Shown here: positions 1-64,000 of the stretch, piece after piece | How positions within the stretch are numbered: the stretch's first letter is position 1 | How the letters are laid out: each line of letters begins with the position of its first letter | Source: a phage | Sequence record: OZ346212.1 | DNA length: 64,000 nucleotides | Reading direction: 5' to 3' (one strand) | Made by a program: the position numbers and the translations under genes | Notes under the pieces: generated by a model | Databases searched by the model: none | What the model saw: only the letters and a program-made list of their open reading frames with translations | Told to the model about the DNA's origin: nothing

Positions 1-20
1 CCCTTTAAGGAGAACTGTAT

Positions 21-2444
21 ATGAGCATGTGGTCGTTCGACTTTGAGTCATCCGGTTTGCTGGAAGACCCAGATCTTTATTATCACTGCGGCCTGTTTAA
101 AGAGCTGAATAAGAACCGTTTTATGCTGTTCCTTCCTCTAAATGACCGCACACACTACTCCGAGGAGGATATAGAAAAGGCTAAGAACTTCATTCTGGCA
201 AAGAAAACTCTTTATAAAGATTTTGAAGTTCGCATAGCAGATTTTTCAGAGTTGGAAGGTTGGCTTACAGGAAATTCTGACTGGTCACCAACAGCTTTGA
301 ACTGCCATAACTGCTACAGTTATGACTTTATGCTGATGGAAAGATTATCTGGTATTCATTTTGATATGTTCCGTGATCCTAAGTGTATGGGGACTATCAA
401 CGATCACCAGGTTAACCTGTTTGATACGTTGGCGATGAGCCGAATCTTGTGGCCTGATCGCCCTTTACCAAAAGGTTGTCCGGACTCTGTATTCAACCCG
501 GTTACTAAGAAAATGCAGCCTGTTGGTCCTCACGGCCTTATGGCATGGGGCTACGCCCTTGGTAACCAGAAAGTTCAAATTGATGACTGGCGCGATCTTC
601 CGTTATGGAAGTATGTGGATCGTGTATTTGAGGACGTTATCATCCAGGAGCTGCTCTGGAAAGAGCTGGTAGCGGAATCAAAAGGTGTATTCTACGGCAA
701 ATCTGACATGCAGAACTTTATGTACGATCCTGCCAAAGAGAAGCCGAAAGGGTTCAAGAAGATCACCTGGAAGAACGCATTACGTCGAGGCATGTTGCAG
801 CACTTCCTGATGGAGCTGCAGGCCCGTCAGGGTGTATACTTCGACATAGATGGGGCTATTGCTTTACGTGACCGCTGCGATGCGTGGATGAAAGAGATCG
901 CTGATCGTGTTGAACCACAACTGCCTTTAAAAGAGCTGTCAATGTCTCAGCGGCCCAAGTTCCCTGAAAAGCCGTTTAACCAAGATGGGACAATCTCTAA
1001 TAATGGTTGGAAATGGTTAAAAGATAAGCTTGGCTATCCTGTGGACATGAGTGCTTTAGAGTTCAAAGCCCCACCTAAGCGAGCATTTACCTCTACAGGA
1101 GATGTCAGTAAGATGGGGATAAAATGGTGTGAAGAGATGGGCTGCAAAGACCACGATAAGATGGCTGATTTCTTGAGAGGTTATATTAAGGGCACCTCCA
1201 CACCACAACCTTTACCTAAAGAGCTGATGGATCAGGCAATAAGCGATCTGCAACAGAAGCGAATGCCTGACTGCAAGATACCTATGAAAATCAGCAATCA
1301 GGACGACATTAAGCGATACCTGATCAGTGCTGGTTGGCTTCCGACAATGTGGAGAACTAAGGATGTAACTAAGGACAGCAAGAAGAAAGCTCTACCTGAT
1401 GCAGATGTTGATGCACGAGTATATGCATACATGGACGAGCTTTTAGAGTCAGAGTATTGTGACCTAATTATCAACTTCTGGAACAAAACTGATGCTAAGT
1501 TTCAGACAACAGTGCACAAGTTCCGAAGCTTTCCTAACTCCGAAAGGATTAAAAAGGAAGTGTTCGGGAAAATACGCAGAAAAGCCAGGGCACTTATTAC
1601 TTCTCCGCAACTGAAAGATACGTTTGGACACCTATGTCCGAATCTTGAAAAATTGAACGGAGAGATGGCTAAAGATATCGTCTTGTGGTTATCATTGCGA
1701 AACCGCAGATCGGTCCTTGATCCAATCAAGGAGGATAAGGTTGATACTGGTCTTCTTAATCACCCACGTTTGAAGATTGACCATAAGCTTCCTGCTAAAA
1801 GCTCTGGATTAACAAACACTTCCCGACAGAAACACAGTATTTGTGCAAACATGCCTAAACCATCTCCTAAAGTGGTTATGGGTAAAGAGATGCGTAGCTT
1901 GTGGGGTGTTCCTCCTGGATACTTTGAGATCGGTATTGACGGGTCCAACTTAGAGCAGCTTATCGGGGCTTGGGGTGCCTTTGAGTTCGACAACGGCTTG
2001 TACTATGATGTTGTAAGTAACGGGGACGCACACCAAAACAATGCTGAGGCATATACAAAAGTAGCAGGCAGAGAGGTGTCTCGTAACGACGGTAAACCTA
2101 TCACGTATGGGGTTATGTACGGGGCACAAAAAGATAAAGTTGCAGATATGCTGGATATCTCCCCAGAGTTGGGGCAAAGGGTGATCGATGCACTTTGGGA
2201 TGCCAACCCAGGTCTTAAGGGGCGCAAAGAGGATCTGGAGAAATTCTGGGAAGCAACAGGTAAGAAGTTTATCTACTCTTTTGATGGTCATGCTATCTGG
2301 ACCCGATCTAAACACTCTTTACTTAATGCATACCAACAAAATGGCGGCGCATCGTTGTGTGACTTAGTTGGGATACTCATGCACCATCAAATGGTGAAGC
2401 GTGGGTGGTACGATGAAGGTGTTCGTCGTATTATCTATTACCAT
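21..2444 (+). CDS. DNA polymerase, family A (T7 gp5-like), exon 1: 3'-5' exonuclease domain plus polymerase motifs A and B
   Basis: AAGGAG SD then ATG 21; N-terminus SFDFESSGLL...YHCGLF resembles T7 DNAP Exo I; motif A-like IDGSNLEQL and motif B-like RNDGKPITYGVMYG; frame closes one codon after ...RRIIYYH, exactly where motif C (HDE) is expected. Confidence 0.8.
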
Positions 2445-3286
2445 AAATAACATTGTGGCTTCGTGCAGTGATGCACGTCGAAAACCTCTTTAATTGACGG
2501 GAAGGCTAAGTTGACTTTTACACCTAAACATGGTAAAAGCTCAATATGCTAATCCGCAGCGAAGACTAAAGGGGTGTAGTTAAAATGGCTAGATCAGTTG
2601 AGTATCACGGATATACCGTGTTTGATGATGGAACAATACCTTTATCGAAACGTGATCATACAACAATGTTTTGTTTTGATAATGGTCGAGGTTACCTTTG
2701 CGTAACCATGTTCATCGAGGGGAAGCAGTGCACAAAAGGTGTCCACCACTTGGTTGCTGAATGCTTTGTATCAAACCCTGATCCTGAAAGGCTCACATGG
2801 GTGAACCATAAGGACGGAAACAAATACAACAATGCATACTGGAACCTTGAATGGACCACCCCTGGTGGAAATATCAAACACGCTTATGATAATGACCTCA
2901 GAGTAAGGCCAGTCGGTGAGTATAATGCCAACGCTGTACTGACCGAGGATGAGGTAACGGAGATTTGCGAACTGTTACAAAGTGGTTTACGACAATGCGA
3001 GATTAGGGATCTTGGGTATCCTTATGAGACGGTCAGAGCCATAAAGCAAAGAAGACAGTGGAAACATATCTCTAAAAACTACACCTGGTAGTAACGTTCA
3101 GAGACTATCGAAAGCATAGCGCCAACATAAATTGGTGCGAAGAAGCGAGTAGAGTAGACCAGCAAGTGCGGTCGAAATGGGAGGTGCCTTGGTAACAAGG
3201 TAGTGAGATAGTCCGATCCATACAGGAAACTGTATGGCTGTGCACGTAATGGTGCGGGGTAGCTTAACGACCTACCTGAACTATTG
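2445..3286 (+). mobile_element. putative group I self-splicing intron in the DNA polymerase gene (boundaries approximate)
   Basis: Last exon-1 nt is U, last insert nt is G; joining 2444|3287 restores ...YYH|DEYQLQV (motif C); insert carries a free-standing HNH ORF flanked by 140 nt and 195 nt of non-coding sequence. Confidence 0.55.
2585..3091 (+). CDS. HNH homing endonuclease (intron-encoded)
   Basis: HNH signature HHLVAECF...VNHKDGNKYNNAYWNLEW; complete ORF lying inside the interrupted polymerase gene. Confidence 0.8.
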   Translation: MARSVEYHGYTVFDDGTIPLSKRDHTTMFCFDNGRGYLCVTMFIEGKQCTKGVHHLVAECFVSNPDPERLTWVNHKDGNKYNNAYWNLEWTTPGGNIKHAYDNDLRVRPVGEYNANAVLTEDEVTEICELLQSGLRQCEIRDLGYPYETVRAIKQRRQWKHISKNYTW

Positions 3287-3640
3287 GATGAGTACCAACT
3301 TCAAGTCCCTGACACACCGAAGTATAAGACTGTGTACACCTTCGACACAATCGAAGAACTGGAAGCATTTAAGGCAGAGCAGGAGGCCAAACTTCATGTG
3401 TTCGACGGTCATAAGTACAAAAAGGCACGCAAGGATGAGGACGGAAACGAAGTGGTTGACAGAGACGGAAACACGGTGTACGATCCTATCCTGAACGATG
3501 ACGGAAAGCTTGAACTTATCTGGAGCCCTGTGGGTGAAATGGTGGTGCATTGCTTCTGGCAAGCTTCTAAAATGATGGGCGTCCCGTTCCAGATCACGGG
3601 TGAATACCTGTGTGGTCGTAATTGGGGTGATTGTCACTAA
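3287..3640 (+). CDS. DNA polymerase exon 2 (motif C to C-terminus)
   Basis: Frame reads DEYQLQV... supplying the missing HDE; C-terminus ...GEYLCGRNWGDCH parallels the T7 DNAP C-terminus ...GKMGPNWAICH. Confidence 0.7.
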   Translation, partial: DEYQLQVPDTPKYKTVYTFDTIEELEAFKAEQEAKLHVFDGHKYKKARKDEDGNEVVDRDGNTVYDPILNDDGKLELIWSPVGEMVVHCFWQASKMMGVPFQITGEYLCGRNWGDCH

Positions 3641-3689
3641 TGTAAACTATCAACACATGGAAGTGTTGTTGAGCAAAGAGGAGACTTTT

Positions 3690-3974
3690 ATGGTAGTAGA
3701 ACCAACAAAAACATTTACATCCATGACTATCCCTGTTATTATGCAGGTGGAGTGTGTTCAGGTATCTCAAGTGTGGCCTGGCACCAAAATCCCGACAGGG
3801 CCTGATTTCTTTCAGGTTGGCAAAGTGTACAATGTCTGGAAGGCACCAGATTGTTACCCTTTCATCAAAGATGACCGTGGGATGCTGTGGTATCTTGGAA
3901 ATGATTTGACACTGCACCTTGGGAATGCTATTATTGCAGTATTCAGACTTAACAAGAAGGAGACTGATCAATGA
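3690..3974 (+). CDS. hypothetical protein
   Basis: ATG 3690 preceded by AAGAGGAG; longer track ORF (from 3600) would overlap the polymerase 3' end. Confidence 0.5.
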   Translation: MVVEPTKTFTSMTIPVIMQVECVQVSQVWPGTKIPTGPDFFQVGKVYNVWKAPDCYPFIKDDRGMLWYLGNDLTLHLGNAIIAVFRLNKKETDQ

Positions 3975-4198
3975 CGACTTTGGTTAAAGCTACCTTTGTA
4001 GAAGAAAAGATGACAGACCTGTCATTCTTTAAAGAAGGAAAGACCTACGAGGTTTATTACGATAAAGCTCGTGCAAATAAAATGATTAAAGACGAGGAAG
4101 GGGTTGCCTGGTTTATCTCCCATCTGGCAAACGGTGAGTATCATATCTACGGAACCACCCTGCTTGCCAAGTTTGTAGCTGTTGAAGAGGACCTATGA
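3971..4198 (+). CDS. hypothetical protein (75 aa)
   Basis: Track ORF, start overlaps upstream stop (ATGA), co-directional compact packing. Confidence 0.55.
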   Translation: MTTLVKATFVEEKMTDLSFFKEGKTYEVYYDKARANKMIKDEEGVAWFISHLANGEYHIYGTTLLAKFVAVEEDL

Positions 4199-4389
4199 AA
4201 GTAAAGTATCTGGCTGAGGGTATGAGTAGGTATTTCACCCTTGGTGAAGAATATTGGCCATTTACAAGCAACGGCGATGTCTACGTGAAAGATAATTTCG
4301 GCACGCCATGGTTTTTGCACCCTAACGGGTTAGGGTATTCTATTTATCGCAGTGCAATGAGCGACACAACCCTTGCAGAGTTTGTATAG
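4195..4389 (+). CDS. hypothetical protein (64 aa)
   Basis: Track ORF, ATGA overlap with upstream gene. Confidence 0.5.
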   Translation: MKVKYLAEGMSRYFTLGEEYWPFTSNGDVYVKDNFGTPWFLHPNGLGYSIYRSAMSDTTLAEFV

Positions 4390-4399
4390 AGGAGGTAGA

Positions 4400-4771
4400 A
4401 TGTTAGTAAAAGGTACTCACACAGTCAAACAACGTATCGAAGTTGAGATCGATGACTGCGAGCTGAAGCATATTTTACGGTCATGTTCCAACGTTTTGCT
4501 CCTTAGTATTCTCCAGGAGCGAGCGGAGAACGAGTTCTTAAATGCACTGGCAGGCCGCCCTGGTGATTTCTGTGTGCGTAAGCGTGGTGACAACAAGTCA
4601 TGGCTGTGGGAGATAGACGCAGAATGGGATTACCATAAAAATGAGGGTATAGATGAACCTATTCGTGAATTGACGGACAACGAGGTTCAGATGTACAATG
4701 AAGTTTGTCAGTGGGCAAAAAGTCAACAAACTTATCTTGATCCTTGGTGGATGATCGAAAATAGTCGTTGA
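4400..4771 (+). CDS. hypothetical protein
   Basis: Internal ATG 4400 preceded by GAGGAGG; track ORF starts 4373. Confidence 0.55.
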   Translation: MLVKGTHTVKQRIEVEIDDCELKHILRSCSNVLLLSILQERAENEFLNALAGRPGDFCVRKRGDNKSWLWEIDAEWDYHKNEGIDEPIRELTDNEVQMYNEVCQWAKSQQTYLDPWWMIENSR

Positions 4772-4847
4772 CAGGAAGTAAGATTAGATATAAGATGCTT
4801 CACACAAACAGAGCGTTGATTGTTTAACACTTAAGGAGACCGCTAAG

Positions 4848-5102
4848 ATGAAAATTACTCTGAAGCCAGAATGCGTTGAAAATGACCGAGCTTTTAAAGA
4901 TTGCACAATCGGTGCAATTTATGAAGCAGAGTTTTGTGAGAACCCTTTGGTAAAAGCCCTTCTGGAAGAAGGAGCTCCTCTATCACAGGAAGAGCTTGAT
5001 GAGTTGGAAAACTCAGCACAGTGCCTTACCTTTAAAGATGATGAAGGAGACTCTGTCTGGTGCACTGTTAATGAAGTAGTTTTTGTAAAACCTGAACATT
5101 AA
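4848..5102 (+). CDS. hypothetical protein, paralog of 5166-5438
   Basis: SD AAGGAG; shares AF(K/R)DCT...KDD(E/Q)GD...C(T/C)T motifs with the next gene. Confidence 0.6.
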   Translation: MKITLKPECVENDRAFKDCTIGAIYEAEFCENPLVKALLEEGAPLSQEELDELENSAQCLTFKDDEGDSVWCTVNEVVFVKPEH

Positions 5103-5105
5103 TGC

Positions 5106-5134
5106 TTGACAACAGTCATAGGGCCTACTATAAT
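5106..5134 (+). promoter_or_regulatory. sigma70-type promoter (TTGACA-17-TATAAT)
   Basis: Perfect -35 and -10 hexamers with 17-nt spacer upstream of gene 5166. Confidence 0.6.
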
Positions 5135-5165
5135 GGCCCTATCAAAACGAAAGGGGACCACAGCA

Positions 5166-5438
5166 ATGACCAAACAATATCAACGAATTAAAGCCAAGGT
5201 TAAGCCAGACTATCTGGAGAAGGACTCTGCTTTTCGGGACTGCACAGCTGACAAAGTTTACACAGGGGCCGTCCTGTTGAACGATGAACTTGAAGTAGAT
5301 ATTCTGGGTAAAGAGGCCACTATTAAGGACGACCAAGGCGATTATGTTTGCTGCACCACACGTGAGCTAGAAATCTTAGAATACTTCGGTGAAATCTTCA
5401 CCTCTCTTGATGATTACTTAGATGATGAGGAAGCGTGA
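5166..5438 (+). CDS. hypothetical protein, paralog of 4848-5102
   Basis: ATG 5166 downstream of consensus promoter; track ORF start at 5106 is the -35 hexamer itself (TTG). Confidence 0.6.
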   Translation: MTKQYQRIKAKVKPDYLEKDSAFRDCTADKVYTGAVLLNDELEVDILGKEATIKDDQGDYVCCTTRELEILEYFGEIFTSLDDYLDDEEA

Positions 5439-5827
5439 TGAAAAATATTTGGGATATCGATATCTTTGAAGCCTCTAAGCTTGATGGTGCTGATGGAGTG
5501 ATTATGGTGTCTGATGGCAAAGCAACACTAACTTCCGGAGATATCATCTATGCCTTGGACGAGCTGGCGCTTCTGAAATCTACCGGTAACACTTTAGAGG
5601 AGCGTCTTCAAGGCTTCGCCTTCAAAGAAGGCACAAATACCGCCATGATGTGCACCACACGGACAGTTCAAGTTGGTAACGGTGTCTATATGATCATTGC
5701 TGTGTGTCCTAAATTCAGCAACGTCAACAAAGATGATGCTGACGCTGTCAACGATGTGGTTGTTCTCTTCGTGGGTGACGCTATGGCAGATCTGATGAAT
5801 GCAGGAGAAGCAGCAAATGAAGACTGA
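5435..5827 (+). CDS. hypothetical protein (130 aa)
   Basis: Track ORF, ATGA overlap with upstream gene. Confidence 0.55.
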   Translation: MMKNIWDIDIFEASKLDGADGVIMVSDGKATLTSGDIIYALDELALLKSTGNTLEERLQGFAFKEGTNTAMMCTTRTVQVGNGVYMIIAVCPKFSNVNKDDADAVNDVVVLFVGDAMADLMNAGEAANED

Positions 5828-6119
5828 AAACATCACCCCCGCAGGGTTCTTAAAAGTATACCGTGAACTGCTATATACTACAGAGGACAGTGTTCTAGAG
5901 TATCCAGAATATCTTTTGCTGTATAAGTATCTGCAGGAGGCTGGTGAAAATCTGCCAGTTAGTGCAGAAGGTGGTCCGAACTGGATATACAGCGCATGGA
6001 GAAAGGTTGACATTCTCCCAGATCCGGGTAAAGATATGGTAGTTTGGCAGCTTATCAACAACATCGGGATTCCAATCTTTGATGAAGCTGTTAAAATCTA
6101 TTTTGAACTTGACGATTAA
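5817..6119 (+). CDS. hypothetical protein
   Basis: Internal ATG 5817 after AGGAGAAG; avoids overlap with previous gene. Confidence 0.5.
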   Translation: MKTENITPAGFLKVYRELLYTTEDSVLEYPEYLLLYKYLQEAGENLPVSAEGGPNWIYSAWRKVDILPDPGKDMVVWQLINNIGIPIFDEAVKIYFELDD

Positions 6120-6136
6120 TATCAGGAGACCTTAAG

Positions 6137-6382
6137 ATGGCTGAAGTAGTTGCTCGCGCAGGACAGAAAGTACGTTGTGTGGAAGTAGGTTTTGGTGGCA
6201 AAGGGTGTCAAAACTTGACTCAAGGTAAGGAATACGCTGTTATTTCTGGTGGTGGCGACGAGAGTATTGTGTTCGAGGGCCACATCCTGGATGCTGAAAA
6301 CTTTGAAATCTTTGACGACGATGGAGATCCGATCACCTGCCTGCTGGACGGGAATTGGGGAACTTTCGAAGTGATTGGCTAA
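6137..6382 (+). CDS. hypothetical protein (81 aa)
   Basis: SD AGGAGA upstream; Gly-rich small protein. Confidence 0.55.
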   Translation: MAEVVARAGQKVRCVEVGFGGKGCQNLTQGKEYAVISGGGDESIVFEGHILDAENFEIFDDDGDPITCLLDGNWGTFEVIG

Positions 6383-6465
6383 CAAATACCTATTGTAATT
6401 TACAGAAGGGGATGCTAAAATAGTGTCTCCTTCTATGTTGTTCAAATAAAATCGGAGATTCCATA

Positions 6466-6831
6466 ATGGAACAAATGAACGATCAAGCGTCGGTTGCGAT
6501 GAACGAGCAAGAACAACCTCAAGAATTTTTCTTAGGGTTAAGTAAAGATCAAGTGTCTCTTCTGCTAGTGCTTTCTTCTTTCATGGGAAGACTTCAGGAG
6601 CTCACACAACAGCCAGAGGCTGAACAATTATTCCAAGCTTTGCGTGAAGAAGAAAAATATCGTCGTTTGGACTATGCCTTAGGTTGGGTAGCTCAACAAC
6701 GAGATATGCTGATGGCCCTCTCTGGGACCACAAGTTTTGCAATGGGGCTGTTGGCTCAAGTTCAGGACAAATTAATTCAAGCAGGGTTTGCACACACGGC
6801 AAACACTAACGAAGAACAAGGAGACAAATAA
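6466..6831 (+). CDS. hypothetical protein (121 aa)
   Basis: Track ORF with SD-like GGAGA upstream. Confidence 0.55.
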   Translation: MEQMNDQASVAMNEQEQPQEFFLGLSKDQVSLLLVLSSFMGRLQELTQQPEAEQLFQALREEEKYRRLDYALGWVAQQRDMLMALSGTTSFAMGLLAQVQDKLIQAGFAHTANTNEEQGDK

Positions 6832-8057
6832 TGAGCGTTATTCAACAATTCGCTAACCCGATGAATCCGCGTGAAACTGTTTTACTGGCTCACGGCATGA
6901 TTAAACGTGTCAGCATCAAGCCTATCAAAGGTGCTGATCCTACAACAGGTATTAAAACCACTGTGTGGCAAGGTAAGAAAATTGAATCCAGCCACACCAT
7001 CTCTTTACTGATTTCTGAACTGGATTCCTCTGATAACCTGCTTCAAGGTGGTGAAGAAGTTTGGATCAGCATGGGTGATAAGCTGCTTAAACCTGGTCAT
7101 CAAGACTCTGTCTCTGTTAAAATTGATGACAAGTGGGAAACCGTAACGCCGGGATGGATCGTAAATATTCCTTTGAAGGCAAACGAGCATAACGGTAAGA
7201 CCTATTACAAAGGCTCACTGGCTAAGATGGTCAAGCTGGGTGCAGGAGAGGCTCCAGCAGCGACTCAGCAGCAAAAACAGCAACAAGGTGCACAATCACA
7301 AGGCCAGAAGCAGAAACCTCAGCAGAATGCCAATCAGGACGTTTTACGCATCTATGGTGATGTGACTCAGATTGTTGGCAACGTGGTTACTGTTAATGAC
7401 CACAAGATTGGCGAAGGTGCTATGGTTGTAACTGATGAGCAGCTTAAAGACCTGGTGGTAGGTGGTCGTGTTGCAGCCATTGTTGACAAAGACACCGGAA
7501 ACATTATCAGTGGTTTCAAGGCCTATCCTCCTAAGGCAGAGAACGGCACTCAAGGCTCTGGTGGCAAGCGTAAATCCTCTTACGACCCTATCGGTGTGGA
7601 AACGGGGCATAGCATCAATGCGTTGCAGATCATCCTGGATCGCGGGTTTAAGGTAGACGACCCACTGGGCGTGGCTAAAACACTGCACGTAGTCACCATT
7701 GAGCTTAAGAAAGAGTATGCTCAAGCCACCAACCGAGCTGAAGATGAAGTAGGTGCCAGTGTCGGTAATGCGGTGTTGAACGCTTGTCGCCGTATTGACA
7801 AGAAAACGAAAGTTGATGATTTTGCAGTGGCAATTACTGCAGAAGCAAAAGATGTCTTGACTAATCTAGCTGAGCCGTTGTACGATTGGATCAAGAACGG
7901 TGCTGAGTCCACTGACCATCAAGAACCTCAGGCTGCCAAACAGGAAGCAGCTCCACAGCAAAACACTGTAGACGCTCCTCCTGTAAATGATGCGGAAGAT
8001 GACCCAATGGATCAGAATCCAGCACAGTACGTCTTTGATGATGACATCCCATTTTAA
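6831..8057 (+). CDS. putative ssDNA-binding-like protein with SSB-type C-terminal tip
   Basis: Ends ...YVFDDDIPF*, identical to the E. coli SSB interaction tip; internal Q-rich low-complexity linker (QQQKQQQGAQSQGQKQKPQQ). Confidence 0.45.
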   Translation: MSVIQQFANPMNPRETVLLAHGMIKRVSIKPIKGADPTTGIKTTVWQGKKIESSHTISLLISELDSSDNLLQGGEEVWISMGDKLLKPGHQDSVSVKIDDKWETVTPGWIVNIPLKANEHNGKTYYKGSLAKMVKLGAGEAPAATQQQKQQQGAQSQGQKQKPQQNANQDVLRIYGDVTQIVGNVVTVNDHKIGEGAMVVTDEQLKDLVVGGRVAAIVDKDTGNIISGFKAYPPKAENGTQGSGGKRKSSYDPIGVETGHSINALQIILDRGFKVDDPLGVAKTLHVVTIELKKEYAQATNRAEDEVGASVGNAVLNACRRIDKKTKVDDFAVAITAEAKDVLTNLAEPLYDWIKNGAESTDHQEPQAAKQEAAPQQNTVDAPPVNDAEDDPMDQNPAQYVFDDDIPF

Positions 8058-8119
8058 CATTTAGTTAACATAGCCCTGCCAGAAAGGGTGGGGTATTTTT
8101 GTATAAGGAGATCTAAAAA

Positions 8120-8536
8120 ATGACATTAGAAGATATCATTGTTAAACCTGAGAACTATGACCAATACAACCTGTCAACTCAATCTGTAGACCTTGGATGC
8201 GCCACGGTCAGTGCGTGGCTGGTTAACGGAAAAGAGCTGGATAAATGCTTAGAAGCTCACATGTCTATTAACAAGTTTCTGGATGAAAATACTCACTGGC
8301 TTGAGGGTGCAGGAGTATATGCTTCATGGTTGGAAAGTATGGGATTCGACTACCAATCTGAAGAAGGGTGGTGGAGCTATTTAGCTATCTGCCCAGAGAC
8401 GCTGCAATGCTTCATGAAATATTCTGAAGATTTGGAGTACCGGGCGGTGGTTGATAGTGCTATTGCCCGTTATAGCCGTAAACCTTTTTCCCACGACATT
8501 AAAACTGTGGAAGAGTTTGTTGAAGTTTTCTGTTGA
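8120..8536 (+). CDS. hypothetical protein (138 aa)
   Basis: SD AAGGAG upstream of ATG. Confidence 0.55.
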   Translation: MTLEDIIVKPENYDQYNLSTQSVDLGCATVSAWLVNGKELDKCLEAHMSINKFLDENTHWLEGAGVYASWLESMGFDYQSEEGWWSYLAICPETLQCFMKYSEDLEYRAVVDSAIARYSRKPFSHDIKTVEEFVEVFC

Positions 8537-8632
8537 CACAGGTGGAAAGGTGTGCAATTATAACTTCATAGAACGGGAGGACGTGATGAACGAAGAAAAC
8601 TGGGATGTATAACTAACAGGAGGCCACTGCCC

Positions 8633-8830
8633 ATGATTTATCGAATCCGTGTAAGAGAAGATGCACCAGGCTGTTACTTTGACTGGCGTGGGTGGTGGTT
8701 TCTCCACCCAATGGATGGACTCACAGATAGAATGCTGGATGCTGCCCTTTATACAGATACCGACATAGAATATAATCTCTATCTGAAGGACGGTATAGAT
8801 AACGGCCTGTTTGAAGCAATTCCTGTGTAA
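8633..8830 (+). CDS. hypothetical protein (65 aa)
   Basis: SD AGGAGG upstream; preceded by TTGACA promoter-like hexamer at about 8546. Confidence 0.5.
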   Translation: MIYRIRVREDAPGCYFDWRGWWFLHPMDGLTDRMLDAALYTDTDIEYNLYLKDGIDNGLFEAIPV

Positions 8831-8898
8831 GAGACTGTAATAGCTATGTTTTATGATCTTCCTGTAGCACCACCACCTGTTGAACCCGGAGAACTAAG

Positions 8899-9324
8899 AT
8901 GATCTATGAAATGCCAAAACTGATTCGTGACGATGCCCAAAACGCCCACACCTTTATCATGGGCAAGCGCATGGATATTATTTGTCATAAAGATTTCTGG
9001 GAAGGTAGTTACTTCACAGAATATTTTGGTAAACTGGATAATGGTCTGCTGATCCAGTTCTACACCGATGCGGAAAACAATATCTGCTGGGAGTTCGAAA
9101 CTGAAGATATCCATAAACTTTTCACCTTCCTAGGTATTAAGGTTGAGGCCAAGTTTGAAGAAGGCGAGTGCGACGATTGTGGATTCTACGAGGTAACAGA
9201 TTTCTATCTCCCAAGTGGTGAGAACCTTTACTATGAAAGCCACTTCGGCAACTCAAATATGCCACAAGGTTGGGATGAGTTTTTTGAAATTGCGGAAGAG
9301 GAGCTGACATACCGTGATTATTGA
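8899..9324 (+). CDS. hypothetical protein (141 aa)
   Basis: Track ORF, SD-like GGAG upstream. Confidence 0.55.
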   Translation: MIYEMPKLIRDDAQNAHTFIMGKRMDIICHKDFWEGSYFTEYFGKLDNGLLIQFYTDAENNICWEFETEDIHKLFTFLGIKVEAKFEEGECDDCGFYEVTDFYLPSGENLYYESHFGNSNMPQGWDEFFEIAEEELTYRDY

Positions 9325-9772
9325 TACTGTAGCGGGAGATTTAATCTCCCTTTTTAAGAGCGGTGCTGGTCACCTGATCCACGGTTGTAACTGCTTTCAT
9401 ACAATGGGTGCAGGCATAGCGAAAGATATTGCCCGTGAGTTCCCTCAAGCACTGGCAGCCGACAAAGAGACTGCCTATGGTAATCTGGACAAGCTGGGTA
9501 TGTTTTCTTGTTGGGAGCATTTTGCCAAGAACAGGGTCGTATATGGAATCAACCTGTATACCCAGTTCTACCCAGGGCCCAATGCTGAATACTTCTCAAT
9601 AATGAAAGGTTTTGAGCGAGTCAACGAGGTATTCAAAGGTGTGTCATTGCCGTTCTACATTCCTAAAATTGGATGCGGTATTGGCGGTCTAAAGTGGGAA
9701 CATGTAGAAGATGTAATTAATCTTGCAACCACAGATATTGATGTGGTTGTAGTAGAGTACAAAAAGTGTTGA
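9314..9772 (+). CDS. macrodomain protein, TARG1/OARD1-like (putative ADP-ribose hydrolase)
   Basis: GDLISLF...HGCNCFHTMGAGIA and IPKIGCGIGGLKWEHV align with human TARG1 GDLF...HCISEDCRMGAGIA and MPRIGCGLDRLQWENV. Confidence 0.7.
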   Translation: MIIDTVAGDLISLFKSGAGHLIHGCNCFHTMGAGIAKDIAREFPQALAADKETAYGNLDKLGMFSCWEHFAKNRVVYGINLYTQFYPGPNAEYFSIMKGFERVNEVFKGVSLPFYIPKIGCGIGGLKWEHVEDVINLATTDIDVVVVEYKKC

Positions 9773-9826
9773 CGACCATCTTCTGAGGTGATATAGTTTC
9801 CACAACAACTAAGAGAGGAGAGCACT

Positions 9827-9997
9827 GTGGAGACTAAAATCTTAATTCTTGCTGTGGTAGATACAACCGAAGGAGCTATATTCGAATCTGCAGGGGGGTA
9901 TTTCTACCTACCATACGGAAAAAGAACTTCCGAGCCAAGTAAAGATTCAATCCTCAAGGTGTTCCCGTGTGCTTTCTGGCTGGAGATTTTGGTATAA
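9827..9997 (+). CDS. hypothetical small protein (56 aa, GTG start)
   Basis: Strong SD AGAGAGGAGAG 6 nt before GTG; below track size cut-off. Confidence 0.35.
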   Translation: METKILILAVVDTTEGAIFESAGGYFYLPYGKRTSEPSKDSILKVFPCAFWLEILV

Positions 9998-10023
9998 GAT
10001 TGCAGAGGATTTGGGAGAGAATT

Positions 10024-10218
10024 ATGAGAAACAAGAAAGAGCTTTACTCTGGTGAGTGGATCAACGATCAACAGGTGGGAGAGGTAACCTGCTTCCGATG
10101 TTTTACCAGGTACAATCTTAAAACTGCACCAAAAAGTGTTCCAAAGACTGACGGTTATTACATAAAAGAACCTCATTGCCCAAAATGTAAATGCCGATTA
10201 TACTGGAGTAACCTGTAA
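10024..10218 (+). CDS. small zinc-ribbon protein
   Basis: ATG 10024 after GGGAGAGA; CFRC...CPKCKC cysteine pairs. Confidence 0.5.
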   Translation: MRNKKELYSGEWINDQQVGEVTCFRCFTRYNLKTAPKSVPKTDGYYIKEPHCPKCKCRLYWSNL

Positions 10219-10222
10219 AAGA

Positions 10223-10250
10223 TTGACATCTGAAAACTGCAGTGTATAAT
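10223..10250 (+). promoter_or_regulatory. sigma70-type promoter (TTGACA-16-TATAAT)
   Basis: Consensus hexamers 59 nt upstream of ATG 10282. Confidence 0.6.
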
Positions 10251-10281
10251 ATATGCATAAACTAACAGAGAGTGATGTATT

Positions 10282-10473
10282 ATGGTAATTTTTAACCGGG
10301 ATGGTATCATAGTTAGACAGCACCCGTTCCTTGAATACTATCAAATTGAGCAATGGTGCTACGGGGATTGCAGTCACTCCTATGGGCAAAGTTGGGGATA
10401 TCGTACAGTTTTTGAATCCACAGACCTTGACAAAGTAAAACAGAAAGTTTTAGAACTTCTTAACAACAAGTGA
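10282..10473 (+). CDS. hypothetical protein (63 aa)
   Basis: Track ORF downstream of consensus promoter. Confidence 0.5.
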   Translation: MVIFNRDGIIVRQHPFLEYYQIEQWCYGDCSHSYGQSWGYRTVFESTDLDKVKQKVLELLNNK

Positions 10474-10483
10474 GTATCGTGCC

Positions 10484-10816
10484 ATGGTAACATTGGAAAG
10501 ACGTAAAGCTATTGCCGCCACACTGGCAGACATCTTTTGGGATTGTAATTTAAAATCTACCCGAAATTGTGGTGCATCTGTAGATGTATTATTCCCACGG
10601 CCTACTATTGTTGCAATGGGCAACCTGCTCGATGTGGTATATGGAGCATGGGACAAGGAAGGTGGATTCTATATCTGGCAACCTGACTACGGGACTTGGA
10701 AAGAGGTTAGTGGTTCTTCGGACTTCACTCCTGCAGTGGCTAAAATGGATGGCTGGAAAATCTATGTCGGTAACGACATGGAACTGAAAGGCGAAATTGT
10801 TTACTGGTTACCTTAA
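10484..10816 (+). CDS. hypothetical protein (110 aa)
   Basis: Track ORF, co-directional. Confidence 0.55.
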   Translation: MVTLERRKAIAATLADIFWDCNLKSTRNCGASVDVLFPRPTIVAMGNLLDVVYGAWDKEGGFYIWQPDYGTWKEVSGSSDFTPAVAKMDGWKIYVGNDMELKGEIVYWLP

Positions 10817-10837
10817 GAAAGTCCAGGAGATAAAGTT

Positions 10838-11083
10838 ATGAACAAAGGGTGGACATTTGTAGACGGCGTTAAAAACATGCCTCTAGGAAAGTATATTGTA
10901 GCCATGGCAGATGAGAATGGCAAGGTTGATTTCGGAGTTTGCGAGGTTGTTCTTGCAGGATCTGGTGACTATGCTCACAAAACTGGGATAATTAACGGTC
11001 ATTTCTACTTTGATTACAACCCTGTTGTGGCGTATATGGCTATGCCAGAGTTCGAGCTCCCAAAGGAAGGTGCAGATGTTTAA
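10838..11083 (+). CDS. hypothetical protein (81 aa)
   Basis: SD AGGAGA upstream. Confidence 0.55.
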   Translation: MNKGWTFVDGVKNMPLGKYIVAMADENGKVDFGVCEVVLAGSGDYAHKTGIINGHFYFDYNPVVAYMAMPEFELPKEGADV

Positions 11084-11273
11084 GCTTAAATCTGCATGGA
11101 ACATCGCTGTGGGGGACGAGATCCGTATCCCAGGTGGAAAGACCATTATGAAAATATCTCGTATCGAGTACGAAGGTGATCGTGTATTTCATATCTTTGC
11201 AGAAGATGGTCGAGAGATTTATATACAGGTAGGATCTCACATCTATATTCGTAAGAAAGGGGAGGACAAATGA
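11076..11273 (+). CDS. hypothetical protein
   Basis: Internal ATG 11076 after AAGGAAGG; track ORF starts 11010. Confidence 0.5.
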   Translation: MFKLKSAWNIAVGDEIRIPGGKTIMKISRIEYEGDRVFHIFAEDGREIYIQVGSHIYIRKKGEDK

Positions 11274-11599
11274 CAGAGATCATCATTTCAACTGCAGGGT
11301 ATGTATTCCTGACAATCATTGCACTGGCTATTTTGGTGACAGTGTATGGGTTTGTTATCCTTCCTATCCTTGAGACATTTAGTTTGTGTCGGTGTTGGAG
11401 AAAAGCTTACGGTCCACAACCATGGAAGGACTGGCCCCACCTGGTGCGCTTAGCGTTCTCTTATGCTTACGATCACTCCAGTAGTGCATGCATAACCGGA
11501 TACCACGCCCACAACTGGAGCTGGGAAGGGTTGAGGAAATGGAATGTTACAAAGACCATACCTCTGCGCATGTACAAACCTAAAAACAAAGACAACTGA
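11270..11599 (+). CDS. hypothetical membrane protein
   Basis: N-terminal hydrophobic segment (IISTAGYVFLTIIALAILVTVYGFVILPIL); ATGA overlap. Confidence 0.5.
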   Translation: MTEIIISTAGYVFLTIIALAILVTVYGFVILPILETFSLCRCWRKAYGPQPWKDWPHLVRLAFSYAYDHSSSACITGYHAHNWSWEGLRKWNVTKTIPLRMYKPKNKDN

Positions 11600-12780
11600 T
11601 ACTTGAAAATTCCTGGCATATCAAGTATAAGGGGGATTTCTAAAATGGATTTCCTCCTTTTGATATTTCACCGGGCTGGATATTTTAAAATTCTTAGAAA
11701 ATCAGAAAATGGATCGAAAACTAAAATGGATTTTTCAGAGTAGGCGCGACAAGCTGAATAACTCATCCTATCGTTTGCACCATATTCCAGGCCACCATTA
11801 TAGATTTCCCACACATGCTAACCTCTCCCTACTAGAACTTCCTCCACTTACCCTTGACCTTCTATGGTAACAATCTAACCGCTATCTTGAAGTTGCGGTG
11901 CAGCTTTCCAGGTACTCGATCTACTTTTCATTTCAGGGCTTGGATTTTCTGAAAATTTTTCTCGATAAATTTCTCAGTACTCGATCTGTTTTTCGTTTTC
12001 TGAATCGGATTTTCTGGAAATCGTTCCGGCTCTCAACCTGAAATTTTTGGGGACGAAATCGATTTTTCGTTTTCAGAAATGGATTTTTAAAATTTCTATA
12101 TGGGAATATTTTAGTGGATACTGTTTTATAGGAAATTGTTACGGAGGGTAATTAGCATGCTAATTAAATTTATTAAATGCGAGGAGTTCTCATTTAGAAT
12201 TTTGAATGATAATCATTCTCGTTTGCAGAATAACGGGCAGGCCCGGTGATTGTCTCCCGGCCCCTGTTGCCCCGGCTTGTTATTATAGTATCACACAGGA
12301 CAAAGAAAGCAAGGACTTTTTGCATAAATTTTTAAATGATAATGATAACCGTTCTCATTTTATGCAGCGCCCATCCCCGGTGGTTGTCTCCCCCGTCACC
12401 GGTGCCTGCCGTCCTTTCGATATGTATATTGTGCCACCTGGCGGGGCCGCTGTCAACACTTTTCAAAAAATTTTTCTAACCTGGTGCGCTAACCGTTGCA
12501 ACCTGGCGGGGCCAGCCTGGCAGGACCTAACTGACCAGGTAGGGGAGAATGAAGGCTTGTAAACCTGGTGGGCCTATGCTACAGGATAGGTAACAATTGA
12601 AGAGGAGGTACAAAAATGATATGATCCCCCTGGAAAATGTAGCTATTAATGACTCTGAGGCTATCGCCCTGGTTGAAAAGGCTATGGCGGGAGCGTTGGA
12701 ACATAAAGAAGAGTACGAAAATGGTGGTTAACCTGGCGGGGGCGGCAGGTGGATTCTATCATAAAAATAATTTAAAATAG
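11600..12780. other. non-coding repeat-rich island
   Basis: About 1.2 kb without a convincing ORF; degenerate GGATTTTCTGRAAA / TACTCGATCT repeats, two tandem units with Fur-box-like GATAATGATAA sites, repeated CCTGGCGGGGC motif. Confidence 0.6.
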
Positions 12781-12861
12781 TAGTTGACAACAAGGTTAAT
12801 CATGGTATTATTACCCTACAAGGTGAACAACACCGCACTAACCAGTAAAGAGGATAAATTT

Positions 12862-13059
12862 ATGAACGCATACGGGATCAAAGTACGTCGCAACACTCGC
12901 CAGGTGGTCACCAATCAAGTGATTTGCCGGGTGGATGTAACCATCAACAACGGGCAAGGCCTTTATAAATTTCGTCGCGGTCATAGCTATACCCTGCAAC
13001 AGCTTAATCGTTGCGCCCTGACAAAAGGTCAGATCAACCACTGGTTTAATAAAAAATAA
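12862..13059 (+). CDS. hypothetical protein (65 aa)
   Basis: ATG 12862 after AAGAGGA; track ORF start 12784 is the promoter -35 TTG. Confidence 0.5.
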   Translation: MNAYGIKVRRNTRQVVTNQVICRVDVTINNGQGLYKFRRGHSYTLQQLNRCALTKGQINHWFNKK

Positions 13060-13062
13060 GTA

Positions 13063-13091
13063 TTGACATACAGTCAGACACCAAATACACT
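13063..13091 (+). promoter_or_regulatory. sigma70-type promoter (TTGACA-17-TACACT)
   Basis: -35/-10 hexamers 61 nt upstream of ATG 13124. Confidence 0.5.
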
Positions 13092-13123
13092 AAAAGCACA
13101 AAAGACACTAAGAGGATAAAATC

Positions 13124-13309
13124 ATGAAAACCACTACCTTTAATTTTGATAATGCAGACTTTTCTTTTTCTGATGTCAAGAACTGCCGCCGTGATCGTGG
13201 ATTTTACAAGGCTTATAATCTGGTGGGCCTGGACGATGACAATAATTTGCACGAAGTAGCTGAGATCCAGCTTGACAGATTGGACGGGAAAGTACTAAAA
13301 ACTTATTGA
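13124..13309 (+). CDS. hypothetical protein (61 aa)
   Basis: SD AAGAGGA then ATG. Confidence 0.55.
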   Translation: MKTTTFNFDNADFSFSDVKNCRRDRGFYKAYNLVGLDDDNNLHEVAEIQLDRLDGKVLKTY

Positions 13310-13310
13310 G

Positions 13311-13357
13311 TTTATTTTTAGATGGCCTTGACACCAGGGCCATCAATAAAGTAAACT
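13311..13357 (+). repeat. intergenic palindromic element, copy 1 (GATGGCC-TTGACACCA-GGCCATC)
   Basis: TTATTTTTAGATGGCCTTGACACCAGGGCCATCAATAAAGTAAAC; near-identical copies at 13933 and 17650, degenerate copy at 14266. Confidence 0.7.
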
Positions 13358-13509
13358 AACCACAGTTGAGCGGAAAAGGAGGCTTAAAGATGAGCACTAC
13401 ACGCCAGCACACAAAGGTAACCATCATCGTTTGCATCATTGGGTACATCCTGGCGCAAATGTTGATGGGTAGCGCCAACGGTGTCGCAAAATTTTTCTTA
13501 AACTTTTAA

Positions 13510-13537
13510 TTGACAAGCTAACTTAAATCGATATAAT
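13510..13537 (+). promoter_or_regulatory. sigma70-type promoter (TTGACA-16-TATAAT)
   Basis: Consensus hexamers about 79 nt upstream of ATG 13589. Confidence 0.6.
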
Positions 13538-13588
13538 AAGCACATAAACGGGAAAACTTCCCAGAACACACAAAAGGAGAAAAACACC

Positions 13589-13930
13589 ATGACTACTATG
13601 ACCGCCTCAGAAAAAGCTATGCAGATCGCTGAACTGAAAAAACAGATCGCAGACCTTGAGAATAAGATCGATAACTTTGAAATCGACGAGGACAAGTACG
13701 ACGAAAACTATGATGAATGGTTAGACGAGATCTACGGCGAAATTATGATCGGAAACATTTCTTTTCTTCCGTCGCGTATCCTCAAGGAGCTAGATCCTAT
13801 CGCTTACCGCTGCGGATTTAGCGACTACATCGACAGCCTGGATATTGAGGACGATGAAGAATACCAGGAATTACAGACAGAGTTAGAAGAAGCAAAAGAA
13901 GAGCTTGCGGAGCTGGAAGAAAACGAGTAA
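13589..13930 (+). CDS. hypothetical acidic coiled-coil protein (113 aa)
   Basis: SD AAGGAGA; D/E-rich with heptad-like N-terminus. Confidence 0.55.
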   Translation: MTTMTASEKAMQIAELKKQIADLENKIDNFEIDEDKYDENYDEWLDEIYGEIMIGNISFLPSRILKELDPIAYRCGFSDYIDSLDIEDDEEYQELQTELEEAKEELAELEENE

Positions 13931-13932
13931 GC

Positions 13933-13978
13933 TTATTTTTAGATGGCCTTGACACCAGGGCCATCAATAAAGTAAACT
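13933..13978 (+). repeat. intergenic palindromic element, copy 2
   Basis: Identical core to copy 1, directly after stop of 13589-13930. Confidence 0.7.
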
Positions 13979-14019
13979 TTATACTGTTAACACTGAACTA
14001 ATGCATAGGAGTTAAAACC

Positions 14020-14265
14020 ATGGCAGCACTAATCACCAAATATTATGCCCCTACCAACACCAAAAGCGCCCGTATCATGGTAAAAGGCTTCGGACGTAAA
14101 AAGGTGTACACCTGGGATTATGCCTTAGACACGGAAGACAACTACACCAACGCAATGACCGATTTTATTAATGAACTAAATAAGCAGATCTTGACAAGTT
14201 ATAAAGTGACCGATATTGCTTATATAGGTGAAGGCGGGATCTGTTTTGTAGGCATTGTGAAATAG
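14020..14265 (+). CDS. hypothetical protein (81 aa)
   Basis: SD TAGGAG then ATG. Confidence 0.55.
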   Translation: MAALITKYYAPTNTKSARIMVKGFGRKKVYTWDYALDTEDNYTNAMTDFINELNKQILTSYKVTDIAYIGEGGICFVGIVK

Positions 14266-14339
14266 TTATTTTTTCGGTGGTCCTGGTTGCAGGGCCATCT
14301 ATAAAGATAATTTATTAACACCATGAAAGGAGAAAGTAC

Positions 14340-14693
14340 ATGATCAGCGGGGCAAGTTTTATTATTGGCGCTATTGCTACGGCTTTAATTGTAAATAAGA
14401 TCCAGGATAAAAAGGAAAGAGGAAGTACCGCCCTTGCAGAATATCCATTTTGGGCATTCAACGATAACGAAGATTATATTATAAAGTATAAAAATAAAGA
14501 AGGTGACCAAGTAACACCGCGACCGATCCCGGCTTACAAAATGCAGGAAACACTATACCGCCTGGAGGCGGGTGGCGCAAAAATTGTAGACTTTTGGGGA
14601 TACGACCACACAGATCAGGAAGTTATAAAGCGCCGTATCCGGGCTATTCAGGCCAATATTGAAGTTAGCAAGGGGGGAATATATGAAAATTAA
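14340..14693 (+). CDS. hypothetical protein with N-terminal transmembrane segment
   Basis: SD AAAGGAGAAAG; hydrophobic N-terminus SFIIGAIATALIV. Confidence 0.55.
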   Translation: MISGASFIIGAIATALIVNKIQDKKERGSTALAEYPFWAFNDNEDYIIKYKNKEGDQVTPRPIPAYKMQETLYRLEAGGAKIVDFWGYDHTDQEVIKRRIRAIQANIEVSKGGIYEN

Positions 14694-14880
14694 TTTCGAG
14701 AAAATTGTAAAGCGCCCTCATGATTCCGAAGAGCTGCCAGAACGCCGCCAGCGTAACAATAAACTGAATAAGCCAAAAAGGTTTGGGAAGATCTGGCGTA
14801 ATCATTATGATCGTAAATTGCCCGGCCTACTTTTGGAACGTGAACGACAGGCAGAACGATACCGCCATAAAGACAAATAA
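14683..14880 (+). CDS. hypothetical basic protein
   Basis: Internal ATG 14683 after AAGGGGGG; R/K-rich. Confidence 0.45.
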   Translation: MKINFEKIVKRPHDSEELPERRQRNNKLNKPKRFGKIWRNHYDRKLPGLLLERERQAERYRHKDK

Positions 14881-14888
14881 CAACCAAC

Positions 14889-14917
14889 GCCCCGCCATTG
14901 TGCGGGGCTTTTTATTT
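14889..14917 (+). terminator. rho-independent terminator
   Basis: GCCCCGC-cattgt-GCGGGGC followed by TTTTTATTT. Confidence 0.7.
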
Positions 14918-15037
14918 CTATCCTACGAATAGCGCCCCTGGTTGGCCCTGTAAGCGCCAAAAAGGCCCCCACCTATGCAATCGCCCCTTTAACCTGAAAA
15001 CATCGCCCAGGGCCGTTTCATGGCGTTAAAAATATCA

Positions 15038-15065
15038 TTGACATCGTCAACAGGTTAGCTATACT
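15038..15065 (+). promoter_or_regulatory. sigma70-type promoter (TTGACA-16-TATACT)
   Basis: Hexamers 60 nt upstream of ATG 15098. Confidence 0.6.
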
Positions 15066-15097
15066 AACCACATCAAAGAGAGAAAGGAGTAAACGCC

Positions 15098-15358
15098 ATG
15101 CGTAAATTAAAAAATTTTGATAAAGTTGATGTTATCCTGAATAATTTTTACTACTGCAACAACAAGGCTATTTGGTGGCGTGATAGTTCCACCGATAAAG
15201 TCAGGGCGCGCTTTCTTCAGGGGCACTGGCAAGGCCGCCCAGTGATTAAAATCATGGGGCAATCGGTAGCGTTTAAAAATTGCCGCCGTGTTGATGACGT
15301 TGAGGAGATTTTAAACATTTTGCGCCACAATAATTTAAAAAATAGTGTTGACAAGTAA
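15098..15358 (+). CDS. hypothetical protein (86 aa)
   Basis: SD AAAGGAG then ATG. Confidence 0.55.
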   Translation: MRKLKNFDKVDVILNNFYYCNNKAIWWRDSSTDKVRARFLQGHWQGRPVIKIMGQSVAFKNCRRVDDVEEILNILRHNNLKNSVDK

Positions 15359-15375
15359 GCCTCAATAAGTATACT
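15348..15375 (+). promoter_or_regulatory. sigma70-type promoter (TTGACA-16-TATACT)
   Basis: Overlaps last codons of upstream gene; followed by leader hairpin GGCGGGAA-aac-TTCCCGCC. Confidence 0.6.
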
Positions 15376-15432
15376 TAAACACACAGGCGGGAAAACTTCC
15401 CGCCACTAACAAAGAAAATAGGAGAAAATATC

Positions 15433-16056
15433 ATGACCACCGTTAACATTACCGCAGGTTACAATTTATCTTTCGACGTGCTGACCGACGAACAAAAAGA
15501 AAAAGCCGTTGAAATGGTCCGCGAAAGAGAAGAACACAGCGGGGATAACTTTTTTGCAGAAAGTGTAATTGAATACTATAAAGAATATGTTTTTCCAGAG
15601 TATGGCCTTGAAGATACCGAAGTACATTGGTCAGGCTTTTGGTGCCAGGGTGACGGCGCGTCAATCAGTGCTGAAAACGTGGATTTAGAAAAATTTTTAC
15701 GTAAAGTAAAGGCCCTGACCAAGTTCCGATCAATTCGTCACTTGTTCGGCACAATGCACGATGGCGAGTTATCAGCCAGTGTTGAACGCGACAAGTACAG
15801 CCATTACAGCCATGAAAACACTGTAAGCGGGTACATTGATACCACTTGGCTAGATCTGACCGCCAAACAAGAAAACAAAGTGGAAGACCTGGAAGAACTG
15901 ATCACCGAGACGGTACGGGAGCTATCCCGCAAGGTTTACGTAGACCTGGAGGAGGCCTATCTAGAACAGTTCACCGCAGAAAACCTGATCGGCCTTATCG
16001 AGGCCAATGATTGGCGGTTTGATGTCGATGAATATGGTGAGATGACTTTTTCATAA
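15433..16056 (+). CDS. hypothetical acidic protein (207 aa)
   Basis: SD TAGGAGA; strongly D/E-rich. Confidence 0.6.
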   Translation: MTTVNITAGYNLSFDVLTDEQKEKAVEMVREREEHSGDNFFAESVIEYYKEYVFPEYGLEDTEVHWSGFWCQGDGASISAENVDLEKFLRKVKALTKFRSIRHLFGTMHDGELSASVERDKYSHYSHENTVSGYIDTTWLDLTAKQENKVEDLEELITETVRELSRKVYVDLEEAYLEQFTAENLIGLIEANDWRFDVDEYGEMTFS

Positions 16057-16146
16057 ATAAAGTGTTGCAATAACCTAAAAACCTGCTATATTAAAACTCA
16101 AGGGGGCAAGACGTTTGCCCCAACACAAAACAAAGAGGATAACATC

Positions 16147-16527
16147 ATGAAAAACACTACCAAGGCTATTGACACCGTTATGTTTAACCTGGTTACATTC
16201 CGTGAAGATATGAAAGATCTTCCTCGTGAAACAGTGTGCGACCATATCGAAAACTATCGCAAACTAATCAAAGAGTTGCCTTTAAAACGTGATCAATATG
16301 CGGCTAACGCCATGCTTAATGCCATGATCAAAAAGATGATCCAGTGTGATTTAACCCTGGCCTATGATTATGCAGGCGGTCGTTTTGCAGTATACAATCA
16401 GCCCGTGCCCGGTATGAGCACCACCGAAGAATTGCACGCGCTCAATCTAAAACAAGACGTGTGGGATAGTATGCCTCGCGTGGTGGTATGGGTAGAAAGC
16501 GGAAAGATTTACGGCGATAATTTTTAA
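16147..16527 (+). CDS. hypothetical protein (126 aa)
   Basis: SD AAGAGGA then ATG. Confidence 0.55.
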   Translation: MKNTTKAIDTVMFNLVTFREDMKDLPRETVCDHIENYRKLIKELPLKRDQYAANAMLNAMIKKMIQCDLTLAYDYAGGRFAVYNQPVPGMSTTEELHALNLKQDVWDSMPRVVVWVESGKIYGDNF

Positions 16528-16536
16528 TCAGGTAGC

Positions 16537-16563
16537 AGGCGGCATATTTGCCGCCTTATTGTT
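16537..16563 (+). terminator. rho-independent terminator
   Basis: AGGCGGCA-tatt-TGCCGCCT followed by TATTGTT. Confidence 0.6.
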
Positions 16564-16591
16564 AATCAGAACTGTAAAAGAGGTACATAGA

Positions 16592-16963
16592 ATGGAATTT
16601 ATTATTTTGGCTGTATTGGTTGCCTTGTTTAACGCCTGGATCGCTGGCAAGATGGGAAGATCCGCCTTTTTATGGTTTATTATATCTATTTTCCTGGGGG
16701 TGGTTGCAACTATTGTATTGGTTATCCTTGCAATTGTTGACAAGGGGAATAATAGAAAGGGTAAAGTATTTTCAGACCTGTACGACGCTCAAACGTTTGT
16801 CAACGCCTATTATAGTGATCTTCCAGTCTCCCTACGTTGCAGCCTTGCACAACAGGTTTTCGATGAAGCTAAAACCAGAGATCACGCCCATGAGATTTGT
16901 TTAACTGAGGCGGATCGCCTATTTGAGAGGAATAGAAAATATGTGGACCAGCCGTTTAAATAA
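16592..16963 (+). CDS. hypothetical membrane protein (two predicted TM helices)
   Basis: ATG 16592 after AAAGAGG; IILAVLVALFNAWIAG and FLWFIISIFLGVVATIVLVILAIV hydrophobic stretches. Confidence 0.55.
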   Translation: MEFIILAVLVALFNAWIAGKMGRSAFLWFIISIFLGVVATIVLVILAIVDKGNNRKGKVFSDLYDAQTFVNAYYSDLPVSLRCSLAQQVFDEAKTRDHAHEICLTEADRLFERNRKYVDQPFK

Positions 16964-17306
16964 TGCCACGTTAATTAACCCCTTTAGTAAAGATTTGAAG
17001 CCAGCCGCCTGGCGGGATGGATTCAATAACGAACGCTTTATTTTCAGGCCTGATCTTGAGGAATTTTATAACAATGGATCGAACAACAGCGGAGATAATT
17101 TTTCTTGTGGTGTGTGTCGTGATAGGACTCCTGGGGGCCATTGTAGATCGCGTCACTACTACCAGAAGGAAAGGGGGAGACGATGACAACCAAGGATAAG
17201 CCCCGCACCGATAAGGTGCGCCGTGTTATGGTATGGCTTGAGATCATCGCCCTTGAAATATTGTTAGGCGTAGGGATGTATTTTATCTCTGTAAGTAACT
17301 GATAAC

Positions 17307-17338
17307 GGCCCCCGATCCCTGGGGGGCCTAACTTTTTT
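17307..17338 (+). terminator. rho-independent terminator
   Basis: GGCCCCC-gatccct-GGGGGGCC followed by TAACTTTTTTC. Confidence 0.65.
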
Positions 17339-17445
17339 CAAAAAATTTTTCTTCCGGGGTGTTGCAATCCGGTCCTGAATATGGATAATAACAATCAACG
17401 GGGAAACATCCCCACCAACACAAAAACCAGAAAGGAGAAACAAAA

Positions 17446-17646
17446 ATGAGCAACAATATCCGCGTTATTAACTTCAAAAAAGAAGAAAAAATTGCCGTGC
17501 TGATTGACGGTCAAGAAATCTTCAAGGGCGACTATGAAGATCATCAAACGGCGATTAGTATCACTCGCGTGATTGGTTACCATAATTTTTACCCCCAAGG
17601 CGCTGAGGCGGCGGTTAAACGAATCAAAGAGATTGTAGGCCTGTAA
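17446..17646 (+). CDS. hypothetical protein (66 aa)
   Basis: TTGCAA/GATAAT promoter, leader hairpin, SD AAAGGAGA. Confidence 0.55.
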   Translation: MSNNIRVINFKKEEKIAVLIDGQEIFKGDYEDHQTAISITRVIGYHNFYPQGAEAAVKRIKEIVGL

Positions 17647-17649
17647 AAT

Positions 17650-17695
17650 TTATTTTTAGATGGCCTTGACTCTAGGGCCATCAATAAAGTAAATT
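17650..17695 (+). repeat. intergenic palindromic element, copy 3 (TTGACT variant)
   Basis: TTATTTTTAGATGGCCTTGACTCTAGGGCCATCAATAAAGTAAAT. Confidence 0.7.
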
Positions 17696-17739
17696 TAAAC
17701 CCTGTTAAAATACCACGCAGTTAACAAGGAGTAATGATC

Positions 17740-18039
17740 ATGTTTATCCAGGCTAATAATCTTTATTTCTTTGATGGTCAGATCGTAGATGGTGTGGAAG
17801 TGGAGATCACTGGGTGCCCTGGTGGTCAGGCTATGACTTTTCGGAATAATGCCTTTGATGATTCTCATATCGTTATGAGAATGGAAGTTACAAAGCTGGA
17901 CGACAAGAAAACGCTCATTGACTATTCCGTGAAAGATCATCCAGACTACCACATGATCTATGGTGATTTGTGCATTGTTGACCGTGACAAGGTGGGCGGC
18001 ATTGTGATCGCTATTGTGAACGATGTTTTCTCTGTATAG
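17740..18039 (+). CDS. hypothetical protein
   Basis: Second ATG (17740) has better spacing from SD AAGGAG than track start 17734. Confidence 0.55.
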   Translation: MFIQANNLYFFDGQIVDGVEVEITGCPGGQAMTFRNNAFDDSHIVMRMEVTKLDDKKTLIDYSVKDHPDYHMIYGDLCIVDRDKVGGIVIAIVNDVFSV

Positions 18040-18097
18040 TTCCGGCAAATGATGCAAAATAAGGCCCCTAGCAGGGCCTACAGCGATATAATCACAT

Positions 18098-18130
18098 AAA
18101 GGCCATGCAACCGCATGGCCTTTATTATTT
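18098..18130 (+). terminator. rho-independent terminator
   Basis: AAGGCCATGC-aacc-GCATGGCCTT followed by TATTATTTT. Confidence 0.7.
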
Positions 18131-18217
18131 TGGCGTTACAGCGGCCCCAAGGCGCTTAAAAATTTTTTAAAGAAGTACTTGCATCAAGCCCTACAATATG
18201 GATAATAGGACGTGTCA

Positions 18218-18231
18218 GGGGGGGGGGGGGG
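18218..18231 (+). repeat. homopolymeric G tract (14 nt) in a 5' leader
   Basis: G14 between the TTGCAT/GATAAT promoter and the SD of gene 18271. Confidence 0.8.
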
Positions 18232-18270
18232 AGGCCCCAATCATTAACCGGATAGATAGGAGTTAAAACC

Positions 18271-18555
18271 ATGGCTATTGTTACCGCTGGCGATGTAGTA
18301 GAAATGGAAGCAAAATACTTAAAAGCGGGTATGCATATCCTACGCAACGATCTTGAACTGGTCCTGACAATGGTTGACTATAACCCAGGGCAAGATTATC
18401 CAAGTGTTGACTACTTTTTTGAGTATGTTGATGAAGAGTTGAAAGAGGATGAGGCCTATTGCGGTGAGTTCTGCAACTTCTTTTGTCCTGATGAGGTTGT
18501 AAAGGTTATCTATCAACCTGGCGTAGCTTTCCCGCTGCACGCTATCAATAAATAA
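18271..18555 (+). CDS. hypothetical protein (94 aa)
   Basis: SD TAGGAG then ATG. Confidence 0.55.
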   Translation: MAIVTAGDVVEMEAKYLKAGMHILRNDLELVLTMVDYNPGQDYPSVDYFFEYVDEELKEDEAYCGEFCNFFCPDEVVKVIYQPGVAFPLHAINK

Positions 18556-18559
18556 ACCT

Positions 18560-18590
18560 GGCGGGGCCGAAAAGGCCCCCGCCTGAAATT
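18560..18590 (+). terminator. terminator-like hairpin
   Basis: GGCGGGGCC-gaaaa-GGCCCCCGCC directly after stop; weak U-tract. Confidence 0.45.
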
Positions 18591-18617
18591 ATGAAAAATA
18601 AAAAGAGGCAAACTATC

Positions 18618-18851
18618 ATGATGGAACAAATTAAACGCGCTGAGGCTATTAATGGCAATGTAATCTATTTTGTCAGCAAAAACGAAAAAGGCGTACCCTA
18701 TGCGGCGGTAATAGTACAGCCTGACGGCGATTATTGGTGCACTGTGTACGGCGCTTATTCTTTTGGGCGTCCAGTGCATGATAAAATTTTGAAAGTAGCG
18801 AACCCTACCGGGAAAAATATTACAGCAGAAAAATTTTTTGAAAAAAGTTGA
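18618..18851 (+). CDS. hypothetical protein
   Basis: ATG 18618 after AAGAGG; track ORF starts 18591. Confidence 0.5.
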   Translation: MMEQIKRAEAINGNVIYFVSKNEKGVPYAAVIVQPDGDYWCTVYGAYSFGRPVHDKILKVANPTGKNITAEKFFEKS

Positions 18852-18927
18852 CATGACCATATAAAACTGTAGTATATAAATCAAAGGGGGCAACAAGCCC
18901 CACCAACCACAAAGAGGATAAAAAATC

Positions 18928-19107
18928 ATGGCTATTATTGCAAAGACCGAGATCGTAGGCTTAGATTCTATTCTCCTCGCATATGAGGAAGCTATAGAAA
19001 TGTATGTGGTTTCCTATGGTGAGTATATCCGTGAATATGAATCTATTGATCTAGCTTTTGAATGTTATATTCGCCAGGTTAATAAAGCGTACGATGATTA
19101 TCGTTAA
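18928..19107 (+). CDS. hypothetical small protein (59 aa)
   Basis: TTGACA promoter, leader hairpin, SD AAGAGGA, ATG 18928; just below track size cut-off. Confidence 0.45.
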   Translation: MAIIAKTEIVGLDSILLAYEEAIEMYVVSYGEYIREYESIDLAFECYIRQVNKAYDDYR

Positions 19108-19198
19108 AATAGTTTGACAACAAACAACCATCTAACAAAGCATAATACATAAGGTGGTAGAATGATCCGCCACCCGGAACAAAGAAGAGGTAAACACC

Positions 19199-19444
19199 AT
19201 GAAAAGCAATAAAGGTTATAACGGTTACAAAAACAAAACTCATTGGAATGTAAGCCTTTGGATTAATAACGATGAGTCATTGTACCGGTTGGCCCAAGGA
19301 TTTATTAACGCTAATGCTAATCGTAATGATGCGGCGCGGGATATGATGCTTTTTCTGGAGCTAACCGGACAAGATAAGACCCCGGACGGCTTCAAGTACA
19401 GCACTACGGCGATCCGTGCCGCGATGGTTGGAATGAAACACTAA
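19199..19444 (+). CDS. hypothetical protein (81 aa)
   Basis: TTGACA promoter at about 19117, SD AAGAGG. Confidence 0.55.
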   Translation: MKSNKGYNGYKNKTHWNVSLWINNDESLYRLAQGFINANANRNDAARDMMLFLELTGQDKTPDGFKYSTTAIRAAMVGMKH

Positions 19445-20436
19445 AAGCACATAGCCGCCAGATCTCAGAATTTACGTACGCTCACCAGTCTATAGCCTGC
19501 TAAGTATTTATTCCAACCATAGAATAACGGAATAGTCAATACCTGCATAAAATAATTATTCGTGTAAACTGCATAACATAAATCGGCTAGGATGTCAACA
19601 TTTTTCGTAAACAGCTCGAAATTATAACGGTGAGTTATAATAAACAGAGAAATCTTTAGTCGTCTAATGTTTACTGTACATTACTATACTGACTGGAATC
19701 ATTAGATGACTAAGAGAAAGATAAGAAATCATTAACAATGCAATTGTTTTATTCGTAACAATAAGGCAACTATGCAAACGGATGGCATGGCGCGACGGAG
19801 TCGCGACATAATATAAAAGCAGTAACCATCACCCCCGTGATAGTTTGTCTGCAAACTATTAATCAGATCATAGTTGCCTTGTATTTAGTTAATCATGACA
19901 TAACAAGCAAGGCAACTATAGATCTGCTAATAGTTGCCCTGCTTTTATATTATGTCATAGATTATTAGCCTGTTAATTGTTAGTCAGTCAAATCAACAAC
20001 GTTATCATTTCAGTCTTTATTGTTGTTGATCGTTATTGTTATCATGCAAACGAATGGCATGGCTTATCATTTTTGAGTAAACAATCTATACGTGAACAGT
20101 GAGGCAAGTTAGCAGCCGATAGATTAGATATTAACCTGCAGACTTCTGACCGTCTAGACGTCTAAACGCCCACACAACAAGGATTATACATACAATACTG
20201 AATGTAAACAGGGCCGCAAAAATGCTACCATACCACAGATTGTAAATTTTTCATGCAGCACTTGACAAAGAGGAGAACTTAATTTTATCAGGATAGGCAA
20301 GAATGTCAAGGCATGACTGCTCACTAAACAAGCAAACAGTCATGTGTGGGAGGTAAGTGATTGTGGTGGTAGGAAATTTAGTTGAAAGATGTGTTATAGG
20401 TGCTTCCAGCACTTTAGCCGGGCAGCTAATTGTGTG
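19445..20436. other. convergent-transcription junction, AT-rich with hairpins and direct repeats
   Basis: No ORF; palindromes ATAGTTGCCTTG...CAAGGCAACTAT, CGCGAC-gga-GTCGCG, ATAGTTTG-tctg-CAAACTAT; direct repeat ATGCAAACG(G/A)ATGGCATGGC twice. Confidence 0.5.
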
Positions 20437-20652
20437 TCAGTCCAGCGGTTCATCCTCTACTTCACTGAAATCAATGTTCATGGTCTCTTCCCAACCATCG
20501 ATCTCAGCACAAGAGTGGAGTTCTTTAGGGTTTACTCCTAAAGCCTCAGCAACAGAGTCTATATTTAACACCTCTGGCAGGTATGATTCATCAAATTCAA
20601 GGTAAATCAGGCCACGAGTGTTGTCAGCTCCACCAAATATTTCTATCTTCAT
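20437..20652 (-). CDS. hypothetical acidic protein (71 aa)
   Basis: Track ORF; last gene of the minus-strand block. Confidence 0.5.
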   Translation of the reverse strand: MKIEIFGGADNTRGLIYLEFDESYLPEVLNIDSVAEALGVNPKELHSCAEIDGWEETMNIDFSEVEDEPLD

Positions 20653-20773
20653 AAAATCTCCTCTGGAAATGAGAGTGTGAACAGGGTTTTATACGTCCCA
20701 ATGCACAGGAATTATGCACGTTTTCCTCTTCAGGCCATGCTTTAGCATGAGGAACCTGTGTGGGCTCGGTGCT

Positions 20774-20986
20774 TCATAGTCTACCACCTCTGAACTCTTC
20801 GTGCTCAGGCATAATAGAGAACCAGATATCTACGATGTCCTCCCACGTCAGGTCATCAGCCTCAGGATCTGTCTGGGACGAAGATGAAGAGTCCTCAGAA
20901 TCTAAGTTTTCCTCTTTAACTGGCTCATCCAAGGGACATATGGTCACTCCTTCGGATGTCTCTTCAGATGCATGTGTGTTGATCAT
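20774..20986 (-). CDS. hypothetical acidic protein (70 aa)
   Basis: Track ORF; D/E/S-rich. Confidence 0.5.
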   Translation of the reverse strand: MINTHASEETSEGVTICPLDEPVKEENLDSEDSSSSSQTDPEADDLTWEDIVDIWFSIMPEHEEFRGGRL

Positions 20987-21346
20987 GTTCCACCCGTGAG
21001 TATTCCGGCAACAGCTGCTATGGACGTAATGATCATCAGGATCACCACTAAAACTTCGGACAATGTTCTCATTGTGTACTCCATATTCTACAAACTATGT
21101 GTGGATACTATCACTGGATCGGTAATGTGTCAACAGAAACGCCGCGAGGGTTTGGTTAAAATCCGAGCGTATGGTGATTTGGGTCAAAACGGACGTGCGT
21201 TCTCGCTACGCTCGAAAGAGAGATTTGTTTGTAGGAAGCTCTTAAACGCTCTGTAATGAGATTATCTGTCCAAGGTATGCAATCGTGCACCAGATAAAGA
21301 AAAGGACGCCACAGAGCGTCCTAGGTGTCTTAAATTTGATATTTTG

Positions 21347-21658
21347 CTATACCCATGAGGGCTTATCAAGGTTGGAGTAGCTGAAAGGTGTCAAAAGGTG
21401 ACTGTCAAAATCTCTCAAACTATCTAAATCTTTTTCCTCGTCCTGACACCATCTGTGCCTACATTTATTGTTGTAGTGCATAGAATGCATAGCGTTCTGC
21501 AACTTAACAGGTACAAGTGATTCAGGAGTAGATAGTATTGTTGGGTATGCCAGAATCACCTCAAACAGTGGAAACACATCGAAACTAAAGTCTACCTCTG
21601 CAGAGGTTGATGGCATATAGGAGTATTTAGCCGCCTTTGTAGACATAATCCACCTCAC
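21347..21658 (-). CDS. hypothetical protein (103 aa)
   Basis: Track ORF; ATGA overlap with upstream gene. Confidence 0.5.
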   Translation of the reverse strand: MRWIMSTKAAKYSYMPSTSAEVDFSFDVFPLFEVILAYPTILSTPESLVPVKLQNAMHSMHYNNKCRHRWCQDEEKDLDSLRDFDSHLLTPFSYSNLDKPSWV

Positions 21659-21981
21659 ACAGGTTTGATAATACCTTTACCGAATAATTCTTCGTATCTA
21701 ATCTTATCCGGATCCCACTCTTGGATAATTTCGAAGACAATATCCAACCCAGGGATAATCACTTCTCCAGTGTCAAGTTTGGCAAGAACAAAACCAGAAG
21801 GCTGAATGGTTTCCCAGTTGCGCCGATTGGAATAGAAGACCTCGAAAATATCGCCGACCTTTATCTGTTGATCAAGATGTTCAAGATTCTCTTTCATATA
21901 GACGCAGCGGATTTTTCGTGCAGGCCATAGACCACCTGCATCACGTTCATTTAGCTCTTTTACAGTAATCGGTATACCCAT
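21655..21981 (-). CDS. hypothetical protein (108 aa)
   Basis: Track ORF. Confidence 0.55.
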   Translation of the reverse strand: MGIPITVKELNERDAGGLWPARKIRCVYMKENLEHLDQQIKVGDIFEVFYSNRRNWETIQPSGFVLAKLDTGEVIIPGLDIVFEIIQEWDPDKIRYEELFGKGIIKPV

Positions 21982-22034
21982 CTCAAATCTCCTTCATAGA
22001 TAGTAAAGAGGGGCCCAAGCCCCCCTCTTTGTCA

Positions 22035-22340
22035 TCATTCTACAGAGCGTTTGAACAGAATGTCTGCCTCAGACATGTGCTCAACCTCTTCTTCGATTTT
22101 AGCGCGACGTTTTTCAGCCTCATAGCGAATATCGAACTCGGTAGCCACCAGAGATTTGATGAATTTAGGAGAATACAGGTGATCCTGCTTCTCAACGAGA
22201 ATGATATCCTTAATGGCATCTTTCAGATCTTTAATCTGAAGTTGGAGTTCTACCAGTTCTTCGATTGTTTTGCGAAGGCGATCACGCTCTGCAGTGTCAG
22301 AAGGAAGAGAGGTGAACAGTTCAACTTTAGATTTAGCCAT
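22035..22340 (-). CDS. hypothetical coiled-coil protein (101 aa)
   Basis: Track ORF; charged heptad-like sequence. Confidence 0.55.
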   Translation of the reverse strand: MAKSKVELFTSLPSDTAERDRLRKTIEELVELQLQIKDLKDAIKDIILVEKQDHLYSPKFIKSLVATEFDIRYEAEKRRAKIEEEVEHMSEADILFKRSVE

Positions 22341-22368
22341 AGTAAGAGTCTCCTTATGTTGTTTTAAA

Positions 22369-22623
22369 TTAACGTTCTACAAAAATACCGTTCAGTTCAA
22401 TAACCAGGAATTTCTGGTCTTCACTATCGTCTCGTGCCAGCACCTCACAGACGTATCGGTCATCCCCATCATCATCGCAGTCAAATACAAGACTGAGGAC
22501 TTTATCATGGTAAACCTTCGCCACTACCGCCTCGTAAGTATTGCCGATTGTGAATCCAAGATAATCTCCGATGCATTTGACAACAACATGGTCTCCAGCA
22601 TTTAAGTCAATCTTCGTCATTAC
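22369..22623 (-). CDS. hypothetical protein
   Basis: Internal Met (MTKIDLNAGDH) avoids overlap; track ORF extends to 22686. Confidence 0.5.
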   Translation of the reverse strand, partial: VMTKIDLNAGDHVVVKCIGDYLGFTIGNTYEAVVAKVYHDKVLSLVFDCDDDGDDRYVCEVLARDDSEDQKFLVIELNGIFVER

Positions 22624-22775
22624 TGCGCTCCTTGGGTAATAATACTGTATGTAAAACTTTAACCAGAGATGTGAATAACGCCCCAAAACACACCGATAGC
22701 GCTAAAACAGACAAGGCCATCATTAAAGCTTCAGTAAAATCAGTCATTCCTCACCTCTTGTTAGCCACTATACTA

Positions 22776-23039
22776 TCATTTATCCTTTTCGTCAAGAACT
22801 TTTTTAAATCTTTCAGGGATATCTCCCGTTCTTAGATAGTTCATGACCTCGCAAGGTTCCCACTTGAATTTCTTACAGAGCAGGGCGGCTGAGATTGTTT
22901 CATTGCGAAAAGAAAGGATATTAATATCCCACTCTGAGAACCCCAACTTCCGAAGGGTAGCTACAGAAATCCTCACCGCAACCCAGCAGCAAAAACATGC
23001 AACAAACGCCACTGCTACAACCCACATCAGGATGTTCAT
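22776..23039 (-). CDS. hypothetical membrane protein (87 aa)
   Basis: N-terminal hydrophobic helix ILMWVVAVAFVACFCCWVAV. Confidence 0.5.
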   Translation of the reverse strand: MNILMWVVAVAFVACFCCWVAVRISVATLRKLGFSEWDINILSFRNETISAALLCKKFKWEPCEVMNYLRTGDIPERFKKVLDEKDK

Positions 23040-23128
23040 ATAAGCACCTTACTGAAATACAAGACACAGTGTTAAGGTTACTGACCAGCAAATAATTAGC
23101 AGGACCATTGCAACCTTGGCAAGATTTA

Positions 23129-23416
23129 TCATAGTGCCTCTAAGATTTCATATCCTTCAGGTCGAAATACAAGCCACTCCGTGGCTCCGTTTGGTCGATA
23201 CGCTTTATACAGAACAACCTGATCTCGGCACATGCACATGGCTACATAGTTTTCATCCACACCTGCAGCCTGCATTGCATCTTCTTCTCCGGCAACTGCT
23301 TTGCTTACAACTTCCTTGGTAGGTAGGTGTGCGATCAGCTCGTCACCATCATTAATTCCAAAATGACTGAGTTCTCCATTGGTATCTTTAATCTTAATCT
23401 TAACCAGATCTTTCAT
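23129..23416 (-). CDS. hypothetical protein, possible distant member of MKVK...EIVE family
   Basis: Ends ...EGYEILEAL; tandem with family members. Confidence 0.5.
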   Translation of the reverse strand: MKDLVKIKIKDTNGELSHFGINDGDELIAHLPTKEVVSKAVAGEEDAMQAAGVDENYVAMCMCRDQVVLYKAYRPNGATEWLVFRPEGYEILEAL

Positions 23417-23745
23417 TAGTCTTTCTCCAGGTTCAAAGGTCCTAAGATTTCATATGCCAGATTAGAAGTTACCAGAGGGTCTTCTGCATCTTTAGTATTG
23501 TACCACCCGTGAATAACCAGAGTCCCACTTTGTTTCATATCCAACTGGAACTGTTCTGCAGTTTCCTCATCCAGCTCCAAGATTTCCATAAGGTATTTGA
23601 TGTTAGGAAGGTATGCAGCTGTTACAGTTCCCTCCACCAAACCTTCGGGCCAACCTACATCCGGATGACAAGTAGGAACCAGGTTGGTCAACTTAATGGT
23701 GTACGCTTTTTCTGCACGAGCCTTCAGTAACGGGTCAATCTTCAT
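23416..23745 (-). CDS. hypothetical protein (109 aa)
   Basis: Track ORF; ATGA overlap. Confidence 0.5.
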   Translation of the reverse strand: MKIDPLLKARAEKAYTIKLTNLVPTCHPDVGWPEGLVEGTVTAAYLPNIKYLMEILELDEETAEQFQLDMKQSGTLVIHGWYNTKDAEDPLVTSNLAYEILGPLNLEKD

Positions 23746-24095
23746 TATTCGTCCTCCTCTTCGGTGCCTGCTTCCAGTAATAAGTTAAGAATATCTTCTG
23801 CACAAGGCTCATAGAACTCTTGGCCTTCATTATCGATGATTTTGTAGTCATCTCCACGAATAATCAGGGGATCACTCTCAAAATTATCGAGACCTTTAAC
23901 AACGACAACACGATCGATTGCCATCATTGTAAGAACTTTATCGACATCTTCCTCTGCTACACCATACTGCAGCAGAATGTCTTTGGTAGGAGGAACAGCA
24001 TCCACCACAACGCCGTTACCAAAACCTTCTGGAAGTTTAGCTAAAATATCTTCCGGAACCACATTCACATCAAAACCGGTAATTTCTACTTTCAT
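23745..24095 (-). CDS. small acidic protein, MKVK...EIVE paralog family
   Basis: MKVEITGFD... N-terminus, acidic C-terminus; tandem array. Confidence 0.6.
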   Translation of the reverse strand: MKVEITGFDVNVVPEDILAKLPEGFGNGVVVDAVPPTKDILLQYGVAEEDVDKVLTMMAIDRVVVVKGLDNFESDPLIIRGDDYKIIDNEGQEFYEPCAEDILNLLLEAGTEEEDE

Positions 24096-24356
24096 TTACA
24101 GCACCTCTTCGTCAACTACTTCATAAAAATGGCCTGGGATTGCAATAGCGTTCTCACCTTCACCTGCAAACACAGTTCCGTCAAGAATCAACATCATAAG
24201 AATTTCTGTAATATCCTCTTCCGGAACGTTGCCAAAACCTTTAATCAGCTCGTAGGTTGGAATATTTACATCTAAGATGTCACCATCTTTAGAACGGAAA
24301 TCAACACCGTCCTGAATCTCTGCCGTTTCAAGGTTTTTCAATTTAATCTTCATCAA
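24096..24356 (-). CDS. small acidic protein, MKVK...EIVE paralog family
   Basis: MMKIKLKNLE... and C-terminal FYEVVDEEVL. Confidence 0.6.
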   Translation of the reverse strand: MMKIKLKNLETAEIQDGVDFRSKDGDILDVNIPTYELIKGFGNVPEEDITEILMMLILDGTVFAGEGENAIAIPGHFYEVVDEEVL

Positions 24357-24432
24357 TCGGTCTCCTGTCTTGTTAAGATGAAGGTATTATTTCACACAGG
24401 GTTGGCGTTGTCAACACCTGTGTGCAAGAAAA

Positions 24433-24828
24433 TTACTGAAACAGTGCGGATAAATTACCTTCTGGTGGGAACTTATCTGCCAAAAACGGTGTTAGCACAG
24501 TAGCCTTCTGAAGATCTGGGGTCCACTCGTTGTTCAGAACATCCCAGTAGTACGCAATGTTGCTGTGTGGGTGCCGCATTACGAACTTTTTCCCTTCGTA
24601 GTCGTCTGAAACCTCTACAGAAGAAATAACAACAGAATCTTCAAGGGTTTCTTCATAGAAAGATCCCCCTTCAAATTTCCAACGAGATGCAAGAGCCCCT
24701 GCCTTGAACGCTGCAGATAACGGACTGTCGGCAAGAACATACATTTCTTGCACTCTGTCGCTGCGATCTTTGCTTCTTACGTTGTATACAGTATCTGAGC
24801 TATACTCAACACGGTATAGGCTTACCAT
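24433..24828 (-). CDS. hypothetical protein, paralog of 26640-27038
   Basis: Shared YYWxxxxxxWTP...ATxLTPF segment. Confidence 0.55.
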   Translation of the reverse strand: MVSLYRVEYSSDTVYNVRSKDRSDRVQEMYVLADSPLSAAFKAGALASRWKFEGGSFYEETLEDSVVISSVEVSDDYEGKKFVMRHPHSNIAYYWDVLNNEWTPDLQKATVLTPFLADKFPPEGNLSALFQ

Positions 24829-25160
24829 TACCGCACCTCCTCAATAACTTCCACATCTGAACCTACCACAAATGCAAAAGGACAGGTTTCATGAAAGACA
24901 TCTGGATCGCCGCCAAGCTTGCTAACAATCTCTCCACCACTAATAAACACAAGCTCACCGATATTCATCAGATTGCTGAAATAGTAACCATAATGATTAA
25001 AGAATGCAGCAGGGTCAGGTAGACTGGTAGCCTCAAGCACTACATCGGTTGAGGTTACTTTCTTATCATAACCTCTCGCCTTTTGAGATGCAAGATCTGC
25101 AGAATCCTCAGGAGACCGGAGATGCACAGGAATTGTTTCACCAATAAAGCGTACTTTCAT
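24828..25160 (-). CDS. small acidic protein, MKVK...EIVE paralog family
   Basis: Internal start MKVRFIGE...; C-terminal AFVVGSDVEVIEEVR matches family; track ORF extends to 25187. Confidence 0.55.
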   Translation of the reverse strand: MKVRFIGETIPVHLRSPEDSADLASQKARGYDKKVTSTDVVLEATSLPDPAAFFNHYGYYFSNLMNIGELVFISGGEIVSKLGGDPDVFHETCPFAFVVGSDVEVIEEVR

Positions 25161-25164
25161 ATTA

Positions 25165-25428
25165 TCACCCAACAACCATAGCTTCAAAAGGAGTCATGAA
25201 CGAATAAACGGCATCATCATCTGCTTCAGGGAATGCTCCCAAAGACTTCATATCTGAACCCTTGACAAATACAAGGTTTTGATCAAAGGCTTCTTGGGGG
25301 TCAATCCGATACATATTTCGTAGAATATCGCTTACCTCCTCATCAAGAGGTGAGTATGCTGTGCACGTTTTTCCGATCAAGCTTTGAGAATCAGGGTATC
25401 CACCTGAAGTTTTAAAATAAACAATCAT
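25165..25428 (-). CDS. small acidic protein, MKVK...EIVE-related
   Basis: VFVKGSDMKSLGA matches family core VLVKGKDLLAAGA. Confidence 0.55.
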   Translation of the reverse strand: MIVYFKTSGGYPDSQSLIGKTCTAYSPLDEEVSDILRNMYRIDPQEAFDQNLVFVKGSDMKSLGAFPEADDDAVYSFMTPFEAMVVG

Positions 25429-25519
25429 ATAGTATCACCTCTGGTAAGAGATTGGGATTCCTTTCCCACAAATAATTACAAATCTTCCTTATCGAGGAAG
25501 TATGCTAATCCAAGCAGGA

Positions 25520-25789
25520 TTATTCCTCTACAATCTCATACACATCAGGAGTTACAATCAACTCTTCTCCGTTACCCGGTGCAACAAACACCACCAAACC
25601 TTCAGGTGTGTGCTTTTTAGCCATCTCGATAACATCTTCTCGCAGAGCTGGCTCCATCAGATCAAAACCTTCACCCAGGGCATCACGAACCACCTTCATA
25701 TAGTCAACTGGTTGTGCTTCAACAATCATGCCTTCAACCAGTCCACAGTTTTTGTCTGCCAGCTCAGTTTTGAATAATTTAATTTTCAT
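25520..25789 (-). CDS. small acidic protein, MKVK...EIVE paralog family
   Basis: MKIKLFKTE... and C-terminal TPDVYEIVEE. Confidence 0.6.
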   Translation of the reverse strand: MKIKLFKTELADKNCGLVEGMIVEAQPVDYMKVVRDALGEGFDLMEPALREDVIEMAKKHTPEGLVVFVAPGNGEELIVTPDVYEIVEE

Positions 25790-25926
25790 TTAGAGGTCTC
25801 CTCAATTATTTGATATTAATAGCCGTAACCTAACACATTAACTACAACTGCGATTGCAAACATAATTTCAAAGCATGCAATCTCTACATTTGGGACTAAT
25901 TTCTTAATCACACCCATTGTAGCACC

Positions 25927-26247
25927 TCATTCTCCAAAGTCAATCTTTACTTTGCCTTTCCCCTTACCTTTCTTTCCACCGCATTTAGCCAGCTGACGTG
26001 CTGCAACATCTACCATACGGTCAGTTGCCTCGTAAGCATCACTGCCTTTAGCCTTGGCAATAACTTCTTTTCCAGAATTGTCAAAAATGAACGCCATAAC
26101 TTCCTGGTGATCATTTTCAACTTTTACACTTACACGTGCATAGTTAACAGAGGGATGTAAACGCTCCAGCTTGGACATTTTGCGGGAAATAAAAGATACC
26201 ATACCTTCTGTGATTTCTACATTGTTGCCAGTGATTTCAATTTGCAT
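25927..26247 (-). CDS. hpf: ribosome hibernation promoting factor / RaiA-family protein
   Basis: MQIEITGNNVEITEGM...KLERL...VKVE...GKEVIAKAKGSDAYEATDRMVDVAARQL aligns along its length with E. coli HPF MQLNITGNNVEITEAL... Confidence 0.8.
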   Translation of the reverse strand: MQIEITGNNVEITEGMVSFISRKMSKLERLHPSVNYARVSVKVENDHQEVMAFIFDNSGKEVIAKAKGSDAYEATDRMVDVAARQLAKCGGKKGKGKGKVKIDFGE

Positions 26248-26331
26248 AACGTGTTCCTTTTAAGGAAGAGGGAATAACTATCTCTCTTTGAAAACAATGA
26301 TACTAAATCTGAAGCGTTGTGTCAACAGTTT

Positions 26332-26622
26332 TTACAGCTTGTTGTCGATAGTTTTTAAAATATCCACAGCAAGATCTGCCATTTTTCGAACATACTCTGC
26401 AAACTCAACAGGATCCTTGATCAAAGAATTCACAGGGTCGTACCCTAGAGCGTTTAAAATGGCTGCAGCATCTACAACCTTCTCATCATTTGCGAAGATC
26501 TCTCCGTCAAACTTGTAGGTCTATTTTGAGTCAACCTTAGCAGAGCAGGGTTTGTCCATGCTTGTTACACCATCGTCTTTAAACTCTCCTGCGTTATCAA
26601 TATTTAGAATTAAATCCATCAT
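26332..26622 (-). pseudogene. small ORF interrupted by an in-frame TAG (amber) after codon 33
   Basis: GAGGTG SD then ATG ATG (26622); TAG at 26521-26523; same frame stays open for 62 further protein-like codons (TYKFDGEIFANDEKVVDAAAILNALGYDPV...) without any start codon. Confidence 0.4.
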
Positions 26623-26639
26623 GGTGACACCTCACTGTT

Positions 26640-27038
26640 TCAGTTTAGCTTTTCTTCAACAACCCCATAACTTGGGGCAGAGTCAAGAGCTTTCTGGTTT
26701 AAAAGTGGCGTAGCAGAATCTGCAAACGGTGTCCAAGTTTTTGTTCTGGAATTCCAGTAATGCTTCACTCTGGAATCTGGATGCACTATAACAAAAACTT
26801 TTTCACTTGTCAACACATTAATTTCTTCTACACCCTTGCTGATAATTTCTCCGTCATAGCCCCCAGTCTGGTATCCTTCGTACCAGGTTCTTGCATAGGC
26901 ATAGCCAGCCTGCCAGCATGCAGCCTCCTCCGAGGTGGAGACTACGTAGAAGTCTTTCTCAAATTCCGGAATACGCCCTTGCTTTACGCTCCAAGCTCCG
27001 CGAATTTTCATTGTTACTTTGAAAAGCTTGTTCTTCAT
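26640..27038 (-). CDS. hypothetical protein, paralog of 24433-24828
   Basis: Shared HYWNSRTKTWTPFADSATPLL segment. Confidence 0.55.
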   Translation of the reverse strand: MKNKLFKVTMKIRGAWSVKQGRIPEFEKDFYVVSTSEEAACWQAGYAYARTWYEGYQTGGYDGEIISKGVEEINVLTSEKVFVIVHPDSRVKHYWNSRTKTWTPFADSATPLLNQKALDSAPSYGVVEEKLN

Positions 27039-27039
27039 A

Positions 27040-27294
27040 CTACCGCTCTACAATCTCTACGTCTGTTCCTACACCGAAGGCATAGTAATGTTCTTCCCCA
27101 AAGTAATACTTGGGGACACCCGCTTTGATCAGATCTAACCCGCGAATAAATACCACACCGTGTGATACAGTGGAATGCTTCTGACGCACAGGATCGTTGT
27201 CAGGCAACCATTCAAAGTACACCGCAGGTACAACCTTTCCCTTCAGGAAGGATTGTCCCAAGTAGACGTTAGAATCAAGAATTTTAACCTTCAT
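27040..27294 (-). CDS. small protein, MKVK...EIVE paralog family
   Basis: MKVKILDSNVYLGQ...GLDLIKAG...YYAFGVGTDVEIVER. Confidence 0.65.
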   Translation of the reverse strand: MKVKILDSNVYLGQSFLKGKVVPAVYFEWLPDNDPVRQKHSTVSHGVVFIRGLDLIKAGVPKYYFGEEHYYAFGVGTDVEIVER

Positions 27295-27511
27295 TCTCGT
27301 CCTCCACTATCTCTGCATCCTCACCAAGGGCAAAGTTGTAGGTCCACTGGCTGTCAAAGCAGTCCTGAGATGCACCAGCGGCAATAAGATCTGCACCTTT
27401 TATTTTTAAAAGGTCAGGATAATCTTCGTTAGGGATAGCGGTAAACACTTTCCCCACTAAGGGCTCCTGACCAATATAGAAGCTTGAATCTAAAACTTTA
27501 ACTTTCATCAA
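27284..27511 (-). CDS. small acidic protein, MKVK...EIVE paralog family
   Basis: MMKVKVLDSSFYIGQ...GADLIAAG...FALGEDAEIVEDE; closest paralog of 27040-27294. Confidence 0.65.
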   Translation of the reverse strand: MMKVKVLDSSFYIGQEPLVGKVFTAIPNEDYPDLLKIKGADLIAAGASQDCFDSQWTYNFALGEDAEIVEDENEG

Positions 27512-27795
27512 CGGTCTCCCTCAGGCGGTTGTGGGACGTAAACACTGTTACGAATATCGTCAGCAGTGTAGTAATAAGTGGTTCCAACCCTATCTCGGGC
27601 TGCAATGTACTCTGCTATACCAACAAGTGCCATTGATTTGGTGGCGTATCTTCCCCACTCGTTAGCTCCCCAGTAGAATTTAGACCAGTAGGGAATAAGA
27701 CCGAACAAATATACCTTTTGACGAACTTCCCAGTAAGTGCCTTTTCCGACAAGTTTAAACTCTACTTCACTACTGTTAATCTTTTTCATTATCAA
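27508..27795 (-). CDS. hypothetical protein (95 aa)
   Basis: Track ORF; W/Y-rich. Confidence 0.5.
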   Translation of the reverse strand: MIMKKINSSEVEFKLVGKGTYWEVRQKVYLFGLIPYWSKFYWGANEWGRYATKSMALVGIAEYIAARDRVGTTYYYTADDIRNSVYVPQPPEGDR

Positions 27796-28088
27796 TCTCC
27801 CTCTACCGTGGTCGGATTGTCAGTAAGAAATTGAGCATTGGCTGGAGGCACGCCTGACATTTTCCACACAACCATAAGTTTATAACCAGGCACTCTATTA
27901 AGTGCAGATCGAGTAGAGTTTGTGCACGTATACTTTCGCTTTCCAAACCCGTTCTCCATCATAATCCAGTACCCAGTATCTTTGTCACCAGGTATCGGTA
28001 GACCACCTTCATCAACCCACTGAATTGACCACGGCACGATGGCTACAGCTTTATATTTAAACTTTTTAAACCACTCAAAAAGTTTCAT
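27792..28088 (-). CDS. hypothetical protein (98 aa)
   Basis: Track ORF; ATGA overlap. Confidence 0.5.
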   Translation of the reverse strand: MKLFEWFKKFKYKAVAIVPWSIQWVDEGGLPIPGDKDTGYWIMMENGFGKRKYTCTNSTRSALNRVPGYKLMVVWKMSGVPPANAQFLTDNPTTVEGD

Positions 28089-28388
28089 AATTCAGCCCCG
28101 CATAGACATAATCACTATAAATAGGCAAACAATGAATCCGAATGCCACGCCACCCATAAACGTTAATATTGATGCAATCATAGTCAATCAGCCTCGCCTG
28201 GCAACTCTTCTACCTTAACATGCCGAAAAGTGTTACCGTAATGGTTGATCCATGACATCAGCTCACTTTCTTGCTCTTCCTCTGGGATGAACTCTCGAAT
28301 ACTGACAAGTTTTAAGAAAACCTAATCACAATCTGCACCCATTCTACCAGACAGACAATAGTGCTTCATAAAAACCCTCCCGCCCGGT

Positions 28389-28583
28389 TTAGAATATTGC
28401 TTCTTCCATTGCGCCTGAGAGCAACAAAGAGGTGATCTGGCTAACATTCATCTCAGACTCTACTTCCTCCCCTTTGAAAGGTTCGCGGCAGAATAGGACT
28501 GTTTCAGGACTTTTACTTCGAACAATATAATACAAATCATTCAATGTGTTGTAGTAATAAGTGTTAAAACGTAAGTTTTTCAT
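28389..28583 (-). CDS. hypothetical protein (64 aa)
   Basis: Track ORF. Confidence 0.45.
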   Translation of the reverse strand: MKNLRFNTYYYNTLNDLYYIVRSKSPETVLFCREPFKGEEVESEMNVSQITSLLLSGAMEEAIF

Positions 28584-28867
28584 TTTCTAGTCCTCTTCTT
28601 AGATTTTTGGGGAGAAACGCTTTCTGCAATACGAGACAGACGTTCTTCTGAAGCCTTACCTACTCCAGGTTTTTTGAGTGGATTATCTTTATGACCACAA
28701 TCCAACTGGATATTGGATACCTCTCCAACTTTGTAAGTCAATTCTAGCAAAAGGTTGTCGTCCTTGTCAAATGTTTTTACGATAAATTTTTTATCGTTCT
28801 CCTGAACTTCATATCTGGTACCTGCAGTATACAGCATGGTGCCATCAGCATAGGATATCCAGATCAT
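28580..28867 (-). CDS. hypothetical protein (95 aa)
   Basis: Track ORF; basic C-terminus. Confidence 0.5.
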   Translation of the reverse strand: MIWISYADGTMLYTAGTRYEVQENDKKFIVKTFDKDDNLLLELTYKVGEVSNIQLDCGHKDNPLKKPGVGKASEERLSRIAESVSPQKSKKRTRK

Positions 28868-29211
28868 TGAGCCTCCTTTTGCTGCAACAGCATTAACTCT
28901 TTGTTAGAGATCTTTACTGCTGTTTTTATTGTTCCATCTTCACGAAACCACGACCAGAACTCTACAGTGTCACCACTATCAAGTAAAGCATGCCCATGGT
29001 AAAAATCTTTGTCCTTAGACAGTTTCTCATCTATATCTGCATCAACACATTCGTGATCCAGAGCATTTTGCCTGAACGCATCGGTTATGCCAATGCACGC
29101 CTTGCTCTCAAGACTGGTATATCCGATATCTTTTAATTCAGTTTCCCAAGTCCAGTACCCTATAAAAGCTAAAACAGCTACCCACAGTAATAACGTTTTA
29201 ATCTTTGGCAT
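28864..29211 (-). CDS. hypothetical protein with N-terminal signal/TM segment
   Basis: MPKIKTLLLWVAVLAFIGYWTW hydrophobic N-terminus. Confidence 0.5.
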   Translation of the reverse strand: MPKIKTLLLWVAVLAFIGYWTWETELKDIGYTSLESKACIGITDAFRQNALDHECVDADIDEKLSKDKDFYHGHALLDSGDTVEFWSWFREDGTIKTAVKISNKELMLLQQKEAQ

Positions 29212-29273
29212 TCTCTCTACCTCTTTCTTAGTTTATTTCACTATGGCACATCCTTTGTGCCATATCTCAACTA

Positions 29274-29744
29274 CTACTTAAATAGTAGTTCAAAATAGTG
29301 CAAAATTAACAGAAGTTGAACTACACCTAGTGCAACGGCGAGTATGTTAATCTTAGAATCGAAAAACTTCTTAACTTTTACTCTAAAAGGTTCCTTAATG
29401 TCCTTTACGATCCTATCTATAGATGACCTCATATCTCTGATTACCATCCTGAACATTAAAGACGGATGCTCCCCCATCTCCGTAACGGAATCGAAAACAT
29501 ACTCTCTTCGGTCATAAGGGCCGCCAGCTCTGCGTATTAACCTCTCCACAGAGACCTCGAACGTCACACCTGTAACGTAATCATCTATAACAAGTCGTGA
29601 CGGGTCTTTACCTTTACTATCAAGAGGTATCAAAGTTATCTTTCCAGATTTTGTTAAAATTTCCCCTTTTTCAAGCAAGGTGTACCAATGCTCTCTGCCA
29701 AGACTGTTGAGGCACGTTTTTACATATTTAACAAACATCGTCAC
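29274..29744 (-). CDS. hypothetical protein with C-terminal TM helix (156 aa)
   Basis: C-terminal ILAVALGVVQLLLILHYF. Confidence 0.5.
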   Translation of the reverse strand: MTMFVKYVKTCLNSLGREHWYTLLEKGEILTKSGKITLIPLDSKGKDPSRLVIDDYVTGVTFEVSVERLIRRAGGPYDRREYVFDSVTEMGEHPSLMFRMVIRDMRSSIDRIVKDIKEPFRVKVKKFFDSKINILAVALGVVQLLLILHYFELLFK

Positions 29745-29944
29745 CCCTCATCGCACGTCTGATATAACCACTCTATAAAATCTTGATACCATTCGCCCTC
29801 TGAGCGCTCCGTAGGCCAATAATCTTCACCCTCTCGTGCATTAAAATCTGAGTATTCAACTTTCCACTCCTTTACCAGCTCGTGGAGAAGGTTTTCAGCC
29901 TGCTCTAAAGATTTATTTTTTACCATTGCTGTCTCCTTTTTCAA
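29741..29944 (-). CDS. hypothetical protein (67 aa)
   Basis: Track ORF. Confidence 0.45.
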   Translation of the reverse strand: MKKETAMVKNKSLEQAENLLHELVKEWKVEYSDFNAREGEDYWPTERSEGEWYQDFIEWLYQTCDEG

Positions 29945-30145
29945 GATAGTTATACATCAGAACTGCACCACCTAAGATGGCTACCAGTAACAATATCCCA
30001 GATAGCATCTCAATAAACATGGCTTGAAACACTGGAAGGTCTCCCTAAATTAACGCACCATTTTAAATACATGCTCTTTTCCCATAAAGGTGCCTGGCTA
30101 AGATCTGCGTAGAACGCAATCTCTTTAAGAACAGTATAGATAGTT

Positions 30146-30373
30146 TTAGGTGCGGTCTCCATCCCTACTCTCCTTCCTGATATTCTTGTAGTAATCAACT
30201 AGGCACATTATTACGATGAAGATAACAACAGGCCAAAAAGGTGCAGCAGTGATGATGGTGATAAAATCATCAAACTTCACCCTTCGTCTGGACACGATGC
30301 ATACACCTGTCAAGAATACCGCTGTTATAACGGACATTACCAGGTAACCTATTAGCACAACATTTATACTCAT
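30146..30373 (-). CDS. small membrane protein with two TM helices and charged C-terminus (holin-like topology)
   Basis: VVLIGYLVMSVITAVFLTGVCIV and ITIITAAPFWPVVIFIVIMCLV followed by KNIRKESRDGDRT. Confidence 0.45.
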   Translation of the reverse strand: MSINVVLIGYLVMSVITAVFLTGVCIVSRRRVKFDDFITIITAAPFWPVVIFIVIMCLVDYYKNIRKESRDGDRT

Positions 30374-30403
30374 TGGTCCTCCCTTTGTAGGTTAAATTGT
30401 ATA

Positions 30404-30937
30404 CTACAAATGGTCGCTGAGGGTGTCAAGAAAATTATCCCGTTCTTTCTCAGAGTTTTCATGTGTGTAGCTGAAAAACATATCGAGAATAACCTTATTG
30501 ATATATTCCAGCTCCTCTGTGTTCAGATGCTTAGCAGGATCTACAATGACATCCCAAATATCATACAGACCGCACTCATGATACCCATAACGCCACTCAA
30601 TTGTCAAGCTGAGCGGCAAATCTTTACCTTCACAAACAACCTTCCATCTACATATGTTGGTATCTGGTCGTACCTGTGCACGGTACACCTGCACAAAATC
30701 CAATTTGAATTTGAGGTACTCGTCATACAATTTAAGCACAAAGCTCTCGATTTGTGGAGACACTTTTGCAGCAAACTGTGCGTATTCGTACTTGCACTGG
30801 ATGATCTTTCTGCGTTTTGCAGTTAAATTTTTTGCCGCCAGTTGTTCTTCAGTGTATCTCCACCTACGATCAACAAACGCAACAGGGTCTTTGTCCCCAT
30901 AGAGGTCTTCCCAGTTAATCAGAAGCATACCTGTCAC
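30404..30937 (-). CDS. hypothetical protein (177 aa)
   Basis: Track ORF. Confidence 0.55.
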   Translation of the reverse strand: MTGMLLINWEDLYGDKDPVAFVDRRWRYTEEQLAAKNLTAKRRKIIQCKYEYAQFAAKVSPQIESFVLKLYDEYLKFKLDFVQVYRAQVRPDTNICRWKVVCEGKDLPLSLTIEWRYGYHECGLYDIWDVIVDPAKHLNTEELEYINKVILDMFFSYTHENSEKERDNFLDTLSDHL

Positions 30938-31167
30938 TCCTCCACAACTTCAAGGCCTTTACCGCCTCGCTCTGGCAGATTACTTAAAGATAGGTAATAC
31001 ATATAATCAGGAGAGATCCTGCCAGACTCTGCACCTGCAGCTAGTAAATCCTTCCCTTTAACCAGGACAACATTCTCGTTTGCAGATAGCCGTTTTGCTT
31101 CCACAATTTTACCAACACAGTCAACCAAGGAAGGGTACCCTAAATCTGTAAGAAATTTAACTTTCAT
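30934..31167 (-). CDS. small protein, MKVK...EIVE paralog family
   Basis: MKVKFLTDLGYP...VKGKDLLAAGA...LEVVEE. Confidence 0.6.
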   Translation of the reverse strand: MKVKFLTDLGYPSLVDCVGKIVEAKRLSANENVVLVKGKDLLAAGAESGRISPDYMYYLSLSNLPERGGKGLEVVEE

Positions 31168-31204
31168 GCTACCTCCTACCTACCGTCCCTGGTAAGATAA
31201 ATTA

Positions 31205-31603
31205 TTACTGAACAGAGCGCGGTGCTGGGAAGGATAACTCTTCTAAAGAGAAGATTTCATTTCCTACCACCCAAGTTGCTGGGTCATCTGGATCAACAGG
31301 TTGGATAATCATTACCTCATCCGCCTCGCACACACGTTTCCCACCCATAGTAGCGTCAGCCACTAACATACGCGGCTCTTCAGAAATGCACAGGTAGCCA
31401 CCTCGGCCCACTGTTCCTTCCACGGGATCCTGCCCTTTGACCACAATGAATACCTTCTCTCCTGTGGCGATATTACTTTTCACACTAACAGTTTGACCAA
31501 CTTTAGATGTACCGATCTTGGTGGCTTCAAACATTAAATCCCGAATTACTGTTGCATAGTTGCCGGACACTTTCTTACCTTCTTTAGTAATCTCAATCTT
31601 CAT
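31205..31603 (-). CDS. hypothetical protein, possible distant family member (132 aa)
   Basis: MKIEITKEGKKV...; track ORF. Confidence 0.5.
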   Translation of the reverse strand: MKIEITKEGKKVSGNYATVIRDLMFEATKIGTSKVGQTVSVKSNIATGEKVFIVVKGQDPVEGTVGRGGYLCISEEPRMLVADATMGGKRVCEADEVMIIQPVDPDDPATWVVGNEIFSLEELSFPAPRSVQ

Positions 31604-31872
31604 AACCTAGGCTCCTTAAATGAATCTATGTAATCAATTAAATCCCAAGCATCGCGATGGGCTGTCAGAGGGTATACTTCTCCGAGAGGGATCATAGCAA
31701 TAAGTCTATCAAAAACCCAGTCTGGACGCAACATTTTATGGTGATATTCCCACTCACCTTCCACAGATTTTTTCTGAGTGATCAGGATCTCTGTGTAGTG
31801 TTTCGCCTGTCTTGAGTAGATTGAAAATGACTTGTACATAAAGACCCCCTCTTGTTGAAAACAACAATACAC
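31600..31872 (-). CDS. hypothetical protein (90 aa)
   Basis: Track ORF. Confidence 0.5.
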   Translation of the reverse strand: MYCCFQQEGVFMYKSFSIYSRQAKHYTEILITQKKSVEGEWEYHHKMLRPDWVFDRLIAMIPLGEVYPLTAHRDAWDLIDYIDSFKEPRL

Positions 31873-31874
31873 AA

Positions 31875-32159
31875 CTACCAGGTTACTGTCAAGTAGGCAA
31901 CCGTATTATTTTTCTCTGGGGAGATGCCAACAACATCTACCTGCAGACCTCCTGCCCTTAAATCTCCAACAATGTGCGGGAAGTAATCTGAGAGATGCGA
32001 GGGTAGATTTATCGAAAATCCGCACCCCAGAAAGCCTGCTAACGCTTTATTTTGTATCTCCCCTACAATCGCATCATAAATGGAGTTAAGCTCGTCAGGG
32101 AGCGTTACAGGACGTTTTAGCGCTAACTGGTGTAATTTGTCCTTAGCACTCATTTTCAT
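31875..32159 (-). CDS. hypothetical protein
   Basis: Internal Met (MKMSAKDK) gives 4-nt overlap with upstream gene; track ORF extends to 32189. Confidence 0.5.
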   Translation of the reverse strand: MKMSAKDKLHQLALKRPVTLPDELNSIYDAIVGEIQNKALAGFLGCGFSINLPSHLSDYFPHIVGDLRAGGLQVDVVGISPEKNNTVAYLTVTW

Positions 32160-32689
32160 TTCAGGTCTACCTCTGGTGGTGCCAACCACATAAATGGCGG
32201 CAAGCCTAAACGGTTTTTCTTATCCCACACAAAATATGCATATGCTTGCCCGTCAGTTCTGCCATTTGATTGAAAAGATGGACGCTTAGATATTGTGATC
32301 ACAGTGGTAGGTGCATTATCAAGCCACCATTCAAATCTGGCTTTGCTTTCCAGAAAATTAAGACGCAAAAGCATAATAACTACGTCAGCATCTTTCAACG
32401 CCTTGTCTACAAACTCACGAGCCAAACTGTATGGTGGGTTGGTGATAATACAGTCAACATGGTTGTATTCTGTATTCAGATAGTCAACACCTTCTTGGAT
32501 TTCTCCCCATGCAGATCCTAACGGCATACGGGAGTAGAACACACCTGAGGCACTATTCCTGCAAGGCTCTAAGTAGGTCCAGTCTTCTGGGAACGGAATA
32601 AGGTCATACAGCCCTTCTGCACACCACTCCGGTGTCACATACTCATCGTAGGCGTTACGTTGTTCATCAGGTTTTCGAGCACAAGTCAT
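32156..32689 (-). CDS. putative N6-adenine methyltransferase (NPPY motif)
   Basis: CIITNPPYSLAREF catalytic motif IV. Confidence 0.45.
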   Translation of the reverse strand: MTCARKPDEQRNAYDEYVTPEWCAEGLYDLIPFPEDWTYLEPCRNSASGVFYSRMPLGSAWGEIQEGVDYLNTEYNHVDCIITNPPYSLAREFVDKALKDADVVIMLLRLNFLESKARFEWWLDNAPTTVITISKRPSFQSNGRTDGQAYAYFVWDKKNRLGLPPFMWLAPPEVDLK

Positions 32690-32740
32690 GCAAATCTCCA
32701 GATCATAAAAGCCCTCCGAAGAGGGCTTTAGAATTAATGT

Positions 32741-33790
32741 TTAAGCTTCTTCGACAATTCCTGCACCCAGGATTTTTTCATTGAGCTCTTTTGCTGTTTT
32801 AATAATATTGTCCACCAGACGCTTGCGAGTCTTATCTTTTACCTTAACCTCTTCACCGCCGTTCAGGGTTGTCTTCAATTGGGACAGAATGTCTTGAAGT
32901 TCAACGACAGAGAATCGCTGCAGATCTTCTGAGGTAATCTCGCCTAAGGCAATCTTAACGGTCTCACCACTTTCCATCTGCAGGTTCAGGAACACAGTGT
33001 GAACATCACCTTTCGAACCACCCGCTTTTGCAGATTCAACAGCATGAACTAGCTCATCTAAAGAGGTGCACTGGTGAATCTCCGGAAGACCTGCTTCACC
33101 TAGCACACCTTCTTCATCACCTTTTGCCAAAAGCTTTTTAGGTTTTTGTCCGTTCTGGATGCGTTGTATGTTGCCTTCATCCAGAATGATAGCTCCAGTT
33201 CGAGCTGCCAGCTCCTCTCCGTCCAACCACACTTCGCCACCCGCTGTGATGGATGCGATCTCATCTTCTGTCAGCACCCAACCGTAGTATTTTTCGATCA
33301 GGCGTTCGAAACGTTTTTTCCAGTAGCTGACCTGAGTATTCATGTTCACACCATTGCCATAAGTGCCGCCTTGATAGTAGTGGAACATAAACTCTGTGTC
33401 CGGAGCCACAGTGCGTTCTTTGCAACCCAGCCATAGGATTGTTCCAGCAGAGCAGCACATCCCTTCAGCATGTGCAACAACGCTTGCCTGAGACTCGCGG
33501 AATGCCTGTAGATAAGCCATTGCAATGTGCACGCAACCCCCAGGGCTATTGATGATCACACGAATGCTTTCTTCCGGCTGAGCCATACGGATCGTCTGCA
33601 GACGAGACATATGATCCTGCAGGTCCTCCAAATCGTCGATATAAAGAACGTGGTCAACAACAGGTGTTGGGTAGCTGTATGTTTCCATAATACCACCCGG
33701 CATACCAAACATTTTATTACTCATAGGTTCGAAACCGTTCTGTTTTTCTTTCATGCCGTGTACCATGGTTCTGCGAGGTGTTAAATTCAT
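32741..33790 (-). CDS. ClpP/S14-family serine peptidase-like protein with C-terminal extension
   Basis: INSPGGCVHIAMAYLQAF...GMCCSAGTILWLGC resembles ClpP core around the catalytic Ser. Confidence 0.6.
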   Translation of the reverse strand: MNLTPRRTMVHGMKEKQNGFEPMSNKMFGMPGGIMETYSYPTPVVDHVLYIDDLEDLQDHMSRLQTIRMAQPEESIRVIINSPGGCVHIAMAYLQAFRESQASVVAHAEGMCCSAGTILWLGCKERTVAPDTEFMFHYYQGGTYGNGVNMNTQVSYWKKRFERLIEKYYGWVLTEDEIASITAGGEVWLDGEELAARTGAIILDEGNIQRIQNGQKPKKLLAKGDEEGVLGEAGLPEIHQCTSLDELVHAVESAKAGGSKGDVHTVFLNLQMESGETVKIALGEITSEDLQRFSVVELQDILSQLKTTLNGGEEVKVKDKTRKRLVDNIIKTAKELNEKILGAGIVEEA

Positions 33791-33850
33791 GAGAAATCCT
33801 TAATATTGGAAGTTGAAAGCTATTTATTTAAACCTGATTCACATTTACCT

Positions 33851-34162
33851 TTATTTAGCAATCACTATGGAATACTTACGATTGTCAGAAGCATCACAAC
33901 TCAATGATTGCCAGTCTACCACATACCACGTATCATTGTCAACAATTACTTTATCGCCTGTTCTGTAGCAAGTGCTGCTTTCAATAATTCGAGACTCGAT
34001 AAAGAATCTGTGTCGGCGCTCACGTAGCAACGCTAAGTTAATTATATTACCACCGCTGTCCTTGGTCCACACATTCTTGGATCCCTTATTTGCCAAAATT
34101 GTCTCGCCGTTATAGACAAACAGGCAGTATATTTTATTCAGTTTCTCTTGTATTGTAGCCAT
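33851..34162 (-). CDS. hypothetical protein (103 aa)
   Basis: Track ORF. Confidence 0.5.
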   Translation of the reverse strand: MATIQEKLNKIYCLFVYNGETILANKGSKNVWTKDSGGNIINLALLRERRHRFFIESRIIESSTCYRTGDKVIVDNDTWYVVDWQSLSCDASDNRKYSIVIAK

Positions 34163-34263
34163 ACTGTCCTTCTCTCTGTTTTGTCCGATAATAATATCTA
34201 AAGCTTACCTATTTGTCAACAACTGTTTTAGATATTTAAGGGTGGAATAACCACCCTTCTGTA

Positions 34264-35052
34264 TTACTCGGAAACAGGGGTCCAAATATGATTTGCACGA
34301 TCCTCAATAAGATTGAGTGCGATCTGACGACCCAACCCAGAACGAACGACATCGTCTGGACTATCAAAGCTGATCATTCCAACCTCAGGATCTGGATGAC
34401 GAGTAAAGAAATCCGTCACCCATGCAAGGCCAGATTTACCAGGGATGTCACGTTGGCTATTATCACCCATAATTACAAGGGTGGCTTGATCAGAGATCCT
34501 TGTGATAATTGACAACATTTCTTCAGGGTTAGTTTGCTGTGCCTCGTCAATCAGGACAAAGCATCGCTCATCGAAACTACGACCACGAATGCTTTCAACT
34601 TCACAAATCTCGATACGGCTGTTCTGACCGTCTCCCAGCATTGCGGCAAAAGCACCTTTGCCAACACGACGACAAATCGTGTCCATCATGCTTCGAAGAT
34701 AGGGCCACAGTTTCTGCATTGCATTTCCAGGTTTAAATCCTGAAGTCTTTCCTGTCTGAACGTAAGGACGTGCAACAATAATCTTATCAATCTCGTTCTT
34801 ACGCAGAAGATCACCTGCATATGCAGATGCCATGAATGTCTTACCGGATCCAAACACACCGTTTACAATAATAATCTTACGTGACCCTAGATAATCAAGA
34901 TACTTTTGCTGCTTCTTATTCATTGGTCTGAGAGCTGGAGCGGTGTGCTCTCTTTCGTCAGCAAATTTCTCAGCAGCCTTACGCAGGCGATCAGATTTGC
35001 GAGCCTCTCTAGCTTCATCACGCATGCGTTTTGTTTCTTTAGCTCGACCCAT
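34264..35052 (-). CDS. phoH: PhoH-like ATPase
   Basis: Walker A GVFGSGKTFMA and PhoH-typical downstream motifs (VLIDEAQ...). Confidence 0.8.
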   Translation of the reverse strand: MGRAKETKRMRDEAREARKSDRLRKAAEKFADEREHTAPALRPMNKKQQKYLDYLGSRKIIIVNGVFGSGKTFMASAYAGDLLRKNEIDKIIVARPYVQTGKTSGFKPGNAMQKLWPYLRSMMDTICRRVGKGAFAAMLGDGQNSRIEICEVESIRGRSFDERCFVLIDEAQQTNPEEMLSIITRISDQATLVIMGDNSQRDIPGKSGLAWVTDFFTRHPDPEVGMISFDSPDDVVRSGLGRQIALNLIEDRANHIWTPVSE

Positions 35053-35090
35053 GTTGGGACTCCTTTCAGATTGAGATGTGCCAAGTACTT

Positions 35091-35441
35091 TTACTGCAAC
35101 AGTTTTTCAATAGCCGCTTCCATGCTGCTTGCAACAGCCTGAACTCGGATATTCATCTCTTCTTGGTGGATCAGCTCCTTAAGCTCTTTAATGGTAAATT
35201 CTTTAGAGAAACCTTCCACCATAATCTTGTGCAAGGCTTCTTGCGTGTCTACTTGCAAGAACTTTTCCAGTTTGTTGGCAGAGGCTTCTAAATCAGCCCG
35301 AATACGAGGGTCATCTGTGCGATTCAGCATTAGGCGTAAGCCATCAAGATTAGTAGAAATAGCATCTGCATGTTGAGTAACTAACCGTGGCAAAATGAGA
35401 TCTACAAACTTATTAGCCAAATCGATACGTTCTTGTGTCAC
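35091..35441 (-). CDS. hypothetical protein (116 aa, GTG start)
   Basis: Track ORF. Confidence 0.5.
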   Translation of the reverse strand: MTQERIDLANKFVDLILPRLVTQHADAISTNLDGLRLMLNRTDDPRIRADLEASANKLEKFLQVDTQEALHKIMVEGFSKEFTIKELKELIHQEEMNIRVQAVASSMEAAIEKLLQ

Positions 35442-35551
35442 TGTTGCACCCCCTCTTCATCTTCATGATGTTTCTTTTCACGCTTGTGTTTTTTCTTAAG
35501 CTCAAGCGCAATCTCTTTCTTGTACGCCTTCTTCAAGGCTTTTTTAGCCAT
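35438..35551 (-). CDS. small lysine-rich protein (37 aa)
   Basis: SD GGAGGTG then ATG; MAKKALKKAYKKEIALELKKKHKREKK...; below track cut-off. Confidence 0.35.
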   Translation of the reverse strand: MAKKALKKAYKKEIALELKKKHKREKKHHEDEEGVQQ

Positions 35552-35613
35552 TTGGCACCTCCTCTGCTTTCATTACGGCAATTATAACCAACTCAACAAA
35601 GCTTTGTCAACAA

Positions 35614-36087
35614 CTAGTCTACCTGAACCCAACCGCCTGATACTTTTTTAAACATTCTTTGGTTATCACTGCCTCGGAACGGTTTCTTGGTTGGTAAATC
35701 TTTTACATACTTACCGTCAATGATGATATCAGCCAGTTTAATAACATCACTAGAGATATGGTCAAATGTGAACCCAGTATATACAAGAATAGTTTTCTTG
35801 TCACCAAATTTTTCCTTAATTTTCTCCATCAGGCTAATAATATCTGGCTCATTATAGTATGCTAAGGGTTCTCCACCCAGTAGAGAGATACCGCACACAG
35901 ACGGGTTATCTAAATCTGACAAGATTTTTTGCAAGTCTTCTTCAGTGAACTTCCTCCCCTTATCTTTTGACCAAAATGCCTGATTAAAGCAACCAGGGCA
36001 AGCGTGTGGGCACCCAGATACCCACAAGGCAGTTCTAATACCTGGTCCTTCGGTGTAAGATATTTCTGTGTATCCAGCAATGTTCAT
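35614..36087 (-). CDS. nrdG: anaerobic ribonucleotide reductase activating protein (radical SAM)
   Basis: CxxxCxxC cluster VSGCPHACPGCFN. Confidence 0.8.
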   Translation of the reverse strand: MNIAGYTEISYTEGPGIRTALWVSGCPHACPGCFNQAFWSKDKGRKFTEEDLQKILSDLDNPSVCGISLLGGEPLAYYNEPDIISLMEKIKEKFGDKKTILVYTGFTFDHISSDVIKLADIIIDGKYVKDLPTKKPFRGSDNQRMFKKVSGGWVQVD

Positions 36088-36200
36088 AGATACTCCGCAT
36101 CACATTTAGGGCAATGCCAAATAAAATCGTCTAGTGCCTTGCACCAACGAAGATTACAACTACAGCCGCACTTGCAAATTTTATAAATACCTGATGACAT
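36084..36200 (-). CDS. small Cys-rich protein (38 aa)
   Basis: SD GGAGGTG then ATG; KICKCGCSCNLRWC...HCPKC; stop overlaps nrdG start. Confidence 0.35.
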   Translation of the reverse strand: MSSGIYKICKCGCSCNLRWCKALDDFIWHCPKCDAEYL

Positions 36201-36263
36201 ACTGCACCTCCTAGCTCACTGTGTGTCAATAATATGCCACATCCTTGTGGCTTTTGTCAAGAA

Positions 36264-37532
36264 TCAGCAACCACAACTTCCGTAGTGCTTAACTCGCTCG
36301 ATAACTTCCGCTTGCTTACCTTTATTGTAAGGACGGGAGTTAGGACTGGAAAGGTATCCAGACACACGTCGAATTACACTGATCGTTCCCTCTTCATGGT
36401 TTCCACACTCTGGGCATACAAAGCCTTTAGCTGTTGCACTGAACTCACCAGAGAAACCACACTTGAGACATTTATCCACAGGTTGGTTAATACCAAAATA
36501 CATAATGTGTTTATACCCGAAGTCAACAAGAGCCTCTAAAGCATCCAGGTTGTTTTTCAGGTTAGGTGTTTCTACGTATCCGATGTTGCCACCAGAGGAT
36601 ATCATAGCAAAACCTTCTTCATACTCCCACTTATCAAAAGGAGAGCTATTGATCCATACTGGCTGATGGAAACTGTTGGTGAGATATTCATGCTCGTGCT
36701 TCAACACTTCAGGATATTCACGATCCAGACAGGTTGCAGCTTTATAGCATAGACTCTCAGAAGGGGTGCCGTACAAACTAAACGCTAGTCTACTTTTCTT
36801 CTTGTATCGCTCACAAGCATCTCTCATGTGCTGAAGTATTCCAAGAGCTAAAGCCTTGTCACCCTCTCTGCCCAAAATCTGACAGGTTTCATACACACCA
36901 ATATACCCAATACTGATGGAAGCGTACCCGTCATAGAAGAGTTTATCAATACTCTCTTCAGGATCCAGGCGAGCAAGAGCGCCTTCACACCACATGATAG
37001 GGTTCTGCCCTGCCTTAGTGCCTTTCAGACGGTTAACCCTTACAAGGTGAGCTTCATATGCCAAATCCAGATACTCGTCAAGAACGGAAAAGAAATCAAC
37101 ACCTTCCGTCTTAGCTTTTGCCGCAATCATTGGCAGGTTAAGACTAACAACACCCAAGTTGAATCTGCCGAGGTATTTCTCCTCACCTGTTTCCAAGTCA
37201 TTGTATTTGCTAAGAAAACTCCGGCAACCCATGCTCGTTACTTTACCATCTGTCGAGCCTGTCACTTTACGATTTAGTGGAACAGAAACAAAGTCAGGAT
37301 AAATCCGCTCTGCAGAGCATTCCAGAGCTAATCGTTTCAAATCATAGTTAGGATCTCCAGGGTTCATGTTGACACCCTCTTCTAGGAAGAACAACACTTT
37401 AGGGAACACAGGTGTGATACGTTCTTCACCAAGACCCATTTTGTGGACTTTCAAGTAGTTTTTGGTAATCATTCTACCAAAGACTGAGGTGTCCAGACCT
37501 AAACTTAATGTGATGAATGGAGTCTGCTGTCT
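36264..37532 (-). CDS. nrdD: anaerobic ribonucleoside-triphosphate reductase, exon 2 (glycyl-radical half)
   Basis: In-frame upstream extension RQQTPFITLSLGLDTS...; MGCRSFL active-site Cys, RRVSGYL glycyl-radical motif, C-terminal CxxC...CxxC. Confidence 0.75.
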   Translation of the reverse strand, partial: RQQTPFITLSLGLDTSVFGRMITKNYLKVHKMGLGEERITPVFPKVLFFLEEGVNMNPGDPNYDLKRLALECSAERIYPDFVSVPLNRKVTGSTDGKVTSMGCRSFLSKYNDLETGEEKYLGRFNLGVVSLNLPMIAAKAKTEGVDFFSVLDEYLDLAYEAHLVRVNRLKGTKAGQNPIMWCEGALARLDPEESIDKLFYDGYASISIGYIGVYETCQILGREGDKALALGILQHMRDACERYKKKSRLAFSLYGTPSESLCYKAATCLDREYPEVLKHEHEYLTNSFHQPVWINSSPFDKWEYEEGFAMISSGGNIGYVETPNLKNNLDALEALVDFGYKHIMYFGINQPVDKCLKCGFSGEFSATAKGFVCPECGNHEEGTISVIRRVSGYLSSPNSRPYNKGKQAEVIERVKHYGSCGC

Positions 37533-38332
37533 CCTCCCTGTGTTTCCACAGGGCCAGACTATCTCTTACTCTACTTCAATAAGATAATAACCCTTTATTG
37601 TGAGATGCTTACCTTCGGCATTTCCTTCGATAGCCCTATGAACGTTACCTACGTTCAAATTTAAGGCTTTTGCACAGGCATAGAGTGAAGGATATTCACC
37701 CACCAAGGTTTTACCTTTGTATGCCTGCACTTTCCTATAGCACTTACCTGGACAAAGTCCTGTTCGGAAAGCATGTCTCTTATTATCTTCCGGCAAAACC
37801 CACTCTAGGTTAGACGGATGATCATTCAATGTATTGCCATCTTTATGATTCACTTCCCAGTTTTCAGGGTCTTCTGGGACATCCGGCAAACAATACAAGG
37901 CAACAATCCTTGAGGTTTGGATTCGAATCTTTTTACCTTTGTGGTTGAAAGAGTACATATAACGGCGTTTAACATGCTTGTTACCTTTTCCATAACCTCC
38001 CCACAATATTGGGTGTAGCATTCCACGTTTTCCGTATACGTTTCCAACCTCATCAATCACATAGTTTGATTCTTCACCATTAAGAATGATCTTTTTCATA
38101 GAGCCTCTCCATTTCGAAGTTAGTATTTCAACTAACCCCTACACTACTTGGTTCAGAAATGTTTGTCAAGCATTTCTGCCTTTCGTTAGTCGTTACAACC
38201 GTTCCAACTCCTGTAAGAACTAGTCACGGGATTGGCATAGCTTTCGCCTTAGCGTTCCCCGTTAGCCGGATTTACCGACCCCTCTTATGAGGTTAGGAGA
38301 GTTTTACAACGGCCAGTTTGTTAACCGTTGAC
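37533..38332 (-). mobile_element. putative group I intron (T4-like core) in nrdD, HNH ORF in 3' region (boundaries approximate)
   Basis: 5' portion contains CUAACGGGGAAC...CAAUCCCGUG, matching the T4 td intron core AAACGGGGAAC...CAAUCCCGUG; exon 1 ends in U, insert ends in G; splice restores INTLTS|RQQTPF. Confidence 0.6.
37566..38099 (-). CDS. HNH homing endonuclease (intron-encoded)
   Basis: WEVNHKDGNTLNDHPSNLEW HNH signature; lies between the two nrdD halves. Confidence 0.8.
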   Translation of the reverse strand: MKKIILNGEESNYVIDEVGNVYGKRGMLHPILWGGYGKGNKHVKRRYMYSFNHKGKKIRIQTSRIVALYCLPDVPEDPENWEVNHKDGNTLNDHPSNLEWVLPEDNKRHAFRTGLCPGKCYRKVQAYKGKTLVGEYPSLYACAKALNLNVGNVHRAIEGNAEGKHLTIKGYYLIEVE

Positions 38333-39184
38333 AGAAGTTAACGTGTTGATTTGATAGAGCAAAGTCTGCATGCTGTCAAATACGTCTTTATCTGTCATTT
38401 GCATTGCAACAGTTTCAGCATCCGGCAACCAATGTTCCTGGCAAAATTTAAGGTTCTTCTCATAGGTTGCTTCAGCATACTGTGCCAGATAATGATCAAT
38501 ATGGCTCATAGTCTGACCACCATATTGAGCACTAGCTACCGCACTAGAGATTTGGCTAAGGATTGTTGTTGCAACCCCTATTGACTTCGGCTTACTGACA
38601 TGGGCGTTACCAATGTTGAATCCGTTTTCCAACATATCTGGATAATTTACCAAACAACAGTTTGTTAACGGACTGATCAAGTAGTCAAGATCATGCACAT
38701 GGATGAATCCTTTATTGTGCTCTTCGGAGACACGGTCTGGCAGGATCTGTGTTGATGCAAGGTGTTTGCTAAGAATACCTGCAAGCAGGTCGCGATGAGT
38801 GTGTACATGATTAGTAGGCTTATTTGCGTTTTCTTTTGTAAATTCATCACAAGTTCGATCCAAGAAGCCACTAATATCTGCAAGCAGTTTTCCACCTGCC
38901 TCTCTGTTATTATCTCTTGTCTGTCTATACTGGATGTATTCTCTGGCTGCACATTTTAAACCCATATCCATAAGAGCATCTTCAACAAGGATATGGATAT
39001 TTTTTACAGAGATCGTGCACTGGTCGGTTGGTAGATTGTTAGCAACAACTTCATTAACCGCGCAGGCGATCCGGTAAGCTTCTTCTTCAGTATGTCCAGA
39101 CTCAAGTAAGGCGGACTCTGCCGCCTTGATCACCTTAATTCCGTTATAGAACTCTTCTCTACCGTCCCGTTTTACAACTTTCAC
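38333..39184 (-). CDS. nrdD: anaerobic ribonucleoside-triphosphate reductase, exon 1 (ATP-cone and N-terminal half)
   Basis: MKVVKRDGREEFYNGIKV ATP-cone start; ends ...LYQINTLTS just before the intron. Confidence 0.75.
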
Positions 39185-39459
39185 TTTTTCTCTCCAAAAC
39201 CATTCTTAACAAAAGAGATGAAATCGTCGGCACCGCCTATATGGACACTGTCAAGATCGCTTTCTAAGAAGATCTGCGGCAACGTTCTGGGGACAATTGG
39301 ACTGCACTTCTCAATAAGCTCTTCTTTTGTGTAGCCCTCGCCAAGTGTCTTATATACAAAAGGCAGACCTTTGCTGATTGCAAATTCTTTTGCTCTGACA
39401 CAATGTGGGCAGTTATCATTACCGTAAATGATGATGAAAAAAGATTTTTCGCAGCTCAT
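39181..39459 (-). CDS. glutaredoxin/NrdH-like redoxin
   Basis: CPHC active site in IIIYGNDNCPHCVRAKEF. Confidence 0.7.
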   Translation of the reverse strand: MSCEKSFFIIIYGNDNCPHCVRAKEFAISKGLPFVYKTLGEGYTKEELIEKCSPIVPRTLPQIFLESDLDSVHIGGADDFISFVKNGFGEKK

Positions 39460-39462
39460 ATA

Positions 39463-40551
39463 TTAAAACTCCCAAATTTCTTCTTCAGCGTCGTTAACAG
39501 TTGTGTTGACGCGGTAGTCAGTGTTCGACATTTCTTGGTTCGCCGTCTGTTGTAATGAAGGTTTCATCCACACCTGCATAAACGGTAGCGGGTCCTTTGT
39601 TGGCGGCACAAAGTCTTTGTCGATGTCGTAGTAATCATAAATCGGTGAGCAGTTATAGTCAACCCACTCTTTAAGCAACGGTGAGTTAAGACCTATAATC
39701 GCTCTTCCTTCGCTGAAAATATAGTCACTCCAACCGTACTCTTTGGTTCGTACTTCATCAAGAATCTCTTTTAACTCCCCCTTTATCTCAAGGAAGCTTT
39801 TCTCCCATGCGGGATCATTAAGCAAGATATCAATGATGGCAAAATCACCTTTCGAATGTAGCATTTCGTCAAGCATGATTTTTTGAACAAGCTGCGCCAC
39901 CTGAACAAAGATACCCTGTTCAGCTACTGCGAAAGTGCATGCAAAACTTGCAATAAACTCAATACTTTCCAGAGCTAAAAGTGCAAAAAGCGCTCTAAGA
40001 ATGCATTTCCGCACAACATCTTCTTCAACACTAGAAGGATCCAGTCGGTATTTTGCACCAATAACCTCAAGCTCTTGCATGTATTTGACAATAACGCCAG
40101 ATCTGCTCAGAACGTTTTGGTTTTCCTGAATCTCTTCTATAATCTCACGGGCATTGGGGAGGCATTGTCTAACAATCTCTGAGTAAGTTAGTGCGTGAAG
40201 AACTTCAATCTCTGACTGTTTCATCAATAGAGTGAAAAGCTCACTATTAGTGATGAATGGTGAAAAGAGGCAGATGATCGATCTTGCCGCAACGCTATCA
40301 GCCTCCCATTGCCACATCAAGGTCTGCACCATCACGTCATAAGTTGACTTTGAGCATGTTACAAAATCTGAAATAGATTGCGACAAATCCACTTCATCCT
40401 CTGCCCAATCTTGCTCTTTTTGTTTTTTGTATAGTTCAAACAGTTGTGGATATTTTTTGTTGATAGAGTCGTACATACCCATTTGCTGTCCCAGAAACAG
40501 CGGATAGTCACCAGTTTTATGAGCGGTGTTCTCAGCATTAAATACAGCCAT
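39463..40551 (-). CDS. nrdB: ribonucleotide reductase class Ia small subunit
   Basis: Internal Met after GAGGTAGAA SD; ferritin-like di-iron protein adjacent to nrdA; track ORF extends to 40611. Confidence 0.8.
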   Translation of the reverse strand: MAVFNAENTAHKTGDYPLFLGQQMGMYDSINKKYPQLFELYKKQKEQDWAEDEVDLSQSISDFVTCSKSTYDVMVQTLMWQWEADSVAARSIICLFSPFITNSELFTLLMKQSEIEVLHALTYSEIVRQCLPNAREIIEEIQENQNVLSRSGVIVKYMQELEVIGAKYRLDPSSVEEDVVRKCILRALFALLALESIEFIASFACTFAVAEQGIFVQVAQLVQKIMLDEMLHSKGDFAIIDILLNDPAWEKSFLEIKGELKEILDEVRTKEYGWSDYIFSEGRAIIGLNSPLLKEWVDYNCSPIYDYYDIDKDFVPPTKDPLPFMQVWMKPSLQQTANQEMSNTDYRVNTTVNDAEEEIWEF

Positions 40552-40589
40552 TATTCTACCTCTAAAATGGGGCCGAAGCCCCTTTAAAA

Positions 40590-42905
40590 TTATAGTGCAC
40601 AGCTTTCGCAATACGGATCTTCAACTGAACTATCTGCAATCAAAGGATAGTTCTTTCTGGTTTCATCTTCAGCCTGTTTCTTGGCATGGAGTTCCTCTGC
40701 CAAGGAGTCACCAGCACCAACCCTAGAGTTTAAATAATACCATGTCTTCATCCCGAATTTAGTGGCACGGATAAGGTACCCTAGCTGCTCCTTCATTGAA
40801 ATTTTACCATCTTTCAACTTGGTGTAGTCTATGTATAAATCCGCGCTGATTGCCTGACCTGTGAATTTTTGAATCACAGCATACATATCGATCATGTCGT
40901 TAGTATCAACGTCCCAAGCCGAAGTGTAATACTCTTTCAACTCATCGTATTCAGGAACGATAAACAGCACCTGCCCTTGTGGCGACTTTTTAAAGATAAT
41001 GTGCTCACGGACAGGATAAACCCCGTTAGTGGTGTTTGTTGCCAGCGAAGAGCTTTCATTAGGCATATATGCTTCAAGAACGCTATTACGTAGCCCACCA
41101 TTTTCAATGATTTCTTTACGTAACCCTTCCCAATCCTGTTTAAGAGAAGGATCTTTCACCACACTATCGACCTCTTTGTTATAAGTGTCGATTGGTAACC
41201 AACCTTCTGGATATTTTGTTTTATACATCCACTCGCAGACACCACGCTCTTTTGCCAACCGTAAACTTGCCTTATGCAAGCTGTAGCTGTGAAGTTCTGC
41301 AAGATCGTGAACAAGCTGTTTACTTTCAGGAGATCCGTAAGTAACCTTGTGGCTGGCAATAAAATGTGCAACATTGGTAAGGCCAACCCCGATGGATCTG
41401 CGTTTTTTAACAGTACTCTCCATGTTTTCATACGGATATGCCATGATTTCCATAACATTGTCAATCATAAGCACCGTGTAGTATGCAACATCCTCATACT
41501 CCTCTGGGGTAACCCTTCCAGCTACAAGAGATGACAGGAAGCACAATGCAACCTCACCATCATCAACATCGTACTTGAAGATATTACGCATATCTGAATA
41601 GCCTTTTGTCGGGAGGGCTATTTCTGCACACAGGTTGCTTGAATAGATCACATCTTTAAAAGGTGTATGTCTATTCATCTCATCTGTCCAGTATACGTAC
41701 AGCCTTCCCACCTCAGTACGCTGCGTGATCAGCTCAACAGCAAGATCTCTAGCCCGGATCCATGTCTTAGGAATACTGTCATCTTTAGCAATACGCTCAA
41801 CCTCTGCATCGAACTCCTCCATAGACATGGTGAAGATACCCTCATACAGTTGAGGAGCGTGCTTATAAGAAACAAGCATCCAATCTAAATTCTTAGCCAC
41901 ACGGTTGATAAACGACCTATTAATACCGATGGAGTAGTCCATGGTGTTGATTCTTTTTGAAGCAACAGTCATAGGGTTTCTCAAACGGATTAGCTCATCA
42001 ATCTGCGGGTCCAGTGCAAGGAATGATACTGTTGCAGAACCGCCACGTGATTGTTGTCTGTTCTCCTTAACACCAGCATCAATACCTCGATAATATGGAA
42101 TCTTACCCATGTGTTTAATAGTGTTACCGCGAACACCATCACCTGCAGATCTTGATGATAAATAGTAGCCGATACCTGCTTGGTTAACCGTCATTGTGTA
42201 CGCAACTTCACGTGCCACACCAATAGATTTTGCTGTATCGTCAGCTTTTATTACACAACAAGATGCATACCCTGTCTTACCTGTGCGCAGCCCGTTTAAG
42301 TACGGTGTCGGGGCATTGATCTTTAAGTCGGACAGATAAGTGTATAATTTTACAACATCGTTGATACGACGTTCTTTCGGCATATTCTTCATGACAGCCA
42401 TTGCTATCCCCATAAACATCATCTGGGGAGATTCAAACAAGGTGTCTTTAAGAGTATCCTTGATCCCGTATTTGTCGCGAAACTGTTTAAGGACTGCATA
42501 GCCATAGCCGAGATCTTTACTGTGGTCAATAACAGCGTCTAAAGTGTTTAGCTCGGTAAAGCTATATCCCATATCCTCCCAATACCCTTTCTCAACCATG
42601 TCGTTGTAAAATGATGGTAAGGAAGGGATCTTTGTAAACCCTCCAAAAGCCTCTTTATAAATCTGACCAATAAGAACACGACCAGCCATACGGGAATGTG
42701 CTTCGTCTTTACGGCTAACACAGGAGTCTATGATAGCTTGGTTAACTTCTTTGGTTGTACATCCATCATACAGTCGTTTGTATGCATCCAGTGCAATATG
42801 TGACCAATTGCCGTTACCGTCGTCACCGAAAATAGCTGCCTTATTTAAACGTTCTGGATCGAATGCCACTTCACATCCGTTGCTTTTAATTACCTTGGTG
42901 ATCAA
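40590..42905 (-). CDS. nrdA: ribonucleotide reductase class Ia large subunit
   Basis: 771 aa; N-terminal ATP-cone, catalytic SSNLCAEIALPT motif. Confidence 0.9.
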   Translation of the reverse strand: MITKVIKSNGCEVAFDPERLNKAAIFGDDGNGNWSHIALDAYKRLYDGCTTKEVNQAIIDSCVSRKDEAHSRMAGRVLIGQIYKEAFGGFTKIPSLPSFYNDMVEKGYWEDMGYSFTELNTLDAVIDHSKDLGYGYAVLKQFRDKYGIKDTLKDTLFESPQMMFMGIAMAVMKNMPKERRINDVVKLYTYLSDLKINAPTPYLNGLRTGKTGYASCCVIKADDTAKSIGVAREVAYTMTVNQAGIGYYLSSRSAGDGVRGNTIKHMGKIPYYRGIDAGVKENRQQSRGGSATVSFLALDPQIDELIRLRNPMTVASKRINTMDYSIGINRSFINRVAKNLDWMLVSYKHAPQLYEGIFTMSMEEFDAEVERIAKDDSIPKTWIRARDLAVELITQRTEVGRLYVYWTDEMNRHTPFKDVIYSSNLCAEIALPTKGYSDMRNIFKYDVDDGEVALCFLSSLVAGRVTPEEYEDVAYYTVLMIDNVMEIMAYPYENMESTVKKRRSIGVGLTNVAHFIASHKVTYGSPESKQLVHDLAELHSYSLHKASLRLAKERGVCEWMYKTKYPEGWLPIDTYNKEVDSVVKDPSLKQDWEGLRKEIIENGGLRNSVLEAYMPNESSSLATNTTNGVYPVREHIIFKKSPQGQVLFIVPEYDELKEYYTSAWDVDTNDMIDMYAVIQKFTGQAISADLYIDYTKLKDGKISMKEQLGYLIRATKFGMKTWYYLNSRVGAGDSLAEELHAKKQAEDETRKNYPLIADSSVEDPYCESCAL

Positions 42906-43132
42906 TTTGCTTCCTCCACTTCATCAACGTATTTATCAAGGCAGGTATCAGTATCTTGCTGGATAAAGGTATCCTCTTCTACAGAGATATTTATAATTTT
43001 GCCTGTATACTCGTCATAATAAACATCATCATACATTTTAATATCGTTTGTCAGGCCGTTGAACCAAAGCCAACCAACATACTCTGACCGACTTGCAAAA
43101 CCAAGATCCTTCCACTTGGAGTTATGACTCAT
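42902..43132 (-). CDS. hypothetical protein
   Basis: Internal Met (MSHNSKWKD) after GGTGGTGAAG; track ORF extends to 43210. Confidence 0.45.
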   Translation of the reverse strand: MSHNSKWKDLGFASRSEYVGWLWFNGLTNDIKMYDDVYYDEYTGKIINISVEEDTFIQQDTDTCLDKYVDEVEEAN

Positions 43133-43142
43133 CTTCACCACC

Positions 43143-43643
43143 TTAGCTTTCAATACCGAATAATTTTTCCAGGCGATGCAGATCTTCAAAATTGAAAGGT
43201 TCATCAACAATATGAATATCTTCAGCCTTTTCAGATTGTTTTGTATACTTTCTTACATTAACACGATCCTCTACAGGAATATCATACGGAAGATCTTGAA
43301 CAAGCATTGCCTCACCAGGTGCTTTATCCACATCTAAAATATCTACACCGTTATACATTTGCGGGTATCTAAAGTCTGCACGCATGACACCAGCAAATAC
43401 ATCTGCCTTTCGATAATGTGTTGGCTTATTTTTGCATCGAACGTTTTTTCCACGAAGAACATCAATACTTTTTAAATCAAACCCTACGGCAAAGAGTGCA
43501 GCTCGGAGACCGTTTCGTGTGCGAACGTTAAACCCGGGAACGGTAGATAGGAAATCCAAAGTAACTGAAATAAATGTCTTTTTAGGAATCATAACATTAC
43601 TCATATCTGTCTCCATTTCTGGCTCACCAACAAAGTGAGCCAT
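43143..43643 (-). CDS. hypothetical protein (166 aa)
   Basis: Track ORF between thyX and nrdA; no confident motif. Confidence 0.5.
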   Translation of the reverse strand: MAHFVGEPEMETDMSNVMIPKKTFISVTLDFLSTVPGFNVRTRNGLRAALFAVGFDLKSIDVLRGKNVRCKNKPTHYRKADVFAGVMRADFRYPQMYNGVDILDVDKAPGEAMLVQDLPYDIPVEDRVNVRKYTKQSEKAEDIHIVDEPFNFEDLHRLEKLFGIES

Positions 43644-43702
43644 TATTATAGATTATCTAATACTATTAGTCAACACAAAAGTTACCTATCGCTGTGATAG
43701 GA

Positions 43703-44686
43703 TTAACCTTTCACGAAGTGGTTATTAAGCAGTTGTCTGTGCTGAACCCACCCACAAAAGTTGGCAGACCAGAATTTACCATCACGGTCTTGATGGGTTA
43801 CACCTTCCTGCCAAGTACTGATGTCTTGTGTGATTTCACATGAAGACAGGTAGTAGTTTAAACGTTCCATTGCGTTATCGTGATCCATAGGTGTTGCCTG
43901 GTGCTCGTAAGGGCTTGCATGAATACGATCCCCACCAATCAATTTTTTAGCCACACTGTCTGCCTTTTCAAACGTGCTGTCAATATTTCGATAAGATACT
44001 TGTGCACAGCAACTAGCACTGATAGACAGAGCTTCTTTAGTATCGAGAATGCAGAGCTTTCCTTCTGTGTCACGTACAGCGTAGTTAAACTCCCCGTCCA
44101 AATAAACGTGCTCTACATATGGAGTGTGCCATTGACCCGGTTTAAGGATTTCAGGAGTGCTATTCACAAGAGCCTCCCACATACAATTAGCTAACATCTG
44201 AATCGTAGGATCCGCATCGTGCCAGCAACGGAGGTGGAAAAAATTATTCCACTCGGTGCTTGTTACAACTGTTTTCATGCGCTGAAAAGGCTCCACTAAG
44301 CGGTTACATACTTGCTTATGGTAACCAGCAAGGGCAAACTTCTCTGCATGCCAAGCGGCGTTTTTTGCAGCTTCTTTCCAAAACTCTTCCGGAGTTAGCT
44401 CCATATCAGTGTACTCTACACGGATCTTTTGATCGTGTTCCCCACCATCTTCCATTCCTCGCTTATTTACACCGAAGCGAACTGGCATTGCCGGATTCTC
44501 CACAATCTGTTGCAGCATCTTTCCGACAGGCACTGCACGGGAAGACATGGCGTTTCGGCTGAACACTCGGTGCGTCATAAGCTCTGAGTGAATAATTCGA
44601 GGATACTCTAGCTCAAAAGTGGTGATGCGCTTACCTTTCTCGGAAATGCTGTCAGCAATGATCTTTGCAGTGCACAGTTTTAGCAT
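43703..44686 (-). CDS. thyX: flavin-dependent thymidylate synthase
   Basis: ThyX signature region MTHRVFSRNAMSSRAVP (HR...S...SxR). Confidence 0.7.
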   Translation of the reverse strand: MLKLCTAKIIADSISEKGKRITTFELEYPRIIHSELMTHRVFSRNAMSSRAVPVGKMLQQIVENPAMPVRFGVNKRGMEDGGEHDQKIRVEYTDMELTPEEFWKEAAKNAAWHAEKFALAGYHKQVCNRLVEPFQRMKTVVTSTEWNNFFHLRCWHDADPTIQMLANCMWEALVNSTPEILKPGQWHTPYVEHVYLDGEFNYAVRDTEGKLCILDTKEALSISASCCAQVSYRNIDSTFEKADSVAKKLIGGDRIHASPYEHQATPMDHDNAMERLNYYLSSCEITQDISTWQEGVTHQDRDGKFWSANFCGWVQHRQLLNNHFVKG

Positions 44687-44886
44687 TATTTAGCTCTCCT
44701 TGTTTTAATTTTGGAAATTTCGTCTGGGTTTATGTTGGCCTTAAATGCAAGGTATCTGTTGAACATATCGGAGCACATGTCTTGGGTGATCCTGGAGGCA
44801 TACACCAGCTTACCTCCCAGATCATACACCTCTAGCCAGTCACCGTATCTGACTACAGGATCGCCACCTTTAGAACATCTGCCCAT
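44686..44886 (-). CDS. hypothetical protein (66 aa)
   Basis: Track ORF; ATGA overlap. Confidence 0.45.
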   Translation of the reverse strand: MGRCSKGGDPVVRYGDWLEVYDLGGKLVYASRITQDMCSDMFNRYLAFKANINPDEISKIKTRRAK

Positions 44887-44887
44887 T

Positions 44888-45481
44888 TCAAATACCTTCT
44901 AAAAACTTTCCTATTTTATACCAGCTATTAGCGGTATAGTCAACACTGACCTTTAACTCCTCAAATTGCTCATAAGGCGTATCTTTTAGGATTTTAATAA
45001 CTTCAGGGCGTGAAGCGAATTGGTTCAGGTATTCATGCCTGTCGTCAATTATAACATCTACAGCCACATTTCCCTTGAAATGCGTGGCGTAGAAGCCGTG
45101 ACCCTGGGTGTGATCGTCCAGATCCATAAAATCACTAGTCCAACGCTTTAAGAACCTTGATTTAGATGCAAGGTGACCTTTCTTGCATACCGAGATAAAT
45201 GCAAGCTTGTGACCACGAGCCACCAAATCTTTCATAACCTCAATAGCCCCCTCTTCAGGCTTAAGAAAGTCGTAGAGGAACGGGTCACTCCAGAAATCAA
45301 AAGGCCCTATGATGTTTTCTTTGGGGCGATCAGGCCAATACTTTGACAGATCGTAATACATTAACCCATTAGAAGGTTTAGTGACTGTCTTACTGGCTGG
45401 ACCATATAAACGCTCCAACCACTCCCACCATGCTGTTCCTGAATCTACCAGTGTCAAATCTACATCAATACCGATTAACAT
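44888..45481 (-). CDS. HAD-superfamily phosphatase (possible 5'-nucleotidase)
   Basis: N-terminal DxDxT motif in MLIGIDVDLTLVD. Confidence 0.45.
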   Translation of the reverse strand: MLIGIDVDLTLVDSGTAWWEWLERLYGPASKTVTKPSNGLMYYDLSKYWPDRPKENIIGPFDFWSDPFLYDFLKPEEGAIEVMKDLVARGHKLAFISVCKKGHLASKSRFLKRWTSDFMDLDDHTQGHGFYATHFKGNVAVDVIIDDRHEYLNQFASRPEVIKILKDTPYEQFEELKVSVDYTANSWYKIGKFLEGI

Positions 45482-46092
45482 TCTTCTTGGGCCTCTTTAG
45501 CATCAATATACTTGCACACAATCTCCGATGCACATTCCCAAGGTGCACCTTCAGGGTTTACAACATCGAACTCAATTCCTTTTATTCCGTTCTTTTCCAG
45601 ACTTAGATAGGTTCTGGAATCATTTCCCCAGTCATATCCGACACGGTGAATACGGAACAACAACAGATCTCCACCTGTGCTGTACGCGTACTCGCTAAGG
45701 CATGCCAGCTCCTCTTTGAATCCACCATCGGAGTAAACAACAACCCCTTTACCTTTAGGGAAATCTTTCTTCAAAGATGCGACTGCGGCTTTACCGAAAG
45801 CATCTTCACCAAAGATAGGTTTAATCAGATTTTCACTACAATGGATCATCCATTCTCGCGGAGAAACATGCTTGCCGTCTATCATTAAGAAAGGGCAAGG
45901 CTCTTCTTTGTAGTGGCGGTCATAAAGTGCATTCCAGAGTTGAGGAGTTACACCAGCTGCCTTAATTGCCACACTGAAGAGCATCTCCTTAACCTCACGG
46001 TGGTGTGAGTTAGGAATAGCTTCCAACAAGAGATCTGCAATGTGATCCTTACCACTGCTGGGTGGGGCGTTAAGAACAATAATATCCATCAA
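45475..46092 (-). CDS. putative deoxynucleoside monophosphate kinase
   Basis: P-loop-like NAPPSSGKDH resembles T4 gp1 SGVKRSGKDT; nucleotide-metabolism context. Confidence 0.4.
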   Translation of the reverse strand: MMDIIVLNAPPSSGKDHIADLLLEAIPNSHHREVKEMLFSVAIKAAGVTPQLWNALYDRHYKEEPCPFLMIDGKHVSPREWMIHCSENLIKPIFGEDAFGKAAVASLKKDFPKGKGVVVYSDGGFKEELACLSEYAYSTGGDLLLFRIHRVGYDWGNDSRTYLSLEKNGIKGIEFDVVNPEGAPWECASEIVCKYIDAKEAQEEC

Positions 46093-46292
46093 AAACCTCC
46101 GTGGTATTCTTCAACTGCATCAATAATACTTTTACACTTATCTACCAGCTCGTTAGCCACTACAGCATCGTCTTCCCAAACAGCTTCCTCGATCTGATCA
46201 AGCAATGATCGCATCTTACCCATCATTTCTGGGATAAAGTCTTCTGAAAAGCTGTCTGGAATTGTTAACTTTAGTGTCATTGCGTTCTCCAA
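46089..46292 (-). CDS. hypothetical protein (67 aa)
   Basis: Track ORF. Confidence 0.45.
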   Translation of the reverse strand: MENAMTLKLTIPDSFSEDFIPEMMGKMRSLLDQIEEAVWEDDAVVANELVDKCKSIIDAVEEYHGGF

Positions 46293-46307
46293 TCATACTA
46301 TGCGTTA

Positions 46308-46766
46308 TTAGAAGTTTGTTTTTACACGTCCCTTTTCATCAACCTCGTTGTTGGCTAGAAGCGTTACAAAGTCTGTGAAACGGACATGAAGAACTCTTTT
46401 CTTATCAAGGTATCCTAAAGCCACCCCTGAGAAATTTAGCATCAAAGGGGCTAAAGAAGCTCTGGCACTGAAATGCTGTTGTTCTACCCTTCCAACACCC
46501 TTAGTGTAGGATGGGTTAAGATTGTAAGTTCTGAATCCCAGTTTTGTTGGAGCTTTAGAATTAAAAACAACTTTATAGCGTTTCTTACTCAACTTATGCT
46601 CCAGGATAAGCATTCCCTTATCACCCTTGATAAGTTGAAAATCTGTAAAGTGCTCTTTTAATACGAAAGGTAGTGCCAGTCCCATCGCCTGCCCCCTTTG
46701 TACCGCTGTCTCACCAAAAGCTTTTGCATCAGTAAGTTCTTTGGTCAAGTCTATGCTTTTGATCAT
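46308..46766 (-). CDS. hypothetical protein (152 aa)
   Basis: Track ORF. Confidence 0.5.
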   Translation of the reverse strand: MIKSIDLTKELTDAKAFGETAVQRGQAMGLALPFVLKEHFTDFQLIKGDKGMLILEHKLSKKRYKVVFNSKAPTKLGFRTYNLNPSYTKGVGRVEQQHFSARASLAPLMLNFSGVALGYLDKKRVLHVRFTDFVTLLANNEVDEKGRVKTNF

Positions 46767-47577
46767 ACCTAGTCTCCAAAATGTATTGTAGTTCTTTCTT
46801 ACCTATACTCTTCATTCCGGCAGTCTTACCTGCTTCTTCTTGAAAAGAAGAATAGCATTCAGCAAACACTCTGTCAACACCGTCAACTAAAGATTTTATG
46901 AAATATGTTGATTCTTCAGATTTTGGGTCATCCTCCCCCAATACTTTTCCAGCATTATACCCAACACGTCTTACACAGAAGTCGTAGTCATCTGGAGTGC
47001 TAAAAGAAAATAACTTATTCTCCCCAATCTCTACAGGATCCCTGTTGCACGCCTTTTTCTCCCAAATTTGGAAAACACACGGCACGTCATAAGGTTTGCC
47101 ATTAAGTAGAAACGAGTTCTTAGGGCACCTTTCACTGTAGACAAGGTGCATCGACATGTCCAGTTTGTTTGCAAAAAATATTTTTTCAAATGTCCGTGGC
47201 AAGATGAAGGCTATAGCCCCTCCAAGCTCTAGCAATGATGCACAATGGTTAAAGAATTTGCAAGCTAAAGATGAATTCTTGCCAAATGGTGGGTTACCTA
47301 TGAAGACATCTGCCTTGGGATGCACCTCCAAGAAGTTTGCCTGAATGCACGGTGTTGGTCCTTCAAATTCAGGATCTGGTACTAGATCGTAAGACAGTAT
47401 CTCTGAAAATAGTTTTGAAAAAGAACCCCTTCCAGCAGAAGGCTCAACGTATGCACAATTTCCATACTTATCTTTTACTTTACCAACAAGATATTCTGCA
47501 TACTCAGGGTTTGTGTAATATTTGTCGTTGGACTCTTTCTTGCTCAAAGTGCCTCCAAAAGGAAAAGGGAGGCGCAA
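46729..47577 (-). CDS. putative adenine-specific DNA methyltransferase
   Basis: AdoMet-binding-like PSAGRGSFSKLF and catalytic DVFIGNPPFG. Confidence 0.5.
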   Translation of the reverse strand: MRLPFPFGGTLSKKESNDKYYTNPEYAEYLVGKVKDKYGNCAYVEPSAGRGSFSKLFSEILSYDLVPDPEFEGPTPCIQANFLEVHPKADVFIGNPPFGKNSSLACKFFNHCASLLELGGAIAFILPRTFEKIFFANKLDMSMHLVYSERCPKNSFLLNGKPYDVPCVFQIWEKKACNRDPVEIGENKLFSFSTPDDYDFCVRRVGYNAGKVLGEDDPKSEESTYFIKSLVDGVDRVFAECYSSFQEEAGKTAGMKSIGKKELQYILETRYDQKHRLDQRTY

Positions 47578-47593
47578 GCCTCCCTATACTTGA

Positions 47594-48583
47594 TTAGATT
47601 ATCTGAATCAGGGTGTTTTTCATTTCTTCTCTGGTACGGATGTTGTTACGGTCACGAACAACAGATCCACAACCTTCGCAGCGATATGTTTTAAATGCAC
47701 TCAGTTGAGTATACGCCAAAGCTTCTTCCTCGTGAAGGTGTTCTCCACCGCAGCGTGGGCAACGAACTTTTGGCTCCTCATCCTGGTAGTACAATGACAT
47801 ATTGGGGTGCTGCTTAGCAAACGGGCGTGCCAGCAAATACAGGCCTTCCAGAGATAGGATATCACCAACATTGTACTCCCGCATCTGTTTAAACGCCTCA
47901 AGATCACCATGAACACACTTGATCCACATTTCAAATGTGTGGTCAATCAGTTTCTGTCGGGCAAGTTGGAAGTATTTGCATGCATACTCCAAAGTGTTTG
48001 CATTCAAACGGAATGCCTTCTTGATCATTTTAAGGGTGTCAACCTCTTTGTATGGGCTTGTTGGAGGCAACCCGTGAAATGCAAATCGTTGGTTTGCCCA
48101 CCCACAGTCAAAACCTGAATTGTGGGCTACTGCGACATCACATTTATCCAGATAATACCACAAGTCCTGAATCAATTCGAGGTCATTGTGAATATCCTCA
48201 TCCCACATTTTGTAATCGGGAAGAGCGCAGTCAACCACACTAGGACTGTCTAACCACTTACCTGCGAAAGTTAGCATATAGGGCATAATTTCAATACCGC
48301 AGGTTTGAATGTTGGTCTTATAGTGCCCAAAGAACCAGCCGTTTGTTGGTGATGTTTCTGTATCATACACCCAAACTTTAGCTCCTTTGTGTTCTTCAAG
48401 GAAGCGCTCAGTTGCTTCTCCTACAATCTCTGACATATTCTCTTGTGCACGTTTAAGCTGTAGTCGGATCCAACTCTCACGTGACTCACGGCCTAAAAAT
48501 TCACGAGCAATTTGTCTATTAGTGTATCCCTGCTGCTTTAGTGTTAAAATTTGCTCAAGAGTTAACTTTGTCATCATCGTCAA
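47594..48583 (-). CDS. DnaQ-like 3'-5' exonuclease with N-terminal HTH and C-terminal zinc ribbon
   Basis: Exo motifs VWVYDTET and VAHNSGFD; CPRCGG...CEGCG. Confidence 0.5.
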   Translation of the reverse strand: MTMMTKLTLEQILTLKQQGYTNRQIAREFLGRESRESWIRLQLKRAQENMSEIVGEATERFLEEHKGAKVWVYDTETSPTNGWFFGHYKTNIQTCGIEIMPYMLTFAGKWLDSPSVVDCALPDYKMWDEDIHNDLELIQDLWYYLDKCDVAVAHNSGFDCGWANQRFAFHGLPPTSPYKEVDTLKMIKKAFRLNANTLEYACKYFQLARQKLIDHTFEMWIKCVHGDLEAFKQMREYNVGDILSLEGLYLLARPFAKQHPNMSLYYQDEEPKVRCPRCGGEHLHEEEALAYTQLSAFKTYRCEGCGSVVRDRNNIRTREEMKNTLIQII

Positions 48584-48589
48584 AATTCC

Positions 48590-48811
48590 TTAGTAAAACT
48601 GAAGAATGTCTTTTAAAGCGAAGTCACGATATTCGCCCTTGTCTACATCAAAGGCATGCATCAACCACTGCTCTTCTTTATGATACTCTGTAGAGCCAAA
48701 CCATAAATTAGGCTCAGTAACGCAGCGATCTGCAACAACACCTTTCCAGTTACGGTATTTCATCCTGATCAGGACTGAGTCGCAAGGATTGAATACCTTT
48801 TTCATCCCCAT
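48590..48811 (-). CDS. hypothetical protein (73 aa)
   Basis: Track ORF. Confidence 0.45.
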   Translation of the reverse strand: MGMKKVFNPCDSVLIRMKYRNWKGVVADRCVTEPNLWFGSTEYHKEEQWLMHAFDVDKGEYRDFALKDILQFY

Positions 48812-49355
48812 AGAAATCTCTCTCCTCAGTTTTCTTTATAAACTCCTGCATGTAGGACTCAATAGCCTCATGCTTGGTGCACTCTGGATTAATGACAAGA
48901 TTGAGATCTGATTCTGCTCGTGCAATAATCGTAGCTTTAGAGCATCTCCTCAAGAACTTTGTCATATCATCTCTGTAGTTTTTGTGGAGCGGGAAGTCGC
49001 TGTAGTCTTTCTCCAGATAGTCAGCCATCCGGCGCAACGCCTCTGATAAACTGCAATCTGTATACTCGTTACAGTATTTCATCCAGTATTTAAGCACATA
49101 CCCCTCAAAGGTATTAGTGCACTGAGACAAAACACCCCTGCAACGACCAGTCAGATGATCATGATCTAAACAAGGCTTACGAAGTGGCTCGCACAAGATC
49201 GGATCAAGACCATCCTGCTCCTCTGACAATTCTTTTCGAAAGTTGGCTATGTCCTTAGAATCTTTTAGCCACCCGCTATGAACGGGGGCTTTGACAGCTT
49301 TCTTTCTTATTTTACGCTTTGCGATAACCCCTCCAGATGCGCCCTGCCTATCCAA
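48750..49355 (-). CDS. endonuclease VII-like recombination endonuclease (T4 gp49-like)
   Basis: CLDHDHLTGRCRGVLSQCTNTFEG parallels T4 EndoVII NHLDHDHELNG...VRGLLCNLCNAAEG. Confidence 0.65.
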   Translation of the reverse strand: MDRQGASGGVIAKRKIRKKAVKAPVHSGWLKDSKDIANFRKELSEEQDGLDPILCEPLRKPCLDHDHLTGRCRGVLSQCTNTFEGYVLKYWMKYCNEYTDCSLSEALRRMADYLEKDYSDFPLHKNYRDDMTKFLRRCSKATIIARAESDLNLVINPECTKHEAIESYMQEFIKKTEERDFYGDEKGIQSLRLSPDQDEIP

Positions 49356-49936
49356 TAAGCATCTGCGAGATCGGCCTTACCTTGTACCAAATTGATCCCA
49401 TCTAGGAACCCAGGTTCAGATACTTCGCAGGCCTTAACCATCAACTTTTTATCCATCGTAACAGGTTTCTTCACAGTATGCTCTTTACCTGTCTTTTTGT
49501 CAAGCTTTTTCTTCTCCTCAAAAGCAAGTTCCTCAGGAAGATGACTACGAGCAAACTTTTTGGCAGTTGTTGGTGTCACAGTGTGGACCTTAAACAGGCC
49601 GTCATTTTCACAATCAGCTAAAGCATCCCAAAGCATAACTTCAAGACCGTAAAACAACCCAGCCAGTTCGCGTGTGGCATCCCCGCGTGATCCAAAGGAA
49701 AGCCCTTCCATAACCACGGTGTCAACGCCGTGCGTGTGGATGTAATATCTGACCTGTTTGCAGATCCAGTCAATACGCTCAGCAGCTGTTGCAAAAGAAA
49801 CCGTCCCTGGTTTCTTCTCTTTTGCAGATGAGCTTTGAGTTCGTAACACAACCTTATGAACAGGCTTTCCATCGTCCCATACAACGCAAGCTGTGTGTGT
49901 CAACGACTGGTCTATGGATAATAGACGCTCTCTCAT
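49307..49936 (-). CDS. putative RuvC-like (RNase H-fold) nuclease
   Basis: LLSIDQSLTHTACVVW, VVMEGLSFGSRGD and DLADAYWIG resemble RuvC-family catalytic segments. Confidence 0.4.
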   Translation of the reverse strand: MRERLLSIDQSLTHTACVVWDDGKPVHKVVLRTQSSSAKEKKPGTVSFATAAERIDWICKQVRYYIHTHGVDTVVMEGLSFGSRGDATRELAGLFYGLEVMLWDALADCENDGLFKVHTVTPTTAKKFARSHLPEELAFEEKKKLDKKTGKEHTVKKPVTMDKKLMVKACEVSEPGFLDGINLVQGKADLADAYWIGRAHLEGLSQSVK

Positions 49937-50265
49937 GCTTCCTCGTCCTCCTCTCCTTCATCAGGAGCATAAGCCTTATCTTTGAACAAGACGAGAGAGC
50001 AAAGCTTAACATCTGTTTCCACACTGGTGAACATGCATAACCGCTCGCCCTCAATCAGCTCACAATCCTCTTTTAAAACAGCAGACCATACACGGTCATC
50101 TGCGTAATCATCCGTGTACAGGATGTATGAAATGGTGTCATCTTCATACAACCGCCACATACCTGTGGCAACAACGAATGTATTTTTTGTTTTAAGTGTC
50201 CCTGTTGTGTGATCATCCTCAAAAACAGCTTCCATAATTGCGTTATCTACAGCATTTTTAGTCAT
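49933..50265 (-). CDS. hypothetical protein (110 aa)
   Basis: Track ORF. Confidence 0.5.
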   Translation of the reverse strand: MTKNAVDNAIMEAVFEDDHTTGTLKTKNTFVVATGMWRLYEDDTISYILYTDDYADDRVWSAVLKEDCELIEGERLCMFTSVETDVKLCSLVLFKDKAYAPDEGEEDEEA

Positions 50266-51404
50266 CAGATTGCTCCAACATTTCTAAGAACGTTAACAAG
50301 TTTTGTCTGGTCATTAAATGTCCGCTTCATATACAAACAGTCAAAAATTATACTCATCCATTGACCTACGGAAATTCTACGATCAATACCATTGAAGTCA
50401 GTATACTTAACAACACCTTTCGGGAACCACTTCTTGTACTGATCAATAATAGCCACCCACATCTCCTTTGGAGTGCTGCACTGAGACAGTAGGTAGAATG
50501 CTGAGGCATCCCCGAACTTACCCTTACCGATAAGTCCTTGATACGGCTTGATGTTGTCAGCAGAGTCACCACACAGCATTTGGTATCCGAAGAACAGCAT
50601 CCCGTAACCGCCAACCTCTCCATTGGGCTTCATGAAGATGTTCCCCATACCGTTATCGATCAGCATAGGGGTTTCCCTTACAAAATCTCCCTTATCGTTT
50701 CGCATGGGATCGAACACAAGCCCCGGTAGTGTTCTTTGGTCCTTATCAATAGAGATAATAAACTTGTTGAACTTACCTGTTTTTTGGTAGTGGTTCCAAC
50801 CTTCAAATTGCTGGATAGCTAACCAGTCGTCAGCCTCGATACCGTTGATCACTTGAGCATTATACTGCTTTTGGAGATACTGTCTTGCATCTCCAAGCAG
50901 CAGTGGTCGAAGAGTATTGTTACGGTTGGCTTTATATCTTTCCGGCATGGGAAGATCTAGTCTGAAATTACCTGTGCCTCCAAGTACCCCCACGCACCGA
51001 TCTTCCGGAATACCGAGATAATTAAGGACTGCATTAGCTTTACACTTAATTGTGTGCAAGCAGTTCTCTACAGGATCAGGGGTTTGGATATCCAAGACAT
51101 CGAAATCTTCTCGTGTCCACGGAATAAACTCCTTGCCAGCCTTTTTACATGCAGCTTCACGGTTGGTATTCTCAGCTTTTAACCAACCACCAACGGTGTT
51201 CTTCTGCCGCCCCCAGAACTCTGTTCGTGTTTTAAACATCTTCTTACGTCCGGAGGCTTTGTGTGTTACCTCAATTGTCCTTTTTTCACAACTTGCTGCA
51301 GCTTGATATGCAACCTGATCGAAGTCATAATAAACTATAGCGTCAGGTTCAAGAAGATCAGCCAGACAATCTATGGACTCAATAAGTGGATATTCTCTAC
51401 TCAA
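50265..51404 (-). CDS. 5'-3' exonuclease, T7 gp6-like (FEN family)
   Basis: YKANRNN, GIEADDWLA and IISIDKDQRTLP parallel T7 gp6 YKANRKA, EGDDVMG and IISCDKDFKTIP. Confidence 0.6.
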   Translation of the reverse strand: MSREYPLIESIDCLADLLEPDAIVYYDFDQVAYQAAASCEKRTIEVTHKASGRKKMFKTRTEFWGRQKNTVGGWLKAENTNREAACKKAGKEFIPWTREDFDVLDIQTPDPVENCLHTIKCKANAVLNYLGIPEDRCVGVLGGTGNFRLDLPMPERYKANRNNTLRPLLLGDARQYLQKQYNAQVINGIEADDWLAIQQFEGWNHYQKTGKFNKFIISIDKDQRTLPGLVFDPMRNDKGDFVRETPMLIDNGMGNIFMKPNGEVGGYGMLFFGYQMLCGDSADNIKPYQGLIGKGKFGDASAFYLLSQCSTPKEMWVAIIDQYKKWFPKGVVKYTDFNGIDRRISVGQWMSIIFDCLYMKRTFNDQTKLVNVLRNVGAI

Positions 51405-51705
51405 AGACCCTCCTGTTAGTTATTCTGCAAGATGGTTGGATGCTGTAATGGAATGCATCATCACTCTCTGCAATAAGTGACTCAACATCCCAATACTTTT
51501 CAAAAAGGAACGGATTAGACCCCCAGTGGTGGGTTATTTTCATCAAGGAGTCTGGTATCATATAACCACAGATCTTAATTACATCGCCAGGTTGAATTGT
51601 GTTTTCATGAAGGTTGCTTGCCTTCTTCAGAATCATACCTTTATGATTCTCGTTTGCATACAACTGGACAATATCTTTATCTTCAACAATAAAAATTTTA
51701 AGCAT
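51397..51705 (-). CDS. hypothetical protein (102 aa)
   Basis: Track ORF. Confidence 0.5.
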   Translation of the reverse strand: MLKIFIVEDKDIVQLYANENHKGMILKKASNLHENTIQPGDVIKICGYMIPDSLMKITHHWGSNPFLFEKYWDVESLIAESDDAFHYSIQPSCRITNRRVFE

Positions 51706-51764
51706 ATCTAGTTCTCCTAGTTTATAGATATCTGACCGATAATATCAGATTAATAACACTTTTG

Positions 51765-52058
51765 TCAAGACTTTTTAGTCTTTCTTGGAGAGCTTTTTGT
51801 TGATCTTTTCCTTTTGTGGTAGATTCCAAGTGCAGCGTTTTCTTGGGCGCACGTTTTAACAGTTCTCAGAGAAGAACTTTCAGCTTTAGGCAGGTTTAAC
51901 TCCCACCAACCGAGCCAGTAAAGTTCTGATTCCGACAGCTGCTCAGATTCAGCCTTCCGATACAATGATTGCATACCTCTAATGATGTCGTCCAGAGGTG
52001 TATCGAATACAAAAGCTGTCTTATCGAATTTCTCTTTTACAGGTCTCTTAGCCATCAA
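51765..52058 (-). CDS. hypothetical protein with basic C-terminus (97 aa)
   Basis: Track ORF; ...HKRKRSTKSSPRKTKKS. Confidence 0.5.
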   Translation of the reverse strand: MMAKRPVKEKFDKTAFVFDTPLDDIIRGMQSLYRKAESEQLSESELYWLGWWELNLPKAESSSLRTVKTCAQENAALGIYHKRKRSTKSSPRKTKKS

Positions 52059-52563
52059 GGTAACCCTCTATCCACGAAAAGTCAGTCTTCCATTCTGGAA
52101 CTTTACTAAGCTCACGCCACTCTGCAAAGCAGTCTCGGTAATACGCCTCTGCCATACTCTTGGTGATCTTATTCACCTTAGCCAACTGATTAACTGCCTG
52201 AGCATACTTTCCACGGATATTTGCTAACCCAGGATGCACCGATGTGTGACAATCCGGGCACAGTGCTATCAGTCCGACAAGCCGGATCACTCCCTCTTCG
52301 AAAGTGTAAAGTTCATGACACTCCACTGGGTGTTTGCTGCCTTTACCGCCGCACACCTCACAAGTGTAGTTGGCTTCTCTATAGCACTTCTTACGTATCT
52401 TATCCCACTCACTCTTCTTCACAGCGTTTCGGAGGTTATTATACCAAGCTGTTTCTGGGATCAGTTGCACAATAAGCCTGCGTTCAGACTTCATTAAACG
52501 TCCGTCTTCCACGTGTTCTCCCTCATTCAAAGAAATGGGTGCGAGGGCAGGAACCTGCCTCAC
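52048..52563 (-). CDS. HNH endonuclease (free-standing)
   Basis: CEVCGGKGS...HPVECHELY...CPDCH zinc/HNH motif pattern. Confidence 0.6.
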   Translation of the reverse strand: MRQVPALAPISLNEGEHVEDGRLMKSERRLIVQLIPETAWYNNLRNAVKKSEWDKIRKKCYREANYTCEVCGGKGSKHPVECHELYTFEEGVIRLVGLIALCPDCHTSVHPGLANIRGKYAQAVNQLAKVNKITKSMAEAYYRDCFAEWRELSKVPEWKTDFSWIEGYLDG

Positions 52564-52729
52564 CTTGTTTCACAAGCTCGTAGAGCTCACCTTGACTTGT
52601 CTCATAAAGGCAAATACGTTTACCATTGTCCCGATATACATCGACAAGATACGCTGTTTCACCTGCAAACACGACACCACAGGCCAGACATGCTACCATG
52701 AACAAAATTGCCAATAGAAAATCTTTCAT
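52523..52729 (-). CDS. small secreted or membrane protein (68 aa)
   Basis: N-terminal LLAILFMVACLACGVVFA signal-like segment, directly downstream of lysozyme. Confidence 0.45.
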   Translation of the reverse strand: MKDFLLAILFMVACLACGVVFAGETAYLVDVYRDNGKRICLYETSQGELYELVKQGEAGSCPRTHFFE

Positions 52730-52792
52730 GGTTAAGCCCTCCTAAACATTTTATGAGGTAACAATACCACGTCCGTGTGGTTATGTCAATGA

Positions 52793-53263
52793 TCAATCAA
52801 GGACAACACCGCCTGCCTTTTTAAACACCTCGATCAACTTCTCGATCTTCTGTTCATGCTGACCATATCCAGCACCAGGTAACGAAGCCCAGCGGGAACG
52901 GCATTTATGGATAGCCTCGTGGATACGCCCTTCGTCAATGTCGGCGAGAGCCTTGCACTCACGGATCAGTTGCAACGCAATCTTGTCCTGACTGGCGGGG
53001 CCAAAATCTGGCAATCCTAACTGTTCCATGTAGTGTTTAGCAAACTTCTCCAAAACCTGGTAACGACCAGCAGCGGAGGAGGTAAGTTTAGCATTTAGCT
53101 TAACGTACACACCTGGATGCTTGCTGTAATCGCTAAACAGCTTGCCACCAACTATGACATCGTATCCCCGATCCTTAGTGGGTTGCCTACCATTATCTGT
53201 GCCTTCCGAATATGCGATCATGTCCAAGAAAGCTTTTCGTTGAACATTTTTATCAAGTTTCAT
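52793..53263 (-). CDS. lysozyme / lytic transglycosylase, lambda R-like endolysin
   Basis: QRKAFLDMIAYSEGTDNGRQ...GYDVIVGG...WASLPGAGYGQHE collinear with lambda R QRKAFLDMLAWSEGTDNGRQ... Confidence 0.85.
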   Translation of the reverse strand: MKLDKNVQRKAFLDMIAYSEGTDNGRQPTKDRGYDVIVGGKLFSDYSKHPGVYVKLNAKLTSSAAGRYQVLEKFAKHYMEQLGLPDFGPASQDKIALQLIRECKALADIDEGRIHEAIHKCRSRWASLPGAGYGQHEQKIEKLIEVFKKAGGVVLD

Positions 53264-53386
53264 TTTTCATACTCTCCAGTTTACTCATAACTAACACGAT
53301 CAACAACACTACACAGTGTGGTTATGTAGGTGCCGATTGAAAACCATCATTCAATTGGCTACCGTTACCTACTGAACCTTCCTACA

Positions 53387-54670
53387 TCATTCAAGCACCT
53401 CCCAAGTGTCTGGGTTAACATTTCGGACGCAGATACCGACAGGGAATTGGTAATTGTTGTCTTCTGTCCTTGCTTGGTATTTGAAGGTGACAAACTTGCC
53501 GATCATTTCCTGCATCCTGTCATAGCTACGCTCCTCGTGCGTGCCTTTCATCTTCATTTTAACAACAACACCTTCCTTGTCAACACAGATAAGAACACCT
53601 TCATCATTCTTATCTTTCTCAACGTCAATAACTTTCACCTCTGCGTCGTTGAACTTTTTCCATTTCAATGCTTCAGATGTTCGCTGACCATACTCATATT
53701 TACCGCAGAAATTACGCATGATAGTACCTTCATATCCTTCGGACATGAATATACCAACAGATTCTTCGCAATGATCAACTGTGTACGCAAGCTCTGCGTC
53801 AACAACCTTGATATGATCAAGCATCAGAGTGGTAACGGTATCCTCTGCATCCATAAGATCCTTGCAGCGTCCAGACTCTGTTTCTGGATCCCACCACACC
53901 TTGTCGCTAGGAATATCAAAAATGTGATACTCCAGATCGTAGCTACAGTATCCACCGTAACGCAAATCATCACGAACAGGCTCAACATCGACAGGAATAT
54001 CTACCTTGTTGAAGTTTTTGTATGTTGATAAGCCTGCCTTAATTGCTGCATGACGGCGTTTTTTATCTGCCTCATAGTCTTTATCGATCTCGGCCTGAAT
54101 CTCTTCCTGTGTGCGCCACCGTTTAGCAAGAGACACTATTTTCTGCAAAGGAAGACCATGAATGTATAGTTCCCCATCAAGTTGTTTAATCCCAGTGGTA
54201 GAATGGAAAGAACGAAGTTGCTCTAAAAGCTTTCCTTGAATAGGGTAGGACTTATTACCACGGGAAATAAATTTAGGCTCACCATTTTGGAAAACAACAA
54301 GCAGACGAAGGCCATCTAACTTACGCAAGATCCAGCAAGGTAATTTAAGTGCCTTGCCACGCTTCAGGTAGTCATGCACCAGCATAGGTAAAAGATCAAC
54401 ACCCTGCTCGCAATCTTCCATGTTTTCAACATACCCCAGACGGACTTGTTTTTCCCACTTGCTGATAGCCTCAAGCTCGGCCTGTTGCTCAGCTGTAGTC
54501 TCGTTGGCACGACCTACGTTTTTAGGTGTACATACCGTCTCTTTGTACTGCAATTTACCGTCAAGCTTGCCAAACTCTACGATAACCTTTTCGCCATCAG
54601 TGAATACTTTCCACTGTTGGTAGCTGCCATCTTTGTTCAGTGCGTACAGTGTTGTTTTGATTTGATGCAT
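53387..54670 (-). CDS. ATP-dependent DNA ligase
   Basis: Adenylation motif I RKLDGLR (KxDGxR). Confidence 0.7.
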   Translation of the reverse strand: MHQIKTTLYALNKDGSYQQWKVFTDGEKVIVEFGKLDGKLQYKETVCTPKNVGRANETTAEQQAELEAISKWEKQVRLGYVENMEDCEQGVDLLPMLVHDYLKRGKALKLPCWILRKLDGLRLLVVFQNGEPKFISRGNKSYPIQGKLLEQLRSFHSTTGIKQLDGELYIHGLPLQKIVSLAKRWRTQEEIQAEIDKDYEADKKRRHAAIKAGLSTYKNFNKVDIPVDVEPVRDDLRYGGYCSYDLEYHIFDIPSDKVWWDPETESGRCKDLMDAEDTVTTLMLDHIKVVDAELAYTVDHCEESVGIFMSEGYEGTIMRNFCGKYEYGQRTSEALKWKKFNDAEVKVIDVEKDKNDEGVLICVDKEGVVVKMKMKGTHEERSYDRMQEMIGKFVTFKYQARTEDNNYQFPVGICVRNVNPDTWEVLE

Positions 54671-54939
54671 TACTCGGCCTCTTCCTTAAAAATTTTAAAC
54701 ATCTCTTCTTTACTCATTACCAACCAGTCTCCCATAAAGTCAACTAACCAATCTCCCTGGTACAAAACCAAGTTGCCAAACGGCTCAACAAGCTCACACA
54801 TGCGACGAATATCTCTGGTCCGAACAGGTGACGATGTAAACACACCTGTATCAATCCACCGTTGCAGATCAGATACTGATGAAGAGCTTCCATCAAACTG
54901 GTGTGCTTCTACAGGTTTAGCAAGATTAAATAACGGCAT
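54670..54939 (-). CDS. hypothetical protein (89 aa)
   Basis: Track ORF; ATGA overlap. Confidence 0.5.
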   Translation of the reverse strand: MPLFNLAKPVEAHQFDGSSSSVSDLQRWIDTGVFTSSPVRTRDIRRMCELVEPFGNLVLYQGDWLVDFMGDWLVMSKEEMFKIFKEEAE

Positions 54940-55234
54940 TGCAGTCCTCCTTCTGTAGTAGGTCTTTTATAGGATAAACAAGTAAGTGTGGATCGGAATA
55001 ACGTATAGTCCTATTCTGCCACACTATGAACTTTATTACAACCAAATTTACAATATCTTTATCACCATGTAGCCCAACACACACATTTGTCCATATTTTG
55101 TGGTTGAAGATCTTGCTATCGATGTAGATTTTAGTGTCAAACTTATCTTCCATTCTACCTATAAGTTTGATCAGCTCCTTCATCTGGTCGCCAAACACAG
55201 CATCTTTTTCAAGATCTCTGGAATGCTTGTACAT
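54926..55234 (-). CDS. hypothetical protein (102 aa)
   Basis: Track ORF. Confidence 0.5.
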   Translation of the reverse strand: MYKHSRDLEKDAVFGDQMKELIKLIGRMEDKFDTKIYIDSKIFNHKIWTNVCVGLHGDKDIVNLVVIKFIVWQNRTIRYSDPHLLVYPIKDLLQKEDCNAVI

Positions 55235-55296
55235 AACTAACTACCTCACTGCATACTTTCCATAATAAGTAAAGCCGGGTAATCCCGGCTATGTTG

Positions 55297-56010
55297 TTAA
55301 ATATACTCTGTTACATCCTTGAAGCTCGAAGGCTTCATAATCTTACCTTTACTGTCAAGGAATATAATAACTTTATTACCGTTGTAGAACTCCTCTTTAG
55401 CAACGAAACCTTCGTAGCGACCACCAAAACGACGCTCAAGATCTTCAATCTCTAACTCTATGAGCAATTCAGTAGACATATCTGCACTGGCACCGTGAGA
55501 ATATCGTAGATGGTTGATCCGTGCAAACTTGCTGTCATTAGATTTGAGAACCTTCCGCATCATCCCACACACATCGCCGCGAAGCTGGAACAGCAAAGCT
55601 GTTGACAACTCCGCTAAGCGGTAAGCTGACGCTCTTTGCTTGGATGTGTTTTTCGCAGCGATCAGTGTATCATAGAACTCACCGATCTTGAACTTAAGAC
55701 CTCGTGGATTATCAAACAGGTTTGACCACTTTTCGTGATTATCATTAACAAGATAAGCGGCATAACTTGTGACAACGTGAAGATCGCAGGCCTCTTTTAG
55801 CAGGTGATCTCCACCATCACCTTTCTCCAGCTCTTCCAAAACCTCATTGAACTCTTCCTCAATGAAGCTAAGCTGTAATTCGAATGGTGTGTATGATTTT
55901 TTCACTTTAGCTGCCACACGGTTCCAGTTTTCCACCCAGTTGGCAGACCAAAGGTAGTTTTCAGGCTGAGACAGTTTTTCCAGGTTGTCGATCAGTTTAG
56001 TATTCAGCAT
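55297..56010 (-). CDS. hypothetical protein, possibly MazG-like NTP pyrophosphohydrolase
   Basis: EEEFNEVLEELEKGD...LKEACDLHVV reminiscent of MazG EExxE...EA...D pattern; weak. Confidence 0.3.
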   Translation of the reverse strand: MLNTKLIDNLEKLSQPENYLWSANWVENWNRVAAKVKKSYTPFELQLSFIEEEFNEVLEELEKGDGGDHLLKEACDLHVVTSYAAYLVNDNHEKWSNLFDNPRGLKFKIGEFYDTLIAAKNTSKQRASAYRLAELSTALLFQLRGDVCGMMRKVLKSNDSKFARINHLRYSHGASADMSTELLIELEIEDLERRFGGRYEGFVAKEEFYNGNKVIIFLDSKGKIMKPSSFKDVTEYI

Positions 56011-56023
56011 TAAAGGTCTCCTT

Positions 56024-56785
56024 TTAAAGTTCCATAAAGTTTTCTACAGTTTCAATAAATGCTTTATCAGAGAAAGCGTCAACAGCACCGTTAAACCATA
56101 CAGGGATCCCGCGATCCTCATATTGATAAAGGTCGCTACGTGAAATGCCACTCCCATCTGCACTCTGCGAGTCATACTTGTTTACAATCAGCAGTTTTGT
56201 GCCTTTACAAGTAGCAGGAAACAATTCCCAGTTAAAATTAATAACTGTGTTAGAACAACCTACTAGGATCACCATATCATTGCTTGTGAGAGATGTCAAC
56301 AGGTCATACATGTCTGTATACTTAGGAGCAACCTCACCGAAGAACACTACATTGGGCTTAACCCAGGTATACTTGCCTGTATCTACCTCCGTGTATCCGA
56401 TATTTTTAATTACATCATTACCTTCAGCATCTTCGTAGGTGATTTCAGGCAAATACCCGTGGACATGTAAAATATCTTCATGTTTTACACCAGCACGCTC
56501 CAGCAAATCATCTACATTGGTGGTAAGGTTGATCACACGACCAGACCAGCGGGAATACCACTCAGCGATCCGAAGATGTGCAAGGTTAGGATCAACACTG
56601 CCCAGAGCTACACGACGTGCATTGTAAAAGTCATGCACCTTATAGTAGTTCTTGGCAAAGGTGTGGATGTTGCACACCTCATCGATGCTGAAATTCTCCC
56701 ACATTGCAGTGCTACCAGATCGGAAAGTGGGAATACCAGATTCAGCGCTCAAACCAGCACCGGAGATAATAATCAGTCGTCGCAT
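56024..56785 (-). CDS. Sir2-family (sirtuin-like) NAD-dependent protein lacking zinc-ribbon cysteines
   Basis: Rossmann signature IIISGAGLSAESGIPTFRS and catalytic-His region LHVHG; no CxxC...CxxC pairs. Confidence 0.75.
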   Translation of the reverse strand: MRRLIIISGAGLSAESGIPTFRSGSTAMWENFSIDEVCNIHTFAKNYYKVHDFYNARRVALGSVDPNLAHLRIAEWYSRWSGRVINLTTNVDDLLERAGVKHEDILHVHGYLPEITYEDAEGNDVIKNIGYTEVDTGKYTWVKPNVVFFGEVAPKYTDMYDLLTSLTSNDMVILVGCSNTVINFNWELFPATCKGTKLLIVNKYDSQSADGSGISRSDLYQYEDRGIPVWFNGAVDAFSDKAFIETVENFMEL

Positions 56786-56793
56786 AAGTGTCC

Positions 56794-57144
56794 TCAGTAG
56801 ATGTTTTGTTTAATCTCTATTCCAAACTTCTTGAATGAGTCAGCAGCAAGCATAAATTTACGAGCTGCCGATGGATTAGAAGTATGCACGAAAATAATCA
56901 CGTTGTCAATAAGTGGTGGCTTTCCGAATACAAGTTTCTCCTCTAGCGCAGAGAAGCAGTCGTACCCTTCAAGCACTTCACCTAGATCATTGTCAAAATA
57001 CCACTCAGATACGCGTCTGTAGAGCTTTCTCTTATCATTAAGAAAATCCATAAACTCAGAAGAATTCTTTAGCCACAGAGCGTCTGGGAGTCCATAATCT
57101 GACGGATCTCTAAAATCATCAAGCCACACAATCCACTTCTTCAT
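56794..57144 (-). CDS. hypothetical protein (116 aa)
   Basis: Track ORF between the sirtuin-like and ligase-like genes. Confidence 0.5.
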   Translation of the reverse strand: MKKWIVWLDDFRDPSDYGLPDALWLKNSSEFMDFLNDKRKLYRRVSEWYFDNDLGEVLEGYDCFSALEEKLVFGKPPLIDNVIIFVHTSNPSAARKFMLAADSFKKFGIEIKQNIY

Positions 57145-58076
57145 TGCATATAGTCCTCGTTGTGGAAATAGTAGTCCAGTATCTCACGACGCTCCTGCTC
57201 TAATAAGCAATTCCACACATCTTCTGTATAGTTGCTACGAATAAATTTTACCATACCGTAAAACTCTTCGTCAACACGTTTAAAGATATCATCATCCCAA
57301 ATCTTCCAAGCTTTACCCCTCATTACTGCCTTCCGTGCCAGATAGTATGGAGACTTGATCTTCAGCTGCAGATCATAAGGGTAGTAAGGCTTACGAATCA
57401 TATACCCTTCACCTCTTGTTTCTGCAGCTAATTCTTTTGCATAGCTGAACGGAATTTCACGCACAGTGTTAGGACGTTTTGCACCAAGGTATTTGGCAAT
57501 CCCATCTAAAGCTGCTTCTGGTAGCATTATTCCAGAATCATTATATCTGCAACCTATCAAATATGCGCCATGGTCTTCTTGAACAATATGCGGATCTGAA
57601 GGGTGACAAATTTCAAACATGAATGTCATGTTTTCATTGCCCATAACCTTCTTGATAAGATCTAAATTACCACATTGCTCTTGGATGGTTTCCTTTGCAA
57701 GGTTACAATATGGAGAATCAAGAGACCCGGTTGTTGAGAACAATAGGTCACCTTTATGAGATGATACCACACCAAGGAATCCGTTCTTTTTCTCTACCGC
57801 AGTCACAAGCTTATTGTCAGGCAGGTTGGTGGAGTTTTCTCCCAAGTTAAACACTTTTGTGAAGGGCCATGCCACAACATTTCCTTCATTACCTACAACA
57901 ATGCCTCGGCACTCCAGTAAACGAGGGGACAAATGCCATAAATTGTTGTAAAATACTTTTCTAGCATATTTATAGATCTTTAACCCGAGATCTGGGTAAT
58001 ACCTACTGGTTACAAGACCTTTGTCAACTAGGTCGTCTGCATTAAAATACTTCATTATATGTTCCTCATTTGTCAT
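57141..58076 (-). CDS. putative RNA ligase / nucleotidyltransferase (ligase superfamily)
   Basis: Candidate motif I VEKKNGF (KxNG); divergently paired with P-loop kinase and phosphoesterase next to tRNA genes. Confidence 0.4.
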   Translation of the reverse strand: MTNEEHIMKYFNADDLVDKGLVTSRYYPDLGLKIYKYARKVFYNNLWHLSPRLLECRGIVVGNEGNVVAWPFTKVFNLGENSTNLPDNKLVTAVEKKNGFLGVVSSHKGDLLFSTTGSLDSPYCNLAKETIQEQCGNLDLIKKVMGNENMTFMFEICHPSDPHIVQEDHGAYLIGCRYNDSGIMLPEAALDGIAKYLGAKRPNTVREIPFSYAKELAAETRGEGYMIRKPYYPYDLQLKIKSPYYLARKAVMRGKAWKIWDDDIFKRVDEEFYGMVKFIRSNYTEDVWNCLLEQERREILDYYFHNEDYMQ

Positions 58077-58176
58077 TTTGTCAGTCTATCCTGCCACACA
58101 AATAACCTAGTGTCAACACTTGAAATTAACAAAACAGTTAGGTATACTACCGTTGAAATTAAAACGGAGGGTCGCT

Positions 58177-58587
58177 ATGTCTAAAATGCTATATATCGTG
58201 CGTGGTCTACCAGGGTCTGGCAAATCAACACTGGCAAATGAGCTATCTTTAGAGGGTCTGTATCCACATTTTGAGAACGACATGTTCTGGTATGACGATG
58301 ACGGCAATTACAACTGGGATGCAAGTAAAGTAACACTCGCAGCAAAATGGTGCAAAGATAACGTAGAAGATATGATGCGTATGGGATACGACCGTATCGT
58401 GGTAAGTAATACGTTTACAAAAGAAAAACATGTGCAGGAATATGTTGACATGGCAATCACTCACGGGTATAGTTATACCGTGATCGTGGTTGAAAACCGC
58501 CACGGTAATAAAAGCATTCATGATGTTCCAGACAAGGTTGTGGATCGTATGGAACGCCAGCTTAAAAACTGCATTAAACTTAAATGA
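58177..58587 (+). CDS. P-loop polynucleotide-kinase-like protein
   Basis: ATG 58177 after GGAGGG; Walker A GLPGSGKST; track ORF start 58120 lies in promoter. Confidence 0.6.
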   Translation: MSKMLYIVRGLPGSGKSTLANELSLEGLYPHFENDMFWYDDDGNYNWDASKVTLAAKWCKDNVEDMMRMGYDRIVVSNTFTKEKHVQEYVDMAITHGYSYTVIVVENRHGNKSIHDVPDKVVDRMERQLKNCIKLK

Positions 58588-58594
58588 GGAATGT

Positions 58595-59149
58595 ATGAAA
58601 TACTTTGTAACAAGCGACACACACTTTCTCCACCAGCGGGTCATGGAGTTTGATTCATGTCAAAAACACAGATCTCAGTATGATCACAATCTTGACAGTA
58701 TGAATGCAGGAATCATCGCCGAGTGGAACTCTGTTGTGTCACCTGCAGACACTGTGTTCCACTTGGGAGATATTGCGTGCACTAATGATAAGAATATCAA
58801 CAACTTACTTCCAGATATTCTAAATATGTTGAACGGACATATTATTCTTGTTCGTGGCAACCATGACACAAGGACGACTGTCAGAATTATGAAAGAGTTC
58901 GGTCATGAGGTTGTAGATTATTACGAGCTTCGCCACAACAAGAATTTGATCTGTATGAGCCATTACCAGTTTGCAAAGTGGAACAGAAAGCCTCACGGAT
59001 CAGTCCAACTGTTCGGTCATGCTCACGGAACCACACAACAGTTGTTTGGCAGGCAGCTTGATGTCGGTTGGGATGTGTGGGGGAGACTCTTACCATTAGA
59101 AGAGGCATACCGTATTGCAATGAGTTTTGATATTGACAGCAGGGAGTAA
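58595..59149 (+). CDS. calcineurin-like metallophosphoesterase
   Basis: MPP motifs SDTHF, GDIAC, GNHD; ATG 58595 after GAGGA. Confidence 0.65.
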   Translation: MKYFVTSDTHFLHQRVMEFDSCQKHRSQYDHNLDSMNAGIIAEWNSVVSPADTVFHLGDIACTNDKNINNLLPDILNMLNGHIILVRGNHDTRTTVRIMKEFGHEVVDYYELRHNKNLICMSHYQFAKWNRKPHGSVQLFGHAHGTTQQLFGRQLDVGWDVWGRLLPLEEAYRIAMSFDIDSRE

Positions 59150-59196
59150 TCCCTGCTATTTTAAAGAAAATTGCCACACAAGGAGAATCAGGAGAT

Positions 59197-59547
59197 ATGA
59201 AAGATGGGGATAAGCTGCTATATCTTAAAGTCCCCCTTGAAATACTATCTATGTCAAAAGTTTTGAATGACACAACTGGGGAGGTTGTTGTTCTTGACTT
59301 GTATGACAAGATCGTATACTGCTACCTGCACAACTGGTATAAGCTTGGAGGAAATTCACGCTTCACACCAAGCACAAGGAAAATTGCAGCAGATGTTGGG
59401 ATAAAGAAAACAAAAGCAGCAGCGTGCGTTAAAACTTTAGAATGTGCAGGAGTGGTTGAAACATCCACACAAGGGAGAGGTAAAAGATGCACATTTTCCA
59501 AAGTTTTGCCACCAGAAGAAGTTATTCGGATGTCAACAACTGGTTAG
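59197..59547 (+). CDS. putative HTH DNA-binding protein
   Basis: Helix-turn-helix-like STRKIAADVGIKKTKAAACVKTLECAGVV; immediately upstream of iteron array. Confidence 0.5.
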   Translation: MKDGDKLLYLKVPLEILSMSKVLNDTTGEVVVLDLYDKIVYCYLHNWYKLGGNSRFTPSTRKIAADVGIKKTKAAACVKTLECAGVVETSTQGRGKRCTFSKVLPPEEVIRMSTTG

Positions 59548-59621
59548 ACCAGTAAAAACTTAAATATCTGTACTATAAGGATTCGTATGTTTTATGTTCG
59601 CCATGGAACGGATACTATTAA

Positions 59622-59704
59622 CTGTCCGTGATACGGACACTACTGTCCGTCACGCGGACACATCTGCCCGTAATACGGACACTAACTGTCCGTGATACGG
59701 ACAC
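59622..59704. repeat. four phased palindromic iterons (CTGTCCGTGATACGGACAC, 21-22 bp period)
   Basis: Copies at 59622, 59643, 59664, 59686; each an inverted repeat TGTCCGT-N3-ACGGACA; followed by AT-rich tract to about 59830. Confidence 0.85.
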
Positions 59705-59829
59705 ATAAAGAATATAACTAAAATAACTAAATAATAAAAAATAAAAGATCTAGTACTTATGGTACTAAGTACATATACTTAACTTATGTAGAATATACTA
59801 GATCCTAAGTACCATGTTTTAAATTTATT

Positions 59830-60100
59830 ACTTACTATGGGCAGTGTCGGCCCTTCATTGGCACTCGCCTACGAGGGGGCGAGATGCCGGGCCTCCTTGG
59901 CGCACACAATAACAGAAGTTCATACATGCAGGTCTGTTAACATGTGTGGGAGCGAAGCGATAGCGCAGGCCAAAGGCCGAGCACTGATGTGGACCACCGA
60001 CGAAAGCTTGCCAGCGCCGTAAGGAGTCGGTTGAGAGTCTCCCGCGCGAGCTTGGATGAAGTTTATGTGTGGAAACTGACAAGAAGGCCCCTAAATCGCT
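59830..60100. ncRNA. GC-rich structured non-coding segment (candidate ncRNA, identity unknown)
   Basis: Sharp GC jump in an AT-rich genome; nested hairpins e.g. GGCA-CTCGCC-tacgaggg-GGCGAG-a-TGCC; both-strand ORFs are not protein-like and lack SD. Confidence 0.3.
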
Positions 60101-60208
60101 CCACAGCTATATAAACTATACCAGGTAATGCAATCGCACCAGTTTGATAGAAAAGCTCGTTACAAAGCGATACAGTGAGTTTTTCTATAACTTGAAGAGG
60201 AGGCAGCT

Positions 60209-60787
60209 ATGGGTTCACGCAAAGATGACCGTGAAAAGATTGCAAAACGTTATCAGAATGAAGAACAGATGGAGAAAACTTTCAAGTGGAAGCCAGGTTT
60301 CCAGCGTAATCATTCTAACGCTCGTGATCGTAAGCATCCGGATAAGTGGCTAACACCGCCAAATGATGGCATGCAGGTTGGGGATGAGAAGGAGATGTCG
60401 CCTGGAAAAGATGGCAACTACATTCGCACTAAGGACGCTGGTCCAAAGGATGACAGCTATCTTGTAGATAAGGTTCTTGATGGTATCAATGTAGATGTTG
60501 ACACTGCACGAAACCTTTTTCTTGGGTGGTATCGCACAGGTTTTTTCGACATCAAGGCTATTCGTCGTGTTTGTGATATTAAAAAGTCTGCATATGATGA
60601 CGACTCGTTACATCGCACCCTGAGACAATATTCAGAAAGATATGGTCATCCGGTTATCACTCTTGACGATGTTAACGAAGTGATGTATCATGCAGAGGTT
60701 GTTGCAGGAAGATTCGGTGATGCATATCTTGATATCCTTTCTGCAAAGGATGAGGTAATGTTAAATAAGATTTACTATGAACGCTGA
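60209..60787 (+). CDS. hypothetical protein (192 aa)
   Basis: SD GAGGAGG then ATG. Confidence 0.6.
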   Translation: MGSRKDDREKIAKRYQNEEQMEKTFKWKPGFQRNHSNARDRKHPDKWLTPPNDGMQVGDEKEMSPGKDGNYIRTKDAGPKDDSYLVDKVLDGINVDVDTARNLFLGWYRTGFFDIKAIRRVCDIKKSAYDDDSLHRTLRQYSERYGHPVITLDDVNEVMYHAEVVAGRFGDAYLDILSAKDEVMLNKIYYER

Positions 60788-60797
60788 GGAGCGCTTA

Positions 60798-60986
60798 ATG
60801 AACAACCCGGTAGCAAAGAACTGTAATAAGTTCAACAAGTCTGCAATTCACACTGACAGGAAAAAGAGCTGGTCTCCTGACATTGACGAGGAGCTTGAGA
60901 GTTACTTTGAAGACCTGGTCACTAATGCAGATGAGGTTGCGATTAAAGAATACGCAGACAGGAAGGATAAGGCCGGAATCTGTTGA
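60798..60986 (+). CDS. hypothetical protein
   Basis: Internal ATG 60798 after GAGGAG; track ORF starts 60777. Confidence 0.45.
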   Translation: MNNPVAKNCNKFNKSAIHTDRKKSWSPDIDEELESYFEDLVTNADEVAIKEYADRKDKAGIC

Positions 60987-61062
60987 CAAAAATAGTGTTA
61001 CCTGATAAGATCTGCAATATGATGTGATGCAATTTTAACTTACGAGGTCTACAGGTAATGCT

Positions 61063-61305
61063 ATGTTTAAGGTTAAGCTCGTTTTTCGTTCCATGAATGA
61101 GGATTATTTAGAAGATGAAGGTGAATTTCGTGCACTGGATGATGCAATAGATTTTGCCAACGACTTAGCTTGTATGAATACGGGTTATGGGCTATGCTGT
61201 TGGGATGGTGGTGTTCAGATCGGTGATAGCAAGATCTTCTACTTCTACCCTGAGCCTGATAACAAACAAATTAAGTATGTTTTATTTATTTGTGCTTTAC
61301 AATGA
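61063..61305 (+). CDS. hypothetical protein (80 aa)
   Basis: Preceded by TTGACA promoter at about 60984. Confidence 0.5.
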   Translation: MFKVKLVFRSMNEDYLEDEGEFRALDDAIDFANDLACMNTGYGLCCWDGGVQIGDSKIFYFYPEPDNKQIKYVLFICALQ

Positions 61306-61329
61306 GGTTGTTTTCGTGTATCATGATGA

Positions 61330-61592
61330 ATATCCAATTTAAAGATGAATTTGATGGCTTTATCTCCGGATGCTTTGAAACAGGGTTCGGAGAAGGCTGA
61401 GTTCCCCTTAGAGGGCTTGATAGTGCACCACACTTAAAATGGTAGGGGCAGCCAGCACATGACGATGTGACCCCAGCCAACCTGTAATAAGGTCGAGCCA
61501 AAGTGCGGTAATGGGCTCTGGTAACCCACTTGTTGGGTCTTGCTGGTCCAGGACGCTGGACAAGTCGCAGGGAATACCACCCTGCGGCGAAC
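61330..61592. other. second GC-rich structured non-coding segment
   Basis: No protein-like ORF on either strand; hairpins TCCAG-gacg-CTGGA, GCAGGG-aatacca-CCCTGC. Confidence 0.3.
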
Positions 61593-61621
61593 TTGACAAT
61601 CAGTATTTGCTATGATAAAAT
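61593..61621 (+). promoter_or_regulatory. sigma70-type promoter (TTGACA-17-TAAAAT)
   Basis: Hexamers 57 nt upstream of ATG 61650. Confidence 0.55.
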
Positions 61622-61649
61622 CCACCTATCACGTGATAATGGAGGAAAC

Positions 61650-61988
61650 ATGGCGGATACAACTAAAAAGCGTCGCCGTAGAGGCAGACCTCTGAAAGAG
61701 GAGTCCAACGCCATTCAGCTAGAGAAGAACATCCTTGATATGAAGGAATCTTTTATAGCGATGGTTCCAGAAGCTCACAAAGTTTTAAGAGAGCTGATGT
61801 TGGACCCGAAAACCAAACAAAATATTCGTCAAAGCATTGCAGAGTATGTTCTTGATAAGGCAGACCGAATGCAGGAAGAATATGATGAGATGTTTGGTGA
61901 AGAGGAAGAGGTGGTAGTAGAAGAGGCTGAAAAACCAGCACCTTTTATGCCATTCACCACAGAAATACAGCCTGTTGGCAATAGTTAA
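61650..61988 (+). CDS. AT-hook-containing acidic protein
   Basis: ATG 61650 after GGAGGA; KKRRRRGRPLK AT-hook-like motif, acidic C-terminal half. Confidence 0.55.
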   Translation: MADTTKKRRRRGRPLKEESNAIQLEKNILDMKESFIAMVPEAHKVLRELMLDPKTKQNIRQSIAEYVLDKADRMQEEYDEMFGEEEEVVVEEAEKPAPFMPFTTEIQPVGNS

Positions 61989-61997
61989 AATATTTTC

Positions 61998-62026
61998 TTG
62001 ACAAACTTTGCTTAACAGTGTAATAT
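61998..62026 (+). promoter_or_regulatory. sigma70-type promoter driving tRNA cluster (TTGACA-17-TAATAT)
   Basis: Consensus hexamers about 60 nt upstream of first tRNA. Confidence 0.6.
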
Positions 62027-62084
62027 TGTAAACATGGTCTCCCACCTTTTCTGGCGGCTAAGGTGTAAAAGAAAGCCACCCAGT

Positions 62085-62159
62085 GCCCTGTTAGCTTAGT
62101 GGATAAAGCAGCGGCCTTCTAAGCCGTTGACACTGGTTCGAGTCCAGTACGGGGTGCCA
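62085..62159 (+). tRNA. tRNA-Arg (anticodon UCU)
   Basis: Hand-folded cloverleaf: acceptor GCCCTGT/ACGGGGT, anticodon loop CTTCTAA, T-loop TTCGAGT, encoded CCA. Confidence 0.8.
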
Positions 62160-62163
62160 AATT

Positions 62164-62250
62164 GGGGAGTTATCCCGTAGAGGTAGCGGTGTAGACTGTA
62201 AATCTATTGTCATTGCGACTCGGGTGGTTCGACTCCACCACTCCCCACCA
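62164..62250 (+). tRNA. tRNA-Tyr (anticodon GUA), long variable arm
   Basis: Acceptor GGGGAGT/ACTCCCC, anticodon loop CTGTAAA, T-loop TTCGACT, CCA; overall like E. coli tRNA-Tyr. Confidence 0.8.
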
Positions 62251-62364
62251 AATTTATATTTTTAGATGCATAAATAATACAGATAATGGCATTGATATTT
62301 ATCGTCGTTTATACTAGTCACTAACTGCTCGAAAATCAGTGTCATTATCAGTATTATTTATAAA

Positions 62365-62455
62365 GGAGGGTAGGGAGCAATGGTGCTCAATCGGTCTTGA
62401 AAACCGTCCCGTTGAGGATGACTCGATGATGGTTCGATTCCATTACTCTCCGCCA
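62365..62455 (+). tRNA. tRNA-Ser (anticodon UGA), long variable arm
   Basis: Acceptor GGAGGGT/ACTCTCC, anticodon loop CTTGAAA, 20-nt variable arm, T-loop TTCGATT, CCA. Confidence 0.75.
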
Positions 62456-62553
62456 CATTGTTGACCTTGTAATTAAGCGAAAGTCGGAAGCAGAACCGGA
62501 TTATCAAATGTTACAGTCGTCATCGCCGACTAGCAACATGGTCAACATACTGA

Positions 62554-62650
62554 GCTAGGTAAGCCCTTTGGCAAGGGCGAGGATTTTTAATCCTGAAAAT
62601 AGACGAGGTAGTCGTTGAATACATAGGTGGTTCGATTCCATCACCTAGCA
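62554..62650 (+). tRNA. atypical 97-nt tRNA-like gene (possibly Lys-UUU with about 29-nt variable region) or pseudo-tRNA
   Basis: Perfect acceptor GCTAGGT/ACCTAGC, D-arm GCCC...GGGC, hairpin with loop TTTTTAA, extra hairpin ACGA-ggtag-TCGT, T-arm GGTGG-TTCGATT-CCATC; no encoded CCA. Confidence 0.35.
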
Positions 62651-62657
62651 CCTTTTT

Positions 62658-62733
62658 GCTGATGTAGCACAATCGGTAGTGCAATTGATTTGTAATCAAT
62701 AGGTTGTAGGTTCAAGTCCTGCCATCAGCACCA
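62658..62733 (+). tRNA. tRNA-Thr (anticodon UGU)
   Basis: Acceptor GCTGATG/CATCAGC, anticodon stem ATTGA/TCAAT with loop TTTGTAA, T-loop TTCAAGT, CCA. Confidence 0.85.
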
Positions 62734-62734
62734 A

Positions 62735-62809
62735 GGCCCTGTAGCTGGAAGGTTCAAGCAAGCGACTCATAATCGCCAGACGGTGGTTCAATTCCACCCA
62801 GGGCCACCA
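62735..62809 (+). tRNA. tRNA-Met or Ile2 (anticodon CAU), elongator type
   Basis: Acceptor GGCCCTG/CAGGGCC fully paired (not initiator-like), anticodon loop CTCATAA, T-loop TTCAATT, CCA. Confidence 0.75.
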
Positions 62810-62820
62810 AATAGTAAATA

Positions 62821-62897
62821 CTCCGCGTAGCTCAGCTTGGTAGAGCGCCTGATTTGGGATCAGGAGGTCGAGTGTTCGAATCACTCCGTGGAGACCA
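62821..62897 (+). tRNA. tRNA-Pro (anticodon UGG)
   Basis: Acceptor CTCCGCG/CGTGGAG, D-arm GCTC...GAGC, anticodon stem CCTGA/TCAGG with loop TTTGGGA, T-loop TTCGAAT, CCA. Confidence 0.85.
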
Positions 62898-62943
62898 CTT
62901 TCAGTTATACTTTAAACATATATAAACAAAAGGAACCTTTAAA

Positions 62944-63213
62944 ATGTATACACTTAAAATTGTAGAGCGTGTAAATCCAACTCATACCGTAGATTTTCGT
63001 GACGATTTCAATCCTCTGGCTGTAAATCTTCGAGAGTCATATCATGAACTCAGCTGCGATGCAGTGGTGGTCTTTTTTGAAGACAACTCTGAAGGGGCGG
63101 TAGCTTGTGTTGTTGATAGTGAGCAGAAGTTTTATATTTACAGAGATGTAGATGCATACTTGATGAATGAAAACGCAGTTACTGTTAGAATCATCCACCG
63201 AGTGCCTCGATAA
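62944..63213 (+). CDS. hypothetical protein (89 aa)
   Basis: SD AAAAGGAA then ATG, followed by terminator. Confidence 0.55.
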   Translation: MYTLKIVERVNPTHTVDFRDDFNPLAVNLRESYHELSCDAVVVFFEDNSEGAVACVVDSEQKFYIYRDVDAYLMNENAVTVRIIHRVPR

Positions 63214-63269
63214 GTATTAGTCTCCTTTTAGTTAGTTTCGATCTATTTAGGTTACTCAATTTTAACCCG

Positions 63270-63300
63270 CCCCGTTAGCTGTATAGCTGCGGGGTTTTTT
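63270..63300 (+). terminator. rho-independent terminator
   Basis: CCCCG...CGGGG stem followed by TTTTTT. Confidence 0.7.
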
Positions 63301-63318
63301 CGTTTCTGGAGCCTTAAA

Positions 63319-63717
63319 ATGATTTCAGGTTTAACATGGCTGAGTAGGTATAGAGGGATCATAAAAGGTTTAGTTTTTGCAGCGGCTATAGGTACAGCTT
63401 ATCTTGGGGCCGTGTATTGGTTTAACTCTAAGCTTAATGAAGCCTACCAAGAAGGTGTGTTAGCAACAGAGTTGAAGTGGGAACGGATCCTTGATCAGCA
63501 ACAAAAGCAGGCCGACAAAATTAAAATGGGCCACGCAGAGGAGGTTAAAAACCTTGAAAAATCCCTTTCTGATCTACAGGATAAATTAAATATAGCTGAG
63601 AGGGCAGGTAGAGAAAAGCAGATTATCTACCTCCAATCACCTGAAGGTAAGAAGTCAACACTTCCTGATCAGCTTATAGATATTTATAATGAGAGTATCA
63701 ATCAGGAGGATCGATGA
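63319..63717 (+). CDS. putative i-spanin (Rz-like)
   Basis: N-terminal TM helix LVFAAAIGTAYLGAVYWF then charged coiled-coil-like periplasmic region; overlaps lipoprotein gene by ATGA. Confidence 0.5.
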   Translation: MISGLTWLSRYRGIIKGLVFAAAIGTAYLGAVYWFNSKLNEAYQEGVLATELKWERILDQQQKQADKIKMGHAEEVKNLEKSLSDLQDKLNIAERAGREKQIIYLQSPEGKKSTLPDQLIDIYNESINQEDR

Positions 63718-64000
63718 GAGTTGCCGCACTGTTTATTGCGTGCTTGTTATTATGTGGGTGTGCAACAAGCGTTGAGAGAGAATACAAGATTGACCCTCCG
63801 GATGTAGGAAGGTTGATTGTTAAACCCCCAGAAGGTGCCATGAAACCACCTGCTAAGGCTATGCCTTTGAAGAAAGGTGCGCCAGATGCAGTGAATTCTG
63901 GCATTATGAGGGATAATAATCTGTCTTGTAGCAATGATAGAGCTAAATTGATCATTTTGCAAGACTATATTAGAACACTGTTTCCAAAGGAGAGAGGTTA
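63714..64000 (+). CDS. putative o-spanin (Rz1-like lipoprotein), 3'-truncated by window end
   Basis: MRVAALFIACLLLCGCA lipoprotein signal with lipobox-like LCGC; proline-rich mature part (DPPDVGRLIVKPPEGAMKPPAKAMP). Confidence 0.55.
   Translation, partial: MRVAALFIACLLLCGCATSVEREYKIDPPDVGRLIVKPPEGAMKPPAKAMPLKKGAPDAVNSGIMRDNNLSCSNDRAKLIILQDYIRTLFPKERG

Follow-up and report, generated by a model that had tools for sequence, protein, structure and literature searches.

A probable genome-end region in an rV5-like phage, shortened and rearranged, carries a conserved composite palindrome

The closest described systems are found among phages whose DNA ends in short exact repeats. At the concatemer junction of phage T7, a 160-bp terminal repeat is flanked by short repeats, and processing passes through a hairpin-ended intermediate that contains the terminal repeat, which must be duplicated (PMC4281155). 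According to a 2026 review, how concatemers are cut at exact repeats and how the repeat is duplicated is poorly understood to this day, T7 included. The terminal repeat region of the Vequintavirus phages has been described before, though sparsely. In the rV5 genome paper the gene-free box is labelled 'non-coding' and passes without remark (PMC3606486), a ligation-library study of relatives indicates fixed ends (PMC7471380), and a long-read preprint on Bas51 and Bas54 names the box 'terminal repeat region'. In the wider group, short direct terminal repeats (DTRs) of 514 bp in KPP-1, assigned by PhageTerm to the T7-type packaging class, 342 bp in BME3 and 475 bp in Jab have been reported. The other described elements that resemble the locus are bidirectional intrinsic terminators, which are dispensable hairpins flanked by A- and T-tracts between converging transcription units.

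The DNA analyzed here, 64,000 nucleotides of sequence record OZ346212.1 (the window), comes from an rV5-like myovirus of the genus Vequintavirus, with a genome of about 137 kb. The left 19.4 kb of the window is colinear with ordinary Vequintavirus members and covered by them over 100% of its length, and the right 24.7 kb aligns in one piece to phage magaca with 99.2% identity. The gene-free junction at 19445-20436 corresponds to the non-coding box of about 2.5 kb in rV5. Positions 19451-19961 are 90-95% identical to the left part of the terminal repeat box, and the same converging gene blocks stand on either side as in Gotham, rV5 and Bas51/Bas54. Our reading is that the junction is probably a shortened and rearranged genome-end (concatemer-junction) region of a Vequintavirus, a damaged example of the known one, and that its palindrome module would be an accessory DNA cis element of T7-type end processing. 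The original prediction, made from the letters of the window, had described an AT-rich junction between two gene blocks with no gene in it. The lack of genes holds, as the five internal ORFs of at least 40 aa have no match in PHROGs or Pfam, in which the two flanking genes are both represented (phrog_871/DUF7249 and phrog_12108), and no conserved ORF exists among relatives in the left block (19451-19771). The GC content is indeed lower than in neighboring sequence, but the difference is modest (0.375 versus about 0.42-0.43). The first minus-strand gene beside the junction is restricted to Vequintavirus and is unusable as an anchor in other genera. The tRNA genes of the window are found only at 62 kb.

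Table 1. Features of the gene-free junction and their coordinates in the window.
Feature	Coordinates	Strand	Remarks
Left deletion junction	19451-19459		aligned blocks overlap by 9 nt; ATAGC exactly shared
Left conserved non-coding block	19451-19771		mean pairwise identity 0.83-0.96 across 14 relatives; kept in FV3
Imperfect hairpin I3	19656-19713		inside left block; from the inverted-repeat listing
20-mer direct repeat, copy 1	19772-19791	+	ATGCAAACGGATGGCATGGC; adjoins palindrome
CGCGAC/GTCGCG inverted repeat	19791-19806
Composite palindrome	19805-19956		perfect 18-nt outer arms
18-nt outer arms	19805-19822 / 19939-19956		GACATAATATAAAAGCAG / CTGCTTTTATATTATGTC
Inner hairpins of composite palindrome	19824-19845, 19839-19858, 19870-19919, 19905-19944
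Terminator-like hairpin	19824-19845	-	AACTATCAC-GGGG-GTGATGGTT, then ACTGCTTTTATATT; conserved in rV5 L001 3395-3374
ATAGTTTG/CAAACTAT hairpin	19839-19858
12-bp stem ATAGTTGCCTTG/CAAGGCAACTAT	19870-19881 / 19908-19919		26-nt loop
Hairpin I8	19905-19956	+	14/15 pairs, 10-nt loop, then TTTTATATTATGTC; possible non-canonical terminator
Start of hypervariable spacer	19957-20043		identity 0.06-0.5, many indels; relatives carry several mosaic versions
20-mer direct repeat, copy 2	20044-20063	+	ATGCAAACGAATGGCATGGC
Remnant of variable short-repeat array	20064-20106		GTAAACA, CGTGAACAGT; array reaches DTR boundary in relatives
Inverted DTR fragment (B')	20107-20277	-	= Gotham DTR positions 282-450, 94.7% identity
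Breakpoint between B' and segment D	20267-20277		9 nt from right virion end in Gotham and EdH4
Near-consensus sigma-70 promoter	20282-20309	-	TTGACA-16-TG-TAAAAT, 11/12 matches; fires leftward; rV5 L001 5137 to 5110

The three inverted repeats named in the original prediction are all present where it placed them, and the core of the junction folds well beyond chance, with z values between -8 and -10. Compared with shuffles, the RNA fold of 19755-19965 gave z = -8.5 for the plus strand and -7.9 for the minus strand, and the DNA fold of 19795-19965 gave z = -10.0. The organizing feature, which the prediction did not contain, is a perfect 18-nt inverted repeat that encloses all of the smaller hairpins. 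No other perfect inverted repeat in the 64 kb has arms of at least 13 nt and a gap of 20-300 nt, and shuffles give a mean of 0.3. A 20-nt direct repeat had also been described, with copies about 270 bp apart. The repeat exists, its copies lie 272 nt apart, and it exceeds chance, since just two sites occur in the 64 kb when up to three mismatches are allowed and shuffles expect 0. The copies are 95% rather than fully identical, as one base differs (G/A at position 10). A further motif, ATAGTTGCCYTG, has three exact copies and one copy with a single mismatch inside 180 nt. One more one-mismatch site, the only other in the window, lies at 37896; all further matches have two mismatches, and the total of 13 is at the level of chance (9.9 expected).

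An alignment of 14 Vequintavirus relatives, read in window orientation, gave the anatomy of the intact box. The order is a conserved block, a module in which a palindrome of about 150 nt stands between the two 20-mers, hypervariable short repeats over about 200-250 nt (GTAAACAGT, CGTGAACAGT and TGTGTCA), the 459-bp DTR, bounded on either side by a physical end of the virion DNA, and about 0.9 kb of conserved non-coding DNA. Conservation drops sharply just where the right 18-nt arm stops (19956-19958), and the window's version of the spacer that follows is shared with phage nom. Identity then rises from below 0.5 to above 0.9 exactly at the DTR boundary, where ...TGTGTCA meets GACAAGTTTTTC... 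Beyond the DTR, a short variable stretch precedes about 0.8 kb of conserved DNA. A block of 200 nt to the right of the DTR is 100% identical in all 14 relatives and is missing from the window, and the sigma-70 promoter of the relatives points toward the DTR and faces this block. The fold of the 200-nt block in the relatives was not significant (z = -1.45).

Conservation in relatives had been proposed as a check, and the palindrome module passes it with near invariance. The composite palindrome is nearly unchanged in 13 of the 14 aligned phages, and the palindrome with its two 20-mers is nearly invariant in about 118 relatives, about 200 nt inboard of the DTR. The position of 20-mer copy 1 is kept in 14/14, with the reading ATGCAAACGAATGGCATGGC in 12 of them, and copy 2 forms a conserved island in hypervariable sequence (present in 13/14, identical in 12). 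Within Vequintavirus the palindrome has a single indel, of 33 nt, which rV5, C7 and phita32 carry in a hairpin loop. Near invariance together with an indel confined to the loop indicates that the palindrome is constrained. The palindrome-less form was found only in FV3 among about 119 phages. FV3 carries a single hybrid 20-mer, with the left flank of copy 1 and the right flank of copy 2, and no palindrome; it has lost the palindrome by recombination between the two 20-mers. Because FV3 is viable without the palindrome and one 20-mer, the module cannot be essential for packaging or replication. The module is dispensable yet almost always kept, and FV3, as a natural deletion mutant, makes its role directly testable.

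The positions of the virion ends come from the relatives. The Gotham record has a 459-bp DTR at both ends, the two copies being identical, and the same sequence lies inside the box of other phages (rV5 L001 3847-4305, nom L002 3728-4186, navn L003 5987-6445). The records of Gotham, bov10K2, YN3 and EdH4, from four countries, start at the same nucleotide, GGCGGACG, and those of Gotham and EdH4 also share the last nucleotide (...AAAAACTTGTC / ...GAGGAGAAAAACTTGTC). As in T7-type packaging, independent records have identical end nucleotides (four starts, two ends), and the region in the window is homologous to DNA that is repeated identically at both virion DNA ends. Nextera tagmentation under-represents DNA ends. 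Two papers, which are Nextera- or PhageTerm-based, call Vequintavirus genomes circularly permuted or headful, and this counts against fixed ends; because the bov-phage report of permuted genomes used Nextera tagmentation, we give these reports less weight. Whereas the two papers infer permutation, as a headful pac site would produce, the ligation library, the long reads and the shared record ends indicate fixed ends. On balance, the gene-free box holds the physical ends of the virion DNA in these relatives. This places the unexplained 'non-coding box' of widely used therapeutic E. coli phages at the genome ends, and Vequintavirus records are better opened at GGCGGACG than treated as circularly permuted. 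The packaging signal suggested in the original prediction was a guess in the right direction, the region being homologous to a box with mapped virion ends and a 459-bp DTR. The palindromes and 20-mers that it flagged, however, are not the DTR but lie about 200 nt inboard of it and are dispensable in FV3, and most of the DTR is missing or inverted here. A T5-style injection-stop signal was considered and rejected, the palindrome being only about 0.66 kb from the end with no genes between.

The copy of the box in the window departs from the terminal repeat region of its relatives on both sides. At the left, about 2.8 kb has been lost relative to every relative examined, comprising seven small genes, the canonical plus-strand terminator and about 340 nt of the box. 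Compared with navn L003, window positions 19000-19459 correspond to 1993-2452 and positions 19451-19961 to 5273-5783. At the right of the box, about 1.1 kb has been lost relative to the relatives, including 290 of the 459 nt of the DTR with both of its boundaries and about 790 nt beyond it, and these sequences are found nowhere in the 64-kb window. What the window keeps is half of the left block (Gotham-extract 549-1000 of 244-1000), the whole palindrome module, a piece of the short repeats, about 170 of the 459 nt of the DTR in inverted orientation, and the promoter-proximal 170 nt or so of the right block, from the promoter to the first minus-strand gene. A complete DTR with both cut sites is thus absent from the window, the GGCGGACG start and the last 9 nt of the repeat being among the missing parts, and the surviving inverted form is seen in no other record. 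Since both DTR boundaries are missing, Gotham-type ends would be unavailable to a phage that had precisely this sequence.

The inverted DTR fragment meets segment D, the right edge of the box from 20267 onward, very close to a mapped end. The breakpoint reads ...CTTGACAAAGAGGAGAA joined to CTTAATTTT (also given as ...GAGGAGAA joined to CTTAATTTT), where the Gotham end is ...GAGGAGAAAAACTTGTC and segment D in relatives is ...GAGAAGAACTTAATTTT. At the join, 4 nt match exactly inside an 11-nt patch that resembles a site on the opposite strand about 1.25 kb upstream. Such a join would be expected to result when a free terminal 3' end that has lost a few bases folds back and primes synthesis, either in vivo or during amplification. 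A breakpoint 9 nt from a mapped virion end argues for a DNA end at that site in this lineage, whether the arrangement is a real variant or an artefact.

Palindromes in a comparable position occur in two other lineages. KPP-1/PVP-SE1-type phages (Mydovirus, Seunavirus) and BME3 (Justusliebigvirus) have, like Vequintavirus, a gene-free convergent junction and a DTR of 340-515 bp. In KPP-1, a single perfect inverted repeat with 21-nt arms encloses 164 nt that hold three hairpins, and it lies 308 nt inboard of the mapped DTR (z = -11.1). The BME3 repeat, likewise single and perfect, has 15-nt arms around 117 nt and lies 282 nt inboard (z = -8.5). As in Vequintavirus, perfect arms of 15-21 nt enclose 2-3 hairpins 200-310 nt inboard of the repeat, and motifs of about 20 nt are repeated around them. 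In contrast, these palindromes have no detectable sequence similarity to that of the window, the arms in KPP-1 are not T-rich, and a nucleotide comparison of the Vequintavirus and KPP-1 junctions found nothing similar beyond short motifs. In all three lineages the position of the palindrome is fixed relative to the DTR and not to the gene ends.

Whereas the Vequintavirus palindrome is too invariant for covariation analysis, the palindrome of the KPP-1 type is conserved in Mydovirus and Seunavirus phages that infect five host genera, and covariation was measured there. Compensatory double changes are seen at seven pairs, of which three belong to the outer stem. Shuffled controls gave 2.8 +/- 1.1, with 0 of 500 reaching 7, and slid controls gave none; 98.6% of the alignment cells are paired and large indels are confined to loops. 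The covariation means that intrastrand pairing has been selected in the Mydovirus/Seunavirus lineage, which applies to a DNA hairpin and an RNA structure alike. A structured element beside the DTR is accordingly conserved in position in three lineages and under structural selection in one. Our literature search found no description of a palindrome beside the DTR in Vequintavirus, KPP-1-type or BME3 phages. Relative to the literature searched, the end-proximal palindrome of three lineages, structurally selected in one, and FV3 as a natural deletion are modestly new.

By analogy with T7, we favor a role of the module at the level of DNA over a purely transcriptional one, because canonical terminators exist separately, the KPP-1 arms are not T-rich, and distance is kept to the DTR and not to the genes. 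In this proposal, the palindrome module would act on DNA as an accessory cis element in T7-type end processing. The palindrome might form an extruded hairpin or cruciform, and the 20-mers might bind proteins. The module could help to position or prime the steps in which the terminal repeat is cut and re-synthesized on concatemers, any terminator activity being a side role. The likeness to T7 consists of a short exact terminal repeat, fixed ends, adjacent short-repeat arrays and a nearby inverted repeat capable of forming a hairpin. The differences from T7 are that the element sits in a myovirus with no relationship to it, that the palindrome is much larger (about 150-200 nt, with three inner hairpins), and that the element is dispensable in FV3. 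A bolder version holds that the palindrome and 20-mers are the Vequintavirus form of a conserved hairpin or cruciform cis element that regenerates short DTRs from concatemers throughout Vequintavirinae and Stephanstirmvirinae, a T7-like mechanism in an unrelated lineage, and that the inverted DTR fragment is an in vivo fossil of fold-back synthesis from the virion 3' end. We consider this version rather improbable.

An account confined to transcription would make the palindrome complex nothing more than a strong convergent (bidirectional) terminator, or an insulator against read-through, with no part in DNA end processing. Its setting and build speak for such an account. The palindrome sits at a convergent junction, its 18-nt arms place an A-tract and a T-tract around the hairpins in the style of bidirectional terminators, and its dispensability in FV3 suits an accessory element. 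On the minus strand, a stem-loop with a U-tract is present, called by our scan as a hairpin with a T-tract and conserved in rV5. On the plus strand, a 15-bp hairpin is followed by TTTTATATTAT, but its loop is 10 nt and its U-tract interrupted, and it was not called since the scan admits loops of up to 8 nt. Because the canonical plus-strand terminator is deleted in the window, the palindrome is the first plausible stop here for both converging transcripts, and its hairpins and T-rich arms probably also act as a de facto convergent stop. The relatives argue against termination as the whole story. The rV5 palindrome is already bracketed by canonical terminators (L001 2679-2698 on the plus strand and 3560-3547 on the minus strand), and KPP-1 and BME3 have their own canonical terminators directly after the last genes, separate from the palindrome. 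In none of the three would transcripts from the converging genes reach the palindrome before another terminator, and in the window they would do so only because of the 2.8-kb deletion. The KPP-1 counterpart has no T-rich arms, the position follows the DTR in three lineages, and near invariance with conserved flanking 20-mers exceeds what is usual for terminators. Compared with described bidirectional intrinsic terminators, the palindrome is also much longer, composite, and 0.3-0.9 kb away from the gene ends. A purely transcriptional role is therefore unlikely, and the judgement in the original prediction that the region is more structured than termination needs was a fair one, the canonical terminators of relatives sitting elsewhere. 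The prediction had further offered a second origin and an sRNA, and neither found specific support. As a replication origin, the region would use the 20-mers and the ATAGTTGCC motifs as initiator-binding iterons beside an AT-rich palindrome that unwinds easily. The repeated motifs are confined to the junction, its GC is lower (0.375), the cumulative GC-skew maximum falls within it, and phages of the T7 group have promoters and origins near their genome ends. However, the region contains no DnaA boxes and no tandem array of three or more regular direct iterons, just two 20-mers 272 nt apart and 12-mers that alternate in orientation as hairpin arms. The switch in GC skew coincides with the change in transcription direction, to which the rV5 authors also tied it (PMC3606486), and FV3 replicates without the palindrome and one 20-mer, so we regard an origin as very unlikely. 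Less probable still is transcription of the palindrome as a structured minus-strand sRNA of about 130 nt, running from a promoter-like site (19976 to 19949) to the terminator at 19845-19824. The promoter-like sequence TTAACA-16-TG-CATAAT matches at 10/12 positions, a terminator-like hairpin lies downstream, the palindrome folds strongly, and the Mydovirus/Seunavirus covariation is compatible with RNA structure. Yet the -35 of this sole candidate promoter stands in non-conserved spacer, where rV5-type variants carry a terminator, and searches of the junction and of the complete rV5 box against Rfam returned nothing at E <= 1 except a chance match to a plant miRNA. A literature search found no Vequintavirus transcriptome, which we also counted against the sRNA.

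Part of the arrangement in the window may be an artefact of assembly or amplification. Under this explanation, the two deletions and the inverted 170-nt DTR fragment would have arisen at a physical DNA end, for example by fold-back priming in multiple-displacement amplification, or would belong to a defective genome. The rearranged junctions are absent from about 120 phage records, from viral, metagenome and genome contig collections, and from E. coli genomes and plasmids. The breakpoint next to a mapped 3' end, with its inverted join through a 4-nt match, is what snap-back priming produces, and both DTR boundaries and a block that is 100% conserved in 14 relatives are gone. On the other hand, both flanks of the window are perfectly colinear with normal genomes, and three separate junctions would each have had to dominate the read population. 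Microhomologies of 1-9 nt at the junctions are shorter than misjoins in a de Bruijn graph require and fit true illegitimate recombination as well, and the region is naturally plastic, as seen in the hypervariable spacer and in FV3's own deletion. We hold an artefact or defective genome to be a serious possibility, somewhat short of an even chance, and odd-looking assemblies in this box deserve a check against raw reads.

A minor observation concerns the DTR ends themselves. Used as a query, a motif shared by the DTR ends matched mostly unrelated IMG/VR contigs. The end motifs common to Gotham and KPP-1 are G[GA]CGGAC[GA]G at the start of the repeat and CTTGACAA[AG]GAG[GA]AGA...TTGT at its end.

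The phage FV3 (NC_019517.1), a Vequintavirus relative of the window phage, carries only one hybrid 20-mer at ~3570-3600, the counterpart of window 19772-20063, and the ~270 nt separating the two direct repeats are missing. This form, found in FV3 alone (1 of ~119 Vequintavirus phages), is a natural loss of the whole palindrome through recombination between the 20-mer repeats.

The window phage itself has lost material on the left of the junction. Comparison of window 19199-19459 with 2192-5273 of the relative navn showed that navn_136 to navn_130, seven small genes of early type, are absent; the set is present in nearly all relatives, and the last gene kept before the gap encodes a DUF7249/phrog_871 protein. 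The window is also without a 200-nt non-coding block of the relatives (rV5 ~4884-5083), whose expected place is just left of window 20267. The block lies directly downstream, on the minus strand, of a near-consensus sigma-70 promoter and shows no difference (100% identity) among the 14 aligned Vequintaviruses, against 87-99% identity for the genes next to it. An Rfam search with the rV5 block returned no match, and its folding gave no significant structure (z = -1.45).

In the Mydovirus KPP-1, a non-coding palindrome lies near the direct terminal repeat (DTR). Nucleotide identity of 75-99% is kept across the nine Mydovirus/Seunavirus phages of alignment A1, the compensatory covariation is significant, and NDO71 and Mydo have 54 nt inserted in a hairpin loop. 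The phages sharing this palindrome infect Klebsiella, Cronobacter, Proteus, Salmonella, Escherichia and Enterobacter.

The terminal repeats of three lineages contain or adjoin a recurring partial palindrome of the AATGA(G/T)AAT...ATTATCATTTG type, which may be a protein-binding site common to them. The reverse complement of this motif bears a loose likeness to the Vequintavirus 20-mer (ATGCAAACGAATGG...).

Coordinates of the tRNA features of the window and of elements at terminal repeats in other phages
Feature	Sequence	Position	Remark
tRNA cluster	window	62085-62897	
tRNA-like gene	window	62554-62652	ARAGORN; 99 nt, four-base anticodon (atcc), no identity called
Non-coding palindrome near DTR	KPP-1 (L019)	3839-4044	alignment A1
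AATGA(G/T)AAT-type motif region	KPP-1 (L019)	3017-3530	DTR
AATGA(G/T)AAT-type motif regions	BME3 (L031)	1-342, 1158-1240	
AATGA(G/T)AAT-type motif region	FV3 (L016)	4042-4192	DTR

The announcement of bov10K2 termed its genome 'circular permutated' on Nextera data (PMC8407724). Despite this label, version 2 of the record (MT884008.2) opens at the first nucleotide of the Gotham terminal repeat and ends just short of the start of that repeat, which suggests that tagmentation libraries under-call termini. Separately, about 20 GenBank 'Campylobacter phage' records flagged UNVERIFIED (MG0656xx, for example MG065658.1) are ordinary Vequintavirus genomes, with 94-96% identity to the window.

Follow-up and report, generated by a model that had tools for sequence, protein, structure and literature searches.

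The array of small genes between positions 23,129 and 31,603 of this phage DNA is best explained, in our view and with modest confidence, as an old accessory expansion of two protein families with a predicted SH3-like fold, whose products would be host-specific and are probably counter-defence binders, the mechanism being putative. So understood, the region would be an accessory-gene array of five family A and five family B barrels, plus an orphan family C with two members (Table 1). The window, that is, the whole stretch of 64,000 nucleotides that was analyzed, comes from an rV5-like Vequintavirus and shares 99.3% identity with Escherichia phage nomo. Genes are named here by their first coordinate in the window.

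Composition and age of the array

The small open reading frames of the original prediction are all present on the minus strand and are annotated as CDSs in close relatives, where the starts are ATG at 24353 and 27508 rather than TTG at 24356 and 27511. The array genes are packed tightly, with stop and start codons that abut or overlap, and the stop region of 30934 has a 4 nt overlap with the start of 30404-30937. According to a promoter scan, the intergenic gaps at 26325, 24414 and 28204 each contain a sigma-70-like promoter whose TTGACA is perfect. The proposal of small paralogous genes in a phage accessory region is borne out, in a region rich in host-type promoters, and the HPF gene said to be embedded among them is genuine. 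The gene 21347-21646, which neighbors the array, is bas54_0140 of phage Bas54 at 100% identity.

Table 1. Genes and promoters of the array region (window coordinates; leave-one-out, E value of the omitted member against the profile of its family)
Position	Strand	Feature	Evidence and remarks	Bas54 ortholog
23129..23416	-	family B, 95 aa	leave-one-out E 1.5e-5	bas54_0146
23416..23745	-	family B, 109 aa	leave-one-out E 1.5e-3, rank 1, runner-up 0.58	bas54_0147
23745..24095	-	family B, 116 aa, acidic C-terminal extension	leave-one-out E 2e-8	bas54_0148
24096..24353	-	family B, 85 aa	leave-one-out E 1.1e-4, rank 1	bas54_0149
24414-24386		sigma-70-like promoter	promoter scan; upstream of 24096 and three further consecutive family B genes	
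24433..24828	-	family C, 131 aa	phrog_7379 E 2e-66; gene 3 of triplet 2	bas54_0150
24828..25160	-	family A with long inserts, 110 aa	leave-one-out E 5.9e-7	bas54_0151
25165..25428	-	family A with insert, 87 aa	leave-one-out E 7e-6; phrog_5009 weak, E 1.2e-4	bas54_0152
25520..25789	-	family B, 89 aa	leave-one-out E 2.5e-3, rank 1	bas54_0153
25927..26247	-	HPF/RaiA-like ribosome hibernation promotion factor gene	PF02482 E 4.2e-15; array-embedded non-member	
26325-26297		sigma-70-like promoter	promoter scan; upstream of HPF gene 25927-26247	
26640..27038	-	family C, 132 aa	phrog_7379 E 8e-74; gene 3 of triplet 1	bas54_0157
27040..27294	-	family A, 84 aa	phrog_5009 E 4.2e-27; leave-one-out E 1.6e-17	bas54_0158
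27284..27508	-	family A, 74 aa from ATG	phrog_5009 E 5.9e-37; leave-one-out E 1.2e-17	bas54_0159
30934..31167	-	family A, 77 aa, solitary	phrog_5009 E 8.3e-36; leave-one-out E 1.9e-9	bas54_0166
31205..31603	-	membership unsupported, phrog_5748	family HMMs E >= 0.7; hhalign E 0.07 (A) and 0.035 (B), in the negative-control range	

At the level of sequence profiles, 27284, 27040, 30934, 25165 and 24828 are paralogs and constitute family A, the core of which is phrog_5009. Every omitted member ranked first among the 475 open reading frames of the window, with E from 1.6e-17 to 7e-6 (the member-level figure for 27284 being 1.2e-17). The most typical sequence in the window is that of 27284, to which 27040 aligns with an hhalign P of 4e-22, and 24828 aligns in turn to 27040 (P 1.8e-6); 24828 is linked to the family through our own HMM only and not through phrog_5009. 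Beyond the window, family A is present in many phages of Proteobacteria, at times as tandem repeats or fusions. Among 36 diverse sequences of the family, 35 match phrog_5009, and 19 also match phrog_13367. An E. coli prophage homolog, P0032, has 30934 as its nearest window member (43% identity).

Profile comparison likewise makes paralogs of 25520, 24096, 23745, 23416 and 23129, which form family B. All members ranked first when left out (E 2e-8 to 2.5e-3, with the runner-up at 0.28 or above). Four of them are consecutive in a run that opens with 24096, whose hhalign P to 23745 is 5e-5. The gene 23129, formerly a "likely" member, is confirmed as family B, and 23416, absent from the earlier list, is colinear with the other members in the alignment. 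The interleaved second pair, 24433 and 26640, also withstood comparison and represents family C, its paralogy being supported by an hhalign P of 1e-7, a shuffle p of 5e-9 and the common match to phrog_7379. Families A and C together make up two A-A-C triplets, 27284-27040-26640 (triplet 1) and 25165-24828-24433 (triplet 2), each written in gene order.

The idea of a single family of eight to ten members is not borne out by sequence, as the members split into A and B with no significant pair between them and a link at the profile level only; 31205-31603, also listed as a likely member, is not supported as belonging to either. The motifs that had suggested one family survive in part. Of the 475 open reading frames, 10 have the N-terminal MK[VI]x[IVFLY], and seven of these are family members, while KG.DL..AG is confined to family A and EIVE is strict in some members. 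The description as acidic is right for eight of the ten proteins (pI 4.05-4.68) and wrong for 27040 (6.8) and 30934 (5.4).

These genes are under purifying selection. The dN/dS of orthologs is 0.04-0.26, similar to that of neighboring genes, and the paralogs are therefore old rather than rapidly diversifying, contrary to what had been proposed; each of them has a one-to-one ortholog in a distant relative at 29-74% identity. Divergence in the region is greatest for 27284, 27040, 30934 and 24096 (80-87% versus 92-99%), and their dS is correspondingly high. Both 27284 and 24433 are carried by 118-119 phage records.

Predicted fold and the relation of A to B

AlphaFold2 models were obtained for one member of each family, 27284 (pLDDT 92.0) and 25520 (pLDDT 93.3), and both are predicted five-stranded SH3-like barrels, so that the modeled A and B proteins have the same fold and topology. 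The B barrel carries a three-helix insert between strands 2 and 3, and the same loop holds the inserts of the A members 27040, 25165 and 24828. In a Foldseek search against viral models, 25520 found proteins of 86 aa (E 5e-4) and 95 aa (E 1.7e-3), which match the family B members 24096 and 23129 in length and may correspond to them; the latter is a protein of phage vB_EcoM-ECP32, equals the 23129 product in length and is a candidate ortholog of it. The name "sigma 54 modulation factor", given to 25520 in some GenBank records (e.g., nomo_102), is a misnaming. The HPF fold is an alpha/beta sandwich. The product of 25520 has no match to HPF/RaiA (PF02482) or to any other Pfam family and is modeled as an SH3-like barrel with helices, the true HPF being its neighbor 25927-26247.

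No described family accounts for these proteins, as the original prediction had supposed. Pfam gave no family at E <= 1 when searched with the ten window proteins, nor any at E <= 0.1 with the 36 diverse A sequences, and neither the eukaryotic-type SH3 model (PF00018) nor KOW (PF00467) was matched by any A or B member. Sequence searches of NCBIfam and the PDB returned no relative of any member and no catalytic family, and none of the PHROGs that matched has a known function.

We consider A and B to be two sequence families with a common fold and a deep link that is probable but unproven, and we infer that they descend from a common ancestor. Comparison of the two family profiles by hhalign gave a score of 29.2 (E 1.5e-4, probability 52%) over 28 N-terminal columns only, those of the hairpin. 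This score was reached by none of 200 column shuffles (mean 8.7, maximum 13.7), lies about 13 standard deviations above them, and is roughly double the highest of 30 control scores (5.5-16.8). Such a signal, together with a strand order and an insertion site common to both families, the interleaving of A and B in one array and the occurrence of B only where A is found, argues against a doubtful but serious alternative, namely that the two are non-homologous and converged on a generic barrel, the MKxK start and the E-I-V-E end being mere traits of small beta-rich proteins. Convergence would fit the shortness of the profile match, the best P of 0.02-0.07 among A-B member pairs, and the E of 0.01-0.02 of single B sequences against the A profile, which resembles that of unrelated open reading frames (4195-4389, E 0.005). 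It would also fit the Foldseek search with the B model, which found no A members above noise, and the fact that the SH3-like barrel is one of the commonest small folds.

A host-specific requirement in phage Bas54

Transposon sequencing (HIDEN-SEQ) has been published for phage Bas54 on K-12 and on clinical strains, including the uropathogenic CFE311 (bioRxiv 10.1101/2025.11.20.689424). The clinical-host evidence is that of CFE311 only, the CFE303 supplement sheet being a duplicate of the CFE311 sheet. The window genes are mostly 97-100% identical to their Bas54 orthologs (25165, 100%; 24828, 99.1%), with lower values for 27284 (90.5%) and 27040 (79.5%). On K-12, bas54_0146-0150 and 0157-0159 are classed "Non-essential" and 0151-0153 "Intermediate"; the saturation of 0151 and 0152 is reduced, while 0150 is fully dispensable (bioRxiv 10.1101/2025.11.20.689424). 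In CFE311, 0150, 0151 and 0152 fall to 0 reads, with log2FC of -6.77 (24433), -6.17 (24828) and -7.16 (25165) and adjusted p printed as 0.00000, and 0157 (26640) is depleted at -2.14 with the same printed p (bioRxiv 10.1101/2025.11.20.689424). Every member of the array, 30934 included, is thus dispensable or intermediate on K-12, and the orthologs of 25165, 24828 and 24433, tolerated there, are conditionally essential in CFE311. The other eight SH3-like genes, all five of family B with 27040, 27284 and 30934, have no significant effect there, 0158 (27040) and 0159 (27284) being undepleted at -0.30 and +0.98 and 0153 (25520) reduced at -2.78 without significance; the HPF gene is non-essential on K-12 and unaffected in CFE311 (bioRxiv 10.1101/2025.11.20.689424).

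The zero counts at the three genes could in part be polarity onto 24433; the requirement might then not extend to the SH3-like genes. Taken to its end, this would leave only family C (24433 and, less so, 26640) as the host-specific factor, with A and B as passengers, which we hold to be unlikely. The three depleted genes do adjoin one another and are transcribed together, 25165 first, then 24828 and 24433. The next gene upstream, 0153, is also reduced, the second paralog of family C, 0157, is depleted independently, and conservation within the block is highest for 24433, at 99% identity or more in 106 of 119 phage records across the genus. However, 0158 and 0159 lie directly upstream of the depleted 0157 and are themselves undepleted, so polarity is not general here, and the authors argue against its being widespread and report that the phage usually tolerates insertions located upstream of essential genes (bioRxiv 10.1101/2025.11.20.689424). 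Additionally, 0150 is fully dispensable on K-12 whereas the saturation of 0151 and 0152 is already reduced there, which argues that these two genes matter themselves.

The reading of the array as an old, host-specific expansion can then be put as follows. Its genes form compact operons that follow host sigma-70-type promoters and are probably coupled in translation, and their products are most likely non-enzymatic, each binding one other macromolecule. At least triplet 2 is a host-specific fitness determinant, its three genes probably helping the phage to cope with particular hosts, and it most probably neutralizes an immunity or exclusion factor of some E. coli, such as CFE311, that K-12 lacks. 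The requirement in CFE311 could also reflect host physiology rather than immunity. We infer that the proteins act by binding, that their target is a defense system and that the eight SH3-like genes without a phenotype have some function. The original prediction of a host-takeover or anti-defense arsenal gains from the loss of the three orthologs in CFE311 and from the identity of 21347-21646 with bas54_0140, the named anti-DS-28 gene (bioRxiv 10.1101/2025.11.20.689424), and loses from the eight of ten SH3-like genes that have no significant effect. It is quite improbable that the proteins act instead, with the embedded HPF gene, on the ribosome or RNA polymerase as KOW-like factors: the HPF gene does sit in the middle of the array, structural neighbors include Spt5/NusG KOW and ribosomal eL6 and L24, and 0151-0153 carry mild fitness costs on K-12, but the Pfam search gave no KOW or ribosomal-protein signal, the acidic proteins (pI ~4-4.7) are unlike nucleic-acid-binding KOW and ribosomal barrels, the HPF gene is itself non-essential and shows no effect in CFE311, and the strong phenotype is strain-specific.

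A more specific form of the proposal is offered tentatively, as a possibility. Triplet 2, with triplet 1 as its decaying duplicate, may be a three-component counter-defense module against an immunity determinant of uropathogenic E. coli, and the ten-gene expansion a library of binders. If so, two SH3-like barrels and a 131-aa orphan would act together in triplet 2, each of the ten binders would be aimed at a different host factor, and family A would be a phage inhibitor domain of a new class with a wide distribution.

Comparison with known systems

The PHROGs database already holds parts of these families, as phrog_5009 (matched by 27284, 27040 and 30934) and phrog_13367 for family A and phrog_7379 for both family C genes, all of unknown function. 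It differs in placing 25165, 24828 and the five B members in the singleton-like phrogs 13920, 13661, 11868, 12359, 12155, 12794 and 12457, and its entries carry no function, fold or link between families, unlike the A/B/C grouping presented here. Among anti-defense genes of BASEL phages identified by HIDEN-SEQ, bas54_0140, active against DS-28, is a close parallel, as it lies in the same leftward accessory cluster, is small, and has no known domains. Both it and bas54_0150-0152 are dispensable or tolerated on K-12 and depleted in CFE311. The cognate defense system of bas54_0140 was found by knockout and cloning, which the authors applied to bas54_0063 and bas54_0140 only and, from CFE311, to DS-28 and Gao_Tmn only (bioRxiv 10.1101/2025.11.20.689424); bas54_0150-0152 have no sequence similarity to bas54_0140. 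The nearest known fold is the SH3-like small beta-barrel of eukaryotic SH3 domains, Spt5/NusG KOW, PsaE and the C-terminal domain of retroviral integrase. Within this fold, the CarS antirepressor of Myxococcus is a small, acidic single-domain protein, reported as a mimic of operator DNA. CarS is a bacterial regulator and not a phage protein, and it offers a mechanistic analogy only: that of a small barrel acting purely by binding and sequestering its partner.

Three families of small genes within the array

The small genes of the array sort into three groups, on which three methods concur, namely pairwise Smith-Waterman alignment against shuffles, hhalign of orthogroups, and leave-one-out hidden Markov models (HMMs) run against all 475 ORFs of the window. 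With genes named by their start coordinates, family A comprises 27284, 27040, 30934, 24828 and 25165, and its left-out member is always the top match (E 1.6e-17 to 7e-6 among 475 ORFs). The same holds for family B (23745, 24096, 23129, 25520 and 23416-23745; E 2e-8 to 2.5e-3), where the next match has an E of at least 0.28. Family C is the interleaved pair 24433 and 26640, already proposed as paralogous and upheld here (P 1e-7), with phrog_7379 matched by both genes.

The original prediction was of a single, rapidly diversifying family of 8-10 small acidic paralogs. The paralogy is real, but it resolves into two families plus the pair. The member list had left off 23416-23745, which is recovered in family B; of the likely additional members, 23129-23416 does belong to family B by leave-one-out HMM, and 31205-31603 joins none of the three groups. 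The central motif KG.DL..AG, thought to be common to all, is present in family A but limited to it; the N-terminal MK[VI]x[IVFLY] is carried by 10 of the 475 ORFs, seven of which are members; and the acidic label fits eight of ten proteins strongly, but not the remaining two. HMMs and hhalign returned no further members in the rest of the 64 kb window. Two candidates sharing the MK[VI]x start, 4195-4389 and 20437-20652, were rejected, as neither HMM nor hhalign comparison was significant.

All ORFs named in the prediction exist in the window and are annotated as CDSs in relatives, and the embedded HPF gene is confirmed by its PF02482 match (E 4.2e-15). The window is from an rV5-like Vequintavirus; over 23000-31700 it shares 99.3% identity with Escherichia phages nomo and magaca, and at least 80% of this region is covered in 115 of 122 matching phage records. 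Every gene from about 21.3 to 58 kb lies on the minus strand. Start and stop codons of neighbouring array genes abut or overlap, and the array genes thus form compact operons; sigma-70-like promoters with a perfect TTGACA lie in gaps between them (see table). The rV5 genome paper reports host-type promoters genome-wide and does not mention paralog families.

Some side observations concern the surrounding sequence. The ORF 26333-26623 (minus strand), between 26640 and HPF, is broken by a single TGG-to-TAG change (W34*) at position 26522; it is unbroken in nomo_105, rV5_ev146 and bas54_0156, and the remainder of its 291 nt is almost identical. This is either a fresh pseudogene, an amber mutant or a sequencing error. 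The block 27792-29740 (minus strand) holds some five to six small genes, among them 27792, 28389, 28580, 28864 and 29274, without a counterpart in phage Bas54, where the ortholog of 29741 comes almost directly after 0160, and represents an accessory indel within the genus. Gene 29274 is named 'HNH homing endonuclease' or 'structural protein' depending on the record, and has no Pfam match. Further away, seven tRNA calls cluster at 62085-62897 (plus strand): Arg, Tyr, Ser, Thr, Met and Pro, plus an ARAGORN call at 62554-62652 whose anticodon has four bases.

Promoters in the array and family A homologs at other loci
Feature	Location	Strand	Context
Sigma-70-like promoter, perfect TTGACA	26325-26297	coding	gap upstream of HPF
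Sigma-70-like promoter, perfect TTGACA	24414-24386	coding	gap upstream of 24096
Sigma-70-like promoter, perfect TTGACA	28204-28177	coding	gap upstream of 27792
Family A homolog P0032, 75 aa	L002/L003 8001-8228		E. coli lambdoid prophages
Family A homolog P0032, 75 aa	L004 371-598		E. coli lambdoid prophages
Family A fusion, N-terminal part of 152 aa			Klebsiella phage phi1_175008
Family A fusion, C-terminal part of 275 aa			Citrobacter phage Tr1
Locus listed with family A tandem/fusion proteins	L010 6001-6459		
Locus listed with family A tandem/fusion proteins	L011 5425-6252		

Predicted folds and the relation between families A and B

No individual pair of A and B proteins is significantly similar. 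At the level of profiles, a family A alignment matches that of family B with an E of 7e-4 across 53 colinear columns, and a broader A alignment matches it in the first 28 columns, those of strands 1 and 2, with a score of 29.2 (E 1.5e-4, probability 52%). Against this score, 30 control comparisons with other regional proteins gave 5.5-16.8, and 200 column shuffles a mean of 8.7 and a maximum of 13.7. AlphaFold2 models were made from the family alignments. The model of 27284 for family A (pLDDT 92.0) has strands at 2-5, 21-23, 33-37, 56-61 and 65-69 and a short helix at 38-43, and that of 25520 for family B (pLDDT 93.3) has strands at 2-5, 22-27, 66-69, 76-79 and 84-88, the second and third of which are separated by three inserted helices. 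Foldseek comparison of the B model with viral models found proteins of 86 aa (E 5e-4) and 95 aa (E 1.7e-3) from rV5-like phage records, which by length alone appear to be the B members 24096 and 23129; no A member rose above noise in that search. We consider it fairly probable that A and B have a common fold, and probably also an ancestor.

Orthologs of 25520-25789 (minus strand) are labelled 'sigma 54 modulation factor' in several GenBank records, nomo_102 among them. The model of this protein is SH3-like and PF02482 is not matched; the label was apparently carried over from the adjoining HPF gene.

Age, selection and distribution of the families

The rapid diversification originally proposed is not borne out. 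Relative to L005, family members have a dN/dS of 0.04-0.26 and their neighbours one of 0.04-0.19; this closer relative was used instead of the divergent rV5-like metagenomic contig L006, against which dN/dS was saturated and dropped. L006, with orthologs 29-74% identical, retains the five B genes and four A genes as one-to-one orthologs, plus one C gene. Therefore, the paralogs are old and under purifying selection. That the array ORFs are non-functional is ruled out by this selection, genus-wide conservation and transposon phenotypes. Within the region, divergence is greatest for 27284, 27040, 30934 and 24096 (80-87% identity); their dS is high, which suggests allele exchange by recombination.

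By gene order, the array contains two A-A-C triplets, 27284-27040-26640 and 25165-24828-24433. Genes in matching positions are somewhat more alike (24828 with 27040, P 1.8e-6; 25165 with 27284, P 1.6e-5; orthogroup hhalign), a pattern that an ancient segmental duplication could explain. In L006 (8505-8979), the 27040 ortholog is frameshifted, with a 44-aa N-terminal ORF at 8723-8857 and the C-terminal part at 8800-8979 in a different frame, and an ortholog of 26640 is absent; the first triplet is therefore decaying there, while the second is intact.

The claim that the family is undescribed stood, as no member of A, B or C has an informative Pfam, NCBIfam or PDB sequence match. A word-indexed search of 5.8 billion proteins gave 36 clusters for A, 53 for B and 8 for C, nearly all on rV5-like contigs of about 135 kb. 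The exception is P0032, a 75-aa family A homolog with 309 member sequences in E. coli lambdoid prophages, where it sits amid small ORFs with the Q antiterminator gene on one side and a holin/lysozyme cassette on the other. The interval between the Q antiterminator and holin is a classic place for accessory (moron) genes. When the family A profile was run exhaustively with HMMER over 1.84 billion representatives, 40 clusters emerged. Among them are full-length relatives 63-87 aa long, whose consensus is MKVKLLNDGGY...GKVV.A...I.G.ELI.AGA...Y.F..G.E.E..EE, and metagenomic proteins in which the domain is repeated in tandem two or three times (P0099, P0103, P0122). Additionally, tblastn found relatives in Proteus, Klebsiella, Citrobacter, Aeromonas, Pseudomonas, Pantoea, Morganella and Iodobacter phages, some with two copies and some with copies fused to other sequence. 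At the four loci examined in other phages, no B or C genes lie beside the A homologs.

Transposon phenotypes and the anti-defence context

A phage transposon-sequencing preprint (bioRxiv 10.1101/2025.11.20.689424) covers Bas54 (Escherichia phage MaxBurger, MZ501093), whose array genes are 97-100% identical to those of the window, except for 27040 (79.5%), 27284 (90.5%) and 31205 (85.6%). In K-12, bas54_0146-0150 and 0157-0159 were rated 'Non-essential', and 0151-0153 'Intermediate' with a saturation of 0.69-0.73 (bioRxiv 10.1101/2025.11.20.689424). In uropathogenic CFE311 relative to K-12, 0 reads remained for 0150 (24433; log2FC -6.8), 0151 (24828; -6.2) and 0152 (25165; -7.2), and 0157 (26640) fell by 2.14 log2 units, each with an adjusted p printed as 0.00000; 0153 fell by 2.78 log2 units, which was not significant, and the remaining A and B members were without effect (bioRxiv 10.1101/2025.11.20.689424). 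Thus, as judged from the Bas54 orthologs, the triplet 25165-24828-24433 is conditionally essential in one clinical host, CFE311. The preprint does not discuss 0150-0152 or 0157; its knockouts are 0063 and 0140 only, and only two CFE311 systems were cloned (bioRxiv 10.1101/2025.11.20.689424). In its Extended Data Table 8, S6 (labelled K-12 vs CFE303) and S7 (K-12 vs CFE311) hold identical numbers under a CFE311 header, so the clinical-host comparison for Bas54 here is that with CFE311 only.

A live alternative is that a polar effect onto 24433 (0150) explains the depletion of the upstream genes in CFE311. However, the preprint authors argue against widespread polarity (bioRxiv 10.1101/2025.11.20.689424), insertions in 0158 and 0159 are neutral although upstream of 0157, and insertions in 0151 and 0152 are costly on K-12 already, whereas those in 0150 are not.

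The array neighbourhood does include counter-defence genes, since 21347-21646 (minus strand, 99 aa), located 1.5 kb downstream in the same direction of transcription, is 100% identical to bas54_0140, reported by HIDEN-SEQ as needed against DS-28, a predicted defence system of CFE311 (bioRxiv 10.1101/2025.11.20.689424). The proposed host-takeover or anti-defence role is in keeping with the uncharacterised families, this accessory region and the one triplet conditionally essential in CFE311, but most members are without a known phenotype. As small acidic SH3-like barrels, the proteins would most likely act by stoichiometric binding, and the triplet 25165-24828-24433 may be directed against a strain-specific host factor.

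Phages of the rV5-like group are broad-host-range candidates in therapy and biocontrol; no function is known for about two thirds of their genes. Twelve such genes are now sorted into three families, two of them with a predicted fold, and the families are tied to an overlooked strain-specific fitness loss in a public transposon data set. Family A reaches phages of Proteus, Klebsiella, Aeromonas, Pseudomonas and Pantoea as well as E. coli prophages, and tracing the CFE311 determinant could uncover a new anti-defence mechanism and a host-range marker.

Follow-up and report, generated by a model that had tools for sequence, protein, structure and literature searches.

The HPF/RaiA-family gene of rV5-like coliphages: family, context and possible roles in ribosome hibernation

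Do phages manipulate ribosome hibernation? The question is raised by a small gene, hpf, carried on a 64,000-nucleotide stretch of phage DNA (sequence record OZ346212.1; hereafter, the window), and it bears on the infection of slow-growing or stationary bacteria by virulent phages such as the Vequintaviruses, which collections for phage therapy and biocontrol include. The region studied shares 99.4% identity with Escherichia phage nomo (Vequintavirus murica) and 96-99% with about 120 records of rV5-like phages; the window belongs to a virulent Vequintavirus (rV5-like) coliphage.

The existence of the gene is not news: a paper of 2019 in Nature Communications (PMC6375957) drew attention to it. 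The gene has been annotated since 2006, and it was published in 2019 and in later coliphage surveys. Since rV5 ORF144 has been annotated from record DQ832317 onwards and is discussed in PMC6375957 and PMC6969025, the finding itself must be regarded as already known. In the former, Mizuno et al. (2019) listed rV5 ABI79209 among the virus-encoded ribosomal proteins; in the latter, Mathieu et al. (2020) mentioned that their rV5 isolates carry hpf, 'as already described'. Existing labels for the gene, which is annotated in about 119 phage records, include 'sigma 54 modulation factor' (rV5 DQ832317, ORF144), 'ribosome hibernation factor', 'promoting factor' and 'RaiA'. The additions of the present analysis are the selection acting on the gene, its own conserved promoter, a syntenic ortholog, the lack of a phage RMF, the partial retention of ribosome contacts and a clade-specific tail.

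The product of rV5 ORF144 (gp144, ABI79209) corresponds to the same gene as the window hpf: it is 97% identical, occupies the same slot and lies behind the same promoter, P144. The window allele and those of nomo, naswa and slur16 encode a protein of 106 aa that, like E. coli HPF, has NN at positions 8-9, whereas the rV5-type allele encodes 105 aa and has a single N.

Family membership and predicted fold

According to the ORF list and the sequence, hpf is a 106-aa open reading frame on the minus strand, which runs from the ATG at 26247 to the stop codon at 25927-25929; the strand had not been given in the sequence-only reading of this DNA, whose quoted protein sequence the translation matches exactly. 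The gene, its parts and the elements around it are the following (evidence in brackets):

25927..26247, minus strand: hpf coding sequence, 106 aa plus stop, ortholog of rV5 ORF144 / ABI79209 (ORF list, PF02482, TIGR00741, rV5 record)
25978..26247, minus strand: predicted HPF/RaiA core domain, residues 1-90 (AlphaFold2 model, Foldseek)
25930..25977, minus strand: Lys/Gly-rich C-terminal tail GKKGKGKGKVKIDFGE, residues 91-106, predicted to be disordered (pLDDT <50)
26297..26325, minus strand: sigma70-type promoter, TTGACA-17 nt-TATCAT, 11/12 matches (promoter scan and rV5 annotation)
26255..26259, minus strand: Shine-Dalgarno sequence AAGGA, 7 nt before the hpf ATG (read off the sequence)
25816..25917, minus strand: 33-aa hydrophobic ORF (rV5 ORF145), phrog_15151 (annotated in rV5, nomo and others)
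25520..25789, minus strand: 89-aa acidic protein, member of paralog family C (rV5 ORF146) (alignment to family C paralogs)
25484..25500, minus strand: terminator-like hairpin and T-rich stretch, 3' of the 89-aa ORF (consensus scan only)

That reading had recognised an HPF/RaiA homolog in a virulent phage, and profile searches, among them the PF02482 search proposed with it, bear it out far beyond chance. The window protein scored 56.7 bits against PF02482 (Ribosomal_S30AE; gathering cutoff 23.7 bits, E = 4.2e-15), with a match that spans profile positions 1-83 of 88, and 56.8 bits against the HPF/YfiA family model TIGR00741 (yfiA; cutoff 40.9). Among more specific models, the HPF equivalog NF007780 (NCBIfam) scored best, with 65.2 bits, which is below its cutoff of 125, and the RaiA equivalog NF007654 (NCBIfam) gave 22.8 bits, below its cutoff of 158. 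Judged by these profiles, the protein is a bona fide member of the HPF/RaiA family that is nearer to HPF than to RaiA and an equivalog of neither.

When all PDB chain sequences were searched with phmmer, E. coli HPF came first (2rql, 4v8h and 6h4n; E = 4e-15 to 2e-14). Residues 1-90 of the window protein align to residues 1-89 of E. coli HPF with one gap; the identity is 39/88 (44%), while identity to E. coli RaiA is 25%. The earlier claim that the protein aligns with E. coli HPF along its whole length is consequently valid for residues 1-90, which include both of the stretches quoted in its support, but not for the last 16 residues, GKKGKGKGKVKIDFGE, for which E. coli HPF offers no counterpart.

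The AlphaFold2 model, built from a 70-sequence alignment, has a core pLDDT of about 90 and a predicted beta-alpha-beta-beta-beta-alpha topology (beta1 2-8, alpha1 14-30, beta2 34-44, beta3 47-56, beta4 61-68, alpha2 71-89), and residues 91-106 are disordered in it (pLDDT <50). In a Foldseek search of the PDB, the best 35 matches were all HPF, RaiA or pY, and the best of them was HPF in the E. coli 100S ribosome (6h4n_x; TM 0.88, rmsd 1.1 A over 89 columns). In common with E. coli HPF (YhbH; 2rql, 4v8h, 6h4n) are the short single-domain form, the 44% identity over 88 residues and a predicted fold within 1.1 A rmsd. Long HPFs, of the Gram-positive type, end in a dimerisation domain of some 60-100 aa, which a linker sets off from the rest. 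Such a domain is absent from the phage protein, which has only 106 aa and in which a second Pfam domain was not found. It is a short-form member of the HPF/RaiA family, with a single domain and a Lys/Gly tail predicted to be disordered. Shared with E. coli RaiA (YfiA, protein Y; 1n3g, 4v8i) are the family, the fold and a C-terminal extension past alpha2; by contrast, the RaiA tail ends acidic and the phage tail is Lys/Gly-rich, their sequences being unrelated.

Expression signals and the surrounding paralog array

The sigma70-type promoter lies about 50 nt 5' of the hpf ATG and coincides with the feature 'Sigma70-type promoter; P144' of rV5 DQ832317. Additionally, its -35 context, AACTGTTGACA, is kept 5' of hpf in the divergent L004 lineage (see below). 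The consensus scans for promoters and terminators gave site numbers no higher than in shuffled sequence and, for this reason, the terminator-like hairpin at 25484..25500 is weak evidence of an end to the transcript. The 33-aa ORF, whose PHROG family (phrog_15151) is of unknown function, starts 10 nt past the hpf stop codon and is probably co-transcribed with hpf, and the 89-aa ORF is probably the last gene of the transcript. The probable hpf transcript would contain, in this order, hpf, the 33-aa ORF and the 89-aa ORF, followed by the weak terminator-like hairpin. A regulatory RNA that sequesters the Shine-Dalgarno sequence was considered for the hpf leader and ruled out (MFE -7 kcal/mol, z = 0.38); an Rfam search over the whole window returned tRNAs and no other RNA family.

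Regarding the time of expression, Kropinski et al. (2013, PMC3606486) assigned gene 144 of rV5 to transcription unit 82-163, which also holds genes for nucleotide metabolism and replication and is separate from the late genes 27-66. A search of the literature for transcriptomes or the timing of expression in Vequintaviruses yielded nothing.

The array of paralogs around hpf is real and contains three families, listed here together with the distant tRNAs:

27040-27294, 27284-27511, 30934-31167, 25165-25428 and the C-terminus of 24828-25187: family A (phrog_5009-like)
24433-24828 and 26640-27038: family B (phrog_7379)
23129-23416, 23416-23745, 23745-24095, 24096-24356 and 25520-25789: family C
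62085-62897, opposite strand: tRNAs, the only other translation-related features in the window

This mapping confirms that hpf sits inside the array, as the sequence-only reading had proposed, but HPF itself is not one of its members: it has no blastp match among the array paralogs and falls outside families A, B and C. The suggestion that the neighbourhood could be a translation-control module, by contrast, finds no backing. None of the ten neighbouring genes tested has a Pfam domain, and the PHROG families of these ten are all of unknown function. Array proteins compared with the HPF family by hhalign reached probabilities of 0.5-7.7% (positive control, 99.8%), and the tRNA cluster is 36 kb from hpf.

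Several array genes begin with MK[IV][EK][IL], which resembles the beta1 strand of HPF. The possibility that the array consists of degenerate HPF domains was considered and rejected, given the lack of blastp matches, the hhalign probabilities and the different fold predicted for the 89-aa neighbour. For the latter, the AlphaFold2 model (pLDDT 85) shows a small beta-barrel into which a helical element is inserted, and not an HPF fold; it had no significant match in the PDB (best E = 0.5, with a faint SH3/KOW-like resemblance), and the hhalign probability of the protein against the HPF family was 1.2%. The label 'sigma 54 modulation factor' that this gene carries in nomo, naswa and others is, judged by the prediction, an annotation error, because the model is not HPF-like and lacks a significant PDB match.

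Distribution and age of the gene

With tblastn (E <= 1e-3), the window-type protein was found at 93-100% identity in 118 rV5-like records, and in no phage group other than Vequintavirus. The ORF is intact in all of the 119 Vequintavirus records found. An exhaustive phmmer search of 1.84 billion representatives returned one protein alone below E = 1e-10 (P0004), the next match having 44% identity. P0004 is a 103-aa ortholog, 64% identical, encoded on contigs of 125-137 kb of a divergent lineage, for which megablast matches to known Vequintaviruses cover just 10-13% of a 12-kb region. This lineage is colinear with the window gene for gene, with orthologs of 28-84% amino-acid identity and hpf in the same slot, and dS between the two phage lineages is saturated.

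The hpf gene is under strong purifying selection: among 11 alleles compared with that of the window, dN/dS was 0.03-0.13, with dS up to 0.78. These alleles were taken from GenBank phage records; the viral-contig scan gave only two loci. It could be argued that hpf came from a host and now decays in the phage as a passenger with no function, as it diverges from cellular HPFs and its rV5 product was not found on ribosomes (PMC6375957). The selection analysis effectively refutes this explanation, which is also opposed by the intact ORF in about 119 records and in the 64%-identical lineage, by the conserved promoter of the gene and by its phage-like GC content (41.1%, against 42.7 +/- 2.2% in its neighbours); we give it hardly any credence.

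The base composition, which matches that of the phage, also indicates that hpf is an old, maintained resident. The transfer from the host in recent times that PMC6375957 suggests is unsupported, as identity to the best cellular representatives is no more than about 44%, the GC content is phage-like and dS is saturated. Consequently, the acquisition appears, on these comparisons, to be old and not recent.

That phages may carry an HPF gene is a theme already documented, since PF02482 proteins are known from phages in the HPF of Cronobacter phage GAP32 and in phrog_8990 ('sigma 54 modulation protein / ribosomal protein S30EA'). These are, however, a separate lineage: the window protein falls in phrog_12469 (E = 1e-69) and matches phrog_8990 merely at 1e-7, and GAP32 HPF is placed elsewhere in the tree of Mizuno et al. 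(PMC6375957). Regarding RMF, with which gammaproteobacterial short HPFs convert 90S into 100S dimers, no homolog was found in 50,697 phage records (tblastn, E <= 0.01), so any 100S-forming activity of the phage protein would depend on the RMF of the host.

Contact surface, ribosome association and possible role

Contact residues were taken from the HPF/RaiA-ribosome contact list in bioRxiv 10.1101/2025.10.07.680626 and located in an alignment with 141 cellular representatives. The phage protein keeps 18 of the 24 family-consensus columns. The residues kept include K23, K26, R84 (Ec R83), Q85, K88 (K87) and K92 (K91), all of them among the conserved ribosome contacts in that list, where Ec R83 contacts m4C1402. 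In both phage lineages, on the other hand, there are replacements at K80 (to V/T), K89 (G/S), R/K17 (V), T53 (F/R), H55 (F) and E51 (M/S), the window protein having V, G, V, F, F and M at these six positions; position 17 is basic in 83% of the family and V in phage HPF. Compared directly, E. coli HPF and the phage protein have Ec R83, K87, K91, K23, K26, Q84 and E60 in common, but the latter lacks K80, K89, R17, T53 and H55 and has a one-residue insertion after beta3, the extra lysines K60, K65 and K67 and the 16-aa Lys/Gly tail. The extra lysines and the tail raise its pI, which is 9.0 against 6.5 in E. coli HPF (9.0-9.4 in phage HPF). Additionally, seven residues common to both phage lineages (V17, S40, H47, E49, F55, A71 and T75) occur in less than 5% of the 141 cellular representatives, and they are mostly located on beta3 and alpha2, the elements that face the rRNA. 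The retained set of contacts could suffice for rRNA binding, but it equally fits a weakened binding.

Because the gene is under purifying selection, has its own promoter and a conserved position and encodes a partly remodelled contact surface, we consider that it is useful to the phage and probably not a plain copy of the host HPF activity.

The association of rV5 HPF with ribosomes has been addressed by Mizuno et al. (PMC6375957), who expressed the protein in E. coli NM522 from pBAD24. Mass spectrometry of the crude extract showed its presence, whereas the fractions with 70S and 100S lacked it (PMC6375957). The peptides reported for it there, GSDAYEATDR, VENDHQEVMAFIFDNSGK and VKIDFGE, are all present in the window protein. 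Its expression had no discernible effect on 100S and the sedimentation profiles were control-like, although few 100S were present at the growth stage sampled (PMC6375957). In this protocol, cells were harvested at OD600 = 1 and ribosomes were pelleted for 20 h through 0.5 M NH4Cl (PMC6375957). The authors did not regard the negative result as decisive, and they offered three possible reasons for the missing protein: the growth phase, a true loss of binding and dissociation during the salt wash (PMC6375957). A lack of ribosome association, which the sequence-only reading had named as evidence against itself, has in part been reported here, in a form that does not decide the matter. We agree that the conditions used (0.5 M NH4Cl, cells late in exponential growth and a host that supplies HPF, RaiA and RMF of its own) could have removed rV5 HPF. 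Functional studies of phage HPFs later than 2019 were not found in the literature.

Given these results, the reading that we tentatively favour, with a confidence somewhat short of calling it probable, is that phage HPF binds the canonical HPF/RaiA site in a weak, salt-labile manner, leading to inactive 70S and, with it, to the parking and protection of idle ribosomes. In outline, the host RNA polymerase would transcribe hpf within the non-structural (early/middle) unit, and the product would bind the A/P-site channel, between the head and the body of 30S, on vacant host ribosomes. This weak and salt-labile binding would be anchored by R83 (to m4C1402), K87, K91, K23 and K26, in E. coli numbering, and by the basic tail. 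Most likely, ribosomes would be parked as inactive 70S, without 100S dimers, because the phages lack RMF and dimerisation of ribosomes is beyond a short HPF on its own; in this, the phage protein would resemble RaiA. The likely benefit would be that vacant ribosomes, during infection or in slow-growing hosts, are stabilised and protected for the later burst of phage protein synthesis. The protective part of this role is what we infer; protection against RNase R by HPF-family proteins is documented in S. aureus (PMC8406268). A 70S outcome is supported by the lack of a phage RMF, the lack of a dimerisation domain and the unchanged 100S on expression (PMC6375957), while the absence from 70S and 100S fractions (PMC6375957) and the replaced contact positions count against canonical binding.

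It is possible, if doubtful, that the HPF of Vequintaviruses is a remodelled fold, whose beta3/alpha2 surface is phage-specific and conserved and which bears the Lys/Gly tail, and that it does what cellular HPFs do not, be it hibernation antagonism or the recognition of a non-ribosomal target. A neofunctionalised protein, in which the fold was kept but stable ribosome binding was lost and which would act on other RNA, on a host protein or on a component of a defence system, is in our opinion rather unlikely. It would explain why rV5 HPF was expressed yet absent from purified 70S and 100S (PMC6375957), and it is consistent with the concentration of the seven phage-signature residues on beta3 and alpha2, with the loss of K80, K89 and R17, with the shift in pI from 6.5 to 9.0-9.4 and with the isolation of the clade, whose next-best representative has 44% identity; strong purifying selection, moreover, implies that the remodelled sequence is itself constrained. 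However, the single essential Arg (Ec R83), K87, K91, K23, K26 and Q84 are all kept, along with 18/24 consensus columns, and the neighbouring genes point to no alternative partner. The negative test, for its part, used a 20-h 0.5 M NH4Cl cushion, late-exponential cells and a host with HPF, RaiA and RMF, and, according to its authors, dissociation in the salt wash could account for it (PMC6375957). Mizuno et al. (PMC6375957) also proposed an anti-hibernation competitor, which would occupy the HPF/RaiA site, or whose tail would clash with RMF, so that host 100S would be prevented or dissolved and the ribosomes of starved hosts freed for phage mRNAs. The 16-aa basic tail, which reaches past alpha2, would suit such a role, as would the lack of a phage RMF; the weakened contacts would suit an easily displaced placeholder. 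The tail of E. coli RaiA is reported (Polikanov et al. 2012) to overlap the RMF site and to block 100S formation. By contrast, the phage tail has no sequence similarity to that of RaiA, whose equivalog model gives just 22.8 bits, and basic tails of about 18 aa are usual in short members, which argues against a specific anti-RMF device. Additionally, a protein in the A/P site would still block translation, and the level of 100S did not respond to expression, though these dimers were scarce at the stage sampled (PMC6375957). We regard a competitor as unlikely.

The sequence-only reading had gone further and suggested a translation-silencing factor through which the phage remodels ribosome availability, a function that would be conjectural for phage HPF. 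Its explicit form, an active host-shutoff factor that silences translation by driving ribosomes into 100S or inactive 70S, we consider very unlikely. It is true that 100S formation is promoted by E. coli HPF, the nearest relative to have been characterised, and that a likely early expression from a sigma70 promoter fits a takeover function. However, short HPFs need RMF, which is encoded by no phage among 50,697 records, and binding in the tRNA/mRNA channel cannot distinguish host from phage messages. Moreover, HPF-family proteins bind vacant rather than translating ribosomes, a preference that also speaks against shutoff. Finally, neither a discernible effect on 100S nor a departure from control-like sedimentation was observed on expression (PMC6375957). 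Selective silencing of host translation would be a less likely benefit than the parking of idle ribosomes described above.

If the protein were a hibernation antagonist, or had a non-ribosomal target, it would be the first viral protein characterised as a modulator of ribosome hibernation in bacteria; if it antagonised the RMF, HPF or RaiA of the host, the phage could exploit the ribosomes of starved gut E. coli. Among virus-encoded proteins, bS21 and bL12 are similar to phage HPF in being captured genes of the translation apparatus under purifying selection, but they were incorporated into E. coli ribosomes and rV5 HPF was not (Mizuno et al. 2019, PMC6375957).

As for the tail, the idea that its Lys/Gly composition makes it a unique device has to be toned down: short members of the family normally end in some 18 aa of basic character, and what is specific to the clade is the (GK)n repeat alone, which is unique among 144 family sequences. 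Alleles differ by indels of GK units, and the tail is otherwise conserved within the genus.

Small genes around hpf

Two small genes that flank hpf, the gene for the HPF/RaiA-family protein, carry premature amber codons in the window:

26522, minus strand: W34* in the homolog of nomo_105 (gene 26332-26622), a single G->A change turning TGG (Trp) into TAG (amber)
28323, minus strand: W16* in the homolog of nomo_111 (gene 28184-28369), a single G->A change turning TGG (Trp) into TAG (amber)

Apart from its amber change, each gene is identical in nucleotide sequence to its counterpart in phage nomo, a close relative. Among the window, nomo, naswa, ECO111 5-P and rV5_ev146, only the window has the two changes. 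In a comparison of 62 genes spanning 29.6 kb, stop-gains were observed in two genes only, these being W34* and W16*, and the substitution spectrum as a whole was unbiased. The pair could be the product of sequencing errors, could represent amber mutations of laboratory origin, or could derive from the natural loss of dispensable accessory genes.

The small acidic paralogs in the region that surrounds hpf (23129-31167, minus strand) number approximately 12 genes and fall into at least three families. In families A and C, the strand MK[IV]K[ILV] recurs at the N-terminus and the motif [YA]E[IV]VE[ED] at the C-terminus; because of these shared elements, the two may constitute a single superfamily. 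AF2 models one paralog, the product of 25520-25789, as a small beta-barrel with a helical insert, and no significant match to this model was found in the PDB.

Length variation is also observed in hpf itself. Codons 8-9 (26221-26226) encode Asn-Asn, like E. coli HPF, in the type of allele found in the window and nomo, giving a protein of 106 aa, and the rV5-type allele has one Asn at these positions, giving 105 aa. In phage YN3 and at L003, an hpf-bearing locus outside the window, the GK repeat in the tail (25945-25965) also differs by one unit.

Annotation errors in public records

Annotation errors have spread in GenBank among the genes of the hpf region. For instance, the records of nomo, naswa, nom and other phages give the name “sigma 54 modulation factor” to the 89-aa gene located downstream of hpf (25520-25789, minus strand), whose product has no match to PF02482, the HPF/RaiA family, and has a predicted fold different from that of HPF. 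In the records of phages bov and SA_NWU, hpf itself is named “ATP-dependent protease La type I”. The host labels of 18 “Campylobacter phage” records also look doubtful: their stated host is C. jejuni, and across the hpf region they are 94-97% identical to rV5-like coliphages.

hpf relatives outside the window

Four hpf-bearing loci (L004-L007) belong to a divergent Vequintavirus-like lineage with the same gene order as the window and a protein identity to it of just 28-84%; an example is contig AATLQU010000010.1 of GCA_012894635.1 (136,793 bp). Against 50,697 phage records, megablast detects only 10-13% of a 12-kb region of this lineage, whose sources are metagenome and Logan assemblies, with one contig lying within an E. 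coli assembly. It seems to represent a species or genus not yet described, in which hpf has likewise been retained. In the representative library, phage HPF matches eight separate stretches of P0007, a protein of 1160 aa, which suggests that it is built of tandem HPF-like domains.

An atypical tRNA-like gene and an apparently divided NrdD

Further features of the window are:

62554-62652, plus strand: tRNA-like gene, atypically long (97-99 nt), inside a cluster of seven tRNAs
36264-39184, minus strand: anaerobic ribonucleotide reductase (class III, NrdD), apparently in two ORFs
37566-38099: HNH homing-endonuclease gene between the two apparent NrdD ORFs

ARAGORN gives the tRNA-like gene a four-base anticodon (“atcc”) and no amino-acid assignment, and its Rfam tRNA score is just 35.5 bits; it could be a degenerate or an intron-containing tRNA. 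From the annotation of nomo genes 132-134, on which both other entries are based, NrdD appears to be divided into two ORFs by the HNH gene.

Follow-up and report, generated by a model that had tools for sequence, protein, structure and literature searches.

Does a single amber codon within an otherwise protein-like reading frame mark the loss of a gene, a leaky stop, or a codon that is read by a suppressor tRNA? This question is raised by a small gene (here gene A) within 64,000 nucleotides of phage DNA (sequence record OZ346212.1), a stretch that is referred to in its entirety as the window. The original prediction, made from the letters alone, had left the choice between a recent pseudogene, low-level readthrough, and a suppressor tRNA located elsewhere in the genome.

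Gene A and its orthologs

Gene A is encoded on the minus strand, where its frame starts with an ATG at 26622, runs for 33 codons to a TAG at 26523..26521 (the reverse complement of plus-strand "cta" at 26521-26523), and remains open for 62 further codons up to a TAA at 26334..26332. Translation of window:26332-26622:- yielded MMDLILNIDNAGEFKDDGVTSMDKPCSAKVDSK, the first stop, TYKFDGEIFANDEKVVDAAAILNALGYDPVNSLIKDPVEFAEYVRKMADLAVDILKTIDNKL, and the second stop; the protein sequence resumes with TYKFDGEIF after the TAG and has TIDNKL as its C-terminal end. Reading of the sequence upstream of the start codon (26622..26620) revealed the hexamer GAGGTG at 26633..26628 of the same strand, 5 bases away. 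Translation of the minus strand thus bore out the predicted arrangement of a Shine-Dalgarno sequence, ATG, 33 codons, TAG, and 62 open codons. The locus comprises the following features.

26332..26622, minus strand: gene A, a disrupted 96-codon early gene (phrog_12029), including the in-frame TAG and the natural TAA; from the translation and the intact 291-nt CDS in relatives
26521..26523, minus strand: amber codon replacing Trp34 (TGG to TAG) of gene A; at plus-strand position 26522, relatives have C and the window has T
26524..26622, minus strand: still-translated part of gene A, 33 codons, variable N-terminal region, predicted 33-residue peptide
26332..26520, minus strand: untranslated part of gene A, 62 codons plus TAA, conserved C-terminal domain with predicted helices at residues 52-58 and 71-95
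26628..26633, minus strand: Shine-Dalgarno-like GAGGTG, 5 nt upstream of the gene A ATG; from the sequence

The earlier statement that the downstream frame has no start codon held for the vicinity of the TAG, but an in-frame GTG is present at codon 64 (26433), far from the TAG, and opens a 33-aa ORF. A restart of translation after the TAG was rejected, since no ATG, GTG, or TTG is located nearby and no more than a 33-aa fragment would result from the GTG at codon 64. Also rejected was a GGAGAG motif just 3' of the TAG, which is followed only by out-of-frame ATGs, these reaching a TAG.

A 1.2-kb query around the gene A site matched 118 phage records with 80 to 99.7% identity (one record below 90%), all of which were Vequintavirus (rV5-like) or obviously mislabelled relatives. 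The best match of the window over 24 kb was phage nomo (97.8% identity). Judged by sequence similarity, the window is part of an rV5-like E. coli phage (Vequintavirus). At the position of gene A, an intact 291-nt CDS is annotated in rV5_ev146, naswa (naswa_175), HeinrichReichert (bas58_0155), nomo (nomo_105), and MaxBurger (bas54_0156). In all five genomes the neighbours (a 123/132-aa gene and a ribosome hibernation factor gene) and the 84-nt spacer are the same, and gene A, like its orthologs, stands 84 nt upstream of the hibernation factor gene. bas54_0156 and its orthologs bas58_0155, nomo_105, and naswa_175 (PHROG 12029) represent the same gene at the same position, but have 96 intact codons instead of the TAG34 found here. 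Farther along the minus strand of the window, two overlapping small genes (27040-27294 and 27284-27511) both match phrog_5009 and hence form a tandem paralog pair.

With Trp34 restored, the repaired gene A protein matched phrog_12029 over positions 1-96 of 96 (E 7.2e-63) and was 100% identical to bas54_0156. Using tblastn, gene A was found in full length in 117 of the 118 phage records, with protein identities of 84 to 100%; the single exception is a 2.7-kb fragment. On this comparison, the open frame beyond the TAG did not arise by chance but corresponds to the conserved portion of a gene for which those 117 records have an intact copy.

Codon 34 was TGG (Trp) in all relatives examined. Gene A differs from the commonest intact allele at 1 of 291 bases, plus-strand 26522 (T for C, converting TGG to TAG), and because of this single difference the mutation appears to be recent. 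The search for the allele used a 55-nt query with the changed base at its centre, a layout that places this base within every 28-mer seed. The TAG version of the query was detected in none of the phage records, whereas the TGG control was detected in 98. The exact 29-mer with TAG was absent from IMG/VR and from the GTDB genomes (one per species), and in the JGI metagenomes the TAG allele was not found, the single contig that matched the pattern having TGG. The comparison of orthologs that had been proposed along with the original prediction thus revealed TGG in the orthologs and a TAG allele that, across the 118 phage records and three contig collections, is private to the window genome.

Alignment of the repaired protein with 36 homologs revealed that residues 1-30 are variable, while from residue 31 on most columns are at least 90% conserved. 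Pooled pairwise pN/pS, based on only five distinct alleles, was 0.54 for codons 1-30 versus 0.13 for codons 31-96. An exhaustive profile search over 1.84 billion representatives yielded only two further, distant homologs (40-42% identity), and Trp34 was invariant even when these were included. The AlphaFold model of the protein was poor overall (pLDDT 57.9), with values of 74-86 over residues 50-90 and below 50 for residues 1-30; only two C-terminal helices (52-58 and 71-95) were confident. With respect to function, Pfam, NCBIfam, and a PDB profile search gave no significant match, and a fold search in BFVD returned only the EdH4 ortholog. The original prediction had named a non-conserved downstream part as an observation that would speak against it; by both the 36-homolog alignment and pN/pS, the downstream part is instead the best conserved portion of the gene. 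The TAG would thus cut gene A just before its constrained domain. As the lost portion is the conserved one, and as Trp34 remains unchanged even in homologs with 40% identity, the peptide of 33 residues is expected to be a null.

Use of TAG and the tRNA complement

To find in-frame stops and indels, 125 annotated nomo proteins were mapped onto the window. In-frame stops were present in 2 of the 125 gene models, both of them TAG, and indels in none. A broader scan, covering all open segments of ten relative loci, added no stop within any real gene. Scoring of the stop codons in 124 of the 125 models gave 59 TAA, 54 TGA, and 11 TAG. Since it ends 11 of the 124 scored models, TAG is a working terminator in this phage.

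ARAGORN detected seven tRNAs at 62085-62897 of the window, none of them with a CUA anticodon, which confirmed what had been stated originally; their anticodons are identical to those of phage nomo. No tRNA-CUA was found in the whole genome of ECO111 5-P (136.6 kb; 98.8% identical to the window over the aligned part), which has only the same seven clustered tRNAs, or in the scanned part of nomo (24-112 kb), again with only the same seven. In view of the complete ECO111 5-P genome and the matching anticodons of nomo, the postulated suppressor tRNA elsewhere in the genome is unlikely to exist. ARAGORN reported an atypical 99-nt "tRNA-???" at 62554-62652 (plus strand), which passes the threshold of the Rfam tRNA model with 35.5 bits. 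Its anticodon loop, UUUUUAA, gives the Lys-like anticodon UUU, and its variable region has an insertion of 26 nt; nomo has an identical copy, and the tRNA is also present in ECO111 5-P. As an amber suppressor it was ruled out by its anticodon and by its identity in nomo.

If readthrough were programmed, or if TAG were reassigned by a phage suppressor tRNA or a recoded code, the 96-residue protein would be the intended product. The frame that stays open and protein-like for 62 codons past the TAG agrees with this idea. Programmed readthrough, as in the Qbeta A1 coat extension, uses leaky stops that are conserved among relatives. Gene A resembles this case in that a stop is followed by an open, coding-looking frame, but differs in that a stop at codon 34, and hence a conserved leaky one, was found in 0 of 118 relatives. 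In recoded phages (some crAss-like phages, Lak phages), in-frame TAGs are numerous, the affected genes avoid TAG as their terminator, and a suppressor tRNA is usually present. The in-frame TAG of gene A, like theirs, is located within conserved coding sequence. In contrast to recoded phages, the window has 2 in-frame TAGs in 125 genes and 11 TAG terminators, and neither the window nor the complete near-identical genome has a tRNA-CUA, the atypical tRNA with its UUU anticodon being the same in nomo. A programmed or reassigned reading of the codon is therefore extremely improbable. Of the low-level readthrough considered originally, ordinary background leakiness may occur, but nothing suggests a programmed event, as the stop is missing from all 118 relatives.

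Other genes of the window are interrupted by insertions. The DNA polymerase gene (21-3640, plus strand) is contiguous in nomo, but the window encodes residues 1-808 of the nomo protein at 21-2444 and residues 809-925 at 3287-3637. The insert at about 2445-3286 includes an HNH endonuclease ORF (2585-3091; phrog_59, E 6e-38), and a sub-threshold match to a group I intron was obtained for 2435-3236 (E 3e-8; 39.1 bits, below the gathering score of 50). In nrdD, the gene of the anaerobic ribonucleotide reductase (36264-39184, minus strand), two ORFs (36264-37472 and 38321-39184) are separated by the gene of an HNH homing endonuclease (37566-38099). Phages nomo and rV5_ev146 share this arrangement; in naswa, nrdD is an uninterrupted CDS of about 712 codons.

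Gene B and other disrupted alleles of gene A

The second in-frame TAG is located in another small gene, here gene B.

28184..28369, minus strand: gene B, a small early gene of 61 codons (phrog_2381), orthologous to nomo_111; its codon 16 is a private amber
28322..28324, minus strand: amber codon replacing Trp16 (TGG to TAG) of gene B; the changed base is plus-strand 28323

Gene B matched phrog_2381 with an E value of 3e-21. Its codon 16 is TGG in nomo and the other relatives checked; apart from this TAG, a stretch of 251 nt is identical to that of nomo. For this 251-nt stretch, no identical record was present among 114 relatives (best identity, 99.6%), and all 95 hits of the gene B 55-mer (95/95) had one mismatch. 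The ambers of gene A and gene B are 1.8 kb apart, and both are C-to-T changes on the plus strand. The 1.86-kb segment 27853-29708 of the window, which carries small early genes including gene B, is absent at this locus from MaxBurger (Bas54). This block represents a presence/absence polymorphism in an accessory region. Since Bas54 lacks the segment, gene B may be dispensable as well, as its absence suggests.

We determined the spectrum of substitutions private to the window by comparison with seven relatives over 29.7 kb of alignment columns with at least 6 genomes aligned. The 39 private substitutions comprised 14 G:C>A:T transitions, 16 A:T>G:C transitions, and 9 transversions, and resembled those of nomo, ECO111 5-P, and C12 in both spectrum and count. 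With this ordinary spectrum and no indel in the 125 mapped models, the assembly gives a clean impression. A signature of chemical mutagenesis was rejected, as the spectrum of the 39 substitutions was like that of the relatives. A Dcm (CCWGG) deamination hot spot was rejected as well: the plus-strand contexts of the two changes are GGTCCATTT and AACCCAATC, neither of which is CCWGG.

Within gene models, 32 private changes were counted, of which 19 were synonymous, 11 non-synonymous, and 2 nonsense. Nonsense changes make up 3-4.6% of random coding substitutions, so that about 1-1.5 of 32 would be expected if unselected. Depending on the transition bias, TGG to TAG accounts for 4-15% of the possible nonsense changes; the probability that two random nonsense changes are both TGG to TAG is 0.002-0.02, and the probability that both are amber is about 0.17. 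Among the relatives, one in-frame stop was found in 506 gene instances, and the only relative with a private nonsense change was C7, in which codon 5 of a gene of 81 codons is TGA. Private nonsense changes in naswa and A142, which had been obtained by approximate classification, vanished when each relative's own codons were used. The pair of TGG-to-TAG changes, a post hoc observation, is thus only slightly out of the ordinary, and chance explains it adequately.

Further disrupted copies of gene A were found in metagenomic contigs. The ENA sewage-metagenome contigs ERZ28615258 (L019 619-622) and ERZ15185785 (L021 600-603) carry a 1-nt deletion within codon 34 of gene A (AAAATGGACC to AAAAT-GACC), which results in two ORFs that overlap as ATGA, one of 33 aa terminated by TGA and one of 63 aa initiated by ATG. 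The contigs have 99.4-99.5% identity to Bas54/Bas58 and only about 95-96% to the window. Since their mutual identity is 99.7% and their coverage is low (0.39), the deletion represents a single event at most, and possibly an error. In the proteins P0033 and P0034, which are encoded on Logan contigs, in-frame deletions have joined the conserved C-terminal half of gene A to the N terminus of a gene located upstream, either the 84-aa or the 132-aa one; these fusions correspond to 26332-27294 of the window. The contig-encoded P0036 is a frameshifted copy of gene A. The locus thus appears to suffer occasional disruption in nature, in agreement with a dispensable accessory gene. For the deletion in codon 34, too, chance is an adequate explanation.

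Dispensability of gene A and weighing of the explanations

In the HIDEN-SEQ preprint (10.1101/2025.11.20.689424), transposon insertions were mapped in Bas54, i.e., phage MaxBurger (MZ501093). According to its Extended Data Table 8, 15 of 17 TA sites of bas54_0156 (101197..101487) were disrupted, and the gene was assigned to the class Non-essential, a result that refers to E. coli K-12 only. For Bas54 on the same host, the preprint gives 146 of 227 genes as non-essential (10.1101/2025.11.20.689424). In its conditional-essentiality data, the row for bas54_0156 (log2FC 0.53, p 0.58) indicates no conditional effect, while bas54_0150-0152 and bas54_0157 were strongly depleted in one comparison (log2FC -6 to -7, and -2.1, respectively) (10.1101/2025.11.20.689424). 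Orthologs of bas54_0150-0152 and bas54_0157 are located in the window at about 24433-25428 and 26640-27038, respectively, as neighbours of gene A. The tabulated depletion of these neighbours in Bas54 suggests host-specific roles for the early-gene block. Because the identical protein bas54_0156 was classed as non-essential in this screen, a gene A null would be viable without suppression.

The spacer that separates gene A from the ribosome hibernation factor gene (25927..26247; PF02482 Ribosomal_S30AE, E 4e-15) contains a promoter-like site.

26297..26325, minus strand: promoter-like site TTGACA-17-TATCAT with 11 of 12 matches; from a consensus scan, pattern match only

As a pattern match, this site suggests that the hibernation factor gene is independent of read-through transcription from gene A. 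On the same basis, polarity of the gene A amber on the hibernation factor gene is probably limited.

We conclude that the amber codon of gene A is probably the result of a genuine and recent mutation that inactivated an early accessory gene which the phage can dispense with; such an event would be of an ordinary kind. One G-to-A transition on the coding (minus) strand would have converted the invariant Trp34 codon TGG to TAG. On an ordinary host, translation would end after 33 residues and leave the variable N-terminal peptide without the conserved helical C-terminal domain. The phage would tolerate this null through the dispensability of the gene for lytic growth, and suppression, recoding, or readthrough would not be needed. 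The codon change, its uniqueness, the conservation of the lost part, the use of TAG as a normal terminator, and the lack of a tRNA-CUA support this reading, together with the dispensability taken from the published screen. Of the possibilities named at the outset, the recent pseudogene is therefore the one that agrees with TGG in the orthologs, a private allele, no further changes in the gene, and the non-essentiality of the identical protein in Bas54. Against a tolerated null speaks the fact that all other isolates retain an intact gene A under purifying selection, which implies that the gene is useful somewhere and that its loss should carry a cost in nature. Moreover, both nonsense codons of the window are the same change, and an independent deletion affects codon 34 in a sewage phage, which hints at something less random than drift.

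A different origin would be conceivable if the phage came from an amber-suppressing E. coli laboratory strain (supE/glnV44, supF) or were a laboratory-made amber or base-edited mutant. With UAG partly read as an amino acid, amber mutations would specifically escape selection, and the only two in-frame stops in 125 models are indeed both TGG to TAG, lie 1.8 kb apart in small early genes, and have the low joint probability given above (0.002-0.02). TGG to TAG via G:C>A:T is also the classic product of hydroxylamine mutagenesis and of stop-installing cytosine base editors. However, no G:C>A:T excess was present among the private substitutions (14/39), which leaves bulk chemical mutagenesis unsupported, and a chance of about 0.17 that both stops are amber is unremarkable. 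In addition, gene A is non-essential and its loss tolerated without suppression, and as Trp34 is invariant, insertion of Gln or Tyr may not restore function. The literature on amber mutants or suppressor hosts of rV5-like phages yielded nothing specific. Classical phage amber mutants (T4 am, lambda Sam7) are in essential genes and were selected as conditional lethals after mutagenesis. The gene A allele resembles them in that a sense codon became UAG by one transition, with a product that would be truncated on a sup0 host and suppressible in principle by supD/E/F; unlike them, it concerns a gene whose ortholog is non-essential, in a window without a mutagenesis signature, and the segment with gene B is absent from Bas54. 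We regard a history of suppression or laboratory construction as rather unlikely.

A sequencing or consensus error, with TGG at both sites of the true genome and both genes intact, would equally account for single-base events that are both C to T on the plus strand, and for a gene A allele found nowhere else. Yet substitution errors seldom survive into a phage consensus, neither frameshifts nor other broken genes were observed among the 125 models, the other 37 private changes look ordinarily evolved and under purifying selection, and two stop-creating errors would be a coincidence as large as the one to be explained. Such an error is distinctly unlikely, and we infer that the change in gene A is a true mutation rather than a base-calling error. 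Loss of gene A, and possibly of gene B, might also have been favoured on a particular host, for instance if the protein triggers a defence or the site is targeted. The 1-nt deletion at exactly codon 34 in a Bas54/Bas58-like sewage phage arose independently, the deletion fusions and the frameshift (P0033, P0034, P0036) affect the same locus, and the depletion of early-block neighbours in one of the Bas54 comparisons tabulated in the preprint would fit an interaction of the block with host-specific factors. These observations are post hoc and small in number, however, and the two ENA contigs amount at most to a single, possibly erroneous event. Furthermore, bas54_0156 itself had no conditional effect in the corresponding row of the preprint (log2FC 0.53, p 0.58), and no defence system or spacer is linked to gene A. 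Selection for the knockouts is hence very unlikely.

Given a tolerated loss of function as the preferred explanation, gene A should be annotated as a disrupted copy of a conserved hypothetical gene rather than as a pair of ORFs or a site of recoding. The allele would then provide a natural confirmation that genes of the bas54_0156 type are dispensable for lytic growth. It is unlikely that the two Trp-to-amber codons and the codon-34 deletion reflect more than chance, i.e., recurrent selected inactivation (defence escape) or a history in an amber-suppressing host; if this were true, it would mark two Vequintavirus early genes as host-interaction factors. Should these coincidences be non-random, genes A and B would be candidates for host interaction or for triggering defence in a phage group that is used for therapy and biocontrol.
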